Source of the DNA: an uncultured delta proteobacterium
GTDB lineage: Bacteria > Desulfobacterota > Desulfomonilia > Desulfomonilales > Desulfomonilaceae
Direction: 5' to 3'
Assembly: GCA_963789265.1 (NCBI GenBank)
Contig: CAWBKB010000007.1
Span: 416,001-480,000 of the forward strand
Length of the DNA: 64,000 nt
Shown here: one piece after another, positions 1-64,000 of the stretch
Layout: each line of letters opens with the position of its first letter
Numbering within the stretch: the first letter of the stretch is position 1
The notes under the pieces: model-generated
The model's input: only the letters and a program-made list of their open reading frames with translations
The model's database searches: none
Told to the model about the DNA's origin: nothing
Translations under genes and position numbers: made by a program

Positions 1-1754
1 TTCGAGAATAATACGTCTGCTCGAAAACCCTTCATGCCGCGTTCCTCCGCTATTTCTATCAGGTAACGAAGAAGGCTGCTCGCGATTCCACGGCGCTGGA
101 AGTCTTCGTCCACCATGAATGCTACGTCAGGATACTCCGATCCCGGCTCAATCATGTACCGAGCTTCGGCAATGATGCGGCGATTTTCCCGCGGGCCGAT
201 CGTGACCACCAGGGAGCACCCTTCTTCTTCCCGCAGGTTAACGTACTTCTGCAAGTTTTCATGCGGCATACTTTTCCGGGGGCTGAAATATCGAAAATAG
301 ACCGAACCCTCCGAAAGATTGTAGAACAGGTCCCTCATCATGGATTCATCGGATGGCTTGACCAATCTTATGTGAGCGTGAATCCCGCCCTTGAAGACGC
401 GATCGGTCCGAATCCGCCGACGGAACTCAGGCGAAAACATGCGATAATAAACCTGGTTCGGATATACATAACCCAACTCCCGGGCTTGCCTCATAAGGTC
501 TTCTCTGTGGTCGGGATGTGCGATCTCAATCAAGGCCATGGCGCGCTCCCGGATCGACTTGCCGCCCAGGTACGCAAGCCCGTATTCCGTTACAATGTAG
601 TTAACCTCACCACGATTCATGATTACCGCGGATTTGGGGCCGAATGTGGGGACAATGGTGGATCGGCCGCTTCGGATGGAAGTAGATCGGAGACAGATAA
701 TTGATCTGCCGCGCCGGGAAAGGCTCGCGCCCGTCATGAAGTCATGATCGCCTCCGGATCCTTCAAAAGCCGTCCATGAGGGGACCCCTTGCTTTATTTG
801 GCCTCGCAGGTCTACCTGAACAGCCAGGTTTACCGCTACCATGCGGTCATTCGAGGCAATGAAAGACGGGGTGAGCAGCATATCCGAGGGATAAAGCTCG
901 ATAAGGGAATTGTCGTGCACGTAGTCGTACAAACGCCGCGTGCCCATGCAACAGGTGGCCAAAGATTTGCCGCGAAACATTTTTTTTGTGCTGTTATCTA
1001 TAACGCCAGCCTCGATCAAGTCGATGAGCGGGTCGGTAAAGATCTCCGTGTGAATCCCCAGGTGCTTGCGGTCCTTGAGATAGTCCATGAGGCCCCTGGA
1101 TATGCTTGCAAAGCCGAACTGCACGACTGAGCCGTCTTCTATCAACTCACTCGCGTAGGCGCTTATCGTCATTTCCCGCTCACCGAGTACTTCTATGGGG
1201 AGTTCGCAAAGTTCTTCAGCCGCGTCAACGAGATAATCGATCCTATCAACCGGAACGAAGCTGTCACCGTGTGTTCGGGGCATCCAGGGGTTCACCTGCG
1301 CAATCACCATGCGGGCGGATTCCACAGCGGAGAGGCTCGTATCCACCGAGATACCGAGGCTGAACCGTCCGAATCTGTCGGGCTCGGAGACCTGAACTAT
1401 GGCCACATCTACGGGTATTCGTCGGTTTCTGAAGAAGTTAGGGATCTGGGAATGAAAAAGCGGGACATAATCGGCTTCGGATGGCAGTTCGGATTCTCCC
1501 GTTCGGCCTCCAACAAAGAAAGTCTTGATCCTGAATCGGCGATGGGCCTTTTTAGCGAGCGCTGTAGCCTCACGGCCGCTTATAAATTGGATCATTTCAA
1601 CATCTTCAAGGGGTGACTCTCCGAGGGCTTTGATTATTGTTGCGGGTTCGGAACACATGCTGCCCAGATAAATTCGGTCGCCATTTTTGACGCGGGCCGC
1701 GGCCTCTTCGGGAGAGACAAGCTTTGAGGCGTATTTGTGCTTCCAATTGTCCAT
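1..1754 (-). CDS. Acetyl-CoA hydrolase/CoA-transferase family protein fused to a C-terminal GNAT acetyltransferase (runs off window start)
   Basis: Absent from the ORF track (no stop in window). Manual translation from ATG 1754 gives MDNWKHKYASKLVSPEEAAARVKNGDRIYLG, then LGIHTEIF, GSGGDHDF and IVTEYGLAYLGGKSIRERAMALIEIAHPDHR, then GNAT-like RDLFYNLSEGSVYFRYF and VAFMVDEDFQRRGIAS. Confidence 0.85.
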   Translation of the reverse strand, partial: MDNWKHKYASKLVSPEEAAARVKNGDRIYLGSMCSEPATIIKALGESPLEDVEMIQFISGREATALAKKAHRRFRIKTFFVGGRTGESELPSEADYVPLFHSQIPNFFRNRRIPVDVAIVQVSEPDRFGRFSLGISVDTSLSAVESARMVIAQVNPWMPRTHGDSFVPVDRIDYLVDAAEELCELPIEVLGEREMTISAYASELIEDGSVVQFGFASISRGLMDYLKDRKHLGIHTEIFTDPLIDLIEAGVIDNSTKKMFRGKSLATCCMGTRRLYDYVHDNSLIELYPSDMLLTPSFIASNDRMVAVNLAVQVDLRGQIKQGVPSWTAFEGSGGDHDFMTGASLSRRGRSIICLRSTSIRSGRSTIVPTFGPKSAVIMNRGEVNYIVTEYGLAYLGGKSIRERAMALIEIAHPDHREDLMRQARELGYVYPNQVYYRMFSPEFRRRIRTDRVFKGGIHAHIRLVKPSDESMMRDLFYNLSEGSVYFRYFSPRKSMPHENLQKYVNLREEEGCSLVVTIGPRENRRIIAEARYMIEPGSEYPDVAFMVDEDFQRRGIASSLLRYLIEIAEERGMKGFRADVLFS

Positions 1755-1788
1755 TGTCGGTTACTCTTTCAGCGGAGGCAGAGTTTAG

Positions 1789-2102
1789 CGACCGGCGCGG
1801 AGGCCGGTCCTACCGTTGTGGTGAACTCCGAATAGTGGGGCAGTCCCGCGCGGAACGCGGGATTGCCTGCCAAAGAGACAGGCAAGATGCCTGTCCCACC
1901 AACACCATCCAGCGCCGGAGGTCGCGTAGGATGTGCTGAACCCTGCGAATGCAGAGGGGAAGCGCATCGCTCGCGTCCCGGCCAACTCCCGTCCACGACC
2001 GACCCCTTACAGATGCGCTTCACTTCGCTCAGCACATCCTACAAGACTCTTTCGAATAGTGGGGCAGGCAGGATGCCTGTCCCTCCAATACCATCCAACG
2101 CC
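1789..2102. repeat. Cluster of REP-like palindromes from several families
   Basis: ACCGGCGCGGAGGCCGGTCCTAC; GACAGGCAAGATGCCTGTCCCACC; inverted pair GTAGGATGTGCTGA...AAGCGCATC / GATGCGCTTCACTTCGCTCAGCACATCCTAC. Similar motifs recur in most intergenic regions. Confidence 0.8.
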
Positions 2103-2104
2103 AA

Positions 2105-3173
2105 CTACCAAAGATCTGCCAAAAACCCCTCTTCCTCGACCTCTTGCCGTATGCGTCGGATTTTGGAAAGTGAGTCGAAAAAACACTCGAGGATCTTCGG
2201 GTCGAAATGGCTTCCATTACATTCTTTCATCACGGACAGAGCTTCAGCCTCGGGGAAGGCCGGCCGATAGACGCGGTCGGAGATCAGGGAATCATACACA
2301 TCAGCCACCGCCACTATACGGGCGGATTCCGGAATAGCTTCTCCTGCCAATCCGTGCGGGTATCCCGAGCCGTCCCATTTTTCGTGATGCGACAACGCAA
2401 TTTCTCCCGCAGTTTTCAGCACCTCGAAATTCGACCCCTTCATAATCCCGGCCCCTATCTCGGTGTGCTTTTTCACTATTTCGAATTCTACGGAGGTCAA
2501 TTTCCCCGGCTTGAGCAAAATACTGTCAGGAATGCCGATCTTGCCCACATCATGAATAGGAGCCGCTATTCTGATGTCGTCCACTTCTTTGGCCTCCCAC
2601 CCGAGGTAAGCCTTTGACAGCTCCGCCGAGAAAAGCCCGATTCTCTTGACATGACCCGGGGTCTCGTCAGTGCGTCGGCCTATGGCGGAAGTGAGCCGTA
2701 GGACGAATTGCTCTTCTTGCTTACGGACTTCTCCTATCCGCTGTCGGACGTGCTCAGCCAGGTTGCTCTCGGTACTCATGGCTCAAACGGCTGATATCCC
2801 GGCGTTCCAGAGCACTGGCGACGCTTATCAGGATCTCGTTCTTGTCAAACGGTTTGATTATATACCCATAAGCGCCGAGTTCCAGCGTAAGGATTGCTGT
2901 TTTGCGGTCATCTACCGCGGTGACCATCAGGACCGCCATGTCAGGGTACAGGGGCCTGGTGATTGTCAAGAGATCGATCCCGGACATGCCCGGCATCATG
3001 ATGTCGCTAATCAGCAAATGAAACGTCTGCTGTTCCATGAACTTCAAAGCGGTCTCTCCATCGGACGCGGTGACGCATCTGTAACCTTCACCGGTCAACC
3101 AGCGAGAGAGAATTTCTGAGATGTGCGGCTCATCGTCTACAATAAGAATCTTTCCGTCTCGGCCTTCGGTCAT
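2105..3173 (-). CDS. RpfG-like response regulator (REC + HD-GYP phosphodiesterase), split by a +1 frameshift at ~2771
   Basis: REC ORF (ILIVDDE, LISDIMMPG, YIIKPF) and HD-GYP ORF (HDVGK, HHEKWDGSGYP) join as RLSHEYESNLAEHVRQR when one base is removed at 2771-2772. Confidence 0.85.
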
Positions 3174-3354
3174 TGCGGACCCCTTCCAGGTTGCTTTACA
3201 GATTCCCACACGTAACATATATATTATACTTGTTTTTTGAGTCAATGAAAAACCGCAACGGAATACAAAGCCTGGCGCTTAGTACAGCGTTTCATAGGTA
3301 CGGTTTCTTATTTCGGGCAATGTTGTGTCTGCTTACAACCCTGTTCGACGCCGT

Positions 3355-3570
3355 CACCCCGGACTCCGATCCGGGCTATGTAGGGGCGGACCCGCGTGTC
3401 CGCCCCTACAGATGCTCGCGTACGCGGGCATAACGGCAGGCAATCCCGCCCGGGTCAGAGGTAGGGGATTTCGTGTTACGATTTTGTCCGGTTCAAGAGT
3501 TTTGAGACAGTTCCATCTTGCCTGTCGATCATGAAATGACAGGCAATCCCGCCCAGGCGGGACTGTCCCG
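3355..3570. repeat. REP-like cluster with a solo MITE right end (3500-3514)
   Basis: GTAGGGGCGGACCCGCGTGTCCGCCCCTAC palindrome; 3470-3514 nearly identical to 44256-44299; followed by ATCTTGCCTGTC...GACAGGCAA. Confidence 0.75.
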
Positions 3571-3802
3571 ATACATGCGGGGGAGGAAAACGCGTCATTG
3601 GAGATAGAACGAGCAAAAGCCTGCACGCGCAAACTCTTGCTCGATCTTTTACGTTGGCACGCCTCGAAAGTGGTCTTAAGGATAAAGCCCTTTCGGCCCT
3701 ATCATCCTTGCTCTCCGCCGAGAGAGAGGGTAAGGACGATGTCCTAGCAATTTCAAAGCGTTTTGTGGCAGTTCAGTAAGGCTATAAGGCTAAATCGGCT
3801 TT

Positions 3803-4111
3803 TTACCAGCGGGACTGCCTGTGCTCTCTTCTTCCGCCTCCGCCTCCGCCTCCGCCCTCTCTCTTCGGGCGAGCCTCATTCACTTTCAGACTGCGGCCTT
3901 TGAAATCTTTGGTGTCCAATTCCTGAATCGCACGCAAGCCCTCTTCACGCTCAGCCATCTCGATGAAGCCAAATCCTCGAGATCTACCGGTGAATTGGTC
4001 GGAGATAATCTTTGCGGAATCGACCCGGCCGTAAGCCTCGAACAGTTCCTTGAGTTGGTCCTCGCTTGCGTCGAAGGACAAGTTACCGACATAAATGTTG
4101 ATCGCGCTCAT
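3803..4111 (-). CDS. RRM-domain RNA-binding protein with Gly-rich tail
   Basis: RNP2 IYVGNL, RNP1 RGFGFIEM, LKVNEARP, poly-Gly tail. Confidence 0.95.
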   Translation of the reverse strand: MSAINIYVGNLSFDASEDQLKELFEAYGRVDSAKIISDQFTGRSRGFGFIEMAEREEGLRAIQELDTKDFKGRSLKVNEARPKREGGGGGGGGRREHRQSRW

Positions 4112-4407
4112 TCTTTCGCTCCTTTGTGAAAAAACACCCTTGTATGAACTACATGAGTGCAGGGTTGAACATTACTATCCAAGAGATACGGGAGTAGATT
4201 CACCGGAGTGATAAATGTGCGGGTTATTAGCACGGGCGTATTCTTAAATCGTGGTCTCTCTCTTCTTGCTTCACGCCCGTCAGCTAAAATAGGCCGGGGG
4301 GGAAATACAAGGAAATCTTTACGTTGCAATATAGGACAGGCTATTCCACCTGTCAAGATATTTCCGTCGAAGATAGTATGTATTCACTAGATGTGGAGCA
4401 AAAGGTT

Positions 4408-4493
4408 GTTGTTGCGAGTCCCGCGCCTCGCGGGAAAGCAATCTCCTCCCCATGCGCTCGCGTAAGATGCGGGGAAGCCCCGCGAACTCGGAC
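4408..4493. repeat. REP-like element (TTGCGAG...AAGCAATCTC family) containing a mini-hairpin
   Basis: TTGCGAG[TCCCGCGCCTCGCGGGA]AAGCAATCTC versus TTGCGAG[CGGAGCG]AAGCAATCTC at 60631. Confidence 0.7.
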
Positions 4494-5732
4494 CTACTGC
4501 ATTTTGGGCATGTTGCACCCTGTTTGCTCTAACGAAGGGGTAATCGCCTCGCCCGGAAATATCTTCATAGAATCGAGTCTCCGGCACCGCAATTTTGCAT
4601 CAAAATCTCCCGTCAAACCCCAAACCCCGTCGATGATCGCTTGATGATCGCCTGCTCGAATAAGAGTTCGTCCTTGAGGCAGGTCCACAAATAATCCCTC
4701 GAGGGCCTTTACGACCTTGTCCTTGTCGACTGTGCCGGCTTTCTTCACTGCTTCAACATAAGTTTTTACCCCCGCGTACCCTCCCTGAGCATTAAAATCG
4801 GGAAACACGTGGTATCGCGCCCTGTACGCTTCCACGAACTGTTCATTTGCGGGCGTAGTCTGCGCTTGGAACCAATAAAGGCCACTCAGCCATACTCCCT
4901 TTGGCAGTTCGGTTCCGAGTCCAATCATGACATCTCCTGAATACGCGAGGTTCATCAATACCTTCCGACCGGCGCTGAAAAAACCGGCAGCGGAGGCCTC
5001 ACGAATGAAATCCATCAGATTACCCGAATAGAGTGAGATCAGAACGCCGTTGGCTCCGGTCTTCATGATCTTTTCGATGTACGGCTTGAACTCGAGAGTC
5101 GTAACAGGCGCGTAGGCAATTTCCGATTTCGGAGCAAACGTCACGTCACTGCGCTTATCCCGAAGATAATTCTGAAAGTATTCCCAGCACTGGTAACCGA
5201 ATAGATAGTCGGGTCCTATTGTTGTCCAGTGCGTAACATCCTTCATGTCGGCTGCCAAGGTCGCTGCTCCCATGATATTCTGAGGCCCATTCATCGAAAT
5301 GCGAAATGTGTACGGATTGCACTTTGGGCCCGTAACATCCGGCGTCATGGCAAGCGTGATGATGAGAGGAGTCTTCAATCGATCCATCTCCGGGGACACG
5401 GCATCCGCCACAGCACTGGAAACTATGCCCAACACCACGTCGACTTTCTGATCGCTCACAAGCTTTTTCGCCGCTTCAACACCAACCTTGGGTTTCAGTT
5501 GCGTGTCCGAAAAGATCCCTTCCACTCTTCGGCCCAGCAGACCACCTGCTTGGTTGACTTCTTCCATTGCAATCGTGGCGCCCTGCTTGGCACCTGCGCC
5601 GTAGGTGGCAAGCCGGCCGGAAAACGTGTAGAGAAAACCTAATTTTATAGGCTCCTGAGATATACACGGAGAGGGACGGAAAAATGTGATTGCGATGAGG
5701 CAGGAAGCAACTAAAACCGAGATTGCTTTCAT
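4494..5732 (-). CDS. Branched-chain amino acid-type ABC transporter substrate-binding protein (orphan)
   Basis: Signal peptide, PIKLGFLYTFSG, EEVNQAGGLLGR, PDYLFG, IRAGDHQAI. Confidence 0.9.
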   Translation of the reverse strand: MKAISVLVASCLIAITFFRPSPCISQEPIKLGFLYTFSGRLATYGAGAKQGATIAMEEVNQAGGLLGRRVEGIFSDTQLKPKVGVEAAKKLVSDQKVDVVLGIVSSAVADAVSPEMDRLKTPLIITLAMTPDVTGPKCNPYTFRISMNGPQNIMGAATLAADMKDVTHWTTIGPDYLFGYQCWEYFQNYLRDKRSDVTFAPKSEIAYAPVTTLEFKPYIEKIMKTGANGVLISLYSGNLMDFIREASAAGFFSAGRKVLMNLAYSGDVMIGLGTELPKGVWLSGLYWFQAQTTPANEQFVEAYRARYHVFPDFNAQGGYAGVKTYVEAVKKAGTVDKDKVVKALEGLFVDLPQGRTLIRAGDHQAIIDGVWGLTGDFDAKLRCRRLDSMKIFPGEAITPSLEQTGCNMPKMQ

Positions 5733-6270
5733 AGCGGCTCCTTTCGGGTGGTCTGGAAACGCGAAGCGCAGTGTTCTATTTGCAATTATATGTTTTTACA
5801 GTAAGTTGCGGTTTATGGACGGAAAACTTGAGGCTTTCCACCTTAATACCTTGCGGGCCTGCTTCTACCACCTCCTTCCGCCAGGGTCCTATAGGAGCTG
5901 CTCAAATTGCAGTTGGTCTGCAAGCGGTCCCTGGTAAAGTGCTCGAGATCCACGACTGAATACCACAAGTGCGCATTTTGAGTGTCTGTCCGAAGGTGCG
6001 GGGCAGGTGATATGCACCACCTATCTCGCAAGAAGCGAGGAGATCCTCATTGCAAGAAGAATACCTGTCTGCCAAGCATCCCGAGAATACTCGGCTTTTG
6101 TTCCTCAGTCAACAAAAAGGTAAACTATCTTTCAGCCTGAAAGGTGTTTTTTTCTTAGCGGATTGCTCGGCCAATGTGCGGAGTACACAGGAATCTGCTC
6201 TTTCGCTAGCCGATGAATGCTAGGATGGCCCAATTACCTTCCAATTCGGAAACAATTTCGACCTTGGACC

Positions 6271-6299
6271 TTGTCACCCGTAACGTATCATGTTACAGT
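6271..6299 (+). promoter_or_regulatory. sigma70 promoter of higBA with overlapping palindromic operator
   Basis: TTGTCA (6271-6276), 17 nt spacer, TG-n-TACAGT (6294-6299); inverted repeat GTAAC-N7-GTTAC at 6280-6296; ATG 6 nt after the -10 box. Confidence 0.65.
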
Positions 6300-6305
6300 G
6301 TTAAT

Positions 6306-6584
6306 ATGGTCGTCAGATTCAAGCACAAGGGCCTGGAGCGCTTCTTCGCCGAGGCCAGCCGCGCGGGTATTCAGAGCAAACACGCGAAGCGCCTCCGCCT
6401 TATCTTGGGTCGTTTGCATGCCTCGACCAGCCCGCGAGACATGAAATTGCCCGGTTTGAATATGCATGAATTGAGCGGAGATCGTGGGGGTTATTGGGCG
6501 GTCAAAGTTAGTGGTAATTGGCGTGTAACTTTTCGCTTTGTAGGCGAAGATGCCGATTCAGTAGACTATGAAGACCATCCGTGA
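6306..6584 (+). CDS. higB: HigB (RelE superfamily) toxin
   Basis: [37 protein letters not shown]; start set at ATG 6306. Confidence 0.9.
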
Positions 6585-6592
6585 GGTGTAAT

Positions 6593-6880
6593 ATGCTGAT
6601 GCACAATCCTCCTCATCCCGGAGAGATCCTCAAGGAACTATGTTTGAAGCCGCTTGGACTAACTGTAACCGAGACAGCCAAGGCGTTGGGTGTGAGCCGA
6701 AAGACATTGTCCGGCATTCTCAATGGTCATGCCGGGATAAGCCCTGAAATGGCCATACGGCTCTCCATTGCATTTGACACCACGGCTGAGAGCTGGCTAA
6801 ACCAGCAGGTGCAATACGATCTGTGGCAAGCGGAGCAGCGCCGAGATCAGCTCAGGGTCAAGCGCCTGTCCGCGGCTTAG
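6593..6880 (+). CDS. higA: HigA family antitoxin (XRE HTH)
   Basis: [35 protein letters not shown]. Confidence 0.93.
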
Positions 6881-6933
6881 ATCGGTAGGAAGACGTGGTA
6901 GAGGCCCGTCATCAACTGAGGTATAATTAAACT

Positions 6934-7176
6934 ATGAAACAGGATGCTGCGGAAATTTTAAAGAAGGCCCTGGAGCTTCCACCTGAAGCGCAAGCGGCAA
7001 TTGCCGGATCATTGCTTGACAGCCTTGACCAGACTCTCGATGACAACGTGGAAGCGGCATGGGAGGATGAGATCCTCCTACGTCTGAAAGACATCGATGA
7101 GGGCAGAGTCAACCTGGTGCCCCGGGCTGAAGCTCGACGGCTGATAACGGTAAGTAACGGCACGGTGAATCTGTGA
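6934..7176 (+). CDS. Putative addiction-module antitoxin component
   Basis: ILKKALELPPEAQAAIA, SLD, EAAWEDEILLRL, EGRV pattern; TATAAT 6 nt upstream of ATG. Confidence 0.8.
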   Translation: MKQDAAEILKKALELPPEAQAAIAGSLLDSLDQTLDDNVEAAWEDEILLRLKDIDEGRVNLVPRAEARRLITVSNGTVNL

Positions 7177-7427
7177 GCCGGCATCAAAAGCTTCTCTTTC
7201 AGATCTTGCGTGGTGTGTCAGACGACAATATTCCTTTCGATGGTCTATGCGCGCTACTCCTGCGGTTGGGTTTTCATGAACGCACCCGCGGTAGCCATCA
7301 CATCTTTAGGAAAGAAGGGATTGACGAGAAGATCAACCTGCAACGAGATAGCGCACAGGCTAAGGCATATCAGGTTCGTCAAGTGCGGGCAGTGATACTA
7401 AAATATCGTCTGGGAGGAGACCTCTAG
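7173..7427 (+). CDS. hicA: HicA family toxin
   Basis: LGFHERTRGSHHIF, INLQ, AKAYQVRQVR. Confidence 0.88.
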   Translation: MSRHQKLLFQILRGVSDDNIPFDGLCALLLRLGFHERTRGSHHIFRKEGIDEKINLQRDSAQAKAYQVRQVRAVILKYRLGGDL

Positions 7428-7640
7428 ATGCAAAAATACGAAATTATTATCTATTGGAGCAATGAGGATCAGGCATTCATAGCTGACGTGCCGGAACTGC
7501 CCGGCTGCATGGCACATGGGGATAGTGAAGAGTTAGCGCTGCAGCAGGCCAAAGAGGCCATTCAGCTATGGGTTGACACCGCGCGAGAGTTTGGAGACCC
7601 AATACCTGAGCCCAAAGGCCGCCGCCTTATGCTTGCGTGA
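7428..7640 (+). CDS. hicB: HicB family antitoxin
   Basis: YWSNEDQAFIADVPELPGCMAHG, IPEPKGR. Confidence 0.92.
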   Translation: MQKYEIIIYWSNEDQAFIADVPELPGCMAHGDSEELALQQAKEAIQLWVDTAREFGDPIPEPKGRRLMLA

Positions 7641-7745
7641 GGAGCAGTTCGTGGGTCGGGCCATACTCGATCACACGGGCTGCCCTACAAATTCCTGGTA
7701 CGGCCGAACCCAATGCCGGTTTTGTCTGCAAGATTGTACAGAATG

Positions 7746-8450
7746 TCAGGTTGTTACCAGAAGATCCTCCTTCGCTCGACGTTCCAGCAGCATCTCAGCC
7801 ATCTCAAGATCTTCGACCGTGGTGATCTTTGTGTTGTCCCGAGAATCCTCGACGATGTCCACCAGAAGCCCCATACGTTCCACGAGCATCGCGTCGTCAG
7901 TTCCGTTGAAGCCGGCTTCCAGGGCTTTCCGATGTGCTTCGAGGATCAATGACGTGCGGAATGTCTGAGGCGTGTGAGCCAGCCATAGGTCCGAGCGCGG
8001 AATGGTCTCCAGATGACCGTCGGTCCTTTTCTTGACTGTGTCGCGAATCGGCAAGCACGCGAGGGCCGCACCGATTGATTCGGCAGCTCTGATAGTAGCC
8101 GTAATGACATCAGCAGAAACCAGAGGCCGCACCCCGTCATGAATCGCGACTATGTCCGTGTCTTCAAGCATGGTCAGGCCGTTGTAAACTGAGGCTTGTC
8201 TGGTCGAGCCTCCGGCAACGACCGCTATAACTTTTCTCAAATCGAAAGGTTCCAGAATTTCCGATCGACAAAGATCTTCATCTTCAGGGGGGACCGTCAC
8301 AACAATGCGGTCAATGAGCGGGTGCTTCTCAAAGGCGATCAAAGTGCGAGCCAGGATCGGAACCCCTTTCAGAGCTAAATACTGCTTCGGGATGCGGCTA
8401 CCCATCCTCACGCCGGCACCTGCCGCTGTGATAAGCGCTGCAACAATCAT
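7746..8450 (-). CDS. ispD: 2-C-methyl-D-erythritol 4-phosphate cytidylyltransferase
   Basis: AAGAGVRMG, PKQYL, GGSTRQASV, IHDGVRP, HTPQTF, TDDA, KITT. Confidence 0.95.
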   Translation of the reverse strand: MIVAALITAAGAGVRMGSRIPKQYLALKGVPILARTLIAFEKHPLIDRIVVTVPPEDEDLCRSEILEPFDLRKVIAVVAGGSTRQASVYNGLTMLEDTDIVAIHDGVRPLVSADVITATIRAAESIGAALACLPIRDTVKKRTDGHLETIPRSDLWLAHTPQTFRTSLILEAHRKALEAGFNGTDDAMLVERMGLLVDIVEDSRDNTKITTVEDLEMAEMLLERRAKEDLLVTT

Positions 8451-8502
8451 CTGCCTCGGCTCCAAAGCAATTTCAAAACGTGAAGAGCATTTGAAAGCGT
8501 GC

Positions 8503-8553
8503 CGGGGGCAACTTTTTGCAAAAAGTTTCCCCCGGCAACCCCCTTCAAAAACT
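8503..8553. repeat. Palindromic intergenic repeat
   Basis: GGGGGCAACTTTTTGCAAAAAGTTTCCCCC hairpin followed by CCCCTTCAAAAACT. Confidence 0.55.
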
Positions 8554-8708
8554 CTTTATCATCGCAAATGCTTGCACCCGCCGCCAGTCTGATGACGAGG
8601 TCGAAAGGATGAGTGCCGGCTGGTCTTGGATCAAGCATCGGCCTGTGCCCCTAAGGCAACGGGAATGTAAATAACTAGAGCATTTGCAGCCACTTTGGCG
8701 TTCCGCGG

Positions 8709-10121
8709 CTAACCGGTACTCTTGAGATAATGTTGATTTTTCAAGATCTTCAGGATCCTAGCCTTCCAGCCTCTGGGGACGTGGATCGTATGAGTCAATG
8801 TGCGATTGTTGCGGGAAGCTCTGAATGCCGTCTCGCCTTTGGCCAAGCTCCCGTTGATCTCTCGGATGAAACGGACTGGGGCTTCGCATACCGCAGCAAG
8901 AAAAGTCAAAGGCAGGTCTCGGGTCAGTTGAATTCCCTCGAGGGTGTCAAAATGCATCGGCGAAATTGGAGGCACTCTCACACCGTAGAACTTGCGATTC
9001 GCATCTATAATCGAAAACGCGATCCAACGAGGAACATAATTCTCGGTCTCCAGGGGAAGTTTCATATCCCAGTACGAGACTGTATGATACGCGGCTATTC
9101 TAAATTTGGTCTCACTTAGACCTGCATTGTACGCGGCTGCAGCCGTGAGCCAGCTCGATCTATTTGCAGAATCCGAGATTTTGGTCCGCAGCCATTTCAA
9201 GTATCTGGCAGCAGACCTCGTGGAAAGTGCCAGGTCCCGGCGCTCGTCTTTCCAGCCGTCCACTTGTAAAGTCCAGTCCTGTTCGGGGTCTTTCGCGATG
9301 GATTGCACCGCGGTCGGCCTTACGAATTGCCACCACCCGTGAGCCATTGACCGCGACATTACGGTTCGGTTGTAACCCGACTCCAACGCCGGCAACAGAG
9401 CGAGCTCAGAGGGAACGCCTTCCATGTGCAAGATCCGGCTGATTATTTCTCCGTAACGATCCTTCCGCTTGAGCCAAATCCCTGTGGTATTGCGAAAATC
9501 CGTCAGGAGATAAGTCAACTGATATTCAATCCTGCGCCGCACGTCCGCTCTTTCCAGAGGGATGCGCTCGCCGCAGAAAATGAAGCCGGCTTTGGTCGTT
9601 CCCGGCGGCAGTCCCTTTCCGGGCGTTGTCACTGTCAGCGTGTCCGGGGGCCGATAGCTTAGACATTCGAGAATGTGTCTCGAAAGGATCGCTTCCCTCT
9701 TGGACGCAGCGATGACCTCATGTCTTCGAATGGCACCGAGTTGGACGCCAACATCTCTAACGGGATCGGCTATAAAAAAATCACTAGGAAGATTCTCGTT
9801 CCACAGAATGAATCGAGCCAACAGACTTTCGGGCGGTCCGGGAATTCTGCCTGACGAAGACAAACCTTCCAGTGCCTTGAAATCCATGTTGGCCGGCACT
9901 TTCCCGTAAGTTTTTATGATTGAGCCGTAATTGATAGGTAGTTCGCCTCCGCGTGAATCCGCATAAGCGATCTCCGCGGCCAGTTGGCGAGAAACATAGT
10001 ACGCTGCAAGAAGTGGAAGCCTGGCATGCACGTCGCGCTCCACAGCCGGGTAATACACCATGGCAAAGCAAATTACCGGGACCAGGAAGCAGGGACCGAT
10101 TGCATAGAGGAAGTAACTCAT
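8709..10121 (-). CDS. Membrane-anchored lytic transglycosylase (MltD-like SLT domain)
   Basis: LPALESGY, AHGWWQF, DERRD, AAAAYNAG, ETENYVPR; N-terminal hydrophobic anchor. Confidence 0.88.
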   Translation of the reverse strand: MSYFLYAIGPCFLVPVICFAMVYYPAVERDVHARLPLLAAYYVSRQLAAEIAYADSRGGELPINYGSIIKTYGKVPANMDFKALEGLSSSGRIPGPPESLLARFILWNENLPSDFFIADPVRDVGVQLGAIRRHEVIAASKREAILSRHILECLSYRPPDTLTVTTPGKGLPPGTTKAGFIFCGERIPLERADVRRRIEYQLTYLLTDFRNTTGIWLKRKDRYGEIISRILHMEGVPSELALLPALESGYNRTVMSRSMAHGWWQFVRPTAVQSIAKDPEQDWTLQVDGWKDERRDLALSTRSAARYLKWLRTKISDSANRSSWLTAAAAYNAGLSETKFRIAAYHTVSYWDMKLPLETENYVPRWIAFSIIDANRKFYGVRVPPISPMHFDTLEGIQLTRDLPLTFLAAVCEAPVRFIREINGSLAKGETAFRASRNNRTLTHTIHVPRGWKARILKILKNQHYLKSTG

Positions 10122-10921
10122 GGTCCACCGGTTCCCCTGCCGGAAGGGGCGCCCTTCTTCTCCTGAGACCCTGGGCTTCCCAGCAAGCGAGCCAAATAGA
10201 GAACCCTGGGGTTGTTGGGCACTAATTCAAGAGCTTTTTGGGCCAGTTTACCGGCATTTTCTCGGTCGCCCGCGGAGATCATCGCTACAATGAGATTGAT
10301 TCTGGCAGGAATATAGTCCGGGAAAGCTTCCACGTTCCGTTGGTAGAGTGCAATTGCGGCACGGGACTTGCCCTGTCGTTCTAACGTGATCGCAGCGTAA
10401 AACGACGGCCGGGGATCCTTGGGGAAGAGCCCCCGAGATAACCGGAAGATTTCCGAAGCCTTATGGAAGTTTCTAGCTTCGAGGGCCTGTAATCCCTCCC
10501 TGATAAGGTCCTCCTTTGAAGGATTGGGCGTCTGGATAGGCGTAATCATGCTGTGCGAAGAAGCCAACTGTGCGAGATTACGTACGGCCGGTCCGTCATT
10601 GGGGTTCACCTCAAGGGCACGGCGATAAGCCTGGGCTGCTTCCTTCCATTTGCCTTGATCCTCCAACGCGGCTCCCATCTGCACCAGGGCGCGGACATTC
10701 GTGGGCGAAACAACGAGAACTTTCTTAAAGGCGCTGACAGCCTGGGCACTCTTCCCTTCGATCCTGAGAGCTACGCCGTTGTCGAAGTCGAGAGGTTCTT
10801 CCGAGGCACAGGGACATACGCAGACAAGAAAGAAAATAAGTGTGGCTAGAAGAGGAGCGTGATAACGCAAGAGGCAGTCCTCGGCGTAAGAATTACAATA
10901 TTCAACCATTATAAATATCAT
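10118..10921 (-). CDS. Exported TPR-repeat protein
   Basis: Hydrophobic signal-like segment, TPR motifs (AYRRALEVNP, QKALELVP); ATGA overlap with the SLT gene; start uncertain. Confidence 0.8.
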   Translation of the reverse strand: MIFIMVEYCNSYAEDCLLRYHAPLLATLIFFLVCVCPCASEEPLDFDNGVALRIEGKSAQAVSAFKKVLVVSPTNVRALVQMGAALEDQGKWKEAAQAYRRALEVNPNDGPAVRNLAQLASSHSMITPIQTPNPSKEDLIREGLQALEARNFHKASEIFRLSRGLFPKDPRPSFYAAITLERQGKSRAAIALYQRNVEAFPDYIPARINLIVAMISAGDRENAGKLAQKALELVPNNPRVLYLARLLGSPGSQEKKGAPSGRGTGGP

Positions 10922-11047
10922 ACAACGGGCGGCAAGCGAAAGGTTCCGGAAGGCGGGACTGTGCCGATAAGCGTTAAAATAGCGTTCATCCGATGGTCAC
11001 CAGGCGGTTGTCCCGTAGAGACATTTTGATAGTAGCCCGGTGCTTCA

Positions 11048-11256
11048 GAAACTGTCTCAAAAACAATGAAGCGGTCGGAATCGTAGCACGAATCCCTCAC
11101 GCTGTGTCCCTCTCCCAGAGGGCGAGGGAAGTGCAAAACTGCCCTGGGTCTGCTCCTTCTCCCTCTGGGAGAGGGTTGGGGTGAGGGCGACGACTATACG
11201 AATGAGCCTGAATCGTGGCACGATTCTGGTCATCAAAATAGTTTTGAGACACTTTC
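11048..11256. mobile_element. MITE-like element (family B) with 15-bp TIRs and REP cargo
   Basis: GAAACTGTCTCAAAA ... TTTTGAGACACTTTC (14/15), flanked by TTCA on both sides; internal TCGT(A/G)GCACGA palindromes; cargo CCCTCTCCC...GGGAGAGGGTTGGGGTGAGGG. Confidence 0.7.
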
Positions 11257-11329
11257 TTCAACGCCGGGAAGGAGGTCAAAAGAGAGCCCCAGCGTACCAC
11301 AGAGACTTCCGAATGTGATCCCGAAAATC

Positions 11330-11440
11330 AATCCTTCAAGCGTCCCTATGGGACGCAGAAGCGATATATGATTGGTCGCTTACCCGGCAATCCCGCGTTA
11401 TGCGCGGGACCGGGCTACTATGTCGGCGCCCCTGGGGGTT
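11330..11440. repeat. REP-like cluster with mini-hairpin
   Basis: GCGTCCCTATGGGACGC; CCCGGCAA[TCCCGCGTTATGCGCGGGAC]CGGGCTAC. Confidence 0.65.
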
Positions 11441-11482
11441 CATAAGATTGCAAGAGATGCCTTATTTTTACGCCTGTGGGGA

Positions 11483-13060
11483 TTATGCCGGTATCTGTCG
11501 GGAAACCGACTGTGCGTCACAGTCGGGATTGCATGCTACCAGTCTAATCTCGTTTGCTATCGTCTTGGCAATGGTCTCTCGAAAATCATTGTGATGCTCG
11601 AATAGAACCAACGTATGGACAAAATACTCGAACCTATTTCCAAGTGACCATATTGCTTTGAAAAGGAACTTCCAGAAGATCCAGCGCGATGGGTTCAAAA
11701 TTCCTTGACGCCCGAGCATTAGCAACAGAGCGCGCATCTGGGCAGGCGACGGTAAACGAAAAGGCTTCTTGACCGAAAGCGGCTTCATCAGCGAAAATTC
11801 GTCAAATGCCCGCTGATAGTAGGATTGGGGATCATATAGGCTTTCATATATGCTGATGACTTCTTGAACCAGTTGGGCCACCGGGCGCGTGGTATTGTAA
11901 TTGATCAGGCCGATGAGGCTGGTCGCCTTGTCGGAAGCTATGACGGGTTCACGCCCTTCCTTAACGAGACGCTTCCACAAATCCGTGCCGGGCGGAGCCT
12001 CCAGGAAATTGACGAGTACCTGAGGGATGTGGTTTCGGTTGGCAAAATCTATGACCCGACGGTCTGCTCCAGGTTTCTCATTATCGAAACCGATTATCCA
12101 GCCGGCCTCAATTTGCAGTCCGGACCGTATGATTTTGTGACAAGCCAGGTCAAGGTCTATTCGGGAATTCTGGTGTTTCTTGGTCTGCTCGAGACTGTCC
12201 CGGTCGTCGGTTTCAATTCCCAGGAATACCTTGTAGAAGCCCGCCTCGACCATGAGGTCCAACAGCTCTTGATCTTCGGCGACATTCACCGAGACCTGCC
12301 CGTTGAAATCAAAGCAATGGCCGACGGATTTATGCCAAGGGATAAGTTCTCTCAGCAAGCTCTTGGCATCTCGACGGTTTCCCACAAAATTGTCGTCAAC
12401 AAAGAAAATGTTTTCCTTCCATCCGAGCCGTCTGAGGATGTCCAGTTCGTTGATGATTTGCGCAGGGGATTTGGTCCTGACCTTGCGGCCCAACATGTTG
12501 GTGACGTCGCAGAACTCACATTGAAAAGGGCATCCCCGCGAGAACTGGACGCCCATAGTCAAATATTTATCCATGTCCAGGAGATCGAATCTTGGGGCAG
12601 GCCACTTTTTCAGTTCCGGCCTTGATTCTCCCCTGATCACAACCCCAGACTCATCGAGGTTCAAAGCTTCCAAAAATCTATCGAGGCAAGATTCAAGCTC
12701 TCCCACCACAACAATGTCCGCGCCGTCTCTCAAAGCGTCTTGCGGCGCATGAAAGACAGCGGGTCCGCCTACAACAACCTTCTTACCCTGCCCCGTGGCA
12801 TCCCGGACCGCCTGGACAAATCCTTGGCGCTGAACATTCATGCCGCAAATCAGCACCACGTCGCAAGCATCCCAGTCTTGCCGCGTGATTGTTTGAAAAG
12901 TCAAGTCAATAAGTCTGAATTCCCATGCCTGAGGAAGGAGCGCCGCAACAGTGATAAGCCCGAGGGGAGGATGCACGGCTTTTCGCCCGAGCATGTGCAA
13001 AACTTTATCAAATGAATAAAAGGTCTTGGAAAAACCTGGATTCAACAAAAGTACTCTCAT
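11483..13060 (-). CDS. B12-binding-domain radical SAM protein (DUF4070-type C-terminus)
   Basis: PPLGLITVAALLP, SRGCPFQCEFC (CxxxCxxC), FFVDDNF, FLGIET; start MRVLLLNP with GGGGAG RBS. Confidence 0.9.
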   Translation of the reverse strand: MRVLLLNPGFSKTFYSFDKVLHMLGRKAVHPPLGLITVAALLPQAWEFRLIDLTFQTITRQDWDACDVVLICGMNVQRQGFVQAVRDATGQGKKVVVGGPAVFHAPQDALRDGADIVVVGELESCLDRFLEALNLDESGVVIRGESRPELKKWPAPRFDLLDMDKYLTMGVQFSRGCPFQCEFCDVTNMLGRKVRTKSPAQIINELDILRRLGWKENIFFVDDNFVGNRRDAKSLLRELIPWHKSVGHCFDFNGQVSVNVAEDQELLDLMVEAGFYKVFLGIETDDRDSLEQTKKHQNSRIDLDLACHKIIRSGLQIEAGWIIGFDNEKPGADRRVIDFANRNHIPQVLVNFLEAPPGTDLWKRLVKEGREPVIASDKATSLIGLINYNTTRPVAQLVQEVISIYESLYDPQSYYQRAFDEFSLMKPLSVKKPFRLPSPAQMRALLLMLGRQGILNPSRWIFWKFLFKAIWSLGNRFEYFVHTLVLFEHHNDFRETIAKTIANEIRLVACNPDCDAQSVSRQIPA

Positions 13061-13472
13061 ATAACACTCCCCGGTAACATACATTCGAAACGGTTCATGT
13101 CAGCTTTTGACGCATTGAAGCTTGCAGGCTTTGCCACGGGGCCGCCCCTGCGTCTCGGCTCCGGACATGAAAGAGCCACCACCTGCGGATCAGCATATTA
13201 TACAAAAGGCTGCATTAGGTGTCGGCCAAGAACAGCGCTCCAGCACCGTGCAGGACGCGCTTATTCACGATGGGATGGCCAAGTTGGCGGCATGATGCCG
13301 GAAAGTTGTAGGCAGAAATTTTTGCGGAACCGGGTCTGATAGCCACGTTCCAGACACCGCCTGTGGCTTACTTCCGGAAGTTCACGGGGTCTTGGAACGG
13401 ACTCCCGTCCTGCCGTGTGCTACACAATTACCGTCATTGGAAGATACTGTCAAGTGAGCCGAAATGGGCAAG

Positions 13473-13605
13473 ATAACCATTCAGTCTTGTGGGGCAGTCC
13501 CGCGAGGCGCGGGACAGCCTGCCGAGGAAACCCCTGTTCAATGGCGGGCTAGAAAGCCCACCCCACGAAGCCACCCGCAAATTCCGGCTGTTACTGAATG
13601 TATGC
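13473..13605. mobile_element. Degenerate MITE (family A) carrying a REP pair
   Basis: ATAACCATTCAGT ... ACTGAATGTATGC; flanks TGGGCAAG / TGAGCAGG (6/8). Confidence 0.55.
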
Positions 13606-13835
13606 TGAGCAGGTTCTGCCGATCCCCTTAAGATCAGAGATCAGGATTAAGTCACGTTAATCTCAACGCCTTTTTCAATCCTCCCTACCGGCTCAGATAT
13701 GCCGTCGGCACGGCTTGTCAGCCCTTAATGTGGATTGCAATGCCGTGAATCTTGCGGTAACGCCCTTTAGGTGATAGAGTTGGCAGCTACTGTCGTTCCG
13801 GCACGGATGGATCGCTTGCAATTCTGGAGAAGCCT

Positions 13836-14801
13836 GTGCACCTGCTCGACTCTATCAAATCTGTCATGGAAAACTTGGAGCAGGAACTGATTCAACAGTT
13901 GAGAAGCCGCGTTCCCGTGGCGTTCGAGATAAGTTCTCATATCATGAACAGCGGCGGCAAGAGGATTCGCCCGCAGCTCGCGGTCATAGCAGCCCGCATG
14001 GGTGGATATACGGGAATGGACGCTATCACGTTGTCAGGCGCGATTGAGTGCATCCATACCGCCACTTTGCTCCACGACGACGTGGTGGACCGTGCGGACA
14101 CTCGTCGGGGGCGACCTTCGGCCAATACCCTCTGGTCGAACGAGTTGTGCGTCCTTGGAGGCGATTTCATACTGGCCAAGGCATTCTCTGCTCTGACTTC
14201 TCTAAACAACCTTCGCATTTTGGAAATAGTGTCACGAGCCACAGAGAGATTGAGCGAGGGCGAACTCTTTCAGATGATGAACATTGGGAATATTCAACTT
14301 ACGGAAGAAGAGTATATACAGGTGATCACCGACAAGACGGCCGTCCTGATGGAAGCGGCTTGTCGCGGCGGTGCCATCTTGGGAAGAGTGGGCGATGAGG
14401 AGGAAGAAGCGTTGGCCCAATTTGGGTTCAATCTTGGTATAGCCTTCCAGATGACCGATGACGTGATAGATTACCGATCGGACAGAGAGACCATGGGAAA
14501 GAATCCCGGAAAAGATCTGGAAGAAGGAAAGCTCACTTTGCCCATGATTTGCGCACTCAAAAAGGCAAACTGTGAGGAAAGATCCCGTGTCGAGCGGATG
14601 ATCGCTGAAAAGAGGCTTTCCGACGGAGATCTCTCATGGGTGAGGAACTTCCTGGAGGAGCGAGGCGGGATCGAGGAGACACTGCGGAAAAGTCGCGATT
14701 ATCTGGCAATTGCCACCGAACGATTGAGCGTGTTCGAGGACTCGAACGAGAAACGCGCACTGATGACAGTTGCGGAGCGCGTCTTGTGCCGGACGTACTG
14801 A
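13836..14801 (+). CDS. Polyprenyl (octaprenyl/heptaprenyl) diphosphate synthase
   Basis: GGKRIRP, LLHDDVVD..TRRG, KTA, AFQMTDD, GKDLEEGKLTLP. Confidence 0.93.
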   Translation: MHLLDSIKSVMENLEQELIQQLRSRVPVAFEISSHIMNSGGKRIRPQLAVIAARMGGYTGMDAITLSGAIECIHTATLLHDDVVDRADTRRGRPSANTLWSNELCVLGGDFILAKAFSALTSLNNLRILEIVSRATERLSEGELFQMMNIGNIQLTEEEYIQVITDKTAVLMEAACRGGAILGRVGDEEEEALAQFGFNLGIAFQMTDDVIDYRSDRETMGKNPGKDLEEGKLTLPMICALKKANCEERSRVERMIAEKRLSDGDLSWVRNFLEERGGIEETLRKSRDYLAIATERLSVFEDSNEKRALMTVAERVLCRTY

Positions 14802-14946
14802 TTTCGCGTGCTCGAAGCAAAACAGAAAATCTGGCTGGAACTGTCTTATTTGAGAAAGGCTTTTCTCCGGCAATTCGATTTCTTGACAGAAGGTGCTCCC
14901 CCTGCTAGCAAAACGTATGTCTTCCGGTTCTTGTCGAGGGTCTCAC

Positions 14947-15604
14947 ATGGTGAGACGCAAACTGGCATTAATTCTGGTAACGATTATAGCTGCACTTGCG
15001 GCCGGCTGCCCGTTCCTTTGGAAGAGCGACGTCGTCAAGAAGAGCCCGGATCCTGAAAAGCTCTTCCAGGATGCGCAGAAGCGGTTTCAGGACAAACGCT
15101 ATTCCGAGGCCACAGAATTATACGAGCGTATAAAGTCCGGGTTTCCCGATTTTAAGCGGATGCCCGAGGTCTATATGAGGATAGCTGACGCGTACTTCGA
15201 TGACAAATACTATGACAAAGCCATCGCGGCTTATGGGCAGTTTATGGACCTCTACCCAAACGACAAGGACGCGCCAAGGGCAAAATTCAAGATAGGTATG
15301 GCCTACTTTAACCAGATCAAGAGTACCGATCTTGACAATTCGGTCGTTCAGAGTGCAGCCAAGCAATTCAAAATCCTTTCAGAAGATACCGGCGCAGGTG
15401 ATTGGGCGAAGAAGGCTGCAGAGAAATATCTCGAATGCCGCAAGAAGTTAGCGGCAAAAGAAATGTACAAGGCTCAAACGATGTTGACTATCGGCAGATA
15501 TCAAGACCGCGCGGCTGGCAGCCAAACGTATTCTGGATGAGTACCCTAAACTGGGGTACGATAAGGCCGCGTCGGCCCTGATCAAGAGCACAAAAGGAAA
15601 GTGA
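14947..15604 (+). CDS. bamD: Outer membrane assembly lipoprotein BamD, +1 frameshift at ~15506
   Basis: Lipobox LAAGC, TPRs, FMDLYP, KLAAKEMY; removing A15506 gives YQAARLAAKRILDEYPKLG to a stop at 15604. Confidence 0.8.
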
Positions 15605-15660
15605 GGCTGTCTTTTCTCGTGCAAGATTACCTGCCGCGAACGCGTACCGACAACTCCTCG

Positions 15661-17202
15661 TCAGATCATCCCGTTGAGCTGCTCGTCCGACAAGCCTTCC
15701 GAAACCACAGTTCTGTAAGCTTTGACCGTGACCTGACCCGGTAAAGCTCCCTTTGCACGCCCCACATCGGCCACATCAGCCACGATAACTTCTATTTTGC
15801 CTTTGCCGCGGGCTTTGGAAAAATGAACTGCGATTCCCGCGGCGAATTGCATATCCTCTATGGTGGCCGCGTCATCACGCTCCCGGCGGAGAATCACATG
15901 GGCTCCCGCGAAATCCTTTACGTGGAACCAGAGGTCGCCTTTTCGAGCCTTCCTGCGCAACAAGAAATCGTTCCCCTTGGCGCTTTTGCCCACTAAAATG
16001 AGTCGGCCCGTCCGCGTCCGCATCTCACGAAATAAGCCCGACTCTGATGGAGAGGCCACTTCACCTTTCCGAGGTGATTTAGGCTGCGGCCAGGGGCCAA
16101 AAGGCGTTTCCAGAACCAGGCGTTCAAGTTCCGTCATGTCGGGAGCTTCCCCGAGGAAGAACAACAAGTCCTCGAGTGCCCTTTTTTCCTCGAAAGTCCG
16201 GTCGAGGCGTTCCTGAGCCTTCTTAGCTCCCCGTTTCCCTTTGGCGGCCTTCTTGAAGATTCGATTCATGTTTGCAACCGAATCCAGCGAGGGGTCCAAG
16301 ACAATAATTCGACGGCCGCCGGTCTCCCAGTCCTCGACTTCTACACTAGTCGCGCCTCTTTTCACGCGCTTCAGATTCGCCTTGAGAAGCTCCCCTTCCT
16401 CGTTGCGGTCCGTAAAGCTTTTGAGCCTTTGTGCGTCTGATTCGATTTTGTTGACGCGGCGTTCCAGGGACTGAATACGCGCCTTCAGAGGCCCTGCCAG
16501 CTTTCGCCTGAGGCCCTCCAGCAAGTGCGATTTCAACCTTGGGATGAAAAACGCGTCCACCGCTTCGTTCATAGACGCTAAACACCGATCCCGGGAGGCC
16601 ACAGCTTCAACCGTAAGGCGTGCTTTGCCGCCCGGCCCTGTCGTGATTCCAGGGGCGATCATGTCCGCATCCAGGTCATTCAGGGACTTTACAGTGACGT
16701 CATTTCTCAATGGCGGAACAGAGTAATGGAGGCCCGGCAGAAACCACCCTGCGCCCCGCTTCCTTCTCCGGGATGTGATGAAGACAATCCATGATGCGAT
16801 TGGATTTGCAATCGACCAGGAGAATGTTTGAATCTCGCCCGAGCAGTTCAGAACCAACTCTCTTTCCGTTCGCTCATACTCCGGCCCCCGCACGGTAAGG
16901 ATTCGAACTACCCTGTCATCCGGTGCCGCGGCAACTGCAACAATTCGCGCGCCCTGGAGATGGGCTCTGAGATACGCACAAAATCTTGGCGGAACCGGGG
17001 GATTGAGAATCTTGAGGCTGGTAAGGTGCAATCGGCCAAGCAGCGGATCCGCGCTCAGCATGAGCTTTTTTTCTCCGCCTGTCCTGAATCGTATGCGTAG
17101 CACTATTTCTCTGGGCAGGGGCTGATAGATCTTATTGATGAAGCCGCCTGGAAGCAGGTCATTAAGCTCCTGAGCTACTTTCTGAAGAACAGGCAGATCC
17201 AT
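15661..17202 (-). CDS. rqc2: Rqc2/NFACT (FbpA) family ribosome quality control protein with a hidden compensated frameshift pair
   Basis: INKIYQP, LRAHLQGARI, VGKSAKGND, DLWFHVKDFAGAHV, PGQV; motif ELLGRDSNILLVD lies in another frame between ~16850 and ~16742. Confidence 0.88.
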   Translation of the reverse strand: MDLPVLQKVAQELNDLLPGGFINKIYQPLPREIVLRIRFRTGGEKKLMLSADPLLGRLHLTSLKILNPPVPPRFCAYLRAHLQGARIVAVAAAPDDRVVRILTVRGPEYERTERELVLNCSGEIQTFSWSIANPIASWIVFITSRRRKRGAGWFLPGLHYSVPPLRNDVTVKSLNDLDADMIAPGITTGPGGKARLTVEAVASRDRCLASMNEAVDAFFIPRLKSHLLEGLRRKLAGPLKARIQSLERRVNKIESDAQRLKSFTDRNEEGELLKANLKRVKRGATSVEVEDWETGGRRIIVLDPSLDSVANMNRIFKKAAKGKRGAKKAQERLDRTFEEKRALEDLLFFLGEAPDMTELERLVLETPFGPWPQPKSPRKGEVASPSESGLFREMRTRTGRLILVGKSAKGNDFLLRRKARKGDLWFHVKDFAGAHVILRRERDDAATIEDMQFAAGIAVHFSKARGKGKIEVIVADVADVGRAKGALPGQVTVKAYRTVVSEGLSDEQLNGMI

Positions 17203-17394
17203 TCACGTCTCGCGGCGGAGAGCGTTTTCTCCGTCTTCTTGTGAGGACAGCGATACGTCTCGCATTTTTTCGCAGGGTTCTTTCGGAATACCCTTTCAGC
17301 CGGATCGAGTATATCATAATGGCGCATTGCAAACTTTCCGGTTATGGTAGAACTAATGATGCTCGAGGGGCGGAGGACAGGCTGGGGGAACACA

Positions 17395-17907
17395 ATGAGT
17401 GTGCTTACGAGAGATGAATTGTTTCGAGCGATCAAGGACGGCCGGATTCAGATTGAACCTTTCTCGGAAGACATTGTCGGCCCAGGGTCTGTGGATCTGA
17501 ATCTGAGCAACCAGTTCAGGATCTTCAAGAAGATTCGCCACGCAGTCGCAGTGGATGATACCATGGACCTCGAAAGAATCACGAGGCTCGTTTACCGCGA
17601 GCATTCTTTCACCCTTTTGCCGGGCGAAACCATCTTGGGCATAACACGGGAAAGAATCCGTCTTTCCCCCAATCTCTGCGGATGGATACAGGGCCGGTCA
17701 CGCTTTGCCCGTATCGGACTTCTGGTGCACATGACGGCGAGTTTCATTCAGCCCGGCATAAATAACCGACAAGTTCTGGAAATCAGTAACATGGCACCGT
17801 TTCCGCTCATACTTAAACCGAATACGCGCATTTGTCAGATTGTGTTTCAGACCACTGTCGGTGAAGCTGTGTACGAAGGAAAACACAGGACCCAAGACTC
17901 TTTGTGA
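17395..17907 (+). CDS. dcd: dCTP deaminase
   Basis: PGSVDLNL, GRSRFARIGL, IQPG, LEISN, ICQIVF. Confidence 0.9.
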   Translation: MSVLTRDELFRAIKDGRIQIEPFSEDIVGPGSVDLNLSNQFRIFKKIRHAVAVDDTMDLERITRLVYREHSFTLLPGETILGITRERIRLSPNLCGWIQGRSRFARIGLLVHMTASFIQPGINNRQVLEISNMAPFPLILKPNTRICQIVFQTTVGEAVYEGKHRTQDSL

Positions 17908-17966
17908 AGAGGCGATTTCCTGCCGGAAGTGAGGACCTGTCGTCCACTAATCATTGAGGCAATAGC

Positions 17967-18632
17967 ATGGCTAACAGAACCATCTCCATGTCGGATCAAT
18001 TGTATGATTATCTTCTGTCAACATCCCTCCGCGAGCCTGAAATTTTGCGTCGCCTCCGAGAGGAAACCGCTCCTCTGCCTCATTCGACGATGCAAACCGC
18101 GCCTGAACAAGGCCAGTTCATGGCTCTCCTGCTCCAGTTGATCGGAGCCGCCAATACCATAGAATTGGGTGTATATACCGGTTACAGCTCGCTCTGGACC
18201 GCGTTGGCTCTTCCTCCTCGAGGAAAGATCATAGCATGCGATATCAATCAAGAATGGACTTCCGTAGCTCGCCGGTACTGGCAGGAGGCCGGAGTAGCGG
18301 AGAAGGTTGATTTACGACTCGCTCCGGCTATGGAGACCTTGGATTCTCTCCTGGCGGACGGAAGACACGGACATTTCGACTTCATTTTCGTAGACGCGGA
18401 CAAGGACAAATATGACGACTATTATGAACGTTCCCTCGAACTCCTTCGGCCGGGTGGATTGATCGCTGTAGACAACGTCCTTTGGGGTGGACGGGTGGCT
18501 GACCCCAGTGCAAGAGAGGAGGCGACGGTGGCCATCAGAGCATTTAACGAGAAACTGCATCACGACGATCGGATCAAATTGAGCCTCGTCCCCATTGCAG
18601 ACGGCCTCACTTTGGCACTCAAAAAAGGGTAA
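17967..18632 (+). CDS. SAM-dependent O-methyltransferase (caffeoyl-CoA OMT-like)
   Basis: EQGQFM, ELGVYTGYS, FDFIFVDADK, DNVLWGG, DGLTL. Confidence 0.92.
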   Translation: MANRTISMSDQLYDYLLSTSLREPEILRRLREETAPLPHSTMQTAPEQGQFMALLLQLIGAANTIELGVYTGYSSLWTALALPPRGKIIACDINQEWTSVARRYWQEAGVAEKVDLRLAPAMETLDSLLADGRHGHFDFIFVDADKDKYDDYYERSLELLRPGGLIAVDNVLWGGRVADPSAREEATVAIRAFNEKLHHDDRIKLSLVPIADGLTLALKKG

Positions 18633-18638
18633 TTAGTC

Positions 18639-19785
18639 TCAGCGGCTGACCGCAGAGAGAAATCTGCCCAAAAGGGGTTGAATAATGTTCACCGCTTGAT
18701 GTTCGCACAATTCATGACAACAGAAACAGGAAATACACTTCCTCCGGTCAATCACCATTCCTCCGTCTATACGGCTGATGGCTTGCGGCGGACAATGGGA
18801 GACGCAGATACCGCAAACTTGGCACGATCCAGGGTCAATGGCCGGTTTGGTGATAACGTGATTTTCCATGAACCGTCGAACGGGGTTCCAGTATGAGAGA
18901 TTCCACGCCATTGTCACTGACTTAGGCGCTTTGAAATCCTTCAACGGAAATCCCTCAAGATCGTCTCCGACCGTACGAATTCGCTCGCTGTCGGATACCC
19001 CTGCTCCCAAATTCTCCCCAATGACGCTGGTGCGCAGCGCACTAACCTTGAATCCCACCAACCTACAAATGACTGCATCCAGGGCGACCGCGTCGGTGGA
19101 GGCTCCAAGGATTCCGAGGGAACGTGCGTTGCCGCTGTTGGGGCCGTTCCCCTCCATGGCCAAGACTCCATCCACGATGGAGAGAACCGGCCGTATCTTT
19201 TCATAAATTTGAATGAGGACTGTAGCGAAACAATCGACGTCTTTGCCCGCTTTTAAATGCCACGAGGCTTTATCAGTTCCGATCACGGTTCCAAACAGGT
19301 TCTTCATTGCGAGCGTAAGCACCATCTGCGTGTGGGTCTTCAGCTTGGCCAGATTGATAACCGCGTCGAATTCAAACACCTCTCGCGCAAGATCAATGCG
19401 GCGAAACAGCCGGCCCGTGGGGAATTCCACAGGCAGCTTTTCAACAAACGGGACCGCAGCAATGCCCATTCTTTTCATGAATGAGTCGTAACCGCATTTA
19501 GACAGAAACCTTGGACAGGTTTCCGAGGGGTGGACTATCGCCGATGAAAGGAACGGCTCCCGCGTCAACAACCATTGCGGCAACGGCTTCGACGACCGAC
19601 GGATGCGTAACGATCGCGCGGTCAGGGGTTGCCGATTTGAGCAGATTCGGCTTTAGCAGAACTCGGTCCCCTCGCTTTACCAACGAGGGCATTCCGCCAA
19701 GATCGTCGAGGCACTTTTCAAGGGCCTTCGCCAACAGCGGCGGATCATAATTGCCACACTTTCTCACAGTAACCAATGATTCCAT
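18639..19785 (-). CDS. DUF362 domain + 2x[4Fe-4S] ferredoxin protein, +1 frameshift at ~19507
   Basis: VLLKPNLL, THPSVV, GDSP in the first frame; KLKTH, TLAMKNLFG, MEGNGP and two CxxCxxCxxxC in the second; join reads NLSKVLSKCGY. Confidence 0.87.
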
Positions 19786-19901
19786 AAGGATTGTTTAGCA
19801 TTTGGCGGTCCATCGGTAAAGTCTCAAGCAACTGGACCTTCCGGCCGCTCCCGTATTTTGTCTTTGAAAGCATCGCGGCAAGCTCTCTTTCATTGCACCG
19901 A

Positions 19902-20201
19902 GTAATCATTCAGTTACGAGCGGTAAACGACTGGCATTGTGCCGTGGGGCGGACTTTCCAGTCCGCCAAATCTGAGATGAGAAACCGCAGACTGGAAAGT
20001 CTGCGCCACGAGCCAGATAGTAAGGAGTGCAATTTGATCCGTTGGATGGGCCTCTTTCCCAGTTGGGATGCCCCGCGCGGAACGCGGGGTTGCCCGTCAT
20101 CCACAATGGACAGGGTGTCCCGCGCCTCGCAGGACCTTCCCCCCATTGACTCCTCGCGATGACATGGACCGTGCAACTCCCGGGCATAACTGAATGCTTA
20201 C
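19902..20201. mobile_element. MITE (family A), 300 bp, with 15-bp TIRs and perfect 8-bp TSD
   Basis: GTAATCATTCAGTTA ... TAACTGAATGCTTAC (14/15); TGCACCGA at 19894-19901 and 20202-20209; interior is REP-like hairpins. Confidence 0.85.
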
Positions 20202-20486
20202 TGCACCGACTCTTTAAGTTTGCAACCAGACCCCGTCTCATGCTATGCTTAGCCGCTTCGGAGTGTTCGGGGCTGTAATTTCAGTATTGGTATTTTCCTC
20301 CAGCAAAACGTCCGCGAAGGCAGACTACGGGCTCGTACAGACAATGAGAGAGGTGTGCCTGCGGAAACCTACCCGGAACTTGAGCGCCTGTGTTGCGAGG
20401 GGACAGGTCGCTGGGGAGACTTGCGCTTGCGGCCGCGGTTTTGCGTGTCGCGGGCATTGTGAACTTTTGCGTGAAAGGAAATTGGC

Positions 20487-21810
20487 TTGATTCCACGCTA
20501 CACTCGCCAGGATATGCGAAGAATCTGGGAACCGAAGAATCGTTATCAGAAGTGGTTGGATATCGAGTTGGCCGTTTGCGAGGCCTGGACCGAAAGAGGC
20601 ATAATCCCGCCTCAAAGCATGGAAAACATACGAAAGACCGCCACTTTTGATTTGGAACGAATCAACGAGATAGAAAAAATCACGCGCCACGACGTCATAG
20701 CGTTCACTACCTGTGTGGCCGAACATGTGGGGGAGGACTCAAGATTTATACACAGGGGGCTCACTTCGTACGACGTAGTCGACTCTGCTCTCAGCTTGCT
20801 TTTGAAAGAGGCGGGACTGCTGATCCGGCAAGGGCTAGTGGAGTTATTGGGTGCTCTCAAGGATCGCGCATTGGAGCATCGCCATACCCCGATGGTCGGT
20901 CGCTCTCACGGTATTCATGCCGAGCCGATTACCTTTGGACTCAAACTGGCAGTACCTGTACAGCGAAATGGCCAGGCACCTCACTCGGTGGGACGTGGCC
21001 CTGGAGAGCATTTCGGTCGGTAAGATCTCGGGAGCTGTGGGAACTTTTGCCCATTTGGATCCAAAGATGGAAGAAGCTGTCCTGACGAAGCTGGGTCTTA
21101 AACCGGCCGACGCTTCCACGCAGGTGCTTCAGAGGGACCGGCACGCCGAGTACTTCACCGCATTGGCGCTCATGGCCTCAAGTATGGAGAAGATCGCAGT
21201 CGAGATAAGGCACCTCCAGCGCACGGAAGTGGCCGAAGTAGAGGAATTTTTCCACGAAGGACAGAAGGGTTCGTCCGCGATGCCTCATAAGCGAAATCCG
21301 GTCCTTACAGAAAATATCAGCGGCTTGGCTCGAGTTGTCCGTGGTCATGCGTTGGCAGCAATGGAGGATGTTCCACTTTGGCACGAAAGAGACATTTCCC
21401 ATTCCTCCGTAGAAAGGATCATCGCCCCTGATGCCACCACTCTGGTCGACTTTATGCTCCACCGCCTGTCTTCAGTGATATCCAACTTGAAAGTGTACGA
21501 AGAGAAGATGTGGCGCAATCTGCGGATGAGCCGCGGGCTTATTTTCTCGGAATCGATTCTCCTGCGATTGGTGGACCGTGGCCTAACCAGGGAACAGGCC
21601 TATGCGCTAGTTCAGCGCAATGCAATGAAGGCGTGGGAAGAACAGGCGGATTTCAAGGAGATCCTCCTGCGCGACTCCGATATCCTTCTACACTTGGAGG
21701 CTTCTGAAATAGAGGCGGCTTTCGATCTTGATCATGCTCTGCGCTGGGTCGATACGATACTTGACAGAGTTTTTAGCAAACAGTTACCGCATGTTGCACT
21801 AAAAAGCTAA
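20487..21810 (+). CDS. purB: Adenylosuccinate lyase, +1 frameshift at ~20954
   Basis: MIPRY (TTG start), TRHDVIAF, GRSHGIHAEPITFG, then GKISGAVG and GSSAMPHKRNP; removing one base gives KLAVLYSEM. Confidence 0.95.
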
Positions 21811-21858
21811 TGTAAAACTTTCTTGACTTTTTGTGCAACTACCTGTAAAGAAAAGCGT

Positions 21859-23904
21859 ATGTTTGCTCGCAATCTGAAAAGAGTGATAGTACCCCTTTGG
21901 CGTCGGACTGCAAACATAGTCTTGATCGCTCTAAGCTTGGTCGTAACAGCCGCGGCGAGCGCTCCATGTTCTGAGCGTCTCTATCCTGTAGCTCTTATGG
22001 ACTGGATGGTGGAAGGAACCTTCTATGCCGTAATTGTCGATAAGTCCCAGCAGCGTCTCAGTGTATGGCGAATAGAGGATGGCGAACCGTCCATGGTCGA
22101 GTCTTACCGGTGCTCCACTGGGGAGAACGATGGTGACAAGTGGATTCGCGGAGATATGAGGACGCCCGAAGGGGTCTATTTCTTCTGTTCAGTCATCGAC
22201 GGCCATACTCTTCCTGCCAAGTATGGTCTGTGGGCTTTCACCACTGACTACCCTAATTTTGTAGACCGCCGCCGGGGGAAGAACGGCGACGGCATCTGGC
22301 TCCACGGACGAGACAAACCTCTCGGATTGAAGCCGGATTCCAACGGTTGCATAGCTCTCGAAAACCACGATCTGATCAAGGTGTCACGATTTATCAGGCT
22401 GCAAAGCACTCCCATCATCGTAGTCGAAAAGCTACGGATGGCGCCCAGGTCTGTGATTATGGAGCAGGAACGCGGGCTGAGGAACTTCATTGAGTCTTGG
22501 CGCCAGGCGTGGGAGTCGAAAAACGTTGATGCTTTCATGGCTCACTATTCACCGAATTTCCAGAGTTCCTGGCTCGATTTCAACGGCTGGAAGGAAAAGA
22601 AACGAAAGCTAAACACGCGGTACAAATCCATACGTGTCAAACTCGGCAACGTGTATCTATATCGACAGGACGGCCTCATCACCTCAATATTTACCCAGTC
22701 ATACACGTCCGACGGCTTCCATAGCTCGGGCATCAAAATCCTTTATATTACTCACCACGACAAATGCAAAATTTATGCTGAAGATTACCATCAGCCTGTG
22801 GATGATCCCTTTCCCGTGCAGTCTCTGCTCGCCAAAGCAGGAGCGGGTCCTTCCACGGGGGACGCAGAACCAAATGATTTTCGAATTCGCCTGGTTTCGA
22901 CGGATGAGCCGGAGCCGAATCCTAAAGATGAAATCGACACTCCACACCCTTCCGCCCCATCAAGAGGAGTTGCTCTTGATAGGCTGACGGCACGAAAGGC
23001 AAAGAGCATTGTCGCACCTCCTATTAAGATGAACGAAAAATATTTGGGTGGTCCGTCCCCGGATCGGCTCATTGTAGCGCGCCTGATGCCCACTTACGTC
23101 CCCCTGCCTAATATCGAGCCGGTCATGAGGAAAGGGACGCCTGAAGCTCAAGTGGAGACGGCTCCCGAGAAACCGATTCCCGGTAACGTGAACCGGAGTT
23201 TCCCTGAGGACAGGGTCGTAAAGAAGGCGAAGTCTGAAGCTCACGCTGCTTCCAAGGCACAAGTTTCAAAAAGAACCGATCCGAATTCTAAGAAGTGCAA
23301 AGTCGACCGGGGATCAGAGACGGCTCCCCACGTTCGCTTGCAATCCGAGATTAGATTCTTGCGATTGGCCCTGGAAAAAATGGCGCGGCAAGCGAGCGCG
23401 CATGCCATAGATACGGATAAAAGAGATCTCCCAGCCGGACATCACCCTGGCTCCGCGTCAAAAGTCACTGCGTCCCACCCCAAGATTTTGGCCAAAGGCG
23501 CGTCGTGTAACAAGGCGGTGCTGGCTTTCCTTCGTCAGTGGAAGCTTGCCTGGGAGCAAAAGAATCTTGACAGGTTCATGAAAATGTATCATCCCGATTT
23601 CGAGCATGAGGGGATGGATTACCAGATGCTTCTGAAATCCAAAAAGAATTTCTTCCGTAAATATCGGACCATCCACGTCAAGGTCGACCGGGTGGAAATC
23701 AGGAAGGTTAAAGGCCGAGTTCTGGTAAAGTTCGTCCAGTCCTTCCAAGGAGATAACTACCGTGATAAAGGTTGGAAAACCATGGTCTTGGCTGGCGGCA
23801 AAGATACAGGGTTCCGGATCGTTGCGGAAGGATGGACCGCCATATCGGGCTCTTCCTCCGATACCAGTACCCTAAAGTCCGGACCAGGGCCCGTTATTCC
23901 ATAG
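21859..23904 (+). CDS. L,D-transpeptidase family protein with two NTF2-like domains (Csd6-like)
   Basis: Signal peptide, VDKSQQ, GDMRTPEGVY, YPNFVD, GIWLHG..SNGC; two (S/Q)W(R/K)xAWExKN..F..Y.P.F modules separated by a low-complexity linker. Confidence 0.85.
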   Translation: MFARNLKRVIVPLWRRTANIVLIALSLVVTAAASAPCSERLYPVALMDWMVEGTFYAVIVDKSQQRLSVWRIEDGEPSMVESYRCSTGENDGDKWIRGDMRTPEGVYFFCSVIDGHTLPAKYGLWAFTTDYPNFVDRRRGKNGDGIWLHGRDKPLGLKPDSNGCIALENHDLIKVSRFIRLQSTPIIVVEKLRMAPRSVIMEQERGLRNFIESWRQAWESKNVDAFMAHYSPNFQSSWLDFNGWKEKKRKLNTRYKSIRVKLGNVYLYRQDGLITSIFTQSYTSDGFHSSGIKILYITHHDKCKIYAEDYHQPVDDPFPVQSLLAKAGAGPSTGDAEPNDFRIRLVSTDEPEPNPKDEIDTPHPSAPSRGVALDRLTARKAKSIVAPPIKMNEKYLGGPSPDRLIVARLMPTYVPLPNIEPVMRKGTPEAQVETAPEKPIPGNVNRSFPEDRVVKKAKSEAHAASKAQVSKRTDPNSKKCKVDRGSETAPHVRLQSEIRFLRLALEKMARQASAHAIDTDKRDLPAGHHPGSASKVTASHPKILAKGASCNKAVLAFLRQWKLAWEQKNLDRFMKMYHPDFEHEGMDYQMLLKSKKNFFRKYRTIHVKVDRVEIRKVKGRVLVKFVQSFQGDNYRDKGWKTMVLAGGKDTGFRIVAEGWTAISGSSSDTSTLKSGPGPVIP

Positions 23905-24911
23905 TGCTTATGAGCGAGTCCGGCAGCTCTCGCCAGATCGAGTTGACCCCCTTCCGTATGAGAGTCGGATTGGCCCTGGCCGCCGTAATAGTCGGCCTCG
24001 CGATATTTGCAATCGTAGGACTGGCGGGTCTCCTCTCCAAGATGGGTAGCAGTACTAGCCCTGACGACGCGCTTGCACAAAAAGTTCAGTCGCTGCAGCA
24101 AGAGCTCAAGAAGAAGGACCTTGCGGTAGCAGCCCAAGAAAAGCGACTGATGGAATTGCAGGAATCTCCTGCGCCGGCAGGGGGCGGGTCACGTCGTACC
24201 AAGGAAATAGCCACAGCCAACGCGGGAGCCCACGGCCAAGAGCCTGCGCCTGCCAACGACGGGCCGCTCGCTGCTCTTCAAGACGCGGTCAAGTCGCCGT
24301 CCAGTGCGCCTGCCGAATCGAAAGGTACGGCAGAAAAAACCGGGAGGGGCTCGAGTACATTCTCTTCGGAGCCTCACGCAGAAGAGTCCCCTGGTCAGAG
24401 TTTGCCCGAGCAGCGCCCTGAGAGTCGCGAGGGAACAGTAGAGCGGACAGAGCAGGCACCGATCGTCAATTTTAACGCTCAGGATGTAACCGCATACGTT
24501 GGTGGTCGGAACAGCGGTAAACTCAGTTTCAGACTTATTAAGGATCACCCGGACACGATGTTTTCAGGATATGTGTTCGTATTTGTGGAGACGGTAGACC
24601 AGAGCGGAAAGAGCAGGATAGTCGTTTATCCCAGCAAGACCCGTCTCTCGGACGGATACCTGCCGATTGACTACAAGGAAGGGCAGCCCATCCCATTCAA
24701 GGTCAATGCTAGAGTTAGAGTGGACTTGCCTGATGAGGACATTTCTCCGGCGGCCTCCCTGTCCCGAGTGTCGATCCTCCTATATGATGCGGACGGCAAG
24801 ATTGTTTTCCAGCGAGGCTTCGATCGCAAGGAGCTGAAGGTTGTCGGCAATAGAGCCGGAAACACGGGAAACGCCCGCACAAGGGCCGGCCAGAAGAGGC
24901 GTGCCTTGTGA
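23832..24911 (+). CDS. Single-TM coiled-coil hypothetical protein (start uncertain, 23832 or 23910)
   Basis: TM segment VGLALAAVIVGLAIFAIVGL, coiled coil, low-complexity linker, beta-rich C-terminus. Confidence 0.7.
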   Translation: MDRHIGLFLRYQYPKVRTRARYSIVLMSESGSSRQIELTPFRMRVGLALAAVIVGLAIFAIVGLAGLLSKMGSSTSPDDALAQKVQSLQQELKKKDLAVAAQEKRLMELQESPAPAGGGSRRTKEIATANAGAHGQEPAPANDGPLAALQDAVKSPSSAPAESKGTAEKTGRGSSTFSSEPHAEESPGQSLPEQRPESREGTVERTEQAPIVNFNAQDVTAYVGGRNSGKLSFRLIKDHPDTMFSGYVFVFVETVDQSGKSRIVVYPSKTRLSDGYLPIDYKEGQPIPFKVNARVRVDLPDEDISPAASLSRVSILLYDADGKIVFQRGFDRKELKVVGNRAGNTGNARTRAGQKRRAL

Positions 24912-25087
24912 ACCTAGTTCGAGTATTCTATTCTGTTTTGCAGAATTTGTGAGGGCGTAATGGGCCCTCATTTTGTTTGAGGTGTTTAGTCGGTATAGGC
25001 CCTGCTAATTGCTGACGAACTGTCGCTTGGTATAGCACGCAGAGATCTGAAAACGATTCGCTTTCAAGCAAGTGGAAACCCTGTTTC

Positions 25088-25245
25088 TGGTGGGGCAATC
25101 ACGCCCGGGCGTGATTGCCTGTCGTCGTGCCCACGTTCGCGGGGAACTGTAGGGGCGAATGCCATTCGCCCCTACCATCCCCAATCAGGGTCCGGGATGA
25201 CCCCACGTTCCGCGCGGGATGTCCCTCCACATCCTAATCCAGGAT
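25088..25245. repeat. REP-like cluster
   Basis: GTGGGGCAATCACGCCCGGGCGTGATTGCCTGTC; GTAGGGGCGAATGCCATTCGCCCCTAC; CCCCACGTTCCGCGCGGGA. Confidence 0.75.
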
Positions 25246-25385
25246 TGACACTTGTTTGGTGAGGCGCAGGTATAAGCCCTCAAAGAATACCCACCGAGCT
25301 GCGATGTAGCTTCTCCTGCCCCTGGAGCGAAACCGGACTCCGTTCATTCTCGGTTGCTACTGACACAGTCATCAGCGTATGGCAT

Positions 25386-25742
25386 TTAGCTAGTTCTGGC
25401 TACGTGATTATTCTCGTCCACGAATATATTGCGAGCCTTAAAGCCCTTGCATTCGGAATCCTCCAGGACTACGTACGAGCAGATAATTATCAGGTCCTTG
25501 ACCGATACCTTTCTTGCCGCGGCACCGTTCAAGCAGATCACGCCGGAACCCGGCTCGCCCTTGATCGCGTACGTGGTGAATCTCTCACCATTGGAGACGT
25601 TATAGATGTGGACCTGTTCGTATTCAAGAATGTCGGCTTGATCGAGAAGGATTGAGTCGATGGATACGCTTCCTTCGTAATCCAAACAAGCGTCCGTAAC
25701 TTTGGCCCGGTGGATTTTGGATTTTAGCATCGTCCGCTGCAT
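25386..25742 (-). CDS. panD: Aspartate 1-decarboxylase
   Basis: KSKIHRA, YEGS self-cleavage site, [14 protein letters not shown]. Confidence 0.97.
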
Positions 25743-25780
25743 TTCCCGGCTCCTGCAGGAAGATTTTGTAGTTAATGAGT

Positions 25781-26662
25781 TTACGCTGGCCCGAGCGCCC
25801 GGTCTTTGCCAAGCGCGCTATGTTCCAGCAACATATTGTCGATAAGGCGCGTCTTACCTATTCGGACTGCCAGCGCAGCCAACGCACTGTCTCCCACGAG
25901 TTCCAAATCCTGAAGCGTTTCCGGATGAACCAGGTTTATGTAGTCTATTTGGGCGTCCGGTTCACGCTGTATGCGATCCGACATCGCCTTCACATACGCT
26001 TTCGCGTCCGATTCACTCCGGTCCAAAAGGTTCTGCGCGTTCTGTAAAGCTTGGAACAGGCACACCGCTTGCTTTCTTTCAGTCGAAGACAAATAGGAAT
26101 TGCGGGAACTCATGGCCAGTCCATCATGTTCACGGACTATAGGGCACGGGACTATTTCGACATCCAGATTCAGGTCCCGCGTCATAGTCCTTATTACCTG
26201 GAGCTGCTGATAGTCCTTTTGGCCAAAATACGCGGCTGCGGGTGAAACGATGTTGAACAGCTTTAGGACCACGGTTGCCACTCCTCGGAAATGTCCGGGT
26301 CTGGAAGCGCCGCAAAGGGGCTCTGCCAATTTACCTACCTCGACATACGTCCGGAAGTCCGGCCCATAGACGTCCTTAGCAGTGGGTACAAATAGTGCAT
26401 CCACGCCTACCTGCGCGCATTTTTCCGAATCAGCCTCAGGATCGCGAGGGTAGCTGTCGAGATCTTCATTTCGTCCAAATTGAGTCGGATTCACGAAGAT
26501 GCTTGTCACCAATAGGTCGTTTTCTGAGCGACCGCGTTGCATAAGGCTCAAGTGACCGTCGTGCAGGAATCCCATGGTCGGAACCAAACCAATGGTTTGG
26601 CCGGCCTGTATGTGATATCTGGACCAATGCTTCATTTGGGCAACGGAAGTTAGCGTTTCCAT
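25781..26662 (-). CDS. panC: Pantoate--beta-alanine ligase
   Basis: [49 protein letters not shown]; start METLTS at 26662. Confidence 0.97.
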
Positions 26663-26676
26663 GCCTGTTTTCCCAC

Positions 26677-26703
26677 AAAAAAAGCCTTCCGTTAGGAAGG
26701 CCT
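26677..26703 (-). terminator. Intrinsic terminator in the panC leader (attenuator)
   Basis: Minus strand AGGCCTTCC-TAAC-GGAAGGCTT followed by a T run, ending ~15 nt before the panC ATG. Confidence 0.8.
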
Positions 26704-26723
26704 GTTTATTACTCGATTTCCGT

Positions 26724-26812
26724 CCTTCCGTCCCGGTCGAAAAGATCCAGGCGGTATATGTGTTGTCAAACCGAATAGGTTCCGGGTCCAAGTGAGACTC
26801 CAGATCCTGGAT
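26724..26812 (-). ncRNA. pan RNA motif-like cis-regulatory element (two hairpins with bulged As)
   Basis: Minus strand CCGCCTGGATC-TTTTC-GACCGGGACGG with two bulged As, plus a similar upstream hairpin (26782-26810); directly 5' of panCD. Confidence 0.75.
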
Positions 26813-26999
26813 TTACTATATATCCGACAACGTTTATCGGTCAAGCCAAAAAAATTGTTTGGGGACCGTTATTGGAACGTGCCGAACAGAGGCAACCGTT
26901 GTTTTGTTGAAACCCTATCGTTCCCACGGACATCTAATGTAATAGCTGTTGTTCATCCGTGACGCGGCCCGAATTTTTCCAGGAAAGGAGGAATGCCCA

Positions 27000-27233
27000 A
27001 TGGCAAATTATGATAGAGCTGAACAGATTGTCAGAGAGATTGAACGGGTCACTCCTTATATGTACGAAGGGTTGTACGGCAACTTCTTGAGGAGTTTTAT
27101 GGACTCCGACAAGTCCAAATGGGTTGAGGATTTGTCCAACTACTTGACGCGTGCTAACCAGGATTGGGGCGATGTAGGAGAAGAAATAGCATTCCTTTTG
27201 TGGGAAAGATTTGAAAAGAGAATCTCCTGTTAA
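27000..27233 (+). CDS. Small hypothetical protein (77 aa)
   Basis: Strong AAGGAGG RBS before ATG 27000; plausible helical composition; hairpin terminator downstream. Confidence 0.65.
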   Translation: MANYDRAEQIVREIERVTPYMYEGLYGNFLRSFMDSDKSKWVEDLSNYLTRANQDWGDVGEEIAFLLWERFEKRISC

Positions 27234-27301
27234 CATGCCCACTTGTTTCGGTCAGTACGCGTCAGTTTGAAGTCTGATCTCGGGTGAGAAGATGATCAAA
27301 G

Positions 27302-27338
27302 ACAAAAGTCGCGGGAAGGATCGTTCCCGCGACTTTTG
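27302..27338 (+). terminator. Hairpin terminator, probably bidirectional
   Basis: ACAAAAGTCGCGGGAA-GGATCG-TTCCCGCGACTTTTGT. Confidence 0.7.
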
Positions 27339-27543
27339 TTTGTCTTCAACATATATGGGGCAATTTATGTCCGTTCGCGATCAAATCCTCAAATTCAGCA
27401 CGGATCTGACAAAGCCTCCCACGGGACGCGGGATCGCACCCAAAGGCCAATTTTGACCGAATGTTGGGTGCCATCCCGCGTCCCGCGGGAAGCGCCATGT
27501 TTGGCGCCGGATCAGTGCAGTGACAGCGAACCGGCAAAAAGAT

Positions 27544-27578
27544 AAAGTCGCGGGAGCGATGCTTCTCGCGACTTTTGT
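27544..27578 (-). terminator. Terminator downstream of qmoC; inverted copy of the 27302 hairpin
   Basis: AAAGTCGCGGGAG-CGATG-CTTCTCGCGACTTT. Confidence 0.65.
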
Positions 27579-27600
27579 GCTTTTCCAAGAGTGTTTTTAC

Positions 27601-28797
27601 TTAGCTAGCCTTAGATGCTTCTTCTCCTTGTGCCGCAGCGGGCGGAACATAATTCGGTTCCACAGGTAGCGTGACATTTCTCCCCGCGGCTTTCGACCAT
27701 GCGATGGCAACCGTTCTGTAACCCAGATGCGCAAATTTGGAAAAAGGCAGGTACAGGAAGAGCGACAGTACGAACATCAGGTGAATCGTGTAAAGCGAAT
27801 ACGCGCCGGATGCCGAGCCTTCCAACCGAGTCAACTCCGTCAGCAGGCCGGTAGCACCCGTCCCAAAGATCATGAACAGGAACAGCCAATCAAAATAAGA
27901 GCTGTTTCCGGACTGCTCCGGCACGGTGAGCCGTCGAACCAGCATAATGCCCAGACCCAGTACGAACGCGGTCGCACTGATGTTACCAAGGAGCTTGATG
28001 GGGATCGTGCCGGGACCGTTACGAGACGGAGGGGCTATATGAAGTATGTCGATGTTGAACGCGACGATGGCCGTTGTCAAGAGCAGACCTATAAATCCCC
28101 AGAACACGAGTAGATGTGCGGCATACCGTATGTTGTTCGCCTCGCACTCTTTGAACGTTGTGTGAGGAAGGATCTCCTTGAGCGCCTCGATTAGGCTGGG
28201 AACGAATCCCTTGCGCTGAGCGCCCACGTCCAAGGGATTGTTGGATTCCAGCTTGCCCCAGAAACGTGTCAGGCTCACGACGAGAGAAACGACTGCGAAA
28301 AGCAGAGCAAGGGTGTAAACCACCTGGATGTATTTGTAGTCGATATACTCACCGTAGTTCACCGGCTTCGGAAAGGTGAACCCGTGGTTCATGACTACGA
28401 CCAATAGGACAATCACCACAGGAATACCCAATGTAAGGACTACCAGTGCCGGTTGACCTACGAGACTCCCGAGAAAGGAGGGCCAGGAGTTCTCCTGTAT
28501 GTTCATCTTCCGAGCGGCTTTGAGGACGTCACCCGGATATGCGCCTCGAGGGCACTGGGTAGAACAGTCGTTGCACTGATGGCACAGCCAGACATCAGGA
28601 TCGTTCAAGAGTTTCTTCTTCAATCCCCACTGCGCCCAAATCATCTCTTTGCGCGGATAGGGATTGTTGTCCGGGGAAATAGGACAGGCGACCGAACAGG
28701 TCGCGCACTGATAACACTTTTTCAGGTCGCCGGCCCCGGCCGCGATGAGGTCTTTGGTAAATTGAAGATCAGGTTCGGCAACGAACTCATTCGCCAT
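27601..28797 (-). CDS. qmoC: Quinone-interacting membrane-bound oxidoreductase subunit C
   Basis: CYQCATCSVACP and CHQCNDCSTQCP, TM helices with His ligands, PFSKFAHLGYR. Confidence 0.95.
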   Translation of the reverse strand: MANEFVAEPDLQFTKDLIAAGAGDLKKCYQCATCSVACPISPDNNPYPRKEMIWAQWGLKKKLLNDPDVWLCHQCNDCSTQCPRGAYPGDVLKAARKMNIQENSWPSFLGSLVGQPALVVLTLGIPVVIVLLVVVMNHGFTFPKPVNYGEYIDYKYIQVVYTLALLFAVVSLVVSLTRFWGKLESNNPLDVGAQRKGFVPSLIEALKEILPHTTFKECEANNIRYAAHLLVFWGFIGLLLTTAIVAFNIDILHIAPPSRNGPGTIPIKLLGNISATAFVLGLGIMLVRRLTVPEQSGNSSYFDWLFLFMIFGTGATGLLTELTRLEGSASGAYSLYTIHLMFVLSLFLYLPFSKFAHLGYRTVAIAWSKAAGRNVTLPVEPNYVPPAAAQGEEASKAS

Positions 28798-28809
28798 GTG
28801 TGAACCTCC

Positions 28810-31092
28810 TTAAAAACCCTTATATGGGTTGGGATCGAAACCGGCGAGCGTTTCCATGAAATCGTCTACCAATTTCGGGATCGTATGGAATTCACTTATC
28901 GCCAATTGGTGGACAACTATACGTTCCGGTTCCAGGACGAGGCGCTGCAAAGTCTCTGAGATCTTCCCCATTCGATACTCCGCAAGCTCGCTCCCCTTCA
29001 TGAAGTGGCATTGATAGTCGTCACCGTATTTACAGCCGATCAACATGATACCGTCAATGCCCTTGGACAGCGCGTCGGCGATCCAAACCATGTTGATGTT
29101 GCCGAGGCATCTTAAAGGAATAAACCTCACAAAGGGGCTGTACTCAAGCCTGTTGATTCCGGCCATGTCCACCGCGGGGTACGCGTCGTTTTCACAAACA
29201 AAAATCACCACTCGAGGTTTTTCCGCGTACTCATCGGGAACATCTATGCATTTCACCATGGAACCGATCATGTCCACTGAATGATCTCTGAAGGAAATGA
29301 TCCGCTCGGGACACGAGCCCATGCAGATAGCGCAACGCCGGCAGCGGGTCGGATTGGGCAAAGGTGTGCCGTCAGGCTTTTCGTCATACGCACCGAATGG
29401 GCATTCTTCCGTGCAACGCTTGCACTGCGTGCACCTCTGGACGAAAATCTCGGGGAAGGACTCATCGCCGGCCCTCGGATGAACTGCTTTACCCTGAGAA
29501 ACCAGCTCAACACACTGAATGGCTTTCAGAGCCGCACCAACCGCGTCGGTTTCACAGCTCTGGAAGTCCATGGGCTGTCGAACGCAGCCGGCTGTATAGA
29601 TTCCAGTTCTTTGGGTCTCGTATGGAAAACAGATGAAATGAGAGTCGTTGAAACCGTACGGGTTCTCCGGTAAAAACGGTCCTTGGCGGTACTTGAGATT
29701 CAATATGGCCGCATCTCTAGTCGCAGGAACCATGCCCGTTGACAACACCACCAGATCGACATTGATCTTCATCTTTTCGCCGAGCAGCGTGTCCTTCAGG
29801 TCCACATTGAGCCCGGCAGACCCGTTGGAAACACCCACGGCAGTCCCCTTGGAAAGAAAAACGCCGGGGTCGTCCTGCATGGCCTGGTAGAATAATTCAT
29901 ACTGCCCCGGAGTCCGCATATTCTCATAGAAGATGTAGGCCCTGCCGTCGGGGTTGGTCTTTCGCAGATACTGCGCCTGTTTCAGCATGATCAGAGAGGC
30001 CACAGACGAGCAGTAAAGCAGTGGATGCTCGGCTTCCTGATTTGCCGCATCTATGAACGCAATGCTGCTCACTTCCTTGCCATCGGAAGGTCGCGTGATT
30101 CTTCCTTTGGCAGCAAGCTCCTCCATCTCAACACTAGTGATCACGTCGGGGTACTGACCGTAACCCAGGTGGGAATATCCTGACGCTTCCTCCGGCCGCC
30201 ATCCGGCCGCAAGAATCACCGCACCCACACGAACTTTCTCATGTTCGAAATCGGCGGTCTCCGTTACCTCTTCCTCAACCTCGGCCTGTTCCTGCGCGGG
30301 TGCAGCCGGTTTAGGCTCCTCTTCTCCGGCGGCTTTGGCATTCTTGGCCGCGAGCCACTCGTTCTGTTCTTTGTCGAGTTGGTCGATCCAGGGTCCGTCA
30401 GGGCGGATGATAACGTCGAACATGCCGGGAGCACCGGAAATGCTGTACACTCTCCGGCCGGTGTAGACTTTGATCTTTTCGACGGAGTTTACTGCTGCGA
30501 TCTTCTCATGAACCGGGGAATCGGTCACTTCGTTATACGGCGGCTTTCCGGTGAACACTTTATGGAACTTGTTGGCCCATCCACCCAGATCCGGATTCTT
30601 CTCGACGAGATAGACCTGATAACCTGCGGCTGCGGCTTCCAGAGCTGCCGTCATGCCGGTCATCCCACCGCCTATGACAAGGATGCCCTTGTCCACTGCT
30701 TCCATAAAAGGCGGTCTGTCCTCATATTTGGAAGTCTTTGTGATCCCCATCCTCATGTAATCTTCGGCCAGCATCTGGGTATCTTCATCGTTCGCCGGAT
30801 GTGACCACACCACGTGTTCCCGAAGATTCACCCGTTCGGTAATAACGCCGTCAAATGTGAATTCCTTCTGAAAGACTCGGGGAGAAGGCCCGGCGATGAT
30901 TACCGCCGTAAGCCCCTCGTTTGCAATGTCGTTTCTTATGATGGCAAGCTTGTCCGGATCACTCCAGTAAGATTCGGCTCGACAAACCGGTACCTTGAAT
31001 TCACCGGTGGCCACAGCGGAAAGGGCGTCGATGTCCAGCGCATCCTTAATCCCGTAACCTGTATCAATATAAACTGCGATCTTGTGGTCCAT
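28810..31092 (-). CDS. qmoB: QmoB (HdrA-like flavoprotein + ferredoxin + MvhD-like domain)
   Basis: VIGGGMTG, FICFPYETQRTG, CTQCKRCTEECP, CENDAYP, GCKYGDDYQCHF. Confidence 0.96.
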   Translation of the reverse strand: MDHKIAVYIDTGYGIKDALDIDALSAVATGEFKVPVCRAESYWSDPDKLAIIRNDIANEGLTAVIIAGPSPRVFQKEFTFDGVITERVNLREHVVWSHPANDEDTQMLAEDYMRMGITKTSKYEDRPPFMEAVDKGILVIGGGMTGMTAALEAAAAGYQVYLVEKNPDLGGWANKFHKVFTGKPPYNEVTDSPVHEKIAAVNSVEKIKVYTGRRVYSISGAPGMFDVIIRPDGPWIDQLDKEQNEWLAAKNAKAAGEEEPKPAAPAQEQAEVEEEVTETADFEHEKVRVGAVILAAGWRPEEASGYSHLGYGQYPDVITSVEMEELAAKGRITRPSDGKEVSSIAFIDAANQEAEHPLLYCSSVASLIMLKQAQYLRKTNPDGRAYIFYENMRTPGQYELFYQAMQDDPGVFLSKGTAVGVSNGSAGLNVDLKDTLLGEKMKINVDLVVLSTGMVPATRDAAILNLKYRQGPFLPENPYGFNDSHFICFPYETQRTGIYTAGCVRQPMDFQSCETDAVGAALKAIQCVELVSQGKAVHPRAGDESFPEIFVQRCTQCKRCTEECPFGAYDEKPDGTPLPNPTRCRRCAICMGSCPERIISFRDHSVDMIGSMVKCIDVPDEYAEKPRVVIFVCENDAYPAVDMAGINRLEYSPFVRFIPLRCLGNINMVWIADALSKGIDGIMLIGCKYGDDYQCHFMKGSELAEYRMGKISETLQRLVLEPERIVVHQLAISEFHTIPKLVDDFMETLAGFDPNPYKGF

Positions 31093-31096
31093 TGAC

Positions 31097-32362
31097 TTAC
31101 CTCCCCACCGTATCCTGAAGGGCCTTCAAGGCAGCTCCGGTAGCATCCTGCAAGCAGGTGCCGACATCCATAGGTCGCCTGGAAACACCGGCAGGATGTA
31201 CACCTTCGTCCGAGATCATGAATCCGAATTCGTCATAAGCCACGTTCAGACCCGGGACTTTTTCCTCGCTGGTGTTGGGTTGCATTCCGGTGGCGAGAAC
31301 AGCCATATCGAAGGCACGTCGAATTTTCTTGCCTGAGAGAATGTCCTCTCCTTCGAGGATCACGTCTTTCGTGCTCGGGTCCTCCGTTATATTAACGATC
31401 TTCCCCTTGGTGAGCAGCACCATTTCGTCTTTCCTCACTCTGTCGTAAAAGAATTCGAAACGACCATAGGCTCTCAGGTCGATATAGAAAATGTGCGCCT
31501 GCGCATCAGGATTGTAGTCCCGAAGGTACGTGGCCTGTTTCAAAGATGCCAGGCAACATATCGAAGAGCAATACGGCAAATGGTTCCTGTCTCGGGAGCC
31601 CGCACACTGGACGAAGGCAAGGTTGTTAACCTTCTTGCCGTCTGAGGGCCGAACGATCTCCCCTTTGGTGGGGCCTCCCGGAGCAGCCAGTCTTTCCATC
31701 ATCACATTGGTAATGACGTTGGCACATTTCCCGAAGCCCAACTTGTCCAGTTTAGAGGGGTCGTATGGCTTCCAGCCGGTGGCCCACACCACTGAAGCCA
31801 CTTCCACATTGAAAGTTTCCGGCTTGGCGTCCAGGTCGATGCGGATGCCCTTGTTGGTGCAGGACTCTATGAAGGAGTTATATTCCAGGCGGCCTTGCAA
31901 TTTCTTGAGGGCATCCCGGTCAACCACGAGATTCATAGGGTAGGCCATCTCGTAGGGCAAACGTACCGCTTTGACTGTATCCATATCGTAATTGAAGTCG
32001 TTGGGGATTTCCGCGGGGCAGTCGTCCACACACTTACTTGTAGCGGTGCGGTCCTCCACATACCTAGGTGAAACCCTGATGGTTGCGGTATAGTTGCCCG
32101 GTTTTCCAGTAATATTTTCTACTTCCGACAAGGTATACACGGCAATATCGGGATTCCTTCTTATTCTTCTGAAATTGATTTCCAGGCCGCATGTGGGAGG
32201 ACACAGCTTCGGAAAATACTTGTTCATCCGGGCTACCCGGCCTCCGAGATAGGGCAACTTTTCGACCAGGATCGCCTTGCAGCCGGCTTCCGCGGCTTCA
32301 ACCGCGGCCGTAATACCGCTAATACCGCCCCCGACGACCAGTACGGTTTTGTTTCCAGCCAT
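31097..32362 (-). CDS. qmoA: QmoA (HdrA-like flavoprotein)
   Basis: VVGGGISG, KYFPKLCPPTCG, QCAGSRD..YCSSICC; start MAGNK with GGAGG RBS. Confidence 0.96.
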   Translation of the reverse strand: MAGNKTVLVVGGGISGITAAVEAAEAGCKAILVEKLPYLGGRVARMNKYFPKLCPPTCGLEINFRRIRRNPDIAVYTLSEVENITGKPGNYTATIRVSPRYVEDRTATSKCVDDCPAEIPNDFNYDMDTVKAVRLPYEMAYPMNLVVDRDALKKLQGRLEYNSFIESCTNKGIRIDLDAKPETFNVEVASVVWATGWKPYDPSKLDKLGFGKCANVITNVMMERLAAPGGPTKGEIVRPSDGKKVNNLAFVQCAGSRDRNHLPYCSSICCLASLKQATYLRDYNPDAQAHIFYIDLRAYGRFEFFYDRVRKDEMVLLTKGKIVNITEDPSTKDVILEGEDILSGKKIRRAFDMAVLATGMQPNTSEEKVPGLNVAYDEFGFMISDEGVHPAGVSRRPMDVGTCLQDATGAALKALQDTVGR

Positions 32363-32383
32363 GCTTCCTCCCTGAAAAGGACT

Positions 32384-32468
32384 ATGAGGGGGCAAAAAAA
32401 TGCCCCCTCATCAGCTTGTGTCGCAATCGAACAAAACTCCGGGCACCTCAAGAAGCACCCGGAGTTCT
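32384..32468 (-). terminator. Two hairpins between aprA and qmoA (terminator or mRNA stabiliser)
   Basis: Minus strand AACTCCGGGTGC...GTGCCCGGAGTTTTG; second hairpin ATGAGGGGGCA-N-TGCCCCCTCAT at 32384-32411. Confidence 0.6.
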
Positions 32469-32487
32469 GAAGGTTAGTCGTTATTAG

Positions 32488-34362
32488 TTAAACTATGGTA
32501 ATAACAGGAACTTTCTTCATTTCCCATTCGCCGTTCTTGTAAGTGGCGTTTGCGAACACCTTCCAGTTGGCCTCATCCATCGTCGGGAAATCGTTCCGGA
32601 AGTAGTAGCCCGGCCAGCGGGTCTCTTCGCGGAAGAGAATCGTCCTGACGTGGACTTCCGCCTGCCACATTCTCTGGATGTTCTCATGGCAGCGCATCAG
32701 CTCGTGCAGGCTCGAAGCAGCCAGCTTGTCGGAGTCTTCGTTGAGCCAGTTAAGGAGTTCAAGCGCCCTTTCCAGCTTCGGCTTGTTGGTCTTGAAGCCG
32801 GCGGTGACCCCTGCCGCGTACTCGTCCATAATCTTCTGCAGACGGAACATGAACATCTTGGGTTTCATGAACTCCGGGTTGATGTCCGGATCGCTGGATT
32901 TGGCTGCATGCTCGGTATATAGGTCCAGAGGCTTCAAGATCTGCTTCTTCAACGCCTCTACTTTAGCCGCGTCGACGTTCGGCAGGTTGTTATTGTCGAG
33001 CACGAAACGTACTATCGACTTACCGGCCGCACGACCTTCAGCATGAGATCCCGAAGAGAACTTATGGCTGGATGCGCCGGACGCGTCACCCGCGGAGAAG
33101 AGACCCTTCACTGTGGACATATATTCATAGCCCCAGAAGTACTCTTTTGGAGCCAGATCTTTGGGACCGCTCACCCACGCACCGGAGGCACCGGAGTGTG
33201 AACCGATGAAGTAAGGCTCAGAGGCTGCGATCTCGGAGGACTTCTCCTCGGGCTGGACGTTGGTGCCGGCCCAGAGAATGGCCTGGGCAATGGTCATGTC
33301 GAGGAAGTCTTCCCATGCCTCGGTTTCGAGTTCCTTCATCTTCTTCTTGTAAGCCTTCGGATCATCCTTGAGGGCCTCTGCGATCTTCTGAATGGCTTCT
33401 TCCGTTCTCATGTAGATCGGACCCTTGCCCTCGAACTCATCGAGCATGCCCAAGTAGTTACGCAAGTTGGCTGGGATCGGCTTCACTTTGCCGTAGGAGC
33501 CCCAGTTGTCCAACTCTGCCTTGCGCTCCACCATGTACTCGCCGCCGAACGCGTTGGTCGCACGGGACTTGAACAGGAGGAACCACGCGCCGACCGGGCC
33601 GTAACCGTCTTTGAAGCGGACGGGGATGAAACGCACTTCCTGGCAGGTCAGCTCCGCGCCGGCCATAAGGGTGAAGTACGTGCTGGAGCCCGAGTTCCAC
33701 GGCGGATACCACGCACGGCCAAGACCTTCACCTACGCTTCTCGGCTTGAATACGTGAACCGCGCCGCCCATGGCCGCGAGGACAGCTTTGGCCTTGAACA
33801 CGTAGAATTTTTCTTCACGAGTGCTGAAACCGACGGCGCCGGCAATGCGGTCCCCGTCCATGAGGGGAGTAGTGATGAAAACGCGCTCAAAGTACTCACC
33901 GCCGCGCTGGCTGAGAGCAGTCTTGGCCGCCTCGGCCACGATGACTTTGTAGGACTCGCCGTTGATCATGAGCTGCCAACGACCCTCATGAACAAAGTTG
34001 CCCTGCTCGTCCTTCCAGATGGGAAGACCCCATTTTTCAAAGAGATGAACAGAAGAGTCCACGTGACGGGCAATGTCATAGACCAGGTCTTCACGGGTGA
34101 TGCCCATGAGGTCGTTACGGACGTAGTTGACGTAGTCAACAACCGTGTTGTTGCCGCTGTTGATGTCCACGTACTCGTTGATGGCCGAAAGGCCCATGGC
34201 TACTGCGCCGGAACGGTCCATGGCAGCCTTATCCACCAAGGTGACCTTCAGACCGTTCTTGTTGGCCCAATAGGAGGCCTCGACTGCTGCGCCGCATGCC
34301 GCCATACCGCCGCCGCAGATCAGAATATCAGTGGTTACTTCGACGGTTTCAAAATTCGCCAT
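32488..34362 (-). CDS. aprA: Adenylylsulfate reductase alpha subunit
   Basis: RSGAVAMGLSAIN, WQLMINGESYK, GRAWYPPW, RFKDGYGPVGAWF, HKFSSGSHAEG, REETRWPGYY. Confidence 0.98.
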   Translation of the reverse strand: MANFETVEVTTDILICGGGMAACGAAVEASYWANKNGLKVTLVDKAAMDRSGAVAMGLSAINEYVDINSGNNTVVDYVNYVRNDLMGITREDLVYDIARHVDSSVHLFEKWGLPIWKDEQGNFVHEGRWQLMINGESYKVIVAEAAKTALSQRGGEYFERVFITTPLMDGDRIAGAVGFSTREEKFYVFKAKAVLAAMGGAVHVFKPRSVGEGLGRAWYPPWNSGSSTYFTLMAGAELTCQEVRFIPVRFKDGYGPVGAWFLLFKSRATNAFGGEYMVERKAELDNWGSYGKVKPIPANLRNYLGMLDEFEGKGPIYMRTEEAIQKIAEALKDDPKAYKKKMKELETEAWEDFLDMTIAQAILWAGTNVQPEEKSSEIAASEPYFIGSHSGASGAWVSGPKDLAPKEYFWGYEYMSTVKGLFSAGDASGASSHKFSSGSHAEGRAAGKSIVRFVLDNNNLPNVDAAKVEALKKQILKPLDLYTEHAAKSSDPDINPEFMKPKMFMFRLQKIMDEYAAGVTAGFKTNKPKLERALELLNWLNEDSDKLAASSLHELMRCHENIQRMWQAEVHVRTILFREETRWPGYYFRNDFPTMDEANWKVFANATYKNGEWEMKKVPVITIV

Positions 34363-34382
34363 ATCTTGGTACCTCCTAATGA

Positions 34383-34826
34383 TTACTTCTTAATTGTAGG
34401 CAGCTCTTTGAGCCGCAGAGCCTCAGGCTCATTGTACAGGCACTGGCTGGCCAGGTCTGTGGTGACTTCACCAAACCCGCCATCAGGCTTGACCTGACCT
34501 TCTGGAACCTTTCGGATGGGGAATTTGAACCGCTTCACCTGGCCGCTGCGGAACTTGACCGTCCACATGATGTCTTCGGAACCCCTCAGGGGCACCACCG
34601 ACGCTCCCATCGGAACGAAGTCGGCATAACCTCTGACGTCTATCGCCTGCTGCGGGCAAATTTTCACGCAGTTGTAGCACTCCCAGCACATTTCGGGTTC
34701 CATGTTCCAGGCTTTCATTTTTTCTTTGTCCAGAACCATCAAGTCATTAGGGCAGATGTACATGCAAGCGGTCTTGTCCTGGCCCTTGCATCCATCACAT
34801 TTTTCCATGATAACGAAACTTGGCAT
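34383..34826 (-). CDS. aprB: Adenylylsulfate reductase beta subunit
   Basis: CDGCKGQDKTACMYICPNDLM, CWECYNCVKICP, RGYADF, KRFKFPIR. Confidence 0.98.
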   Translation of the reverse strand: MPSFVIMEKCDGCKGQDKTACMYICPNDLMVLDKEKMKAWNMEPEMCWECYNCVKICPQQAIDVRGYADFVPMGASVVPLRGSEDIMWTVKFRSGQVKRFKFPIRKVPEGQVKPDGGFGEVTTDLASQCLYNEPEALRLKELPTIKK

Positions 34827-35345
34827 GAACCAACCTCCTAGTTAGTTTGAGCTTTTTTAGAGTCGTGTAACTCCTGTTGTTACGCGGCGCGTACGGCCGC
34901 CGAGTCTGTGAAGGCTCCTCCTTTCTATACGTGGTCGCTGCAGCCCCACAGGTAATGTTCATGGCGTGGGAGACGTTCACCAGCCAGCCCGGTATTTGCG
35001 TTCCTGTCGCGTTCCTCCCCCACCATCGGAACGATTTTCGCGCAGTGTCGGGTACGAAAAAGGGGCCGCAATCGCATAGACCTTCCAACAAAACTCTCAG
35101 AATTCCAACCTATCACGGAGATTTACAATATTCTGCAGTATTAAACCGGAGGTCCGGCGCAACCCCCAGCACCGCCGAAGCAGCTAAGGAATAAGGGATT
35201 CAATCAAATCTTGGTCTGGTTGTCAAGATTTTTTTCAGTGGAGAAGCCGTGAACTTGTTACTCCCTCCGCAGGGAACGCTCTTGCCACGAAAAGCGCCGT
35301 ATGCTAGTTTAATAAGTTCAGATTCGGGCGGCAAAAGGAACTCAA

Positions 35346-36314
35346 ATGACCCATCCGGGAAGAAACGATCCATGCCCATGCGGGAGTGGACTAAAATACA
35401 AGAAATGCTGCCTCGCCGGAGAAGCCACTAAACACGATCCGGACGGAGTTCAGGGCCTGCGGGCAAAGGCCTTCAAGAATATGTCCGAGCAAAAATGGAT
35501 GGAAGCCATAGAGGGATTCAAATCTATCCTGGACCGAGTCTCGGACCCGCATGCCGCGCTCGATGCGATCGCCGCCTGTTATGACGGTCTCGAGAATTAT
35601 CTCATGGCTGCGGAATTCTACGAGAAGGCTCTCGCTGTGTGTCCGGAATCACGAAGCTTCGACCTGCATTACCGGCTCGGCGTCTCCAGAGCCTGCGCGG
35701 AACGTATTGAAAAAGCTATCGATGCCTTTCAGCACTGCCTGGCGCTTCAAAGCGACACGGCATACGAACAGCGGTTGCTCGGTATACTTGAAGATCTGAA
35801 CGCGATTCTCCGGGATGAGAAGCCTCGTAGCCTTTTCCGTGTGCAAGTCCAGCTTCAGCGCGCATTTTCGGACATGGACGACAAAAATTATGAGTCCGCG
35901 GCTGCCCGACTCGAACGTATTGCCACGGATGACCCTCAAAATCCGGCGATCTTTTACAATCTCGGAGTTGCCAACTTTTTCCTAAAGAGAGAGGAAGAAG
36001 CAATTACTGAATTTGAAAGATGTGTCGCACTGAATTCCGGTTATGTTGAAGCTTGGTACAATATGGGACAAATTTATATGCTGAAACAGAAGGACTTTTC
36101 TCGAGCCCTCCACTGCTTTGACCGGGCTGCAGCAATCCGCCCGGATTACATAGGCGCACACCACCAGCGTGGGGTCGCGTACGAGCTACTTGGCAACCCT
36201 GTGAGAGCGCTGAAATGCTGGGAAAGAACGTTGGAATTGGACCCTGAGAACAAGCAGGCCAGAGAGAATATCAAGAGATTGGGCGACTCCATTGCAAACC
36301 AGCCTTGCCGGTGA
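35346..36314 (+). CDS. SEC-C motif + TPR-repeat protein
   Basis: N-terminal GRNDPCPCGSGLKYKKCC followed by multiple TPRs. Confidence 0.9.
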   Translation: MTHPGRNDPCPCGSGLKYKKCCLAGEATKHDPDGVQGLRAKAFKNMSEQKWMEAIEGFKSILDRVSDPHAALDAIAACYDGLENYLMAAEFYEKALAVCPESRSFDLHYRLGVSRACAERIEKAIDAFQHCLALQSDTAYEQRLLGILEDLNAILRDEKPRSLFRVQVQLQRAFSDMDDKNYESAAARLERIATDDPQNPAIFYNLGVANFFLKREEEAITEFERCVALNSGYVEAWYNMGQIYMLKQKDFSRALHCFDRAAAIRPDYIGAHHQRGVAYELLGNPVRALKCWERTLELDPENKQARENIKRLGDSIANQPCR

Positions 36315-36333
36315 GCGCCCTTGAAAGGACTGA

Positions 36334-37119
36334 TTGATGAAACTAAAAACCTCCCCATGTGAGCTCGAGCGCTTAATGACCTGGGATGACTCCTTCTCTT
36401 TTCGGTGTCATCCGGCTATTGACTGCTTCAACTCATGTTGCAAAGACGTGACTATATTTCTTACCTCCCTAGATGTCATCAGGCTTAGAAAAGCGCTGGA
36501 GATATCTTCCACCAATTTTCTCGAGACACATACCCATCGGCTGATCTCTCAGACCACGGGTCTGCCCGCTGTAGCCCTCAAAATGAGTCAGGATGAGGCG
36601 AAAACCTGTCCGTTTGTGAGCGCGACAGGTTGCTCCGTTTACAACGATCGGCCTTATTCCTGCCGACTCTACCCCCTGGACACCGAGCAAGGAGTGGAAT
36701 ATAAATTCGTTGTGGACGAAGGCGTGTGCCACGGGCTAAGAGAATCCCGAGAATGGACGGTCGAGACGTGGAGAAAGGATCAGGGCCTTTATGCGTACGA
36801 CGATCTCGATCACCAGCTCAAGGATGTAATGGCCGCAGATCAGGTTTTGGAAAGCAAGATTCAGGATCCGAGAATGCAGGACATGTGTCTCATGACTTTG
36901 TACGATCCTGACCGGTTTCGAGAGTTCATATTTAAGAGCAGCTTTCTTCAGAAGTTCCACGTGGATGATGACATAATGGAGAAGATAAGGGACGACGACG
37001 TCGCTCTTCTGTATTTTGCAAGCCAGTGGCTCCGTTTTGCTCTATTTGGCCAAAAAGGATTCCTGAAAATCGATCGCGATTACCTTGAACTTAAGAAACG
37101 AGAAGTTCTGGGCGGATGA
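36334..37119 (+). CDS. YkgJ (UPF0153) family cysteine-cluster protein
   Basis: FRCHPAIDCFNSCC, CPFV..GCSVYNDRPYSCRLYPL, CHG. Confidence 0.88.
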   Translation: MMKLKTSPCELERLMTWDDSFSFRCHPAIDCFNSCCKDVTIFLTSLDVIRLRKALEISSTNFLETHTHRLISQTTGLPAVALKMSQDEAKTCPFVSATGCSVYNDRPYSCRLYPLDTEQGVEYKFVVDEGVCHGLRESREWTVETWRKDQGLYAYDDLDHQLKDVMAADQVLESKIQDPRMQDMCLMTLYDPDRFREFIFKSSFLQKFHVDDDIMEKIRDDDVALLYFASQWLRFALFGQKGFLKIDRDYLELKKREVLGG

Positions 37120-37130
37120 AGGCAGGAAAG

Positions 37131-38558
37131 ATGAAACGATTTGCATGGTTCGTAGTGGCGCTCCTACTAAGCGTGATGGTTGGAAGCGCACTGGCCGCGG
37201 AATCGGCCATCGACAGACACATTAAAGATCTTAAAAGTGATAAGCCCGAAGTTCGAGCCAAGGCGGCTTTCGACCTGGGATGCGGCTGACACAAGTCGCC
37301 GAGGGCGGTTCCGCCTCTCATTGAAGCTCTGAAAGACCCGGACGCCAAAGTGCGCAGCGCCGCTACCGAATCACTCGGCTTTTTCTCGAGTCAGGCTTCA
37401 CAGATAATCCCCAAGGTGCTGGAACGCTTATCCGATGATAAAGTAGAAGTTCGACGAGCGGCAATTCAGTCGCTAGGACGACTCGGCAAGGGGAACCACA
37501 ACGTGGAGCAGGCCCTCCGCAAGTTCCTTGACGATCCGGACACGCTTACCAAGCTCAACACTATAATCGCACTCGCATCAGTGGGTAAAGTGGATGATTC
37601 GGTTATTCCCACGTTGCTCACGGCCATTAGCAATAAAGATCGGACAACTGCCAAAGCCGCCGGGCGTGTGCTGAGTCAGCTAGCTCCCGCCAAGCCGGAC
37701 AAGGTTCTACCCGGACTTACCGAGTTGCTGGACAAGAACCAGGAGCCTGGGGTCTCTAACGCATTGAAAGTATTGCGGTTTATGAAGGCGGCGGGATCAC
37801 CGGCTTTGCCCAAGATATCCACCTTGTATGATAAGGCGGACGCTCATGTTCGTTTGGAAATTTTGGGAGCTCTTTCCTCCATTGACAGTAAAGGGGATCA
37901 GGCCCTCCCTGTGCTCATTAAGGCGCTCAAGGCCCACGATATCATGGTTAAGAAAGAAGCGCTCCTCGGGGTTATACGATATAGATCCAAAGCGGATCTG
38001 TTTCTGGAACCTCTGGCCGAATCCATGAAGACAGGAGAATTGGAGAATCGCCTGTTGGCCATCGGTATCGTCCGGGGGCTGGGGCAACAAGGCTTAAAGG
38101 CGGTGCCGACGTTGATAGCCCTGACAGACGACCCGAATGTGCGTGTTCGCTCGGCCGCGATTGGCGCTCTTGCCGGTTTCAGGCCTGCACCGCCGGAAGT
38201 CCTCGAAACACTCGGCCGCAAGCTTAAAGACTTTCAGCCCGCTGTGAGGCTGGCTGCCGTGGGCGCGCTACGACAAAACGGCTACAAATATCCTGAAAAG
38301 GTGGCTGGACTATTGGAATCAGCACTGAAAGACGAAAAGAATGAGTTCACTCGACGTGCAATGGCGGCAACACTAGCCGGCATCAGGAAGGTGAAGCCGA
38401 GTACCGCTGCTGCACAATCGACGACGTCGGAAAACGTGAAGCCGAGTACCAACACCGACAAGGCGAAATCGGCCAAGTCGGAAAACTTGAAGCCGGGCAC
38501 CGCTACGGCAGAATCATCGAAATCGGACAAGGATAATCCCAAACAGGTGACCAAATAG
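37131..38558 (+). CDS. Exported HEAT-repeat protein with in-frame TGA at 37287-37289; candidate selenoprotein (C-G-U)
   Basis: Signal peptide MKRFAWFVVALLLSVMVGSALA, then DLKSDKPEVRAKAAFDLGCG*HKSPRAVPPLIEALKDPDAKVRSAA in frame with track ORF 37350-38558; alternative start 37116 overlaps the YkgJ stop (ATGA). Confidence 0.75.
37301..37319 (+). promoter_or_regulatory. Candidate bacterial SECIS hairpin
   Basis: GAG-GGCG [GTTC] CGCC-(T)-CTC; stem begins after an 11-nt spacer from the TGA, apical loop begins with GU, one bulged U. Confidence 0.6.
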
Positions 38559-38656
38559 CCTAACCTTTTCGCAGAACCGGCTAACGGATCCCAGAAGGCG
38601 AGATGGAAAGTGGGAAGCGGAAGCCGATACTCTCCGCTGCCTTTGGTCGCGGGCAT

Positions 38657-39061
38657 TCATAGCCAAAACATTCTTGGCACTTGAAAATCTACGTTGTAGA
38701 ATCTAATCACTTCATCCAGACTGATGCGAAAAACGTGACCCGCGCGCTGTGCTTTGGTCCGAAAGTTACTATTGCGGAACAGAAGTCGCAGGAGTGGAGG
38801 GATTCGAGGTACATCTTTATCGAGAACATTAAAGCAAACGATACAGAAGCGCCGATCAGCTCGTATCTTGTTCCAAAAATGATTGACATTGATGGTTATA
38901 AAGGCTGGATGTCGCTGTCGACAAAGGAGCGACGGAATAGCGTCATCTTTTATTATTGTCGCCGGTCGCAAGTCGTTCACTAGGCGGACTGCACCGTGAT
39001 ACCATTGAGCGATAGTCTGTTCTAGTTGCCGACCTCCTAGTTGCTCGTCGAGTACAATCAC
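38657..39061 (-). CDS. PIN-like (VapC45/DUF5615-like) putative toxin
   Basis: MIVLDEQL, IKDDAI, FITINVNHF; directly downstream of the DUF433 gene. Confidence 0.65.
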   Translation of the reverse strand: MIVLDEQLGGRQLEQTIAQWYHGAVRLVNDLRPATIIKDDAIPSLLCRQRHPAFITINVNHFWNKIRADRRFCIVCFNVLDKDVPRIPPLLRLLFRNSNFRTKAQRAGHVFRISLDEVIRFYNVDFQVPRMFWL

Positions 39062-39351
39062 TAGGCCGCAGCACGCTTGGACAGTTTCTTATTAAGTTTT
39101 TTGCCAAGCTTGCTCGCGATCTGCATTGCTTCAGAGATGGCCTCCCTTGGCACTCGACCGCCATAACCTTCCACAATGTAGTCGACACTCTCTCCGGCAT
39201 CGATCCGTGACAAGGTCCCCGCAACCTCAATCCGTGTATATTTGAAGGTGGGCCGCCCCCCGCAAACGCCCTTGGCGCGCACAACATGCTCTCCTAGCGG
39301 GTAATACTCATAGGGTTCACCGCCCACGATTTCGGTGACCAGTTTTGGCAT
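39061..39351 (-). CDS. DUF433 family putative antitoxin
   Basis: GVCGGRPTFKYTRIEV, AGESVDYIVEGY, EAISEAM. Confidence 0.85.
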   Translation of the reverse strand: MPKLVTEIVGGEPYEYYPLGEHVVRAKGVCGGRPTFKYTRIEVAGTLSRIDAGESVDYIVEGYGGRVPREAISEAMQIASKLGKKLNKKLSKRAAA

Positions 39352-39567
39352 GCTGAGCCCCTCCTTGGTCTCTGTCTATTTAACACTAGCTGAGAATTGA
39401 CAGCTTTGTCAACTGCTGCATTGTGCAAGCTGATCTGTCAGCCAGCAGGGCGGACCGTTCCCAGCGGCGGCCATGAGCCGCCCTACCCAAGCTAACTCAA
39501 CCACCGACGTCAGATAGCGCGTACAGGGAGGAGTATGGTAACCGATGCACCGGAGAATGGTGCATCT

Positions 39568-41472
39568 TCAAATATCCAGCTCCTGCACTTCTTGCGCATG
39601 CTCTTTGATAAAAGAGAATCGCTTCCTGACGTCTTTACCCATTAACGTATCAAATATCTCATTGGTCTTTTCGTCATCGTCCACGCGGATTCTCAGGATA
39701 GTACGGGTGGATGGATCCATGGTCGTGCTTTTCAATGTTTCCGAATCCATCTCGCCAAGACCTTTGAATCTTTGAATTTCTATCTCCTTGCCGTTTTTTT
39801 GCTTCAGAAGCTTCTCCTTTTCTTCATCTGAAAAAACGTACCGAATAGCTGCTCTTTTACCCGATCCTATCCGAATCTTGTACAGAGGTGGCACGGCCAG
39901 GAATACATGGCCTCGTCGCACCAATTCGGGGAGGAAACGGTAGAAGAATGTGAGCAGCAAAGTGGCAATGTGATGGCCGTCAACGTCGGCATCTGTGTTG
40001 ATGATGACCTTGCCGTATCGCAGTCGGGAATAATTAAATGCGGGGCCGGTCCCGGTTCCGATGCTCTGAACCAGATCCTGGATCTCCCGGTTGGCTTTGA
40101 GTTTTTCCGCGGAGGCCTGCTCGACGTTCAAGATCTTGCCTCGCAGCGGGAGAATGGCTTGGAACCTTCTGTCTCTGGCTTGTTTTGACGAGCCGCCGGC
40201 GCTGTCGCCTTCGACGATAAATAGTTCGGTCCCGTCTCGCGACGTAGATGAACAGTCTGCTAATTTGCCTGGCAGCGTCAGTCGGCGCGTTGCGGCCTTG
40301 CGATTCACCTCATCGCGTGCCGCTCGTGAAGCTGAGCGTGCTTGAGCGGCCAGAACGATGCGATTAGTTACTGCCGCTGCCTGTGTGGGATTTTGGTGGA
40401 GCCAGGTCTCAAAGGCATTTCGAACTACGGGTTCGATTTGCAACGCTGTGCGGCTGTTGAGGCGTTCCTTGGTCTGCCCCTGAAATTCCAGATTCTCATG
40501 AAGGTAAACCGAGAGGATCGCAACAAGGCCTTCGCGCACGTCTTCCGCGGAAACGCTCTTGATCCCTTTCGGAAGGCCGTTGCGCTTCTCGATGTATGTC
40601 CTGAGCGCGCGAGCTATTCCATTCTTGAACCCGGTTTCGTGAGTGCCGCCGGCCGGCGTGGGTATGGAATTGACGAACGATAGTATCCGAGTAGAGGTCT
40701 CGGATGTCCAGGCCATTACAAGTTCCAGCCGCAAATCGTTGTCGTGATGGTAATAAAATGGCTGGGCATCGACCAGAGGACGATCCGTCACCAGCTTTCG
40801 GAGGAAATCCATGATTCCACCCGGATAGACGAAGGTCTCTACTGTCCCTGCCGTCTCATCGCTCAGTCTGATCTTCAGTCCCGCTATGAGAAAAGCTTTG
40901 CTCTCCAGCCGTTCTCGTATCAGATCCTTCGAAAATGCCCTGTCCGGGAAGATCGTGGCATCAGGCAGAAACGTTACCTTAGTCCCCGTGTGTTTCGATT
41001 CTTCCATCTTCCGTAAAGGTGACACGGCTTTTCCGCGTCGGAATTCTTGGATATAGCGCGAGCCGTTACGCCAGACTTCCACGGCAAGTCTTTCGCTCAG
41101 AGCGTTCACCACTGCCGCACCCACTCCATGAAGGCCGCCGGCTACTTTATATGTGTCGTCATCGAATTTTCCACCCGCATGCAGGTTGCAGAAGATAGTC
41201 TCCACCGTGTTCTTTCCGGTGGTCGGGTGTTTTTCCACCGGGATGCCCCGTCCTTGGTCTTCGACCGAGATGCTCCCATCTGAAGTCAGGACCACGTCGA
41301 TGAAAGCACAGTGTCCGTTGAGCGCTTCGTCAACGCTATTGTCCAGGACCTCCCACACTAGCTGATGCAGTCCTTCCCGTCCCGTTCCGCCTATGTACAT
41401 GCCGGGTCGCTTCCGTACCGCCTCGAGCCCTTTCAGTACTTGTATGTCTTTTACCGTATAAGAATCACTCAT
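39568..41472 (-). CDS. Type IIA topoisomerase B subunit (ParE-like)
   Basis: [64 protein letters not shown]; 634 aa. Confidence 0.93.
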
Positions 41473-43910
41473 TTATCTTGACCTTTGTCACTCCTCTGCA
41501 AAACCATTTCCAAGATTGAAGCACAAACGCTCTTGCCGCTGCCGGCCCGATTTCTCAACGGGATGTCCTTGATTTGCACGTTTTTGTCTTTGCCCCTTTT
41601 GGGTTTGATCTGCAAGCAATCGCCGGGATTCACTAGTTCCATAGCAATCACCTGAAATCCGGAAGTCACCTTCATCATCCGTGCCCCGCGTGCCGGACCG
41701 GCCAGGATTGGGACTTGATCCACGGGAAACACGAGAATGTTACCGGAATCCGTTGCGACGGCGACAAATTCCCCATCCTCCGGCTTCACCGTAATGACCT
41801 CGTCATCTCCTTCCAGGTTCACCAGACGCCTACCCATACGTTTGGTGGGCTCTCGAAGAATGGAATAATCGAATCGGAAGCCTTTTCCCAGGCGGGTTGT
41901 CAGCACGCCTCTCGAGCACAAGGATACTTCAGAGCTTGCCGCCGTTTCAGGCGTGCTGCTCGGCTGGTCGAAGAGGTACTCCTGGGATGGGGGATGGCCA
42001 TTGTTGTCGGGTTCGACCGCTATTACCTCTTCTTGGCCGGCCACATGTCCCCCGCCGATCCCGGCGTTCGTGGCAGGATCGGGGGCTATAAAGCCCACAA
42101 CAAACTCGCCGTCCACAAAGTTAAACAGGCTTCCGATAGGCTCTCCGAAGCCCGGTGTCGCGGGGATATCCAGAGCTCTCACCACATAAACTTTCCCCAG
42201 GTTCGATAAGATCGCCACGGTCTTGCCTGTGTTCACCCTTGCCAAACCGAAGAGGCTGTCACCTTCACGGAATTTCAAAGAAGCCTCTTCTCCGACTTCA
42301 CTCTTGATGCGTCGAATCCATCCTTGCCTGGACAGGATAACGGTCGAGTCCGCGTGTTCCACGAATTCCTCGGGGTCATATTCCAGCGCGGCCGCCTCCT
42401 GTTCACCCACAATTCGCGTACGCCTCTTGTCGCCGAACTTCGCCGCGACATCGGCCAGTTCACGGTCGATGATGTTCCAGAGCCGCTCGGAACCGGCCAA
42501 GTCTCGTGATATTTCCTCAGCCTCCTTTTTCTTGGCCGCACGTTCGTCCAGAAGCTTACCGATTTCCATGCCTACGAGCTTGTACAGCCGCGTCTCGAGG
42601 ATGGCCTCGATTTGCTCGTCGTCCAAAGGGAATTTCTCTCTCAGACCCTGCTCCGCTTCGTGTCGACTCCTGGCCGAACGGATTATTCGCAGGACTTCGT
42701 CAAGATCGCGAAAGACTAGAGCGAAGCCGTCAAGCACGTGAATCCGCTTTTGAAGAATCTCCAATGTGTGATTTAGTCTGCGAACGGTCTTGTCGTATCT
42801 GAAGTCAAGGAAATACCTGATAATAGCGGCAAGCCCGAGCCTCTCGGGTACTCCTTCGGGCGTGATAGCGATAAAGTTTAGTGGAAAATTGATCTGTAAG
42901 TCCGTATGCTTGTAAAGAAAGGCCATTACGGAATCGGGCTTGACGCCTACTCCTCGCAGTTCCAGAACTATCCGCACATCTTTGGTACTTTCGTCCCTTA
43001 CATCTTGGACGTATTTGAGTTTCTTGTCCCCGATCAGTTGCGCTATGCGCTCTATAAGTCGGGACTTGTTGACTGAATATGGAATGGACGTAACAATCAA
43101 ATTGGTACGCCCGTGCATCGCACTCTCCACCTCGTAAGTGCCGCGGACTCTGACGGCACCGTGGCCGGCCTTGTAAATGTCCGCCAGGTGATCCGAGTGC
43201 TCCAGGATTTCTCCACCTGTGGGAAAATCAGGGCCTTTGATGTGCGTCAGGAGATCTCCGGTTTTCAGATCGCTACGCTTGATTGCCGCTCGACACGCCG
43301 CAACAACCTCGCCCATGTTGTGGGGCGGAAAAGAGCAGCTCATGCCGACCGCTATGCCGGATGAGCCGTTGAGTAGGAGATTTGGCACGGCTGAAGGCAG
43401 CACGTCGGGTTCTTCACCTATGGCATCGTAGGTGGGCCTGAAATCGGTGGTACCTCGATCAATATCTCTTAGAAGCGCTCCCGCGAAAGTGCTCAGTCTG
43501 GTTTCCGTGTATCGCATCGCGGCCGGCGAGTCGCCGTCGATTGAACCAAAGTTCCCCGAACCGTCGATAAGGGGATATCTCAGGCTGAAATCCTGAGCCA
43601 TTCGAACGAGCGCGTCGTAGGCAGCCTGATCTCCGTGAGGGTGATATTTTCCAATAACCTCGCCCACAACCGCTGCGGACTTTCTCATTTTTGCCGCGTC
43701 GCTTAGCCGCATTGAATGCATGGCGTAGAGTATCCGACGGTGTACGGGCTTGAGCCCATCCCGAACGTCAGGTAATGCCCGGGACACAATGGTGGAGAGC
43801 GCATAGGCAAGATAACGTTTTTCGACTTCCAGGTGTATTGAGGCCTGAGTCTCGCCTCCGCCCTTTTCACGTTTTGGAATCTGCACGTTGTTATTTCCTT
43901 TGGTTCGCAT
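41469..43910 (-). CDS. Type IIA topoisomerase A subunit (ParC-like, no GyrA-box)
   Basis: [29 protein letters not shown] catalytic Tyr, GPDFPTGG; C-terminal domain lacks QxRGGxG. Confidence 0.92.
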
Positions 43911-44047
43911 GCTCGCTTACCCCAACCTATCTTCCGCTTCGCGGACCGGGAACACAACATAGCCGAGGGGAAATTTATATCAATACAAAAAAACGGCAAG
44001 AGCTAAAGAGGATCATGATCGAGGTGAGACAAGTGGGCAAACGGATC

Positions 44048-44299
44048 GAAACTGTCCCAAAAGTGCGGATCTGGTGGAGACCGTGCCACGATTCTTGGCA
44101 TCAAAATAGTTTTGATGCTCGGAATCGTGGCACGATGGCAGCCCGGCACTAAAGTACCGGTCTACTCTCAATCGCCCCAATGGGGCTCAAATACTGGCGT
44201 CCCGTGGGGACCGGAGACAGTAGCCCGGTAAATCATTGCCGGGGAAAAGGGTCATTCGTGGTACGATTTCGTCCAGTTCAAGGGTTTTGAGGCACTTTC
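44048..44299. mobile_element. MITE-like element (family B) with REP cargo
   Basis: GAAACTGTCCCAAAA ... TTTTGAGGCACTTTC (12/15); internal CGTG(G/C)CACG palindromes; CATCAAAATAGTTTTGA shared with 11231-11247. Confidence 0.65.
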
Positions 44300-44377
44300 A
44301 GATGCCTGTCCCACCAATGGGATTGCTTCGCTTCGCTCGCAATGACAACCCTTCGTCGCGCGCAAGTGAATGCTTAC
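44300..44377. repeat. Half-REPs and a solo family A TIR
   Basis: AGATGCCTGTCCCACC; GATTGCTTCGCTTCGCTCGCAATGAC; GTGAATGCTTAC at 44366-44377. Confidence 0.6.
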
Positions 44378-44642
44378 AACCACCGAGAGCATTTCATTGA
44401 CTTTGACACCGCGTTATGTTAGCGTTATCACACAAAAAATATAGCCCCATTGCCTCTGGTCTTTCCTCCATGACTGTATCGAATATCATGGCTGGCTCTC
44501 GCGGATTCGGCCCGAGTCGTGACGACCGGACCTCTCTTACCGGTCAATATCGAAGCCTGCTCCACGAGCCCCACAGACCTTTTCCCACAATGCCGGATTA
44601 CCGACCGGATCAACGAATCTCCAAATCAGCGCAGGAATCGGC

Positions 44643-46037
44643 ATGGCCAAAGTCAAAGTAGACGCAAAGCAGGCCCTGGACGACATTCGAGCAGGGATGA
44701 GCGATTCTGACTTGATGGACAAGTACAAGATCTCAGCTAAAGGGCTCCAGAGCCTCTTCGATAAGTTGTTGACGGCCCGACTGGTCACTCAAGCAGAACT
44801 CGACGAAAGGGTGCTTTTGACTGAGAAGACTGTGGAGCTTACGATCTATAGATGTCCAGCCTGCGGTATGCCGCAGTTCATGGAATTTGACGAATGTCCC
44901 CAGTGCGGAATCATAGTGTCCAAATTCAAGAAGAGACGTGCAGACCGCCCTTCCGAAGCGAAAGACAAAAGCGCTCATGGAGCCGAGTCTATCGGCGCAG
45001 ATGCCAAGGGACGGGAAGACGTCATATTTCGTTCCAATCTGCGGCGCACCGGCTTCTATGACACCAGGGGAGTCACCAAACTCACCCAACTGAAGTGGAA
45101 GTTCAAGACAGGCGGATGGGTGTCTTCTTCCCCTGCTGTAGCGCAGGACGGGGTCTATTTTGGGAGTCTCGACGGCAGCTTTTATGCTGTAGATAAGGAA
45201 ACAGCCAAGGAGAAATGGAAGTTTAAGACGGGGGGCTCAATATACTCTTCCTGTGCAATAGTGGGATCGACAGTCTTTTTTGGCAGCCTCGACGGCGCAG
45301 TATACGGTTTGGACCGCCTGAAGGGAGGTCCGCAATTCAAATTCGTGACCGCCGGACCGGTCTATTCTTCCCCGGCAGCAGCCGACGGATATGTCTATTT
45401 TGGGAGTCTCGACGGCTATCTTTATGCTGTTGATCTCACGACACAAACCGAGCGGTGGAAGTTCAAGACCGGCGGGCCCGTATATTCCACGCCTGCAATG
45501 GGCGAGGGGATTGTTTACTTTGGAAGCCTGGATGGGAATCTTTATGGTGTGGAGGTCCTTTCCGGCAAGCAAGTGTGGAAGTTCAAGACATCAGGACCGG
45601 TATCAACCGCCGCGGCCATAGACAAGGGCACGGTATATTTTGGGAGTGGCGATCGAAGTCTCTATGCTGTTGACACGGGCACTGGCCAGGAAAAATGGCA
45701 TTTCAGGGCTGGAGACAAGATATCGTCCTCGCCGGCGGTTGCGCATGGTGTCGTCTACTTCGGTAGCGCCGATCGGCGCGTATACGCGGTGGATCTTAAA
45801 ACGTGCCTCGAAAAATGGAAGTTCGAAACAGGCGGTGCGGTCTATTCTTCCCCGACGGTCGCCGGTGCAATGGTATATTTTGGCAGCATAGACAGTACCT
45901 TGTACGCATTGGACCTGAACGCGGGGCAGAAGATTTGGACGTTCAAGACCGAAAGCCCGGTGTATTCGTCGCCGGCGATAGCCGACGGCGTTATATACTT
46001 CGGAAGCGATGACGGGCATTTGTACGCAATTCGGTGA
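44643..46037 (+). CDS. N-terminal helical module + zinc ribbon + 8-blade PQQ-like beta-propeller
   Basis: CPACG..CPQCG; eight repeats of WKFKTGGxVxSSPA..GxVYFGSxDGxLYAxD at 40-aa spacing; no signal peptide. Confidence 0.9.
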   Translation: MAKVKVDAKQALDDIRAGMSDSDLMDKYKISAKGLQSLFDKLLTARLVTQAELDERVLLTEKTVELTIYRCPACGMPQFMEFDECPQCGIIVSKFKKRRADRPSEAKDKSAHGAESIGADAKGREDVIFRSNLRRTGFYDTRGVTKLTQLKWKFKTGGWVSSSPAVAQDGVYFGSLDGSFYAVDKETAKEKWKFKTGGSIYSSCAIVGSTVFFGSLDGAVYGLDRLKGGPQFKFVTAGPVYSSPAAADGYVYFGSLDGYLYAVDLTTQTERWKFKTGGPVYSTPAMGEGIVYFGSLDGNLYGVEVLSGKQVWKFKTSGPVSTAAAIDKGTVYFGSGDRSLYAVDTGTGQEKWHFRAGDKISSSPAVAHGVVYFGSADRRVYAVDLKTCLEKWKFETGGAVYSSPTVAGAMVYFGSIDSTLYALDLNAGQKIWTFKTESPVYSSPAIADGVIYFGSDDGHLYAIR

Positions 46038-46090
46038 AGCACGCTTCTTGCCGCAAACATTGACTATACTTACGCCAATTCAAAAATGTT

Positions 46091-46213
46091 GTGAGCGCTC
46101 ACTGTGAACCTTGTAACCGGCACAGAGGCCGGTCCTCCTATGATCCCGGTAGGACCGGCCTCTGTGCCGGTTAAGCCTGACAGCCCGTGAACCCCTTTTC
46201 GCTGAATGGTTAC
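46091..46213. mobile_element. Degenerate MITE (family A) carrying a REP pair
   Basis: GTGAGCGCTCAC ... CTGAATGGTTAC; flanks AAAATGTT / GAAATATT (6/8); cargo ACCGGCACAGAGGCCGGTCCT / AGGACCGGCCTCTGTGCCGGT. Confidence 0.55.
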
Positions 46214-46434
46214 GAAATATTATAGTGAGCTGCATCGAGATTCACTCTTTTCCTCAAACTTGAAGCAGGCGCATCATGCTGTATGTTATGTAAAGGCACC
46301 GTATGCCGTGCCTGGGAGTGAATTGCTGTTTGCTGACAGTTCACTGCGGTATCGCTAACAGCGCGTTTGTCTGGAAGGCCAAACGGCCGCCAAAGCCTGC
46401 CATTGCAAGGGGGAGTAGTACTGAGGAACTTTGA

Positions 46435-47160
46435 ATGGAAAAAAGGAAGATTACGGCAAGAGAGGTGCTTAGAGATATCAGGTCCGGAGTAAACGATCAG
46501 GAACTTATGAAGAAATACTCCCTATCGGCTCAAGGCATTCAGAGCGTTTTTAACAAAATGGTGAGCGCGCGAGTGATTACCCAGGCCGAGTTGGATGACA
46601 GGATCCCTCTCACCGAAAGAACAGTGGACCTGGGGCTCTTTATATGCCCTGCGTGCGGGAACATTCAGGGGAAAGAATTTTCTGTGTGTCCTCGCTGCGG
46701 CTTTACAGCTCCCGGGAAGGCTAAAGCTGCTCAAGACAACCGAACAGGGATAAGCCGAGAAAAAAGCGCTTCCGCTCCGGTGCACCCTCAGAAAGCCGGT
46801 ACCCAGGTCAGCCCGCGGGCCGTGCCTCTCCCCAAAATTGAGGAAGAGACGGAAGCAGAGAGGGCCGGGGACACGTTTTCGGACTTGAGAAAAACTCTGA
46901 CCTATTGTCGGGTACTTGGAATCGCGGCTTTGGTCTCATACGTCTTAATCGTCGCAGGCATTTTCGTCATCCTCCCGGCGGGTCAACTTTCCGGTGGTTC
47001 ATTCCTTCTTCAATCTTTGCTCTCCCTCGCAATGCTGGCCATTCCCGCAATAGCGTTCGCACTCATCGTATTGATGACATTGCGCACGCTGACCGACGCG
47101 ATGAAGATCTTCGCCAATGTGGCCGGTCCTATGATGCGGAAACGACCACCGCAGGGATAA
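46435..47160 (+). CDS. N-terminal helical module + zinc ribbon + two C-terminal TM helices
   Basis: First ~90 aa homologous to those of the 44643 gene; CPACG..CPRCG; two hydrophobic segments. Confidence 0.85.
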   Translation: MEKRKITAREVLRDIRSGVNDQELMKKYSLSAQGIQSVFNKMVSARVITQAELDDRIPLTERTVDLGLFICPACGNIQGKEFSVCPRCGFTAPGKAKAAQDNRTGISREKSASAPVHPQKAGTQVSPRAVPLPKIEEETEAERAGDTFSDLRKTLTYCRVLGIAALVSYVLIVAGIFVILPAGQLSGGSFLLQSLLSLAMLAIPAIAFALIVLMTLRTLTDAMKIFANVAGPMMRKRPPQG

Positions 47161-47189
47161 AGTCCACGACATTGTGTCCGCGGCCCGCT

Positions 47190-47723
47190 TCATGCGCCGT
47201 CCAATACGTGGTGTTCCTTCTCGATGAACCAGGATTCAGGATTGGTAAAATACAGTTTCAGGTCTTCCAGGGCCACAAAGTGTCTACGCTCTTCCGTTAT
47301 CATGTGTTTCACGAAATCTTGTTCCAAAGGTTCGACGGCCTTTCTTAGCTGCTCTTCATAGAAGGTTATGGCACCCTGTTCCATTTGGACGCCTATTTCG
47401 AGTGCTTCGAGGTCGCCGGATTCCGCTTTCACTTTCGGTCCGAGCTCGGCGACTCTCTCTTTCATGAGCTTATTTAGATCTTCGTTCTCTACGCGGCACG
47501 CCTTCCAGTCTTCGGACCAGGCCCTTTCTTTACGCATCTGTTCGCGGATCTGCTTCAAACGCTGGATATGAACCGCCTCTTCTGCCATCAGCGTGCGGAA
47601 AGTCTCTTTTCCGAGCTCATTAGTACACGTAGCTACCGCGTCCTTGTAAAAATCCCTCCCCTTCTCTTCCTTTTCAATTGCAGTGGCCAACATTTGTAGC
47701 GTCTTGTCGCACCAATCTTCCAT
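47190..47723 (-). CDS. Ferritin-like / rubrerythrin family protein
   Basis: AIEKEEKGRDFY, EEAVH, EQGAITFY, EERRH di-iron pattern; start MEDWC with AAGGAG RBS. Confidence 0.85.
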   Translation of the reverse strand: MEDWCDKTLQMLATAIEKEEKGRDFYKDAVATCTNELGKETFRTLMAEEAVHIQRLKQIREQMRKERAWSEDWKACRVENEDLNKLMKERVAELGPKVKAESGDLEALEIGVQMEQGAITFYEEQLRKAVEPLEQDFVKHMITEERRHFVALEDLKLYFTNPESWFIEKEHHVLDGA

Positions 47724-47825
47724 TTTCCGGTCTCCTTGCATTAAGTTGATTGATTGTCACATACTATCGGCACAAAGCCCCAATGCCCGTTCGCAGTCAA
47801 AGAAATGACAATCTTGGCAAAGGCG

Positions 47826-48175
47826 CGGTGGAACAGGCTTCCAGCCTGTGGCTGACGGACGGGCAGGATGCCCATCCCCACTGCAACCCCGCGTTTCGTG
47901 CGGGGCGTCCCCACCAAATCATTTTCATTCCGGGATTACTTTTGGGAATCACTATATATCCCGCTTTCCCAGCAAAAACGGACAATCCGCCGGAAACAGG
48001 GCCTGACCTATTTAAGAGCACATAAGCATCAATTGTTTTCTGATTCCCAGTCCCGCGAGACGCGGGATTGGGAACCAGAACTCTAACGACTTTCGTGTCA
48101 CGATCTCGACCCGGTCCGCACTGTTGAAACAGCCTCCACGCTGCGCCCAGGGCACCGCATCCGGTGCCCCTACCG
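47826..48175. repeat. REP-like cluster between the ferritin-like genes
   Basis: GTGGAACAGGCTTCCAGCCTGT; GACGGGCAGGATGCCCATCCCCAC; TTCCCAG[TCCCGCGAGACGCGGGAT]TGGGAAC; AGGGCACCGCATCCGGTGCCCCTAC. Confidence 0.75.
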
Positions 48176-48241
48176 CCGCTGGATTCGCGAGATTGATATC
48201 TTTATACCGTGACGGAAACCTCGTATCAATTTTTGTTCCGG

Positions 48242-48760
48242 CTATTTCGCAGTCAGTTCCGCCGGCATAGTAAAGACCCGCGTTGCCAGTTCCGCATCTA
48301 TCATGAAAAGTGCAGCCCCCTGGTTCCCTGCAAGTTTTAGCTTCTGAACTACCGCATCCGCGGAAGCTTCTTCTTCCACCTGCTCGGTGACAAACCACTG
48401 CAAAAAAGTGCCGGCAGCGTGATCCTTTTCCAGCAATGCGAGGTCCACGAGATTGTTTATCAGACCTGTTACCTTTTGTTCGTGCAGATACGCATCCTCG
48501 AATGCGCTCAAAGGCGAATCCCATTTGGTAGGAGGTCCCTCTACCGGCGACAGAACCACCCTGCCGCCGCGATCGTTGATGAAATTATAGAACTTCATTA
48601 CGTGGACCATTTCTTCCTGAGCCTGGCAACGCATCCAGTTCGCAAAACCCTTCAGATTGATCGCTTCGAAATAAGCCGACATGGAGAGGTAAAGGTAAGC
48701 TGAATAAAGCTCGGCGTTGAGCTGGCCGTTAAATGCATCTTGAACATCCTGGCTGATCAT
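48242..48760 (-). CDS. ftnA: Non-heme ferritin
   Basis: QLNAELYSAYLYLSM, QAQEEMVH, HEQKVT, FLQWFVTEQVEEE. Confidence 0.95.
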   Translation of the reverse strand: MISQDVQDAFNGQLNAELYSAYLYLSMSAYFEAINLKGFANWMRCQAQEEMVHVMKFYNFINDRGGRVVLSPVEGPPTKWDSPLSAFEDAYLHEQKVTGLINNLVDLALLEKDHAAGTFLQWFVTEQVEEEASADAVVQKLKLAGNQGAALFMIDAELATRVFTMPAELTAK

Positions 48761-48871
48761 CTTGGCGCCTCCTTATATAGCCTCTGTGTGCTTTAGGGTA
48801 TACATTTCCGTCGATGTTCGCAACCTGGTACGCGAACCGACTGGGGGCACCGGGCACGGCCCTTGGATAGG

Positions 48872-51800
48872 TTATGATTGTGCGGACTTCTCCCGAGTCT
48901 TCCTGCCGTAGATCAAATAATAAATTATAGGTACAACAAGTAAAGTGAAGGCTGTTGAAGCAAAAATACCGAAAATAAAGGACCACGCCAAACCTGAAAA
49001 GACCGGGTCTAAAGTGATGATCCAAGATCCGAAAATAGCCGCGCCCACGGTGAGCAGGATTGGGGTGAACCTGACCGCGCCGGATTCAACGATCGCATCT
49101 TTGAGGTTCTCACCCGCGCGAGTTCGGATATGGATAAAATCTATTAGTATTATGGAATTTCTCACCACAATGCCGGCGAGAGCTATCATCCCGATCATCC
49201 CGGTGGCCGTGAAGAAGATCGAATTCCGATAATGACCTATGGTCTGGGCAAACAATGCGTTGAGCAGGGCAAAGCCGGGCATGATGCCGATCATGGTCAG
49301 AGGAATAGCCACCATGATGACCAACGGAATGGCAAAAGACTCGGTCTGCTGCACCAGTAGTATATAGATAAGTATAAGGGCCCCGGCAAATGCGAGACCA
49401 AGGTCTCGGAAGACTTCAAGAGTGATCTTCCATTCCCCCTCCCCTGCCCAGTTCACTCTGAAGCCTTCGCGCAGAGGGTGCTTTCGCATTGACTCTTGTA
49501 GATCGAATATCGCATTCACGGGGCTGCGGCCGGCCATCTCGCCCGTCACAAAAACCAACCGCTCCATATTCTTGCGGTATATGGTCTGGTCTATGACGGT
49601 CTCCTTGAGTTGGCCAAGTTCGTTGAATGGAACCATCGAGCCGTCGGGTGCTTTGATTCTTATCGGCCCCATGTCTTCGGGGCGGGATCTCAACGATCTC
49701 GGAAGCCGCAGGTTCACCTCGAGTGGGGATCGCTCGGTACCCTGATGAACAATCGTCGGAGATTCTCCGCCCAGAAATATCTTTGCCGACTTGGCTATGT
49801 CCTCGACAGTGATCCCGTGCAGGCCGGCCTTCACGCGGTCAACGATGAAATTGTACTGAACCTGCGGCGCGTCAACGGAATCATCCACGTCCACAACCTT
49901 CGGTGTACGTTCCATTGCTCGCCGGACCTTGTGAGATTCGGCTATAATATCTTTGTAAGAAGCGCTGGGCGGTCCGTATACCTCGCCAACAACCGTCGAA
50001 AAAACCGGTGGACCGGGGGGCACCTCCACAATCTTCACATTGGCTCCGTACTTTTGCCCGATCTTCTGAATATCGGGTCTGATTCTCAGGACGAGCGCAT
50101 GGCTTTGAAATCCCCGGTCGTACTTTTCAAGGAGGTTCACGCGCAGATCTGCCAGGTTACTCCCCTTGCGCAGGTAGTATTGCCGCACCATCCCATTGAA
50201 ATCTATGGGAGAAGCTATCCCCACGTAGGATTCCAGGTCTCGAACTTCATTCACCGTCGACAAATAGCGCTCCAGGGCAGTCGCTACTTCGTCCGTTCGT
50301 TCCAGAGTGGTTCCTTTCGGCATATCCACGAGCATCAGGAACTCATTCTTGTTATCAAACGGCAGCATCTTAACCGGGACCAACTTCAAAACCACGAGAG
50401 ACACGGAGAGCATCAGGGCAACCACAACGCCGCCCAGAAAGAGATAGCTCTTTCTGCGGCTCTCCAAAAACGGAGTAATAATTCTGCGGTATATGCGATA
50501 GACACCTCCTTCCTTGAAATCGTAGGGCTTCTCTACTTTGTCGTACTCCTTCTTAAGCGCGTGGTAAGTAGTCCACGGAGTGACCGTGAACGCGATAGCC
50601 AGAGACATAAGCATCGCGATAGGCACGTTCAGAGCCATAGGACGCATGTAAGGCCCCATCATGCCCGTAATGAAAAAGAGAGGGACAAACGAAGCTATAA
50701 CAGCCAGAGTAGCCAGTATGGTTGGGGGCCGCACTTCGTCGACAGCCAGCAGAGTCGAATCCAGAGGCGGATGCTTTTTGAGCCTGAAATGGCGGTGGAT
50801 GTTTTCCACATCCACAATGGGGTCATCTACGAGCAGCCCGAGGGACAAAATCAGGGCGAACAGGGTGACACGATTTATCGTGTATCCCACGAGCAGGTTT
50901 GCAAGGAGCGTGACGGACAAAGTCATGGGCACGGCAAGGGCAACAATCAACGCCTCGCGCCAACCCAAAATAACCGTGAGAAGAGCCACTATGCTGAGGA
51001 CGGCAATCCCCAGGTGCTTGACCAACTCATTGACTTTCTCGTCGGCTGTCTTGCCGTAATTTCTCGTGACCAGAACCCCTATGTCGGACGGAATCACGGT
51101 TTTTTGGAGTTCTTTTACCTTCTCGATCAAACCTTCGGCCACTCGGACCGCATTGGTCCCCTTCCTCTTGGCAACCGCGATGGTGACCTGGTTATAAGGC
51201 TTGCCCTGTTCTTCCTTGATCTTCTTTGTATCCGGGTCGCGAATCGCACCGGGGCCGAATGTGAGCCGAGTGTAAGACGAAATCTCTTCAGGTCCGTCGA
51301 CAATCCGAGCAACATCGCGCAAGTACACCGGCTTGCCGTCGTGGACACCTAAGACAAGCCCTCTTATCTCTTCGGGTCTCTTGATGAACGGGCCGGAATC
51401 AACAACAATCTCCTGGTTCATGCGGTCCATGGTTCCCGCCCGGAGATTGACGTTGGCTCCCTTCAGGGCGCGCTCGATGTCGAGTACGGACACCTGCCGG
51501 GAGGCCATCTTTTCGGGCTGCAGAAGCAACCTTATCTGGCGCGTGCGCCCCCCCACGACGTATGCTCGACCGGTATCCTGAATTCTCTGCATCCGGTGGA
51601 GTATCTCGTCGGCCACACGTCTCAGTTCGAAATCAGAATACAACGAGCTGTATAGCGAGAAGGTCACGATTGGGACGTCGTCGATCTCGACGGGTCTGAC
51701 GACCCAGCCGGTGACACCCGGCGGAACCTGGTCCACGTAAGACATAATCTTGCTATGGACCTTGAGGATGCTCTGCTCCAGGTTCTGCCCCACGTAAAAA

Positions 51801-52114
51801 CGCACTGTGACAACAGCGGAACCAGGGTGGGAAGATGAATAGATGTACTCCACCCCGTCGATCTCCCACAACTTGCGCTCAAGATTTATGGTTACGAGAT
51901 TCTCTACCTCCTGAGCGGAAGCGCCCGGAAAGTTGATCATCACGTCCACCACCGGGACTACGATTTGGGGCTCTTCTTCACGAGGGGTGAGCGTCAGGGC
52001 CGCCGCCCCGGCCAACAGAGAAGCGATGATGAAAATGATCGGGAGCTTGGAAAGCAGAAAGGCTTCCACGATCCTGCCGGTAATTCCCAAATTGTATTTC
52101 TTGGAAAGGCTCAT
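48872..52114 (-). CDS. RND (AcrB/AcrD/AcrF family) permease subunit
   Basis: TPREEEPQI, PGASAQEVE, GLLVDDPIVDVENI, GIVVRNSIILIDF, RFTPILLT; 1080 aa. Confidence 0.93.
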   Translation of the reverse strand: MSLSKKYNLGITGRIVEAFLLSKLPIIFIIASLLAGAAALTLTPREEEPQIVVPVVDVMINFPGASAQEVENLVTINLERKLWEIDGVEYIYSSSHPGSAVVTVRFYVGQNLEQSILKVHSKIMSYVDQVPPGVTGWVVRPVEIDDVPIVTFSLYSSLYSDFELRRVADEILHRMQRIQDTGRAYVVGGRTRQIRLLLQPEKMASRQVSVLDIERALKGANVNLRAGTMDRMNQEIVVDSGPFIKRPEEIRGLVLGVHDGKPVYLRDVARIVDGPEEISSYTRLTFGPGAIRDPDTKKIKEEQGKPYNQVTIAVAKRKGTNAVRVAEGLIEKVKELQKTVIPSDIGVLVTRNYGKTADEKVNELVKHLGIAVLSIVALLTVILGWREALIVALAVPMTLSVTLLANLLVGYTINRVTLFALILSLGLLVDDPIVDVENIHRHFRLKKHPPLDSTLLAVDEVRPPTILATLAVIASFVPLFFITGMMGPYMRPMALNVPIAMLMSLAIAFTVTPWTTYHALKKEYDKVEKPYDFKEGGVYRIYRRIITPFLESRRKSYLFLGGVVVALMLSVSLVVLKLVPVKMLPFDNKNEFLMLVDMPKGTTLERTDEVATALERYLSTVNEVRDLESYVGIASPIDFNGMVRQYYLRKGSNLADLRVNLLEKYDRGFQSHALVLRIRPDIQKIGQKYGANVKIVEVPPGPPVFSTVVGEVYGPPSASYKDIIAESHKVRRAMERTPKVVDVDDSVDAPQVQYNFIVDRVKAGLHGITVEDIAKSAKIFLGGESPTIVHQGTERSPLEVNLRLPRSLRSRPEDMGPIRIKAPDGSMVPFNELGQLKETVIDQTIYRKNMERLVFVTGEMAGRSPVNAIFDLQESMRKHPLREGFRVNWAGEGEWKITLEVFRDLGLAFAGALILIYILLVQQTESFAIPLVIMVAIPLTMIGIMPGFALLNALFAQTIGHYRNSIFFTATGMIGMIALAGIVVRNSIILIDFIHIRTRAGENLKDAIVESGAVRFTPILLTVGAAIFGSWIITLDPVFSGLAWSFIFGIFASTAFTLLVVPIIYYLIYGRKTREKSAQS

Positions 52115-52434
52115 GAGCGTAAGTTGTTGATGTCTATGATGTAGAGGTTCGCTATGTCAACCGCCTTCGGGATGCAACTGCGCTACCCTCTTCACCCGGC
52201 CACACATTCCTCCGGCTGAACAAGGCACCGGAATTGAACAGACAGCGCAAGGTTATTAGAATAGCATTACGAGGGGGCCGACTTCGAACGAATTTTGTTT
52301 CTTGTAACCGGCAATAAGCATCATTAAGTTTTGAATTGCGAAAGCCTACCATTGAGGTCACGCTGCGTCAATTAAACATTGCAAAAAGCCTGTCTTGACA
52401 CCGGCCACCCTAATCTGTTAATGACTTATACTTC

Positions 52435-52671
52435 GTGAAGAAGACTAGCACAACCTGGAAACTGGTGGGTGACGCCCTGCAATTGGGTGCGTCAATAGTC
52501 TTCGCCATATTTATTGGCTTCGGGCTGGGACTCTGGCTTGACAGCAGACTTGGCTCTTCTCCTTATCTGACCATCATTTTTTTCTTTTTCGGAGTGGCTG
52601 CAGCAGGCAAGCTTGTCTGGACTGAGGTTCGGAAGCAGTTGCAGGCTGATGAGGACAAGAAGTCGAAATGA
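52435..52671 (+). CDS. AtpZ/AtpI family small membrane protein
   Basis: IGFGLGLWLDSRLGSSP..FGVAA; first gene of the F0 cluster. Confidence 0.85.
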   Translation: MKKTSTTWKLVGDALQLGASIVFAIFIGFGLGLWLDSRLGSSPYLTIIFFFFGVAAAGKLVWTEVRKQLQADEDKKSK

Positions 52672-53051
52672 ACTTCGAGAAGATTCCGGGAATATGGTTC
52701 GTCCTTTCAGGGTTGGTTTACCTCATTGGTCTCCTTGCCTGTATTGCCTCGGCTCCCCGTGACTTTGCGCTTGGATTTGCCGCGGGTGGGGCTCTCGTCC
52801 TCGGCAATGCATGGGTTTCGGCGCGAAGAGTCAAGAAAGCCGGATTCCTGGACAAGAACGGCGTAATGGCGGTGCTGCTCGGAGGCTTTTACGCGCGGTT
52901 GATTTTGCTGGGCATTTGTTTGTACGGATTGATCAAGTTTTTCCAAGTAGACCCTGTGGGTCTGATAATCGGCCTGTCGGTAGTCCCTGCGGGACTCTTT
53001 GTCATGCTGGCTCTGATTTACATTGCGAACAGAAGGCCAGAGGAGGTCTGA
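52668..53051 (+). CDS. atpI: ATP synthase protein I
   Basis: Four TM segments, FYARLIL, VDPVGLIIGLSV; upstream of atpB. Confidence 0.8.
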   Translation: MNFEKIPGIWFVLSGLVYLIGLLACIASAPRDFALGFAAGGALVLGNAWVSARRVKKAGFLDKNGVMAVLLGGFYARLILLGICLYGLIKFFQVDPVGLIIGLSVVPAGLFVMLALIYIANRRPEEV

Positions 53052-53054
53052 TAC

Positions 53055-53777
53055 ATGGCTGCGGATATTCATCCACCCAACTTGAGCGACATTATTGCGA
53101 TCCCCGCGTACCACTCGATGGAGCCTTTCTGGCAAAAATGGGGGATACAGCATTCGGACTTGAACAACGTCCTCAATACCTGGATCGTCATGATCATTTT
53201 GATCGTGGCCGCGGTTCTGGTGAAGAACAGATTACAGATGGTTCCTAAGGGTTCCCAAAACTTCTGGGAAGTGGTCGTGTCAACGCTGGAAGACATTGTG
53301 GTCGAGACCATGGGAGAGCAAGGCCGGCCTTACTTTGCCCTGGTTGCGTCGCTGGGGCTTTTTATTCTTATGTGCAACCTGATTGGGATCATACCCGGGT
53401 TTGACTCATCTACGAACAATTTGAATACTACGCTGGCGCTGGCGCTGGTATCGTTTGTCACAACCCACTTTGTGGGTATCAGGACTCACGGCGTGAAATA
53501 TGTGAAACACTTTTTAGGGCCGGTACCCTGGCTCATTCCACTTATGTTGCCAATAGAGATCATCGGGCACCTCAGCCGCATACTCTCGTTAAGCTTCCGT
53601 CTGTTCGGGAATATTATGGGAGAGGATCTGGCAGTTATCATACTTACTCTCCTCGTGCCGTACCTAGTTCCATTGCCAATGATATTATTGATGGTGTTCA
53701 CCTCTTTCATTCAGACCCTCGTCTTCATCATGCTGACCATGATGTACATCGTTGGATCTCTTGAAGAGGCTCACTGA
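53055..53777 (+). CDS. atpB: ATP synthase F0 subunit a
   Basis: [36 protein letters not shown]. Confidence 0.96.
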
Positions 53778-53803
53778 TACCAGATCAAGGAGGTCTCAGA
53801 TCC

Positions 53804-54136
53804 ATGAAGAGAGCATTTATCGCCGGACTGATCATGCTGGCCATCACCCTGTTCGCGGGGTTGGCCTTCGCAGCGGAAATTAACACAACCAACGCAGGAG
53901 TCTTCCAGTGGACCATGCTCGCAGCAGGGCTGGCCATCGGACTCGGGGCCATCGGTAGCGGCATCGGAATGGGAACCGCTATCGGAGGCGCCTGCGAAGG
54001 AACCTCAAGGAACCCGGAGGCGGGTGGTCGAATCCTTACAACCATGATCATCGGTCTGGCTATGATCGAATCTCTCACCATTTACGCGCTGGTTGTAGCG
54101 CTCATCCTGCTGTTCGGTAACCCCTACCTGAAGTAG
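53804..54136 (+). CDS. atpE: ATP synthase F0 subunit c with N-terminal leader
   Basis: [27 protein letters not shown]. Confidence 0.96.
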
Positions 54137-54359
54137 AATTTTCACCGCTGAATAGCTTTACTCCCTCTGCCCGGCCGTTACCGGGCGGAGGGATTCCCTC
54201 AACAGCATGAATCCGCCGCTCAGAGATTGACTTTGCCGGGGATTCTGGTACTATTCCCTTGTGTTGTGGCCGACGGTTAGAACCGATCGAGCTGCAATCC
54301 CGACGTTTACTAGAGCGCTGAAACTGGGCCGATACTGGCGCTTCATCAAAGGAGTGGCC

Positions 54360-54906
54360 GTGAAGTTTACTGATGTCGGTAAGCCGAAAGGACTTGCGGG
54401 TCCCATACAAAGGGCAGAGAGAATTGATAATCATCCGGAAGGGCCGGCCCCTGATTATCAGATTAACGGGACAACTCTTAGCGCGCCGACCAATGACTCC
54501 GAGAAACAACCATCCTTATGGACGCCCTTATCCTGTCAGAGACCAGGGCTCACTCGACCCGGCGAATTATCGGAGCGCACCGCCGGATAAGGATTTCAAT
54601 CGATTCCAGGATCGACTGAGAATGGGCAAGGTTAAGCTCTGCGACGGCTGCGGAGGCGTAATGAGCAAGTCGTCGCGAATGATCCTTTCGCCTCTATCCG
54701 GTTTTGTGTTGGTGGTCTTTGGAGCGATCCTTATGACCATGTACGGATTGGCTACGAATTTCTACCAACCTCCCTGGTTCATGAAGTTTGCTCTTCCGGC
54801 CGCTTATTACCTGGGGTCAATATTCATCGGAGTTGGAACTCTGTTCTTTTTTATTAGGGAAAAAGTGTGGACCTGCCCCAGGTGCAAAGAAATACGGAAA
54901 AGATAA
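54360..54906 (+). CDS. Membrane protein with CxxC-TM-TM-CxxC topology; start uncertain, possible +1 frameshift at ~54526
   Basis: CDGC, two TM segments, CPRC; best RBS (AAGGAG) precedes GTG 54360 in another frame and the frames join as SLWTPYPVRD. Confidence 0.6.
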
Positions 54907-54912
54907 ACGCGG

Positions 54913-54941
54913 TTGCAAACCGGGCAACCTTGTTGTAAGAT
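54913..54941 (+). promoter_or_regulatory. Probable sigma70 promoter of the rpsF operon
   Basis: TTGCAA, 17 nt, TAAGAT. Confidence 0.55.
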
Positions 54942-54957
54942 GCCTTTTTTCACTCGA

Positions 54958-54992
54958 CTCCTTGCCCTAAAGGGCTTGACACCCGAAAGGAG
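54958..54992 (+). ncRNA. S6:S18 ribosomal protein leader
   Basis: CTCCTT-GCCC-TAAA-GGGC...ACCCG-AAAGGAG; CTCCTT pairs with the SD and an unpaired CCC precedes it; directly 5' of rpsF. Confidence 0.75.
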
Positions 54993-54997
54993 ATGCC

Positions 54998-55642
54998 GTG
55001 AGACGCTATGAGTCCGTAGTCATCCTGGACCCTGAAATGCCGGATGACGACATCCGAAGCTTTACCGAGAAATACAGCCAACTTATCAAGACCAACGGCG
55101 GGGAAATCATCAAAATCGAGGACTGGGGATTCAAGAGGCTCGCCTACCTCGTCAAGAAGAGGGAGAGGGGGCGATACATCCTCTTTGATTTCGTGGGACT
55201 CCCTGCGCTGATTACCGAAATGGAGCGGCAGTTCAAGATCTCCGAAGAAGTGATGAAGTTCCTCAGCGTCAAGCTCGACGACGACGTCGATCTTGAAGCC
55301 TTCAAAGCCGAGGCGGAAGAGAAGGCAGCGGCAGCAGCGGCAGCCGCGAAGCCGGCCGAACCTGCCCCAGCGGAACCTGCGGCTCAGAAGCCGGTTGAAC
55401 CTACCCCACTGGAACCGGCAGCTCAGAAGCCGGTTGAGCCCGCGGCAGTGGAACCTGCGGCTCCAGCCGTGACAGAAGAAGCTTCAGAGCCAACTGAGGA
55501 ACCCGCTGTAACTTCAAATCAAGAGGCGAAGCCTGTGGGCGCAGAAGAAGCCGCGCCACGGCCTGAGACCGAAGCGGAACCTGCCCCCGCTGCCACCCCA
55601 ACTGCGGAGCCGCCGGTTTCCGAAGAGAAGGAGGGAGTATAA
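54998..55642 (+). CDS. rpsF: 30S ribosomal protein S6 with long acidic Pro/Ala tail
   Basis: [21 protein letters not shown]; about 110 extra C-terminal residues. Confidence 0.96.
55348..55464 (+). repeat. 3 x 39-bp tandem repeat in the rpsF tail
   Basis: GAAGCCGG..GA.CC...GGAACC.GC.GCTC units starting at 55348, 55387 and 55426 (KPxEPxxxEPAAQ). Confidence 0.85.
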
Positions 55643-55644
55643 CC

Positions 55645-55887
55645 ATGCCTAGACCTCCACGTAGACGTCCCTTCCCCCGCAGCAAAGTCTGCCGCTTTTG
55701 TGCGGATACATCGCTTCGAATGGATTACAAGGAGCCCAATATCCTCAGAGTTTTCATCACGGAGCGCGGTAAAATTATACCCAGAAGAATTTCCGGCAAT
55801 TGCGCCAAGCATCAGAGACAATTGACCGCGGCCATTAAAAGGGCCAGAAATATTGCCCTTCTACCCTTCACTGTGCCCAGGCGATAA
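55645..55887 (+). CDS. rpsR: 30S ribosomal protein S18
   Basis: [40 protein letters not shown]. Confidence 0.97.
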
Positions 55888-55909
55888 AAGAATTTGCGGA
55901 GTAGCGACA

Positions 55910-56383
55910 ATGGATATAATCCTTCTCGAACATATCGACGATCTGGGAACTGTTGGGCAGACGGTGAAAGTTAAGCCGGGGTACACGCGCAACTATTTGT
56001 TCCCTCGGAAGCTGGCTTGTCCGGCCACAGAGAAGAACCTCAATTTCTATCGTGGCCTGATCGAGGCAAAACAGAAGAAGCAGGCAAAGGCAAAAGGAGC
56101 CGCGGAACTCCAAGCTCAGAAACTGTCCGCCCTTGCCCTGACTTTTGTCAGAAAGTCCAGAGGTCAGGATGCCCGGCTCTTCGGTTCGGTTACCAACATT
56201 GACGTAGCCGAAGCCCTGGAACAGCAAGGGTACGAGATAGACAGGAAGAAAATCACTCTGTCCGAGCCCATCAAGAAGCTAGGTGAATACGTTGCGAGTG
56301 TCCGCATCCATCCTGACGTAACAGCCACTGTGCCGGTTGTGGTGAAGTCGGAGGAAGAACCCGAGGATGTCGCAGGAGAATAG
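55910..56383 (+). CDS. rplI: 50S ribosomal protein L9
   Basis: MDIILLE, VKVKPGYTRNYLFP, RLFGSVT, PIKKLGEY. Confidence 0.96.
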   Translation: MDIILLEHIDDLGTVGQTVKVKPGYTRNYLFPRKLACPATEKNLNFYRGLIEAKQKKQAKAKGAAELQAQKLSALALTFVRKSRGQDARLFGSVTNIDVAEALEQQGYEIDRKKITLSEPIKKLGEYVASVRIHPDVTATVPVVVKSEEEPEDVAGE

Positions 56384-57752
56384 CACTGAGATCAGGTTAC
56401 CCCCCCAGTTCCTGGAAGGTGAACGCGCTATCCTCGGGGGCTTGCTGATCGACAACGACGCCTTGCCAAAGGTGTTGGCGACTCTTTCGGCCGACGATTT
56501 CTACAGGGAAGCGCATCGCAACGTATACAAGGCTGTTACAGACCTGTTCAACCGCAATGAACCGGTGGATTGGGTTACACTTACGGCAGCCCTGAAGGAA
56601 GCCGGTCTCCTGGAAAATATCGGCGGGCCCGCCTTTTTGGCCGAACTGGTGGATGCCGTTCCCAGCGCGGCCAATATCGAGCATTACACGCGAGTAGTTA
56701 AGGAAAAAGCGGTGCTCAGGCAATTGATCTCCGCGTCCACCGAGATCAGCACGCGATGCTACGAAGAACACGGCAGTATCGACGAATTTGTAGACCAGTG
56801 CGAAGAATTGATCTTCAAGGTCGGAGAGGCGAGAATCAAATCAGGATTCGTACACGTCAAAGACCTCATGAAGGTCAGTTTCGAGACTGTTGAAAGCCTT
56901 TATGAGCGCAAAGAGAATATAACAGGAGTCGCGTCGGGCTTCGCGGACCTCGACGGCCTTACTGCCGGCTTCCAGCGATCCGACCTCGTCATTATTGCGG
57001 GCCGTCCGTCGATGGGCAAGACGTCGTTTGCACTGAATGTCGCGATGAATGCAGCAATAGACGGAGGAGTTCCAACCGCTGTTTTCTCCCTGGAGATGAG
57101 CAAAGAGCAGATCGCTCTGAGGATACTTTGCGCCAAGGCAAAGGTGAACTTGAAGAGCCTCCGTACCGGGTACCTCATTCAGGAGGACTGGGGGCGACTG
57201 ACCCAGGCAGTCGGGAGCATCTCCGACTCGCCGCTTTACGTGGACGACACACCCGCGATCAATACTCTGGAAATTCGTGCAAAAGCCCGCCGATTAAAGA
57301 AGGAGAGAGACCTCGGTCTGATCGTCGTCGATTATCTTCAGTTGATGCGAGGCGCGACAAAATCTGATTCCCGGGAAAAAGAGATCTCCGAGATCTCTCG
57401 GTCTTTGAAAGCATTGGCCAAGGAACTCAATTTACCGGTGATAGCTCTTTCTCAGCTTAACCGCAAGGTCGAGGAGCGCCCTAACAAGAGGCCGCAACTG
57501 GCTGACTTGAGGGAATCCGGCGCCATCGAGCAGGATGCGGACGTTATACTCTTCATCTACAGAGACGAGGTTTATAACAAGAGCGAGGACAATCCGAAGA
57601 AAGGCGAAGCTGAGATCATCGTGGGCAAGCAGCGCAACGGCCCCATCGGCTTGGTTACAGCAGTATTTGACTCAAGATTTTCTACTTTCCTCCCCCACGC
57701 GCGCCGGGACGAGCCCCCAGAGGACGATTCAGCCATTCTCTCGAATTTATAG
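56367..57752 (+). CDS. dnaB: Replicative DNA helicase
   Basis: AGRPSMGKT, FSLEMS, VDYLQLM, LSQLNR, DLRESGAIEQDAD, KQRNGP; no intein. Confidence 0.98.
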   Translation: MSQENSTEIRLPPQFLEGERAILGGLLIDNDALPKVLATLSADDFYREAHRNVYKAVTDLFNRNEPVDWVTLTAALKEAGLLENIGGPAFLAELVDAVPSAANIEHYTRVVKEKAVLRQLISASTEISTRCYEEHGSIDEFVDQCEELIFKVGEARIKSGFVHVKDLMKVSFETVESLYERKENITGVASGFADLDGLTAGFQRSDLVIIAGRPSMGKTSFALNVAMNAAIDGGVPTAVFSLEMSKEQIALRILCAKAKVNLKSLRTGYLIQEDWGRLTQAVGSISDSPLYVDDTPAINTLEIRAKARRLKKERDLGLIVVDYLQLMRGATKSDSREKEISEISRSLKALAKELNLPVIALSQLNRKVEERPNKRPQLADLRESGAIEQDADVILFIYRDEVYNKSEDNPKKGEAEIIVGKQRNGPIGLVTAVFDSRFSTFLPHARRDEPPEDDSAILSNL

Positions 57753-57818
57753 GTTTTTTCCGGGCAGATCCTAGATCCTCGCCACAGTATATACCCCCCC
57801 TTTGAGCAGATTCCTACC

Positions 57819-59243
57819 TCAACGCTTCAACCGCTGCCTGAGAGCCAAGGCAAATAGAGCGAACAAGAGAGGGCCAAAGATGCTTTGCAGCATATTGACC
57901 AAATTACCGCAGAACCCATTCGGTATAAAGTCGCTAGGTCTGAGCAGAGTCATGACTCGGAGGCTGTAGAGACCGACACTGTACCAATGGAGGACAGGGT
58001 CTGCGATCGGGCCTTTAGTATTAAGGTGCAGCAAACTCCAGTTAAGATAACAGCATGTGGATGCCAAAAGTAAACCGGCTGCCCACAGGAATGGACACAG
58101 GGCGCTTTCGCCGTATCCACTCACACAACGGTACACACTAAGCAAGATCCAGAGACCCCACCCTGAATTCCTCCGACGCATCTCCTTCTCACCATAATGA
58201 AAGTGCCGAGCGTGCTCGTAATCCCGCCTGTCTTCGTAGTTTTGTTTGAGCTGGCGATAAAGATGCTCAATGACAGGCCAGGAGCGTGTTTCACCCTTTC
58301 GTAATCCGACATCCTCATCGTGGACCCTGAAGCGGCCGCCTTTGCAGGGCCACTTCACGTCAGTGAATTCGGCTTTGCGCATATCCGTAAATAGGAAACG
58401 ACACTTCTGCAGGTCAGCGCTTCGAAAAATGACGGCGTCGAGAGGACTGATGATCACCTGGCTGAAGTCAATGTCTGCCCCGGAAAAAATTGGGTTAATC
58501 TCATCCTCTGAGGCAAAGAGCGTTGTCCCTAGGAACGCTGTACCGACGAAGGCAGCACTCGTAGCAAAGCACGCACCGGAGAAGGTAGCTCCTTCCTTGA
58601 AACTGGCACGGGAAAAGTTGGCACCTCCCCCGAACTTCGCGTCGTCGAAATTAGCCCACTTGCTAAACTTGGCATACTGGAAGATGACTTTCTCGCCGTC
58701 AATAACGGAGCCGGCGCAAAAGCTGTCGGCCCCCTCGGCCGCATCATTGAACTTAGCACGGGAAAAGTTGGCCACGTTGCCGAACCCGGCCAGTGTGAAG
58801 TTGGCGCCTCGGATGAACGTGGCAGCGCAAAAATTTGCCTCTTCAGCGAACGCGGCACAAGAGAAATTGGCACTCTTGGTGAACTCGGCAGCGGCGAAGT
58901 ACGCCAACCCTCCGAACGAGGCACGCCTGAATTCAGCACCCTCGGAGAAGTTAGTTTCCTCGAAATCGGCCCCGTTAGCGAAGCATGCATCGAAGAAGTC
59001 GGCGCCCTCTGTGAAGTGGGCCTCTGAGAAGTTGGCCTCCTCATGAAACGTTTCGCCCCGGAAGTTGGCAGGCCCTGGAAAAACAAAGTGTTGGAAATTG
59101 TTTCCGTCTTTCTCGCGATGCGCAGCTAAAGCTCTCTCGAAGGCATCTCTGTCCTTTCCGGGAACTTGAGAGTGCAAAATGCAGAACTCTCCGTCAGCAT
59201 CAGCATCCAGGCCGCAGACTTCATGGTGTTTGCACTTGGGCAT
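57819..59243 (-). CDS. Pentapeptide-repeat protein with C-terminal membrane (ion-channel-like) segment
   Basis: Start MPKCKH..FCILH; repeated A(N/D)FxxAxF units; YRQLKQNY, GYGES and TM helices. Confidence 0.85.
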   Translation of the reverse strand: MPKCKHHEVCGLDADADGEFCILHSQVPGKDRDAFERALAAHREKDGNNFQHFVFPGPANFRGETFHEEANFSEAHFTEGADFFDACFANGADFEETNFSEGAEFRRASFGGLAYFAAAEFTKSANFSCAAFAEEANFCAATFIRGANFTLAGFGNVANFSRAKFNDAAEGADSFCAGSVIDGEKVIFQYAKFSKWANFDDAKFGGGANFSRASFKEGATFSGACFATSAAFVGTAFLGTTLFASEDEINPIFSGADIDFSQVIISPLDAVIFRSADLQKCRFLFTDMRKAEFTDVKWPCKGGRFRVHDEDVGLRKGETRSWPVIEHLYRQLKQNYEDRRDYEHARHFHYGEKEMRRRNSGWGLWILLSVYRCVSGYGESALCPFLWAAGLLLASTCCYLNWSLLHLNTKGPIADPVLHWYSVGLYSLRVMTLLRPSDFIPNGFCGNLVNMLQSIFGPLLFALFALALRQRLKR

Positions 59244-59268
59244 TTTCCCCCTTTGGGAGTAGTGTAAC

Positions 59269-59496
59269 TCACGTCGGCGTTCGCCCCTCCTCCCGCGGCG
59301 AACTGAGCACTTCCTGATACGAGAACTCCTGCAACTGCGCGTTAGAGCGCGCATGCTCGATCGTCATGCTGACCAGGTTGCCCTGCATATCGAGGTCCAC
59401 GTAAATGTTCTCGCTGATCTCTTTTGTCTCGGCAACTTTATTGTCCGCGAACTCCACCAGCGCGGTGTCAGTGTCTGAAAAATATTTAAGCCTCAT
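59269..59496 (-). CDS. DUF2283 family protein
   Basis: KYFSDTDTALVEF, ETKEISENIYVDLD..GNLVSMTIEHA. Confidence 0.85.
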   Translation of the reverse strand: MRLKYFSDTDTALVEFADNKVAETKEISENIYVDLDMQGNLVSMTIEHARSNAQLQEFSYQEVLSSPREEGRTPT

Positions 59497-59587
59497 GCGT
59501 CGTCTACTCGTTGAACTATTTCCAGGATTGAAGAGCGGCTTGAGCCTCGGCGGGCACGGCCCGCCCTACCAGGCTCAAACGCCTTTT

Positions 59588-59833
59588 TCACGCGACGGCG
59601 ATTTTCTTTTCATTTTGAACAATGATTCTGGGATCGCGGTTGACTGGCGGGACTGGAAGCCCACGCTCATCCAGGAGCTGAATATGCTCCTTCATGCCCC
59701 ATTTGGCCTTGCATATACAGTCCTCCACCGAATGGCCGATACCGGAGAAGCCTTCTAGTTCAGGAGAGTAGAACCCGAAGTAGTCCGGTTCATCAGTGGC
59801 TTCGATCACAAGGGAGTACGGCAAATCGATCAT
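59588..59833 (-). CDS. HicB-like antitoxin
   Basis: YSLVIE, FYSPELEGFSGIGHSVEDC, GLPVP. Confidence 0.8.
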   Translation of the reverse strand: MIDLPYSLVIEATDEPDYFGFYSPELEGFSGIGHSVEDCICKAKWGMKEHIQLLDERGLPVPPVNRDPRIIVQNEKKIAVA

Positions 59834-59844
59834 CGTGAATTCTC

Positions 59845-59972
59845 CTAAGGACGTTTAAGTCCCGCTGCCCTCAGTATGGCGTGACAAGTCCCGGAAGGAA
59901 CTTCCTTTGCACCATGATAGTCCACCCGAACCAATTTGTCCCATCCCGGCTTGCCATAATACCTTATTGAGA
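59845..59972 (-). pseudogene. 5'-truncated HicA-like toxin remnant
   Basis: SIRYYGKPGWDKLVRVDYHGAKEVPSGTCHAILRAAGL resembles a HicA C-terminal half; upstream in-frame sequence is not HicA-like and runs into a REP. Confidence 0.55.
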
Positions 59973-60056
59973 TCCTGATCGTATTGTAGAGCGATTCTGA
60001 AAGCAATCGCTGATGCCGCAAGAAGCCAGGCTGGAGGGAAATCAGCAGGCATAACA

Positions 60057-60144
60057 GTAGGGTGGGCATCTTGCCCGCCGACTGAACATTGGACGCGCCA
60101 TTTCGCCTGTGATCAAGAATCGACGGCCGAGACGCTCATCCTAC
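60057..60144. repeat. REP-like inverted pair
   Basis: GTAGGGTGGGCATCTTGCCCGCC ... GACGGCCGAGACGCTCATCCTAC. Confidence 0.65.
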
Positions 60145-60161
60145 TGGTCCCCAATTCCCTC

Positions 60162-60554
60162 TCACTTAAGCACCGCAATGACCTCAATCTCCACTCGTGC
60201 GCCCAGTGCAAGCCCGTTTGCACCTAACGCACTCCGGGCCGGGAAATGTTTGGGAAAATAGGTCGCATAAACCTCGTTCATCGCGGGCCATTCGCTTATG
60301 TCCGCCAGCATCGCCGTGACCTTCACGACATGGTCAAGCGAAGAGCCGTACCGCTCCAGTGTGGCCTTAATGTTCTCCATTGTTTGCCGAGTTTCCGCTG
60401 CAATTCCACCCGGGACCATCTTGCCGGATGCATCTCTCCCCAACTGCCCGGACAAGTACAGCATGTTTCCCACGCGTACCGCTTCGGAAAACGGAAATCC
60501 TTTCATGCTTTCGGAAGTCAGATATTCGACTTCCGATCTGCTTTCAGCGCTCAT
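60162..60554 (-). CDS. RidA/YjgF family protein
   Basis: PFSEAVRVGNMLYLSGQLG, VVKVT, MNEVY..FPARS, VEIE; start MSAES. Confidence 0.92.
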   Translation of the reverse strand: MSAESRSEVEYLTSESMKGFPFSEAVRVGNMLYLSGQLGRDASGKMVPGGIAAETRQTMENIKATLERYGSSLDHVVKVTAMLADISEWPAMNEVYATYFPKHFPARSALGANGLALGARVEIEVIAVLK

Positions 60555-60626
60555 GGCAACCCTCCATAAGAAATTTGATCCGAAGTATGGTTTCGATAAT
60601 CCTTCATCTGCGTTCGTCGGAAGATT

Positions 60627-60753
60627 GTCATTGCGAGCGGAGCGAAGCAATCTCCATTGGTGGAACAGGCTCCAGCCTGTCTATTAGAATGACCGGCAAG
60701 ATGCCGGTCCCACCGAAGATGAGATTGCTTCGGGCTAGGGCCCTCGCAATGAC
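60627..60753. repeat. Nested REP pairs
   Basis: Outer GTCATTGCGAG..AAGCAATCTC / GAGATTGCTTCG..CTCGCAATGAC encloses inner GGTGGAACAGGCTCCAGCCTGTC / GACCGGCAAGATGCCGGTCCCACC. Confidence 0.8.
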
Positions 60754-60857
60754 ATATTCGTAGCCCCCCGTCTCCTCAAACGGAGCTAAAGGCATGATCC
60801 TTTGAAGAAATACCAGTTCCGTCCCTCTTTTCTTTGCCCTGTTGGAGCTGCGCAAAT

Positions 60858-62576
60858 TCATTGCTGCTTCTTCCGCATGGGCCGGACAAGTGCCAGTGAT
60901 TCGTCGGACCACACAACCTCCGCGCGTGAGGACGATGCCAGTGCAGGCTTGACGGAAGAATCAAAGACCAGGTAGTCCGCGCCCAACTCCCGGGTCAGAA
61001 CTAGCAGCCTCGCGAGTCTGGTCTTTTTGTCTTTTATGGCGCAGGCACTATCCATCTCCTTTCGGACTTTTTCCCATTTCAGGAGCGCTTCAAGGTTTGT
61101 GTCCGCAAATATACCTCCATCCTTGTAAGCGTATACCAGCGGCCTTAACGCACAATACCTGATCTCCAAAGCCAGGACAGTGGAAAGGATCCTCGACCCC
61201 GGGGGCGTTAGGCGTCGCACCGCATTCAATGCCTCAATTCCGGATGTTTCAACTCGTGATATCGGAGGGGTCAAGGAGCCTTTTGACCAGGCCCTTGCCG
61301 CATCCAGGAACATCTTTGGAGGATGTCCCCAGGCCCAGCCCGTAACAAGCAGGGCACCTGCAAGCATTACCAGCGCTCGGCTGAGAGAGCAAGGCTGCAT
61401 CCTGCGAGAAATCTCAGCCAGAGGCCACAAGCACAATATCAAAATCAACGGTACTATGTATTTGATTCCCCTTATGGAATCCATCTGGATACGTTTGAGG
61501 TCATAGATCCTACAAATTGTCTGCTCAACAAATGTCAGCCCTACCGCAACAAACAATATTCCCACTGCCCAGATCGCGAGGAGCAATATATCTCTTCTTC
61601 TCTCGGGATAGATGCGAAGAACCGCTACCGAGGCGCAAACAGCCCATGAAACATAAAGCCATACCGGCCACGACGACAGTTCCGTCCCCCACATCCTCAG
61701 AGCCAGCCCGACGTCCAGGAGTTCCTCGCCGATGCGCTGCCCGATGATGCCGACAACTTCACGGTATTGAACCGCTTCGGACGCGGCTCGATCATGAACG
61801 AACAAAAAGTTGGATGCCCAGGGCAAGACCGCGGCAACAAAGATCAGGCCCAACATCAGCATATATGAGATTTTTCGGAACCAGCTCCACGTAGCCGGGA
61901 GGAAAGCCCAAATTCCCAACCAGATCGCAAAAGCCCAGTGAGGCGCACTTGGCGGATGCGTGTAAAACATGAGGCCCACGGCTACCATAAGCCAGGGCCA
62001 GATTCGTCTTTCGGTCTTCCTGTGAATTGCGGCCGCGAGCACGTACGGCAGGCACGCGTGAAAGAGAGATCGCGGCAACGGATCGTCATAGATTCCCCAA
62101 AACTCCCTTACAGGCAGGGCAATCGGGCATGCTGCCAGGACGCTCAGTAGAAACGCCCAATATCTATTACGGAAAAGCACCATCCCCAGCAGGTAAAACC
62201 CTGCACATTGGAGGAAGACGGTAAGAAGCAGCAAGGATATATATGATGTCCCGTAATCACTGAGTATTTTGTTCAACGCGTAAATCAATACGGGATGGAG
62301 CGCCAAGTAATATCTGAAATTAGTGAAGTCACCGAGAAGCGGGTCCAGTTTAAACAGGCCCGGATGCTGGTACGCAGCCACAAAGCTGGATACAATTCCC
62401 GCATCGCTTCCGAGATACACGAAAGGCTGCATACCCTTCCAGCGGCCAAGAAAAGTCCCCACGGCAAAGATTGCGAACGCAGCCAATACAATGCCATCTA
62501 CCCACGTGAACCGCACGGTCGGCGATGCACTATTGCCGGAGTCGCCTGTTGAGAAGCTTTCTGGGGGGGAAAACAT
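60858..62576 (-). CDS. Polytopic membrane protein, possibly GT-C-like
   Basis: About 12 hydrophobic segments plus a soluble C-terminal tail; next to a glycan-related gene; function is inference only. Confidence 0.7.
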   Translation of the reverse strand: MFSPPESFSTGDSGNSASPTVRFTWVDGIVLAAFAIFAVGTFLGRWKGMQPFVYLGSDAGIVSSFVAAYQHPGLFKLDPLLGDFTNFRYYLALHPVLIYALNKILSDYGTSYISLLLLTVFLQCAGFYLLGMVLFRNRYWAFLLSVLAACPIALPVREFWGIYDDPLPRSLFHACLPYVLAAAIHRKTERRIWPWLMVAVGLMFYTHPPSAPHWAFAIWLGIWAFLPATWSWFRKISYMLMLGLIFVAAVLPWASNFLFVHDRAASEAVQYREVVGIIGQRIGEELLDVGLALRMWGTELSSWPVWLYVSWAVCASVAVLRIYPERRRDILLLAIWAVGILFVAVGLTFVEQTICRIYDLKRIQMDSIRGIKYIVPLILILCLWPLAEISRRMQPCSLSRALVMLAGALLVTGWAWGHPPKMFLDAARAWSKGSLTPPISRVETSGIEALNAVRRLTPPGSRILSTVLALEIRYCALRPLVYAYKDGGIFADTNLEALLKWEKVRKEMDSACAIKDKKTRLARLLVLTRELGADYLVFDSSVKPALASSSRAEVVWSDESLALVRPMRKKQQ

Positions 62577-62585
62577 CTATATTGT

Positions 62586-64000
62586 CTATGAAAGGTGCTT
62601 AGGCACGTAAGTGAAACCGTCCAACACAGTCAACTTCCCTGCGGTATTGATCGTATGGGTGCCAAGTATCCCCTTTCTCCACGTCGGGTCAATTCGGGCC
62701 ACGCTTTCCTCTTTGAAATCTTCGGGCGTTAAGCGCATGATACGGTTCATTACTATTGCTCCGCCCATTCTGACCGAACAATCCTGTGACGGCCGGTAAA
62801 GATTGCCATCCCTGACGAACAGTCGGCCGGCAGGCCTGGCGCATCTGACGTCCGATTTCACAGGATTGAGCTTGTGTGGAGTCCACGGACCAAAAGGCGT
62901 CTTCGCGTAGAAGAGATGCAGTTCATCATTAGATGAAAAGTCTCGGCCTCCGATGTTGCAAAAGAGCCACCATATTCCGTCCACCTCGTGCAAAGTGGCA
63001 TCCACTGCCTGCACATCATCCATTATGACTCTGTCGAATTCCCACGTCAGAGGGAATTCCGTACAACGATAGAGTTCGATTGTCCCGTTGCGCTTGGTTT
63101 CCGGCATCATGTACAGTTGCCCATCCCAATGGAACAGAAAGGGATAGGAGAGATGGTAATCTCTCTCAAGCACTTTCACGGGATGCTTCCATCTTTCGTC
63201 AGCGTCCATTTCGATGACCGAAATATGCGCTTTCATGATGCTGTACAGGAATTCTTCGATAAAGATGTAGTACTTGCCTTCCAATTCCATAGGGAAGGGA
63301 TCAGCCCAAAATTTGCCCGCGAGCGGTTCCATGTAATTGAGATTTTCAACTATCGAGTCAGGGCCTCCCGCCTCTCCCAAATTGAAAGCCAAGAACCACC
63401 GTTCCAGGCGCCTGGAATCCAGCAGTCTCCTTTCCAGCCTCCTCTTGCCTATCTTGAAGAGGAAAGCCAGCATCTCCCTACTGGTAGGGTCTGAATGGCA
63501 AGGGCCGGCGGAGGTCAGGTCTCCGGGGATTGCACCCTCCCCGTCCAAAGACGACGCGCCCCACTCGAATAGATCGCGAAGTTGGCGTACTACCGCAACC
63601 GCAGATTTCCAATATAATTTGCTTCGGGTACCTTTTACTGAATACAGGTCCGTGGACGTGTACGACCTGTAGGGGACTCTTTCGGGGTTTCCGTCTCCGG
63701 TCGTAACACGCAATGTGAACTCGGCAGTCGTTTCTCCCCTCATGACTTCCCAGAATCCCGGTGGACCCCCCCGACTCGCACCGTTGAAAGTGATGCCCGG
63801 AAACCAGATACCGTATCTCGCCATTCCCGGCGGTGCCCCGCCAACCGGCCGTTTCCCAAGATCGAGAGCCACATCAATGTTATATGAAGATATTCTCGAG
63901 ATGTCCTCGTCAGCCAGATGTTCTTCTTGGCCGTCGCGGGATGGTCGGACTTCGAGAATAGGCCAACCATGGCCTGTAGGATCTATATTGACCTGTTCAA
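62586..64000 (-). CDS. Glycosyl hydrolase-like five-blade propeller protein (GINT1 N-terminal-like), 5' end beyond window
   Basis: FWADPF, IFIEE, YHLSYPFLF, MMPE, VDATL, PWTPH..NPV, ARPAG, RPSQDC, GTHTIN; frame stays open from 63872 to the window end. Confidence 0.8.
   Translation of the reverse strand, partial: EQVNIDPTGHGWPILEVRPSRDGQEEHLADEDISRISSYNIDVALDLGKRPVGGAPPGMARYGIWFPGITFNGASRGGPPGFWEVMRGETTAEFTLRVTTGDGNPERVPYRSYTSTDLYSVKGTRSKLYWKSAVAVVRQLRDLFEWGASSLDGEGAIPGDLTSAGPCHSDPTSREMLAFLFKIGKRRLERRLLDSRRLERWFLAFNLGEAGGPDSIVENLNYMEPLAGKFWADPFPMELEGKYYIFIEEFLYSIMKAHISVIEMDADERWKHPVKVLERDYHLSYPFLFHWDGQLYMMPETKRNGTIELYRCTEFPLTWEFDRVIMDDVQAVDATLHEVDGIWWLFCNIGGRDFSSNDELHLFYAKTPFGPWTPHKLNPVKSDVRCARPAGRLFVRDGNLYRPSQDCSVRMGGAIVMNRIMRLTPEDFKEESVARIDPTWRKGILGTHTINTAGKLTVLDGFTYVPKHLS

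Follow-up and report, generated by a model that had tools for sequence, protein, structure and literature searches.

The region 37131..38558 on the forward strand of the window (the whole stretch of 64,000 nucleotides that was analysed) is, with a probability of about 0.88, one gene for a genuine selenoprotein, in which the UGA at 37287-37289 encodes selenocysteine (Sec). The product is a HEAT-repeat protein, and together with its homologues, referred to below as HEAT-Sec proteins, it appears from the genome sequences surveyed to form a selenoprotein family restricted to one group of sulfate reducers, the Desulfomonilaceae.

Gene Model and Coding Frame

The features of the gene are as follows:
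37119..37130, + strand: ribosome-binding region, purine-rich (AAGGCAGGAAAG), read from the sequence; precedes ATG 37131
37131..38558, + strand: coding sequence of the probable HEAT-repeat selenoprotein, 475 residues, stop TAG 38556-38558; based on read-through translation, HEAT_2, orthologue alignment and AlphaFold
37131..37196, + strand: predicted Sec-type signal peptide, residues 1-22 (MKR, hydrophobic core, A-L-A then A), judged by sequence features
37281..37283, + strand: codon TGC for Cys51, two residues ahead of Sec; no other Cys in the protein
37287..37289, + strand: UGA, probable selenocysteine codon, residue 53; same column in the family, Sec machinery in the genome
37301..37319, + strand: SECIS-like hairpin beginning 11 nt after the UGA; 7 bp, bulged U, apical loop GUUC; present in the MFE structure
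38403..38555, + strand: residues 425-475, a disordered C-terminal tail with abundant Lys, Ser, Thr and Ala; pLDDT < 50 for residues 425-472

Table-11 ORF calling splits the gene into 37116..37289 (57 aa) and 37350..38558 (402 aa, GTG start). Read through, the frame 37131-38558 is 475 residues long and contains one TGA only, at residue 53. The Pfam HEAT_2 family matches this read-through protein with an E-value of 7.7e-52, and its best stretch, residues 34-116, covers residue 53; therefore, the DNA on either side of the TGA is one coding unit. Orthologues align with residues 1 to about 440 and have one internal TGA. The start ATG 37131 is the conserved one, and the MKR/MRR starts of the orthologues are preceded by similar purine-rich stretches. 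Another start codon, ATG 37116, overlaps the upstream stop and has no counterpart beyond the genus of the window. A scan of positions 34700-39200 for promoters and terminators gave nothing above shuffles.

The gene had been proposed earlier in a sequence-only reading of this DNA, and its elements were all recovered at the positions given there: the ribosome-binding site with ATG 37131, the TGC codon, the TGA and the HEAT continuation in the same frame. The proposal of coding DNA on both sides of the TGA agrees with the single HEAT_2 match crossing the site and with the conservation of the flanking peptide, and Cys51, two codons before the TGA, is indeed the sole Cys among the 475 residues. As also remarked there, the ORF track begins at GTG 37350, which has no ribosome-binding site in front of it, as confirmed by the ORF list and by inspection of the sequence.

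Conservation of the UGA Codon among Homologues

The genomes of relatives contained matches from 88% down to 29% identity, nearly all with exactly one TGA, and a match to the protein was found in 35 of 36 genomes of the same family. Among 46 family members from related genomes (the loci L048-L051, L055 and L056, which yielded generic HEAT proteins some 300-410 aa long or no match, were left out of the family counts), the TGA occupies one alignment column in 44 and is replaced by Cys in two. By type, it is present in 30/30 main-type genes, in 8/10 paralogues, the other two having Cys, and in 6/6 further paralogues. Neither Trp nor Arg nor Gly was found in this column in any of the 46 members. 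The Cys forms are represented by loci L041 and L045 and by five database proteins of the same two Cys types (P0053-P0056 and P0151). Hence the homologues behave as the sequence-only reading had predicted for a selenoprotein.

A scan of about 185,000 species, seeded with 14 orthologues and two peptide patterns, returned 47 loci, all of them with C-x-TGA; one of the patterns began with Cys at the Sec column and could find Cys forms only, and the reach of the scan beyond the main type is therefore limited. All named records among these loci are Desulfomonilaceae or carry an older label for that group. The gene is found in records labelled Desulfomonile tiedjei (L077, L094). A profile search of 1.84 billion representatives was dominated by giant multi-repeat HEAT proteins, and single-stretch matches alone were usable; 19 of these were family-sized, 17 starting just past the Sec column, and the sole two full-length ones were Cys forms. 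No residue other than Sec or Cys was found at the UGA column in family-sized full-length homologues. In the 40-row alignment A2, the Sec column is one of seven invariant columns (C53, L67, D69, V74, R75, D102 and D135).

The neighbouring Cys is less constant. It precedes the Sec by two residues in 30/30 main-type orthologues, as in the 47 scan loci, and is absent from most paralogues. The spacing varies (C-x-U, C-x-x-U or none, with C-C in a Cys form); several paralogues keep Sec with no Cys nearby, and paralogue L054 has no Cys at all. Therefore, an intramolecular Cys-Sec couple cannot be the common mechanism of the whole family. The C-G-U motif proposed earlier thus holds for Cys51 and Sec53 of the window gene and for the main type, but the C-x-U pairing is not general, because of the paralogues that retain Sec without a nearby Cys.

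One might suppose that the TGA is a real stop, which would leave a 52-residue secreted peptide (...LGCG) and a HEAT protein starting at GTG 37350, with the hairpin serving for coupling or attenuation. Such an arrangement matches the table-11 ORF calls and all public annotation of relatives, and TGA is the commonest stop of the genome; with 1174 of 2187 long ORFs terminating in it, there is no reassignment of the code. The arrangement is nevertheless very improbable. Peptide conservation is continuous through the TGA, and the 20 codons between it and GTG 37350, a start that lacks a ribosome-binding site, are the most conserved part of the gene, a single HEAT_2 match covering the site. The annotated starts of the relatives vary among themselves and are located within a helix, and seven homologues with a Cys codon instead of TGA are full length.

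SECIS-like Hairpin and Selenocysteine Machinery

The hairpin follows an 11-nt spacer (37290-37300) and is composed of GAGGGCG (37301-37307), the loop GUUC (37308-37311), CGCC (37312-37315), the bulged U (37316) and CUC (37317-37319), as had been described from the sequence. It is made up of the codons of (P)-R-A-V-P-P-L in the second HEAT repeat, so this stretch serves the protein and the RNA alike. A hairpin starting 9-12 nt past the TGA is found in 38/38 TGA genes vs 0/2 Cys genes, by a positional criterion written post hoc, when the hairpin had already been seen, and met by 9-38% of synonymous resamples. Elsewhere in these genes, 9.9% of in-frame positions are followed by a similar hairpin, and the 66-nt stretch is not unusually stable (z = -1.0), 30 of 200 shuffles folding equally well or better. 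By itself the hairpin is not beyond chance; conservation across homologues lifts it above chance.

This conservation is most evident at synonymous sites, which are almost frozen within the hairpin: with the hairpin codons fixed beforehand, the codon entropy is 0.30 there and 0.93 in a set of 25 conserved codons outside it (Mann-Whitney U = 0, p = 9e-5), and the hairpin codons are the lowest-entropy seven-column window in the whole gene. One hairpin pair has undergone a compensatory change from G-C to A-U in a subclade, and the bulged base of the 3' arm varies (U, A or C). Paralogues with differing peptides after the UGA have each their own hairpin at the same distance. Of the covarying hairpin that the sequence-only reading asked for, the analysis showed frozen synonymous sites and one compensatory pair; the tests of covariation and free energy were not significant. 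Column-wise covariation in 38 sequences was not significant, with 88.3% of cells paired vs 86.9% after shuffling (14 of 500 shuffles reach it), as counted in a fixed register in which the main type barely varies and the paralogues are shifted; a change on both sides is seen in a single pair, and the shuffled mean exceeds the covariation score. RNAalifold produced no pairs and no consensus structure for the 38 sequences. The free energy of the hairpin compared with synonymous resampling was not significant in any sequence, the fraction at least as stable being 0.04-0.69. An Rfam search of 37000-37600 with E-values up to 10 gave no matches, the library possibly holding no general bacterial SECIS model.

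The genome was found to encode the selenocysteine machinery that the earlier proposal presupposed: selA (594 bits), selB (386), selD (360) and tRNA-Sec (71 bits) all exceed the curated cut-offs, and ARAGORN reports a tRNA-SeC with anticodon TCA. The selD gene of this genome itself contains an in-frame TGA, followed after a 13-nt spacer by a hairpin of the same architecture.

Leaky UGA read-through occurs in bacteria, and the identity of the inserted residue is deduced here from sequence, which leaves some room for a near-cognate tRNA (Trp, Cys or Arg) or another kind of recoding that does not involve selenocysteine. Such reading is hardly credible in view of the G-first small-loop hairpin 9-12 nt downstream in every TGA gene, its frozen synonymous sites and the complete Sec machinery. 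Moreover, the sole replacement is Cys, the chemical analogue of Sec, and a need for Trp or Arg would be more simply satisfied by selection for a sense codon. A nonsense mutation, a pseudogene or a base-call error is, as far as the assemblies can tell, effectively refuted by cross-genome conservation, the same TGA being present in 44 genes of other genomes and in 47/47 scan loci, independently assembled in many projects.

Predicted Fold and Export

The AlphaFold model (pLDDT 90.2, pTM 0.80) is all-alpha with 22 helices and depicts a confident alpha-solenoid in which Sec53 is predicted in the first inter-repeat loop (residues 52-56), between repeats 1 and 2. An alpha-solenoid with Sec near the mature N-terminus is what had been suggested from the sequence. 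The Pfam scores are 174 bits for HEAT_2 (PF13646; cut-off 27.7), 87.9 for HEAT (PF02985) and 47.9 for HEAT_PBS (PF03130). The nearest solved structures are generic solenoids, the best Foldseek match being alphaRep 6fsq (3.3e-12). In 46/46 family members the N-terminus has a basic and hydrophobic segment, and it is likely that a protein of roughly 45 kDa is exported to the periplasm by the Sec-type signal peptide. Neither the length nor the sequence of the C-terminal tail is conserved among orthologues.

Eight NCBIfam families matched the protein, none at its cut-off and none a selenoprotein model. An identity with the phycobilin lyase CpcE/CpcF or with NblB was rejected, the scores being far under the NCBIfam cut-offs (NblB 51.3 vs 300, CpcE 37.5 vs 330, CpcF 29.8 vs 220). 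A thioredoxin-fold thiol-disulfide oxidoreductase was likewise rejected: the fold is all-alpha, and the motif is C-x-U or a lone U, not CxxC or UxxC.

Gene Neighbourhood

Two genes precede the selenoprotein gene and form a three-gene cluster with it:
35346..36314, + strand: SEC-C zinc motif and TPR protein, first gene of the cluster; Pfam SEC-C 1.9e-10 (residues 6-23) and TPR families; cytoplasmic
36334..37119, + strand: CxxCxxCC (YkgJ-like) Cys-cluster protein, second gene; PF03692, 8.8e-09; cytoplasmic; stop TGA, 11 nt upstream of the selenoprotein start

Neither of the two proteins has a visible signal peptide. The CxxCxxCC gene is immediately upstream in 47/47 related loci and the SEC-C/TPR gene is upstream in 44/47, the three misses having less than 900 nt of upstream flank. 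The CxxCxxCC family is common in the phylum (138 of 301 sampled genomes). Its interpretation as a general apr-linked gene was rejected: outside the HEAT-Sec family its genes mostly come as tandem pairs that lack neighbouring TPR, HEAT or apr genes (aprA adjacent once among 13 loci). The main type, to which the window gene belongs, adjoins aprBA-qmoAB, and aprB is divergent and upstream in 39/39 main-type loci whose flank reaches so far; parE is downstream in 32/47 loci.

Of 13 non-main loci, 11 have a rhodanese-like gene, and 9 a MauE/DoxX gene, upstream in the same orientation; the rhodanese-like proteins of the paralogues are membrane-anchored and share an invariant LYCYGPECDMAE motif. The Cys form L041 is preceded by a thioredoxin with a signal peptide. 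One paralogue abuts dsrMKJOP, all five subunits of which score above the NCBIfam cut-offs, and the same DsrP is encoded next to two further paralogues, which puts dsrP next to the gene in 3/13 non-main loci, two being closely related. The window's own gene has neither a rhodanese nor a MauE gene beside it, and the rhodanese-like gene of this genome stands alone elsewhere. All members come from one bacterial family, so the conserved gene order is weak evidence.

Proposed Function

According to the established bacterial mechanism, the hairpin 37301-37319 would recruit SelB and Sec-tRNA(Sec), and selenocysteine would be inserted at residue 53. The signal peptide, judging by its composition, would send the alpha-solenoid to the periplasm, and the mature protein would expose Sec53 in the loop between repeats 1 and 2, two residues past its only Cys (C-G-U). 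The rhodanese-like, MauE/DoxX and dsrMKJOP neighbours of the paralogues and the aprBA neighbour of the main type suggest a role in periplasmic sulfur or thiol redox chemistry. The solenoid may serve as a binding scaffold, and the Sec may be the reactive centre through which thiols or sulfane sulfur are relayed in the periplasm, a proposal drawn from gene context to which we give about even odds. On a partner bound to the scaffold, the Sec would either attack or take up sulfur, or it would reduce a persulfide or disulfide. For the gene type present in the window, Cys51 could then resolve the Sec as a selenenylsulfide, and in the paralogues the Sec may be served by the membrane-anchored rhodanese-like and MauE/DoxX partners. 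Such chemistry is possibly tied to dissimilatory sulfate reduction, the operons aprBA-qmoAB and dsrMKJOP flanking the two gene types.

It is also conceivable, and in our estimate unlikely, that Sec53, with Cys51 where it is present, is a metal or metalloid ligand and the solenoid a periplasmic metallochaperone or sensor. Paralogues with a lone Sec and no Cys in the mature protein fit a ligand as well as a nucleophile, and the variable Cys spacing near Sec points in the same direction. Several metal-binding selenoproteins with CU, UxxU and GxU are tabulated in the part of a 2026 review that was available (PMC13188914), and the neighbours of the gene include putative metal-chelating motifs (CxxCxxCC, SEC-C, DGC domain). 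However, a flexible loop with one or two chalcogen ligands is poorly suited to specific metal binding, and in alignment A2 the Sec has no conserved His, Asp or additional Cys column alongside it. The recurrent neighbours are sulfur and thiol proteins (rhodanese-like, MauE/DoxX, thioredoxin, DsrMKJOP), not metal transporters, and the CxxCxxCC and SEC-C proteins have no signal peptides, so their compartment differs from that of the HEAT protein.

The relay reading can be carried further, to a proposal that is something of a long shot. The HEAT-Sec proteins would be missing periplasmic partners of sulfate respiration in the Desulfomonilaceae, a selenium-based persulfide or thiol shuttle on a solenoid, loaded or recycled by the membrane-anchored rhodanese-like and MauE/DoxX proteins and exchanging sulfur or electrons with DsrJ/DsrO or multihaem cytochromes; the aprBA-linked type would represent a second branch.

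Significance and Comparison with Known Systems

All public protein entries found for the Sec forms are end-trimmed at the TGA, and the 43 closest database proteins (290-392 aa) cover 61-79% of the query. The entries have neither signal peptide nor first repeat nor reactive residue; therefore, the protein resembles an uninteresting cytoplasmic HEAT protein. In this family, a repeat scaffold would carry selenocysteine; elsewhere this fold is known for partner binding, not catalysis. Because the codons that form the hairpin are also the most typical ones of the repeat, it is a clean natural example of one sequence constrained both as protein and as RNA. The adjacency to aprBA-qmoAB and dsrMKJOP, together with the rhodanese-like and MauE/DoxX partners of the paralogues, provides a testable lead on the periplasmic sulfur chemistry of sulfate reducers.

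The E. coli fdhF gene is the textbook bacterial selenoprotein gene, with a SelB-dependent SECIS directly 3' of the UGA. The gene described here shares with such genes (fdhF and the selD of this genome) an in-frame UGA separated by a short spacer (11 nt, as against 13 nt in selD) from a GC-rich stem of about 7 bp topped by a small G-first apical loop, as well as Cys in some homologues and a full set of sel genes. It differs from them in that the hairpin is carved from the A-V-P-x-L codons of the HEAT-repeat consensus and has a variable bulge on the 3' arm.

In mycobacteria, DoxX and a rhodanese form a thiol-homeostasis module, with a DoxX-SseA-SodA complex. The paralogue operons resemble this module in pairing a MauE/DoxX membrane protein with a rhodanese-like protein; unlike in mycobacteria, the rhodanese-like protein is membrane-anchored and has the LYCYGPEC motif, a secreted HEAT selenoprotein is predicted as the third member, and the window gene is without such neighbours. 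The likeness to the periplasmic side of DsrMKJOP consists in the predicted periplasmic location of the HEAT proteins as well as of DsrJ and DsrO, a paralogue group being located beside dsrMKJOP and the main type beside aprBA-qmoAB. In contrast to the members of that complex, the HEAT genes are known from adjacency alone in one bacterial family, and they are convergent or divergent, not co-transcribed.

The repeat type, HEAT_2 with HEAT_PBS, is the same as in the PBS-lyase-type HEAT proteins CpcE/CpcF and NblB and in alphaRep. Unlike CpcE/CpcF and NblB, the HEAT-Sec protein is predicted to be secreted, probably bears Sec and comes from a non-photosynthetic anaerobe.

The portion of the published literature that was searched, as well as NCBIfam, yielded no HEAT-repeat selenoprotein. 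The terms 'HEAT', 'repeat', PF13646 and PF02985 are absent from the searched text of the 2026 review of prokaryotic selenoproteomes (PMC13188914), and within that text the HEAT-Sec family is missing from the catalogue of prokaryotic selenoprotein families. Table 1 of the review, in the part available, includes rhodanese-like form 3 (NF041203, CxU) and thioredoxin-like Sec.1 (CxU). The HEAT-Sec proteins resemble such redox-motif families, so far as this part of the review describes them, in the C-x-U of the main type, in the extracytoplasmic or redox context and in the logic of discovery by TGA, Cys homologues and SECIS. They are distinguished from them by an alpha-solenoid fold instead of a thioredoxin or rhodanese fold and by the many paralogues in which Sec would act without a partner Cys.

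The in-frame TGA and its conservation

The HEAT-repeat gene (HEAT-Sec gene) encodes a selenoprotein with a probability of about 0.95; it shows all the computational features by which bacterial selenoprotein families are defined. Its elements in the window, all of them placed as the sequence-only reading had described, are the following.

37131, forward strand: ATG start codon, preceded by a purine-rich stretch
37281-37283, forward strand: TGC codon of Cys51, the sole Cys of the protein
37287-37289, forward strand: TGA at residue 53, the single TGA in the 475-residue read-through
37301-37319, forward strand: hairpin GAGGGCG / GUUC / CGCC-U-CUC, after an 11-nt spacer from the TGA

ORF calling with table 11 splits the region in two (37116..37289 and 37350..38558). 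The best Pfam HEAT_2 stretch (residues 34-116; E 7.7e-52) runs across the TGA as one match, which bears out the claim that both sides are coding; the claim that the only Cys of the read-through protein lies two codons before the TGA was likewise correct. In this genome, TGA ends 1174 of the 2187 ATG-started ORFs of at least 300 aa, so the recoding is local and the genetic code is not changed.

Sixty relatives' genomes were searched reading through stops. A match was found in 35 of the 36 same-family genomes, with exactly one TGA in nearly every match of the whole search, from 88% down to 29% identity. The TGA occupies one column in all 30 main-type genes (the window's gene and its orthologues L012-L040), within the motif ELG-C-[G/S/T]-U-x-[K/R]-x-x-R-A-V-P-P-L. 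The orthologue L017 (genome G003) has about 45 mid-protein residues out of frame and a second match in another frame, pointing to a possible double frameshift or assembly error. Sixteen further places were fetched, and six were left out as generic short HEAT proteins or for want of a match; the ten retained loci have TGA (eight) or Cys (two: L041, ...GTCC..., and L045, ...GQTC...) at the column. All six additional paralogue loci carry TGA. A scan of one genome per species (about 185,000 species) yielded 47 loci, each with C-x-TGA (CS 23, CG 21, CT 2, CA 1); those named by taxon belong to Desulfomonilaceae, Desulfomonilales or Desulfomonile, or bear older labels (Syntrophaceae, delta proteobacterium). 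Of 400 genomes sampled from the phylum, all 7 Desulfomonilaceae genomes and none of the 393 others gave matches with E <= 1e-25.

Seven columns of the family alignment A2 (38 Sec and two Cys forms) are invariant, the Sec/Cys column among them, and the predicted conservation of TGA or Cys at this site is thus upheld. A nonsense mutation or base-call error, which Trp, Arg or Gly in homologues would have betrayed, was looked for, and none of these residues was seen at the Sec column among the homologues examined. Every main-type gene keeps the preceding Cys at position -2; among the paralogues, two carry a Cys at -3, nine lack one nearby, and the L054 protein is Cys-free. A quick unrooted maximum-likelihood tree placed L041 and L045 separately among the Sec forms, L041 clustering with two Sec genes (aLRT 96), which suggests that at least two Sec/Cys exchanges may have taken place.

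Among 5.8 billion database entries, the nearest 43 proteins, named 'HEAT repeat protein' where a name is given, are 290-392 aa long and span no more than 61-79% of the query; they start at assorted internal codons just 3' of the hairpin. Four database relatives of the Cys form L045 are all full length (437-440 aa), with Cys at the column. When 1.84 billion representatives were searched with a profile, giant repeat proteins dominated the results. There were 19 family-sized single-stretch matches: 17 begin at profile position 58 or later, and the two full-length ones, P0054 and P0151 (...GACC...), are both Cys forms. No NCBIfam model scored above its cut-off for the HEAT-Sec protein.

The SECIS-like hairpin

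Taken alone, the hairpin of the window is unremarkable (z = -1.0; 30 of 200 shuffles fold equally well or better). Across 56 unique main-type sequences, normalised codon entropy averages 0.30 for the R-A-V-P-P-L codons, versus 0.93 for the 25 other conserved codons in the vicinity (Mann-Whitney U = 0, p = 9e-5), and in a 30-orthologue codon alignment no other 7-column window of the gene is as low as that of the hairpin codons (0.20 vs 0.85). Paralogues with differing post-UGA peptides carry hairpins of their own (GAGAUC/GGGCA/GAUCUC and CGGUC/GGUUC/GACCG, for example), equally far from the UGA; both Cys genes lack the hairpin.

A hairpin starting 9-14 nt after the codon, with a stem of 6 bp or more, no more than one bulge and a loop of 3-6 nt in which the first or second base is G, was present in 38/38 TGA genes and 0/2 Cys genes, by a definition set after the hairpin had been seen. 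As background, the same definition picks out 1449 of the 14573 remaining in-frame positions (9.9%), together with 9-38% of synonymous resamples. The free energy was no better than that of synonymous resampling, RNAalifold returned no structure, and Rfam gave no match to the region. The expectation of a covarying hairpin in homologues held in part: one subclade of seven unique sequences replaces GAGGG...CCUCUC with AAAGG...CCUUUG, exchanging G-C for A-U and pairing the formerly bulged U, but fixed-register covariation was not significant.

Predicted fold and export

The AlphaFold model, built with the 40-row alignment, is a solenoid of 22 helices (pLDDT 90.2, pTM 0.80), in agreement with the alpha-solenoid first proposed. 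Helices 39-51 and 57-66 are joined by the loop (52-56) that holds Sec53. The structures matched by Foldseek are all generic solenoids (alphaRep 6fsq, designed armadillo proteins, the PP2A A subunit, importin-alpha). A basic and then hydrophobic N-terminal segment, probably a Sec-type signal peptide, is found in 46/46 family members. The C-terminal tail (residues 425-472) is disordered in the model; this Lys/Ser/Thr/Ala-rich part (window 38403-38555), in which SENVKPST and SENLKPGT form an imperfect repeat, shows no conservation among orthologues. The rhodanese/MauE-type paralogues (L042, L052, L053, L054, L044) share a C-terminal motif absent from the window's type, ending in ...IPGEELGR, ...PAGWELGRND, ...MPGEDLTR or ...RPGEEIGGFR.

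Gene context and possible function

The HEAT-Sec gene closes a tight three-gene cluster (gaps of 19 and 11 nt), after one gene for a SEC-C/TPR protein and one for a CxxCxxCC protein; neither of these two proteins has a signal peptide. A 519-nt intergenic region separates the cluster from the divergent aprB-aprA-qmoA-qmoB genes.

28810-34826, reverse strand: qmoB, qmoA, aprA and aprB (Pfam), the core APS-reductase/Qmo operon of sulfate reduction

The CxxCxxCC gene accompanies 47/47 scan loci and the TPR gene 44/47, and aprB is present in all 39 with a long enough flank. Downstream, parE follows in 32 of the 47, which shows that gene order is generally well kept within the family. Among 301 genomes sampled from the phylum, 138 have a member of the CxxCxxCC (YkgJ-like) family; its loci elsewhere have no HEAT, TPR or apr neighbours, except for one adjoined by aprA. 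Outside Desulfomonilaceae (L123-L135), it is usually represented by two tandem paralogous genes. A 134-aa ORF of the window (38657-39061, reverse strand) has no Pfam match and a tblastn match in only three of 47 scan loci (85%, 56% and 50% identity).

Sixteen paralogue loci were examined, three main-type and 13 non-main. A rhodanese-like gene lies upstream on the same strand in 11 of the 13, with MauE/DoxX between it and the HEAT gene in nine; a DGC-domain gene is added in four, and a multihaem cytochrome c follows the HEAT gene in four. The Cys-Cys form L041 is preceded by a signal-peptide thioredoxin. Each rhodanese-like protein is anchored in the membrane by its N-terminus and carries LYCYGPECDMAE, a motif with two Cys that does not vary among them; the closest NCBIfam model, rhodanese_LYCAU (rhodanese-related (seleno)protein), scored below cut-off. 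In the window's genome, the rhodanese-like gene lies elsewhere, without MauE/DoxX, HEAT or other paralogue-operon neighbours. The L042 paralogue is convergent with and directly adjoins dsrMKJOP, with all five subunits above NCBIfam cut-offs; the same DsrP also adjoins L052 and L044. An RsbRD_N-domain gene lies upstream of dsrM.

L042:1402-1896, L045:905-1399, L053:924-1424 and others: rhodanese-like proteins (alignment A5)
L136:289-5284, reverse strand: complete dsrMKJOP operon, convergent with and adjoining a rhodanese-like/HEAT-Sec paralogue operon

Gene context suggests, at about even odds, that the protein serves in the periplasm as a relay for thiols or sulfane sulfur, with Sec at its centre. 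In the main rival reading, Sec would act instead as a metal ligand. A link of HEAT-Sec proteins to DsrMKJOP or AprBA-Qmo would be the boldest reading that the data allow.

Neither a HEAT-repeat selenoprotein nor any account of these gene contexts turned up in full-text searches of the literature. In the text of the 2026 review PMC13188914, 'heat', 'repeat', PF13646 and PF02985 each have 0 occurrences, and no HEAT-repeat selenoprotein came up in term searches within deep-Sep (PMC12013277), the 2022 preprint 10.1101/2022.07.06.499078, PMC13510729, PMC1976440 or PMC5029168. An unnamed 'hypothetical' entry in selenoproteome supplementary tables could be this family.

Selenocysteine machinery and comparison with selD

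As the sequence-only reading required, the genome possesses the Sec machinery, with selB (386 bits), selA (594 bits), selD (360 bits) and tRNA-Sec (71 bits) all above curated thresholds; ARAGORN reports a tRNA-SeC with anticodon TCA. By analogy with the established SelB/SECIS pathway, Sec would be inserted at the TGA in the same way. The selD gene is itself a selenoprotein gene.

G000:C7:193442-194362 (L009), outside the window, reverse strand: selD, with an in-frame TGA in ...QASG-U-AAKL...

Its TGA is followed by a 7-bp hairpin with a G-first loop. The selD and HEAT-Sec genes of this genome are thus alike in combining an in-frame TGA with a 7-bp hairpin downstream, and differ in the spacer, which is 13 nt in selD and 11 nt in the HEAT-Sec gene.
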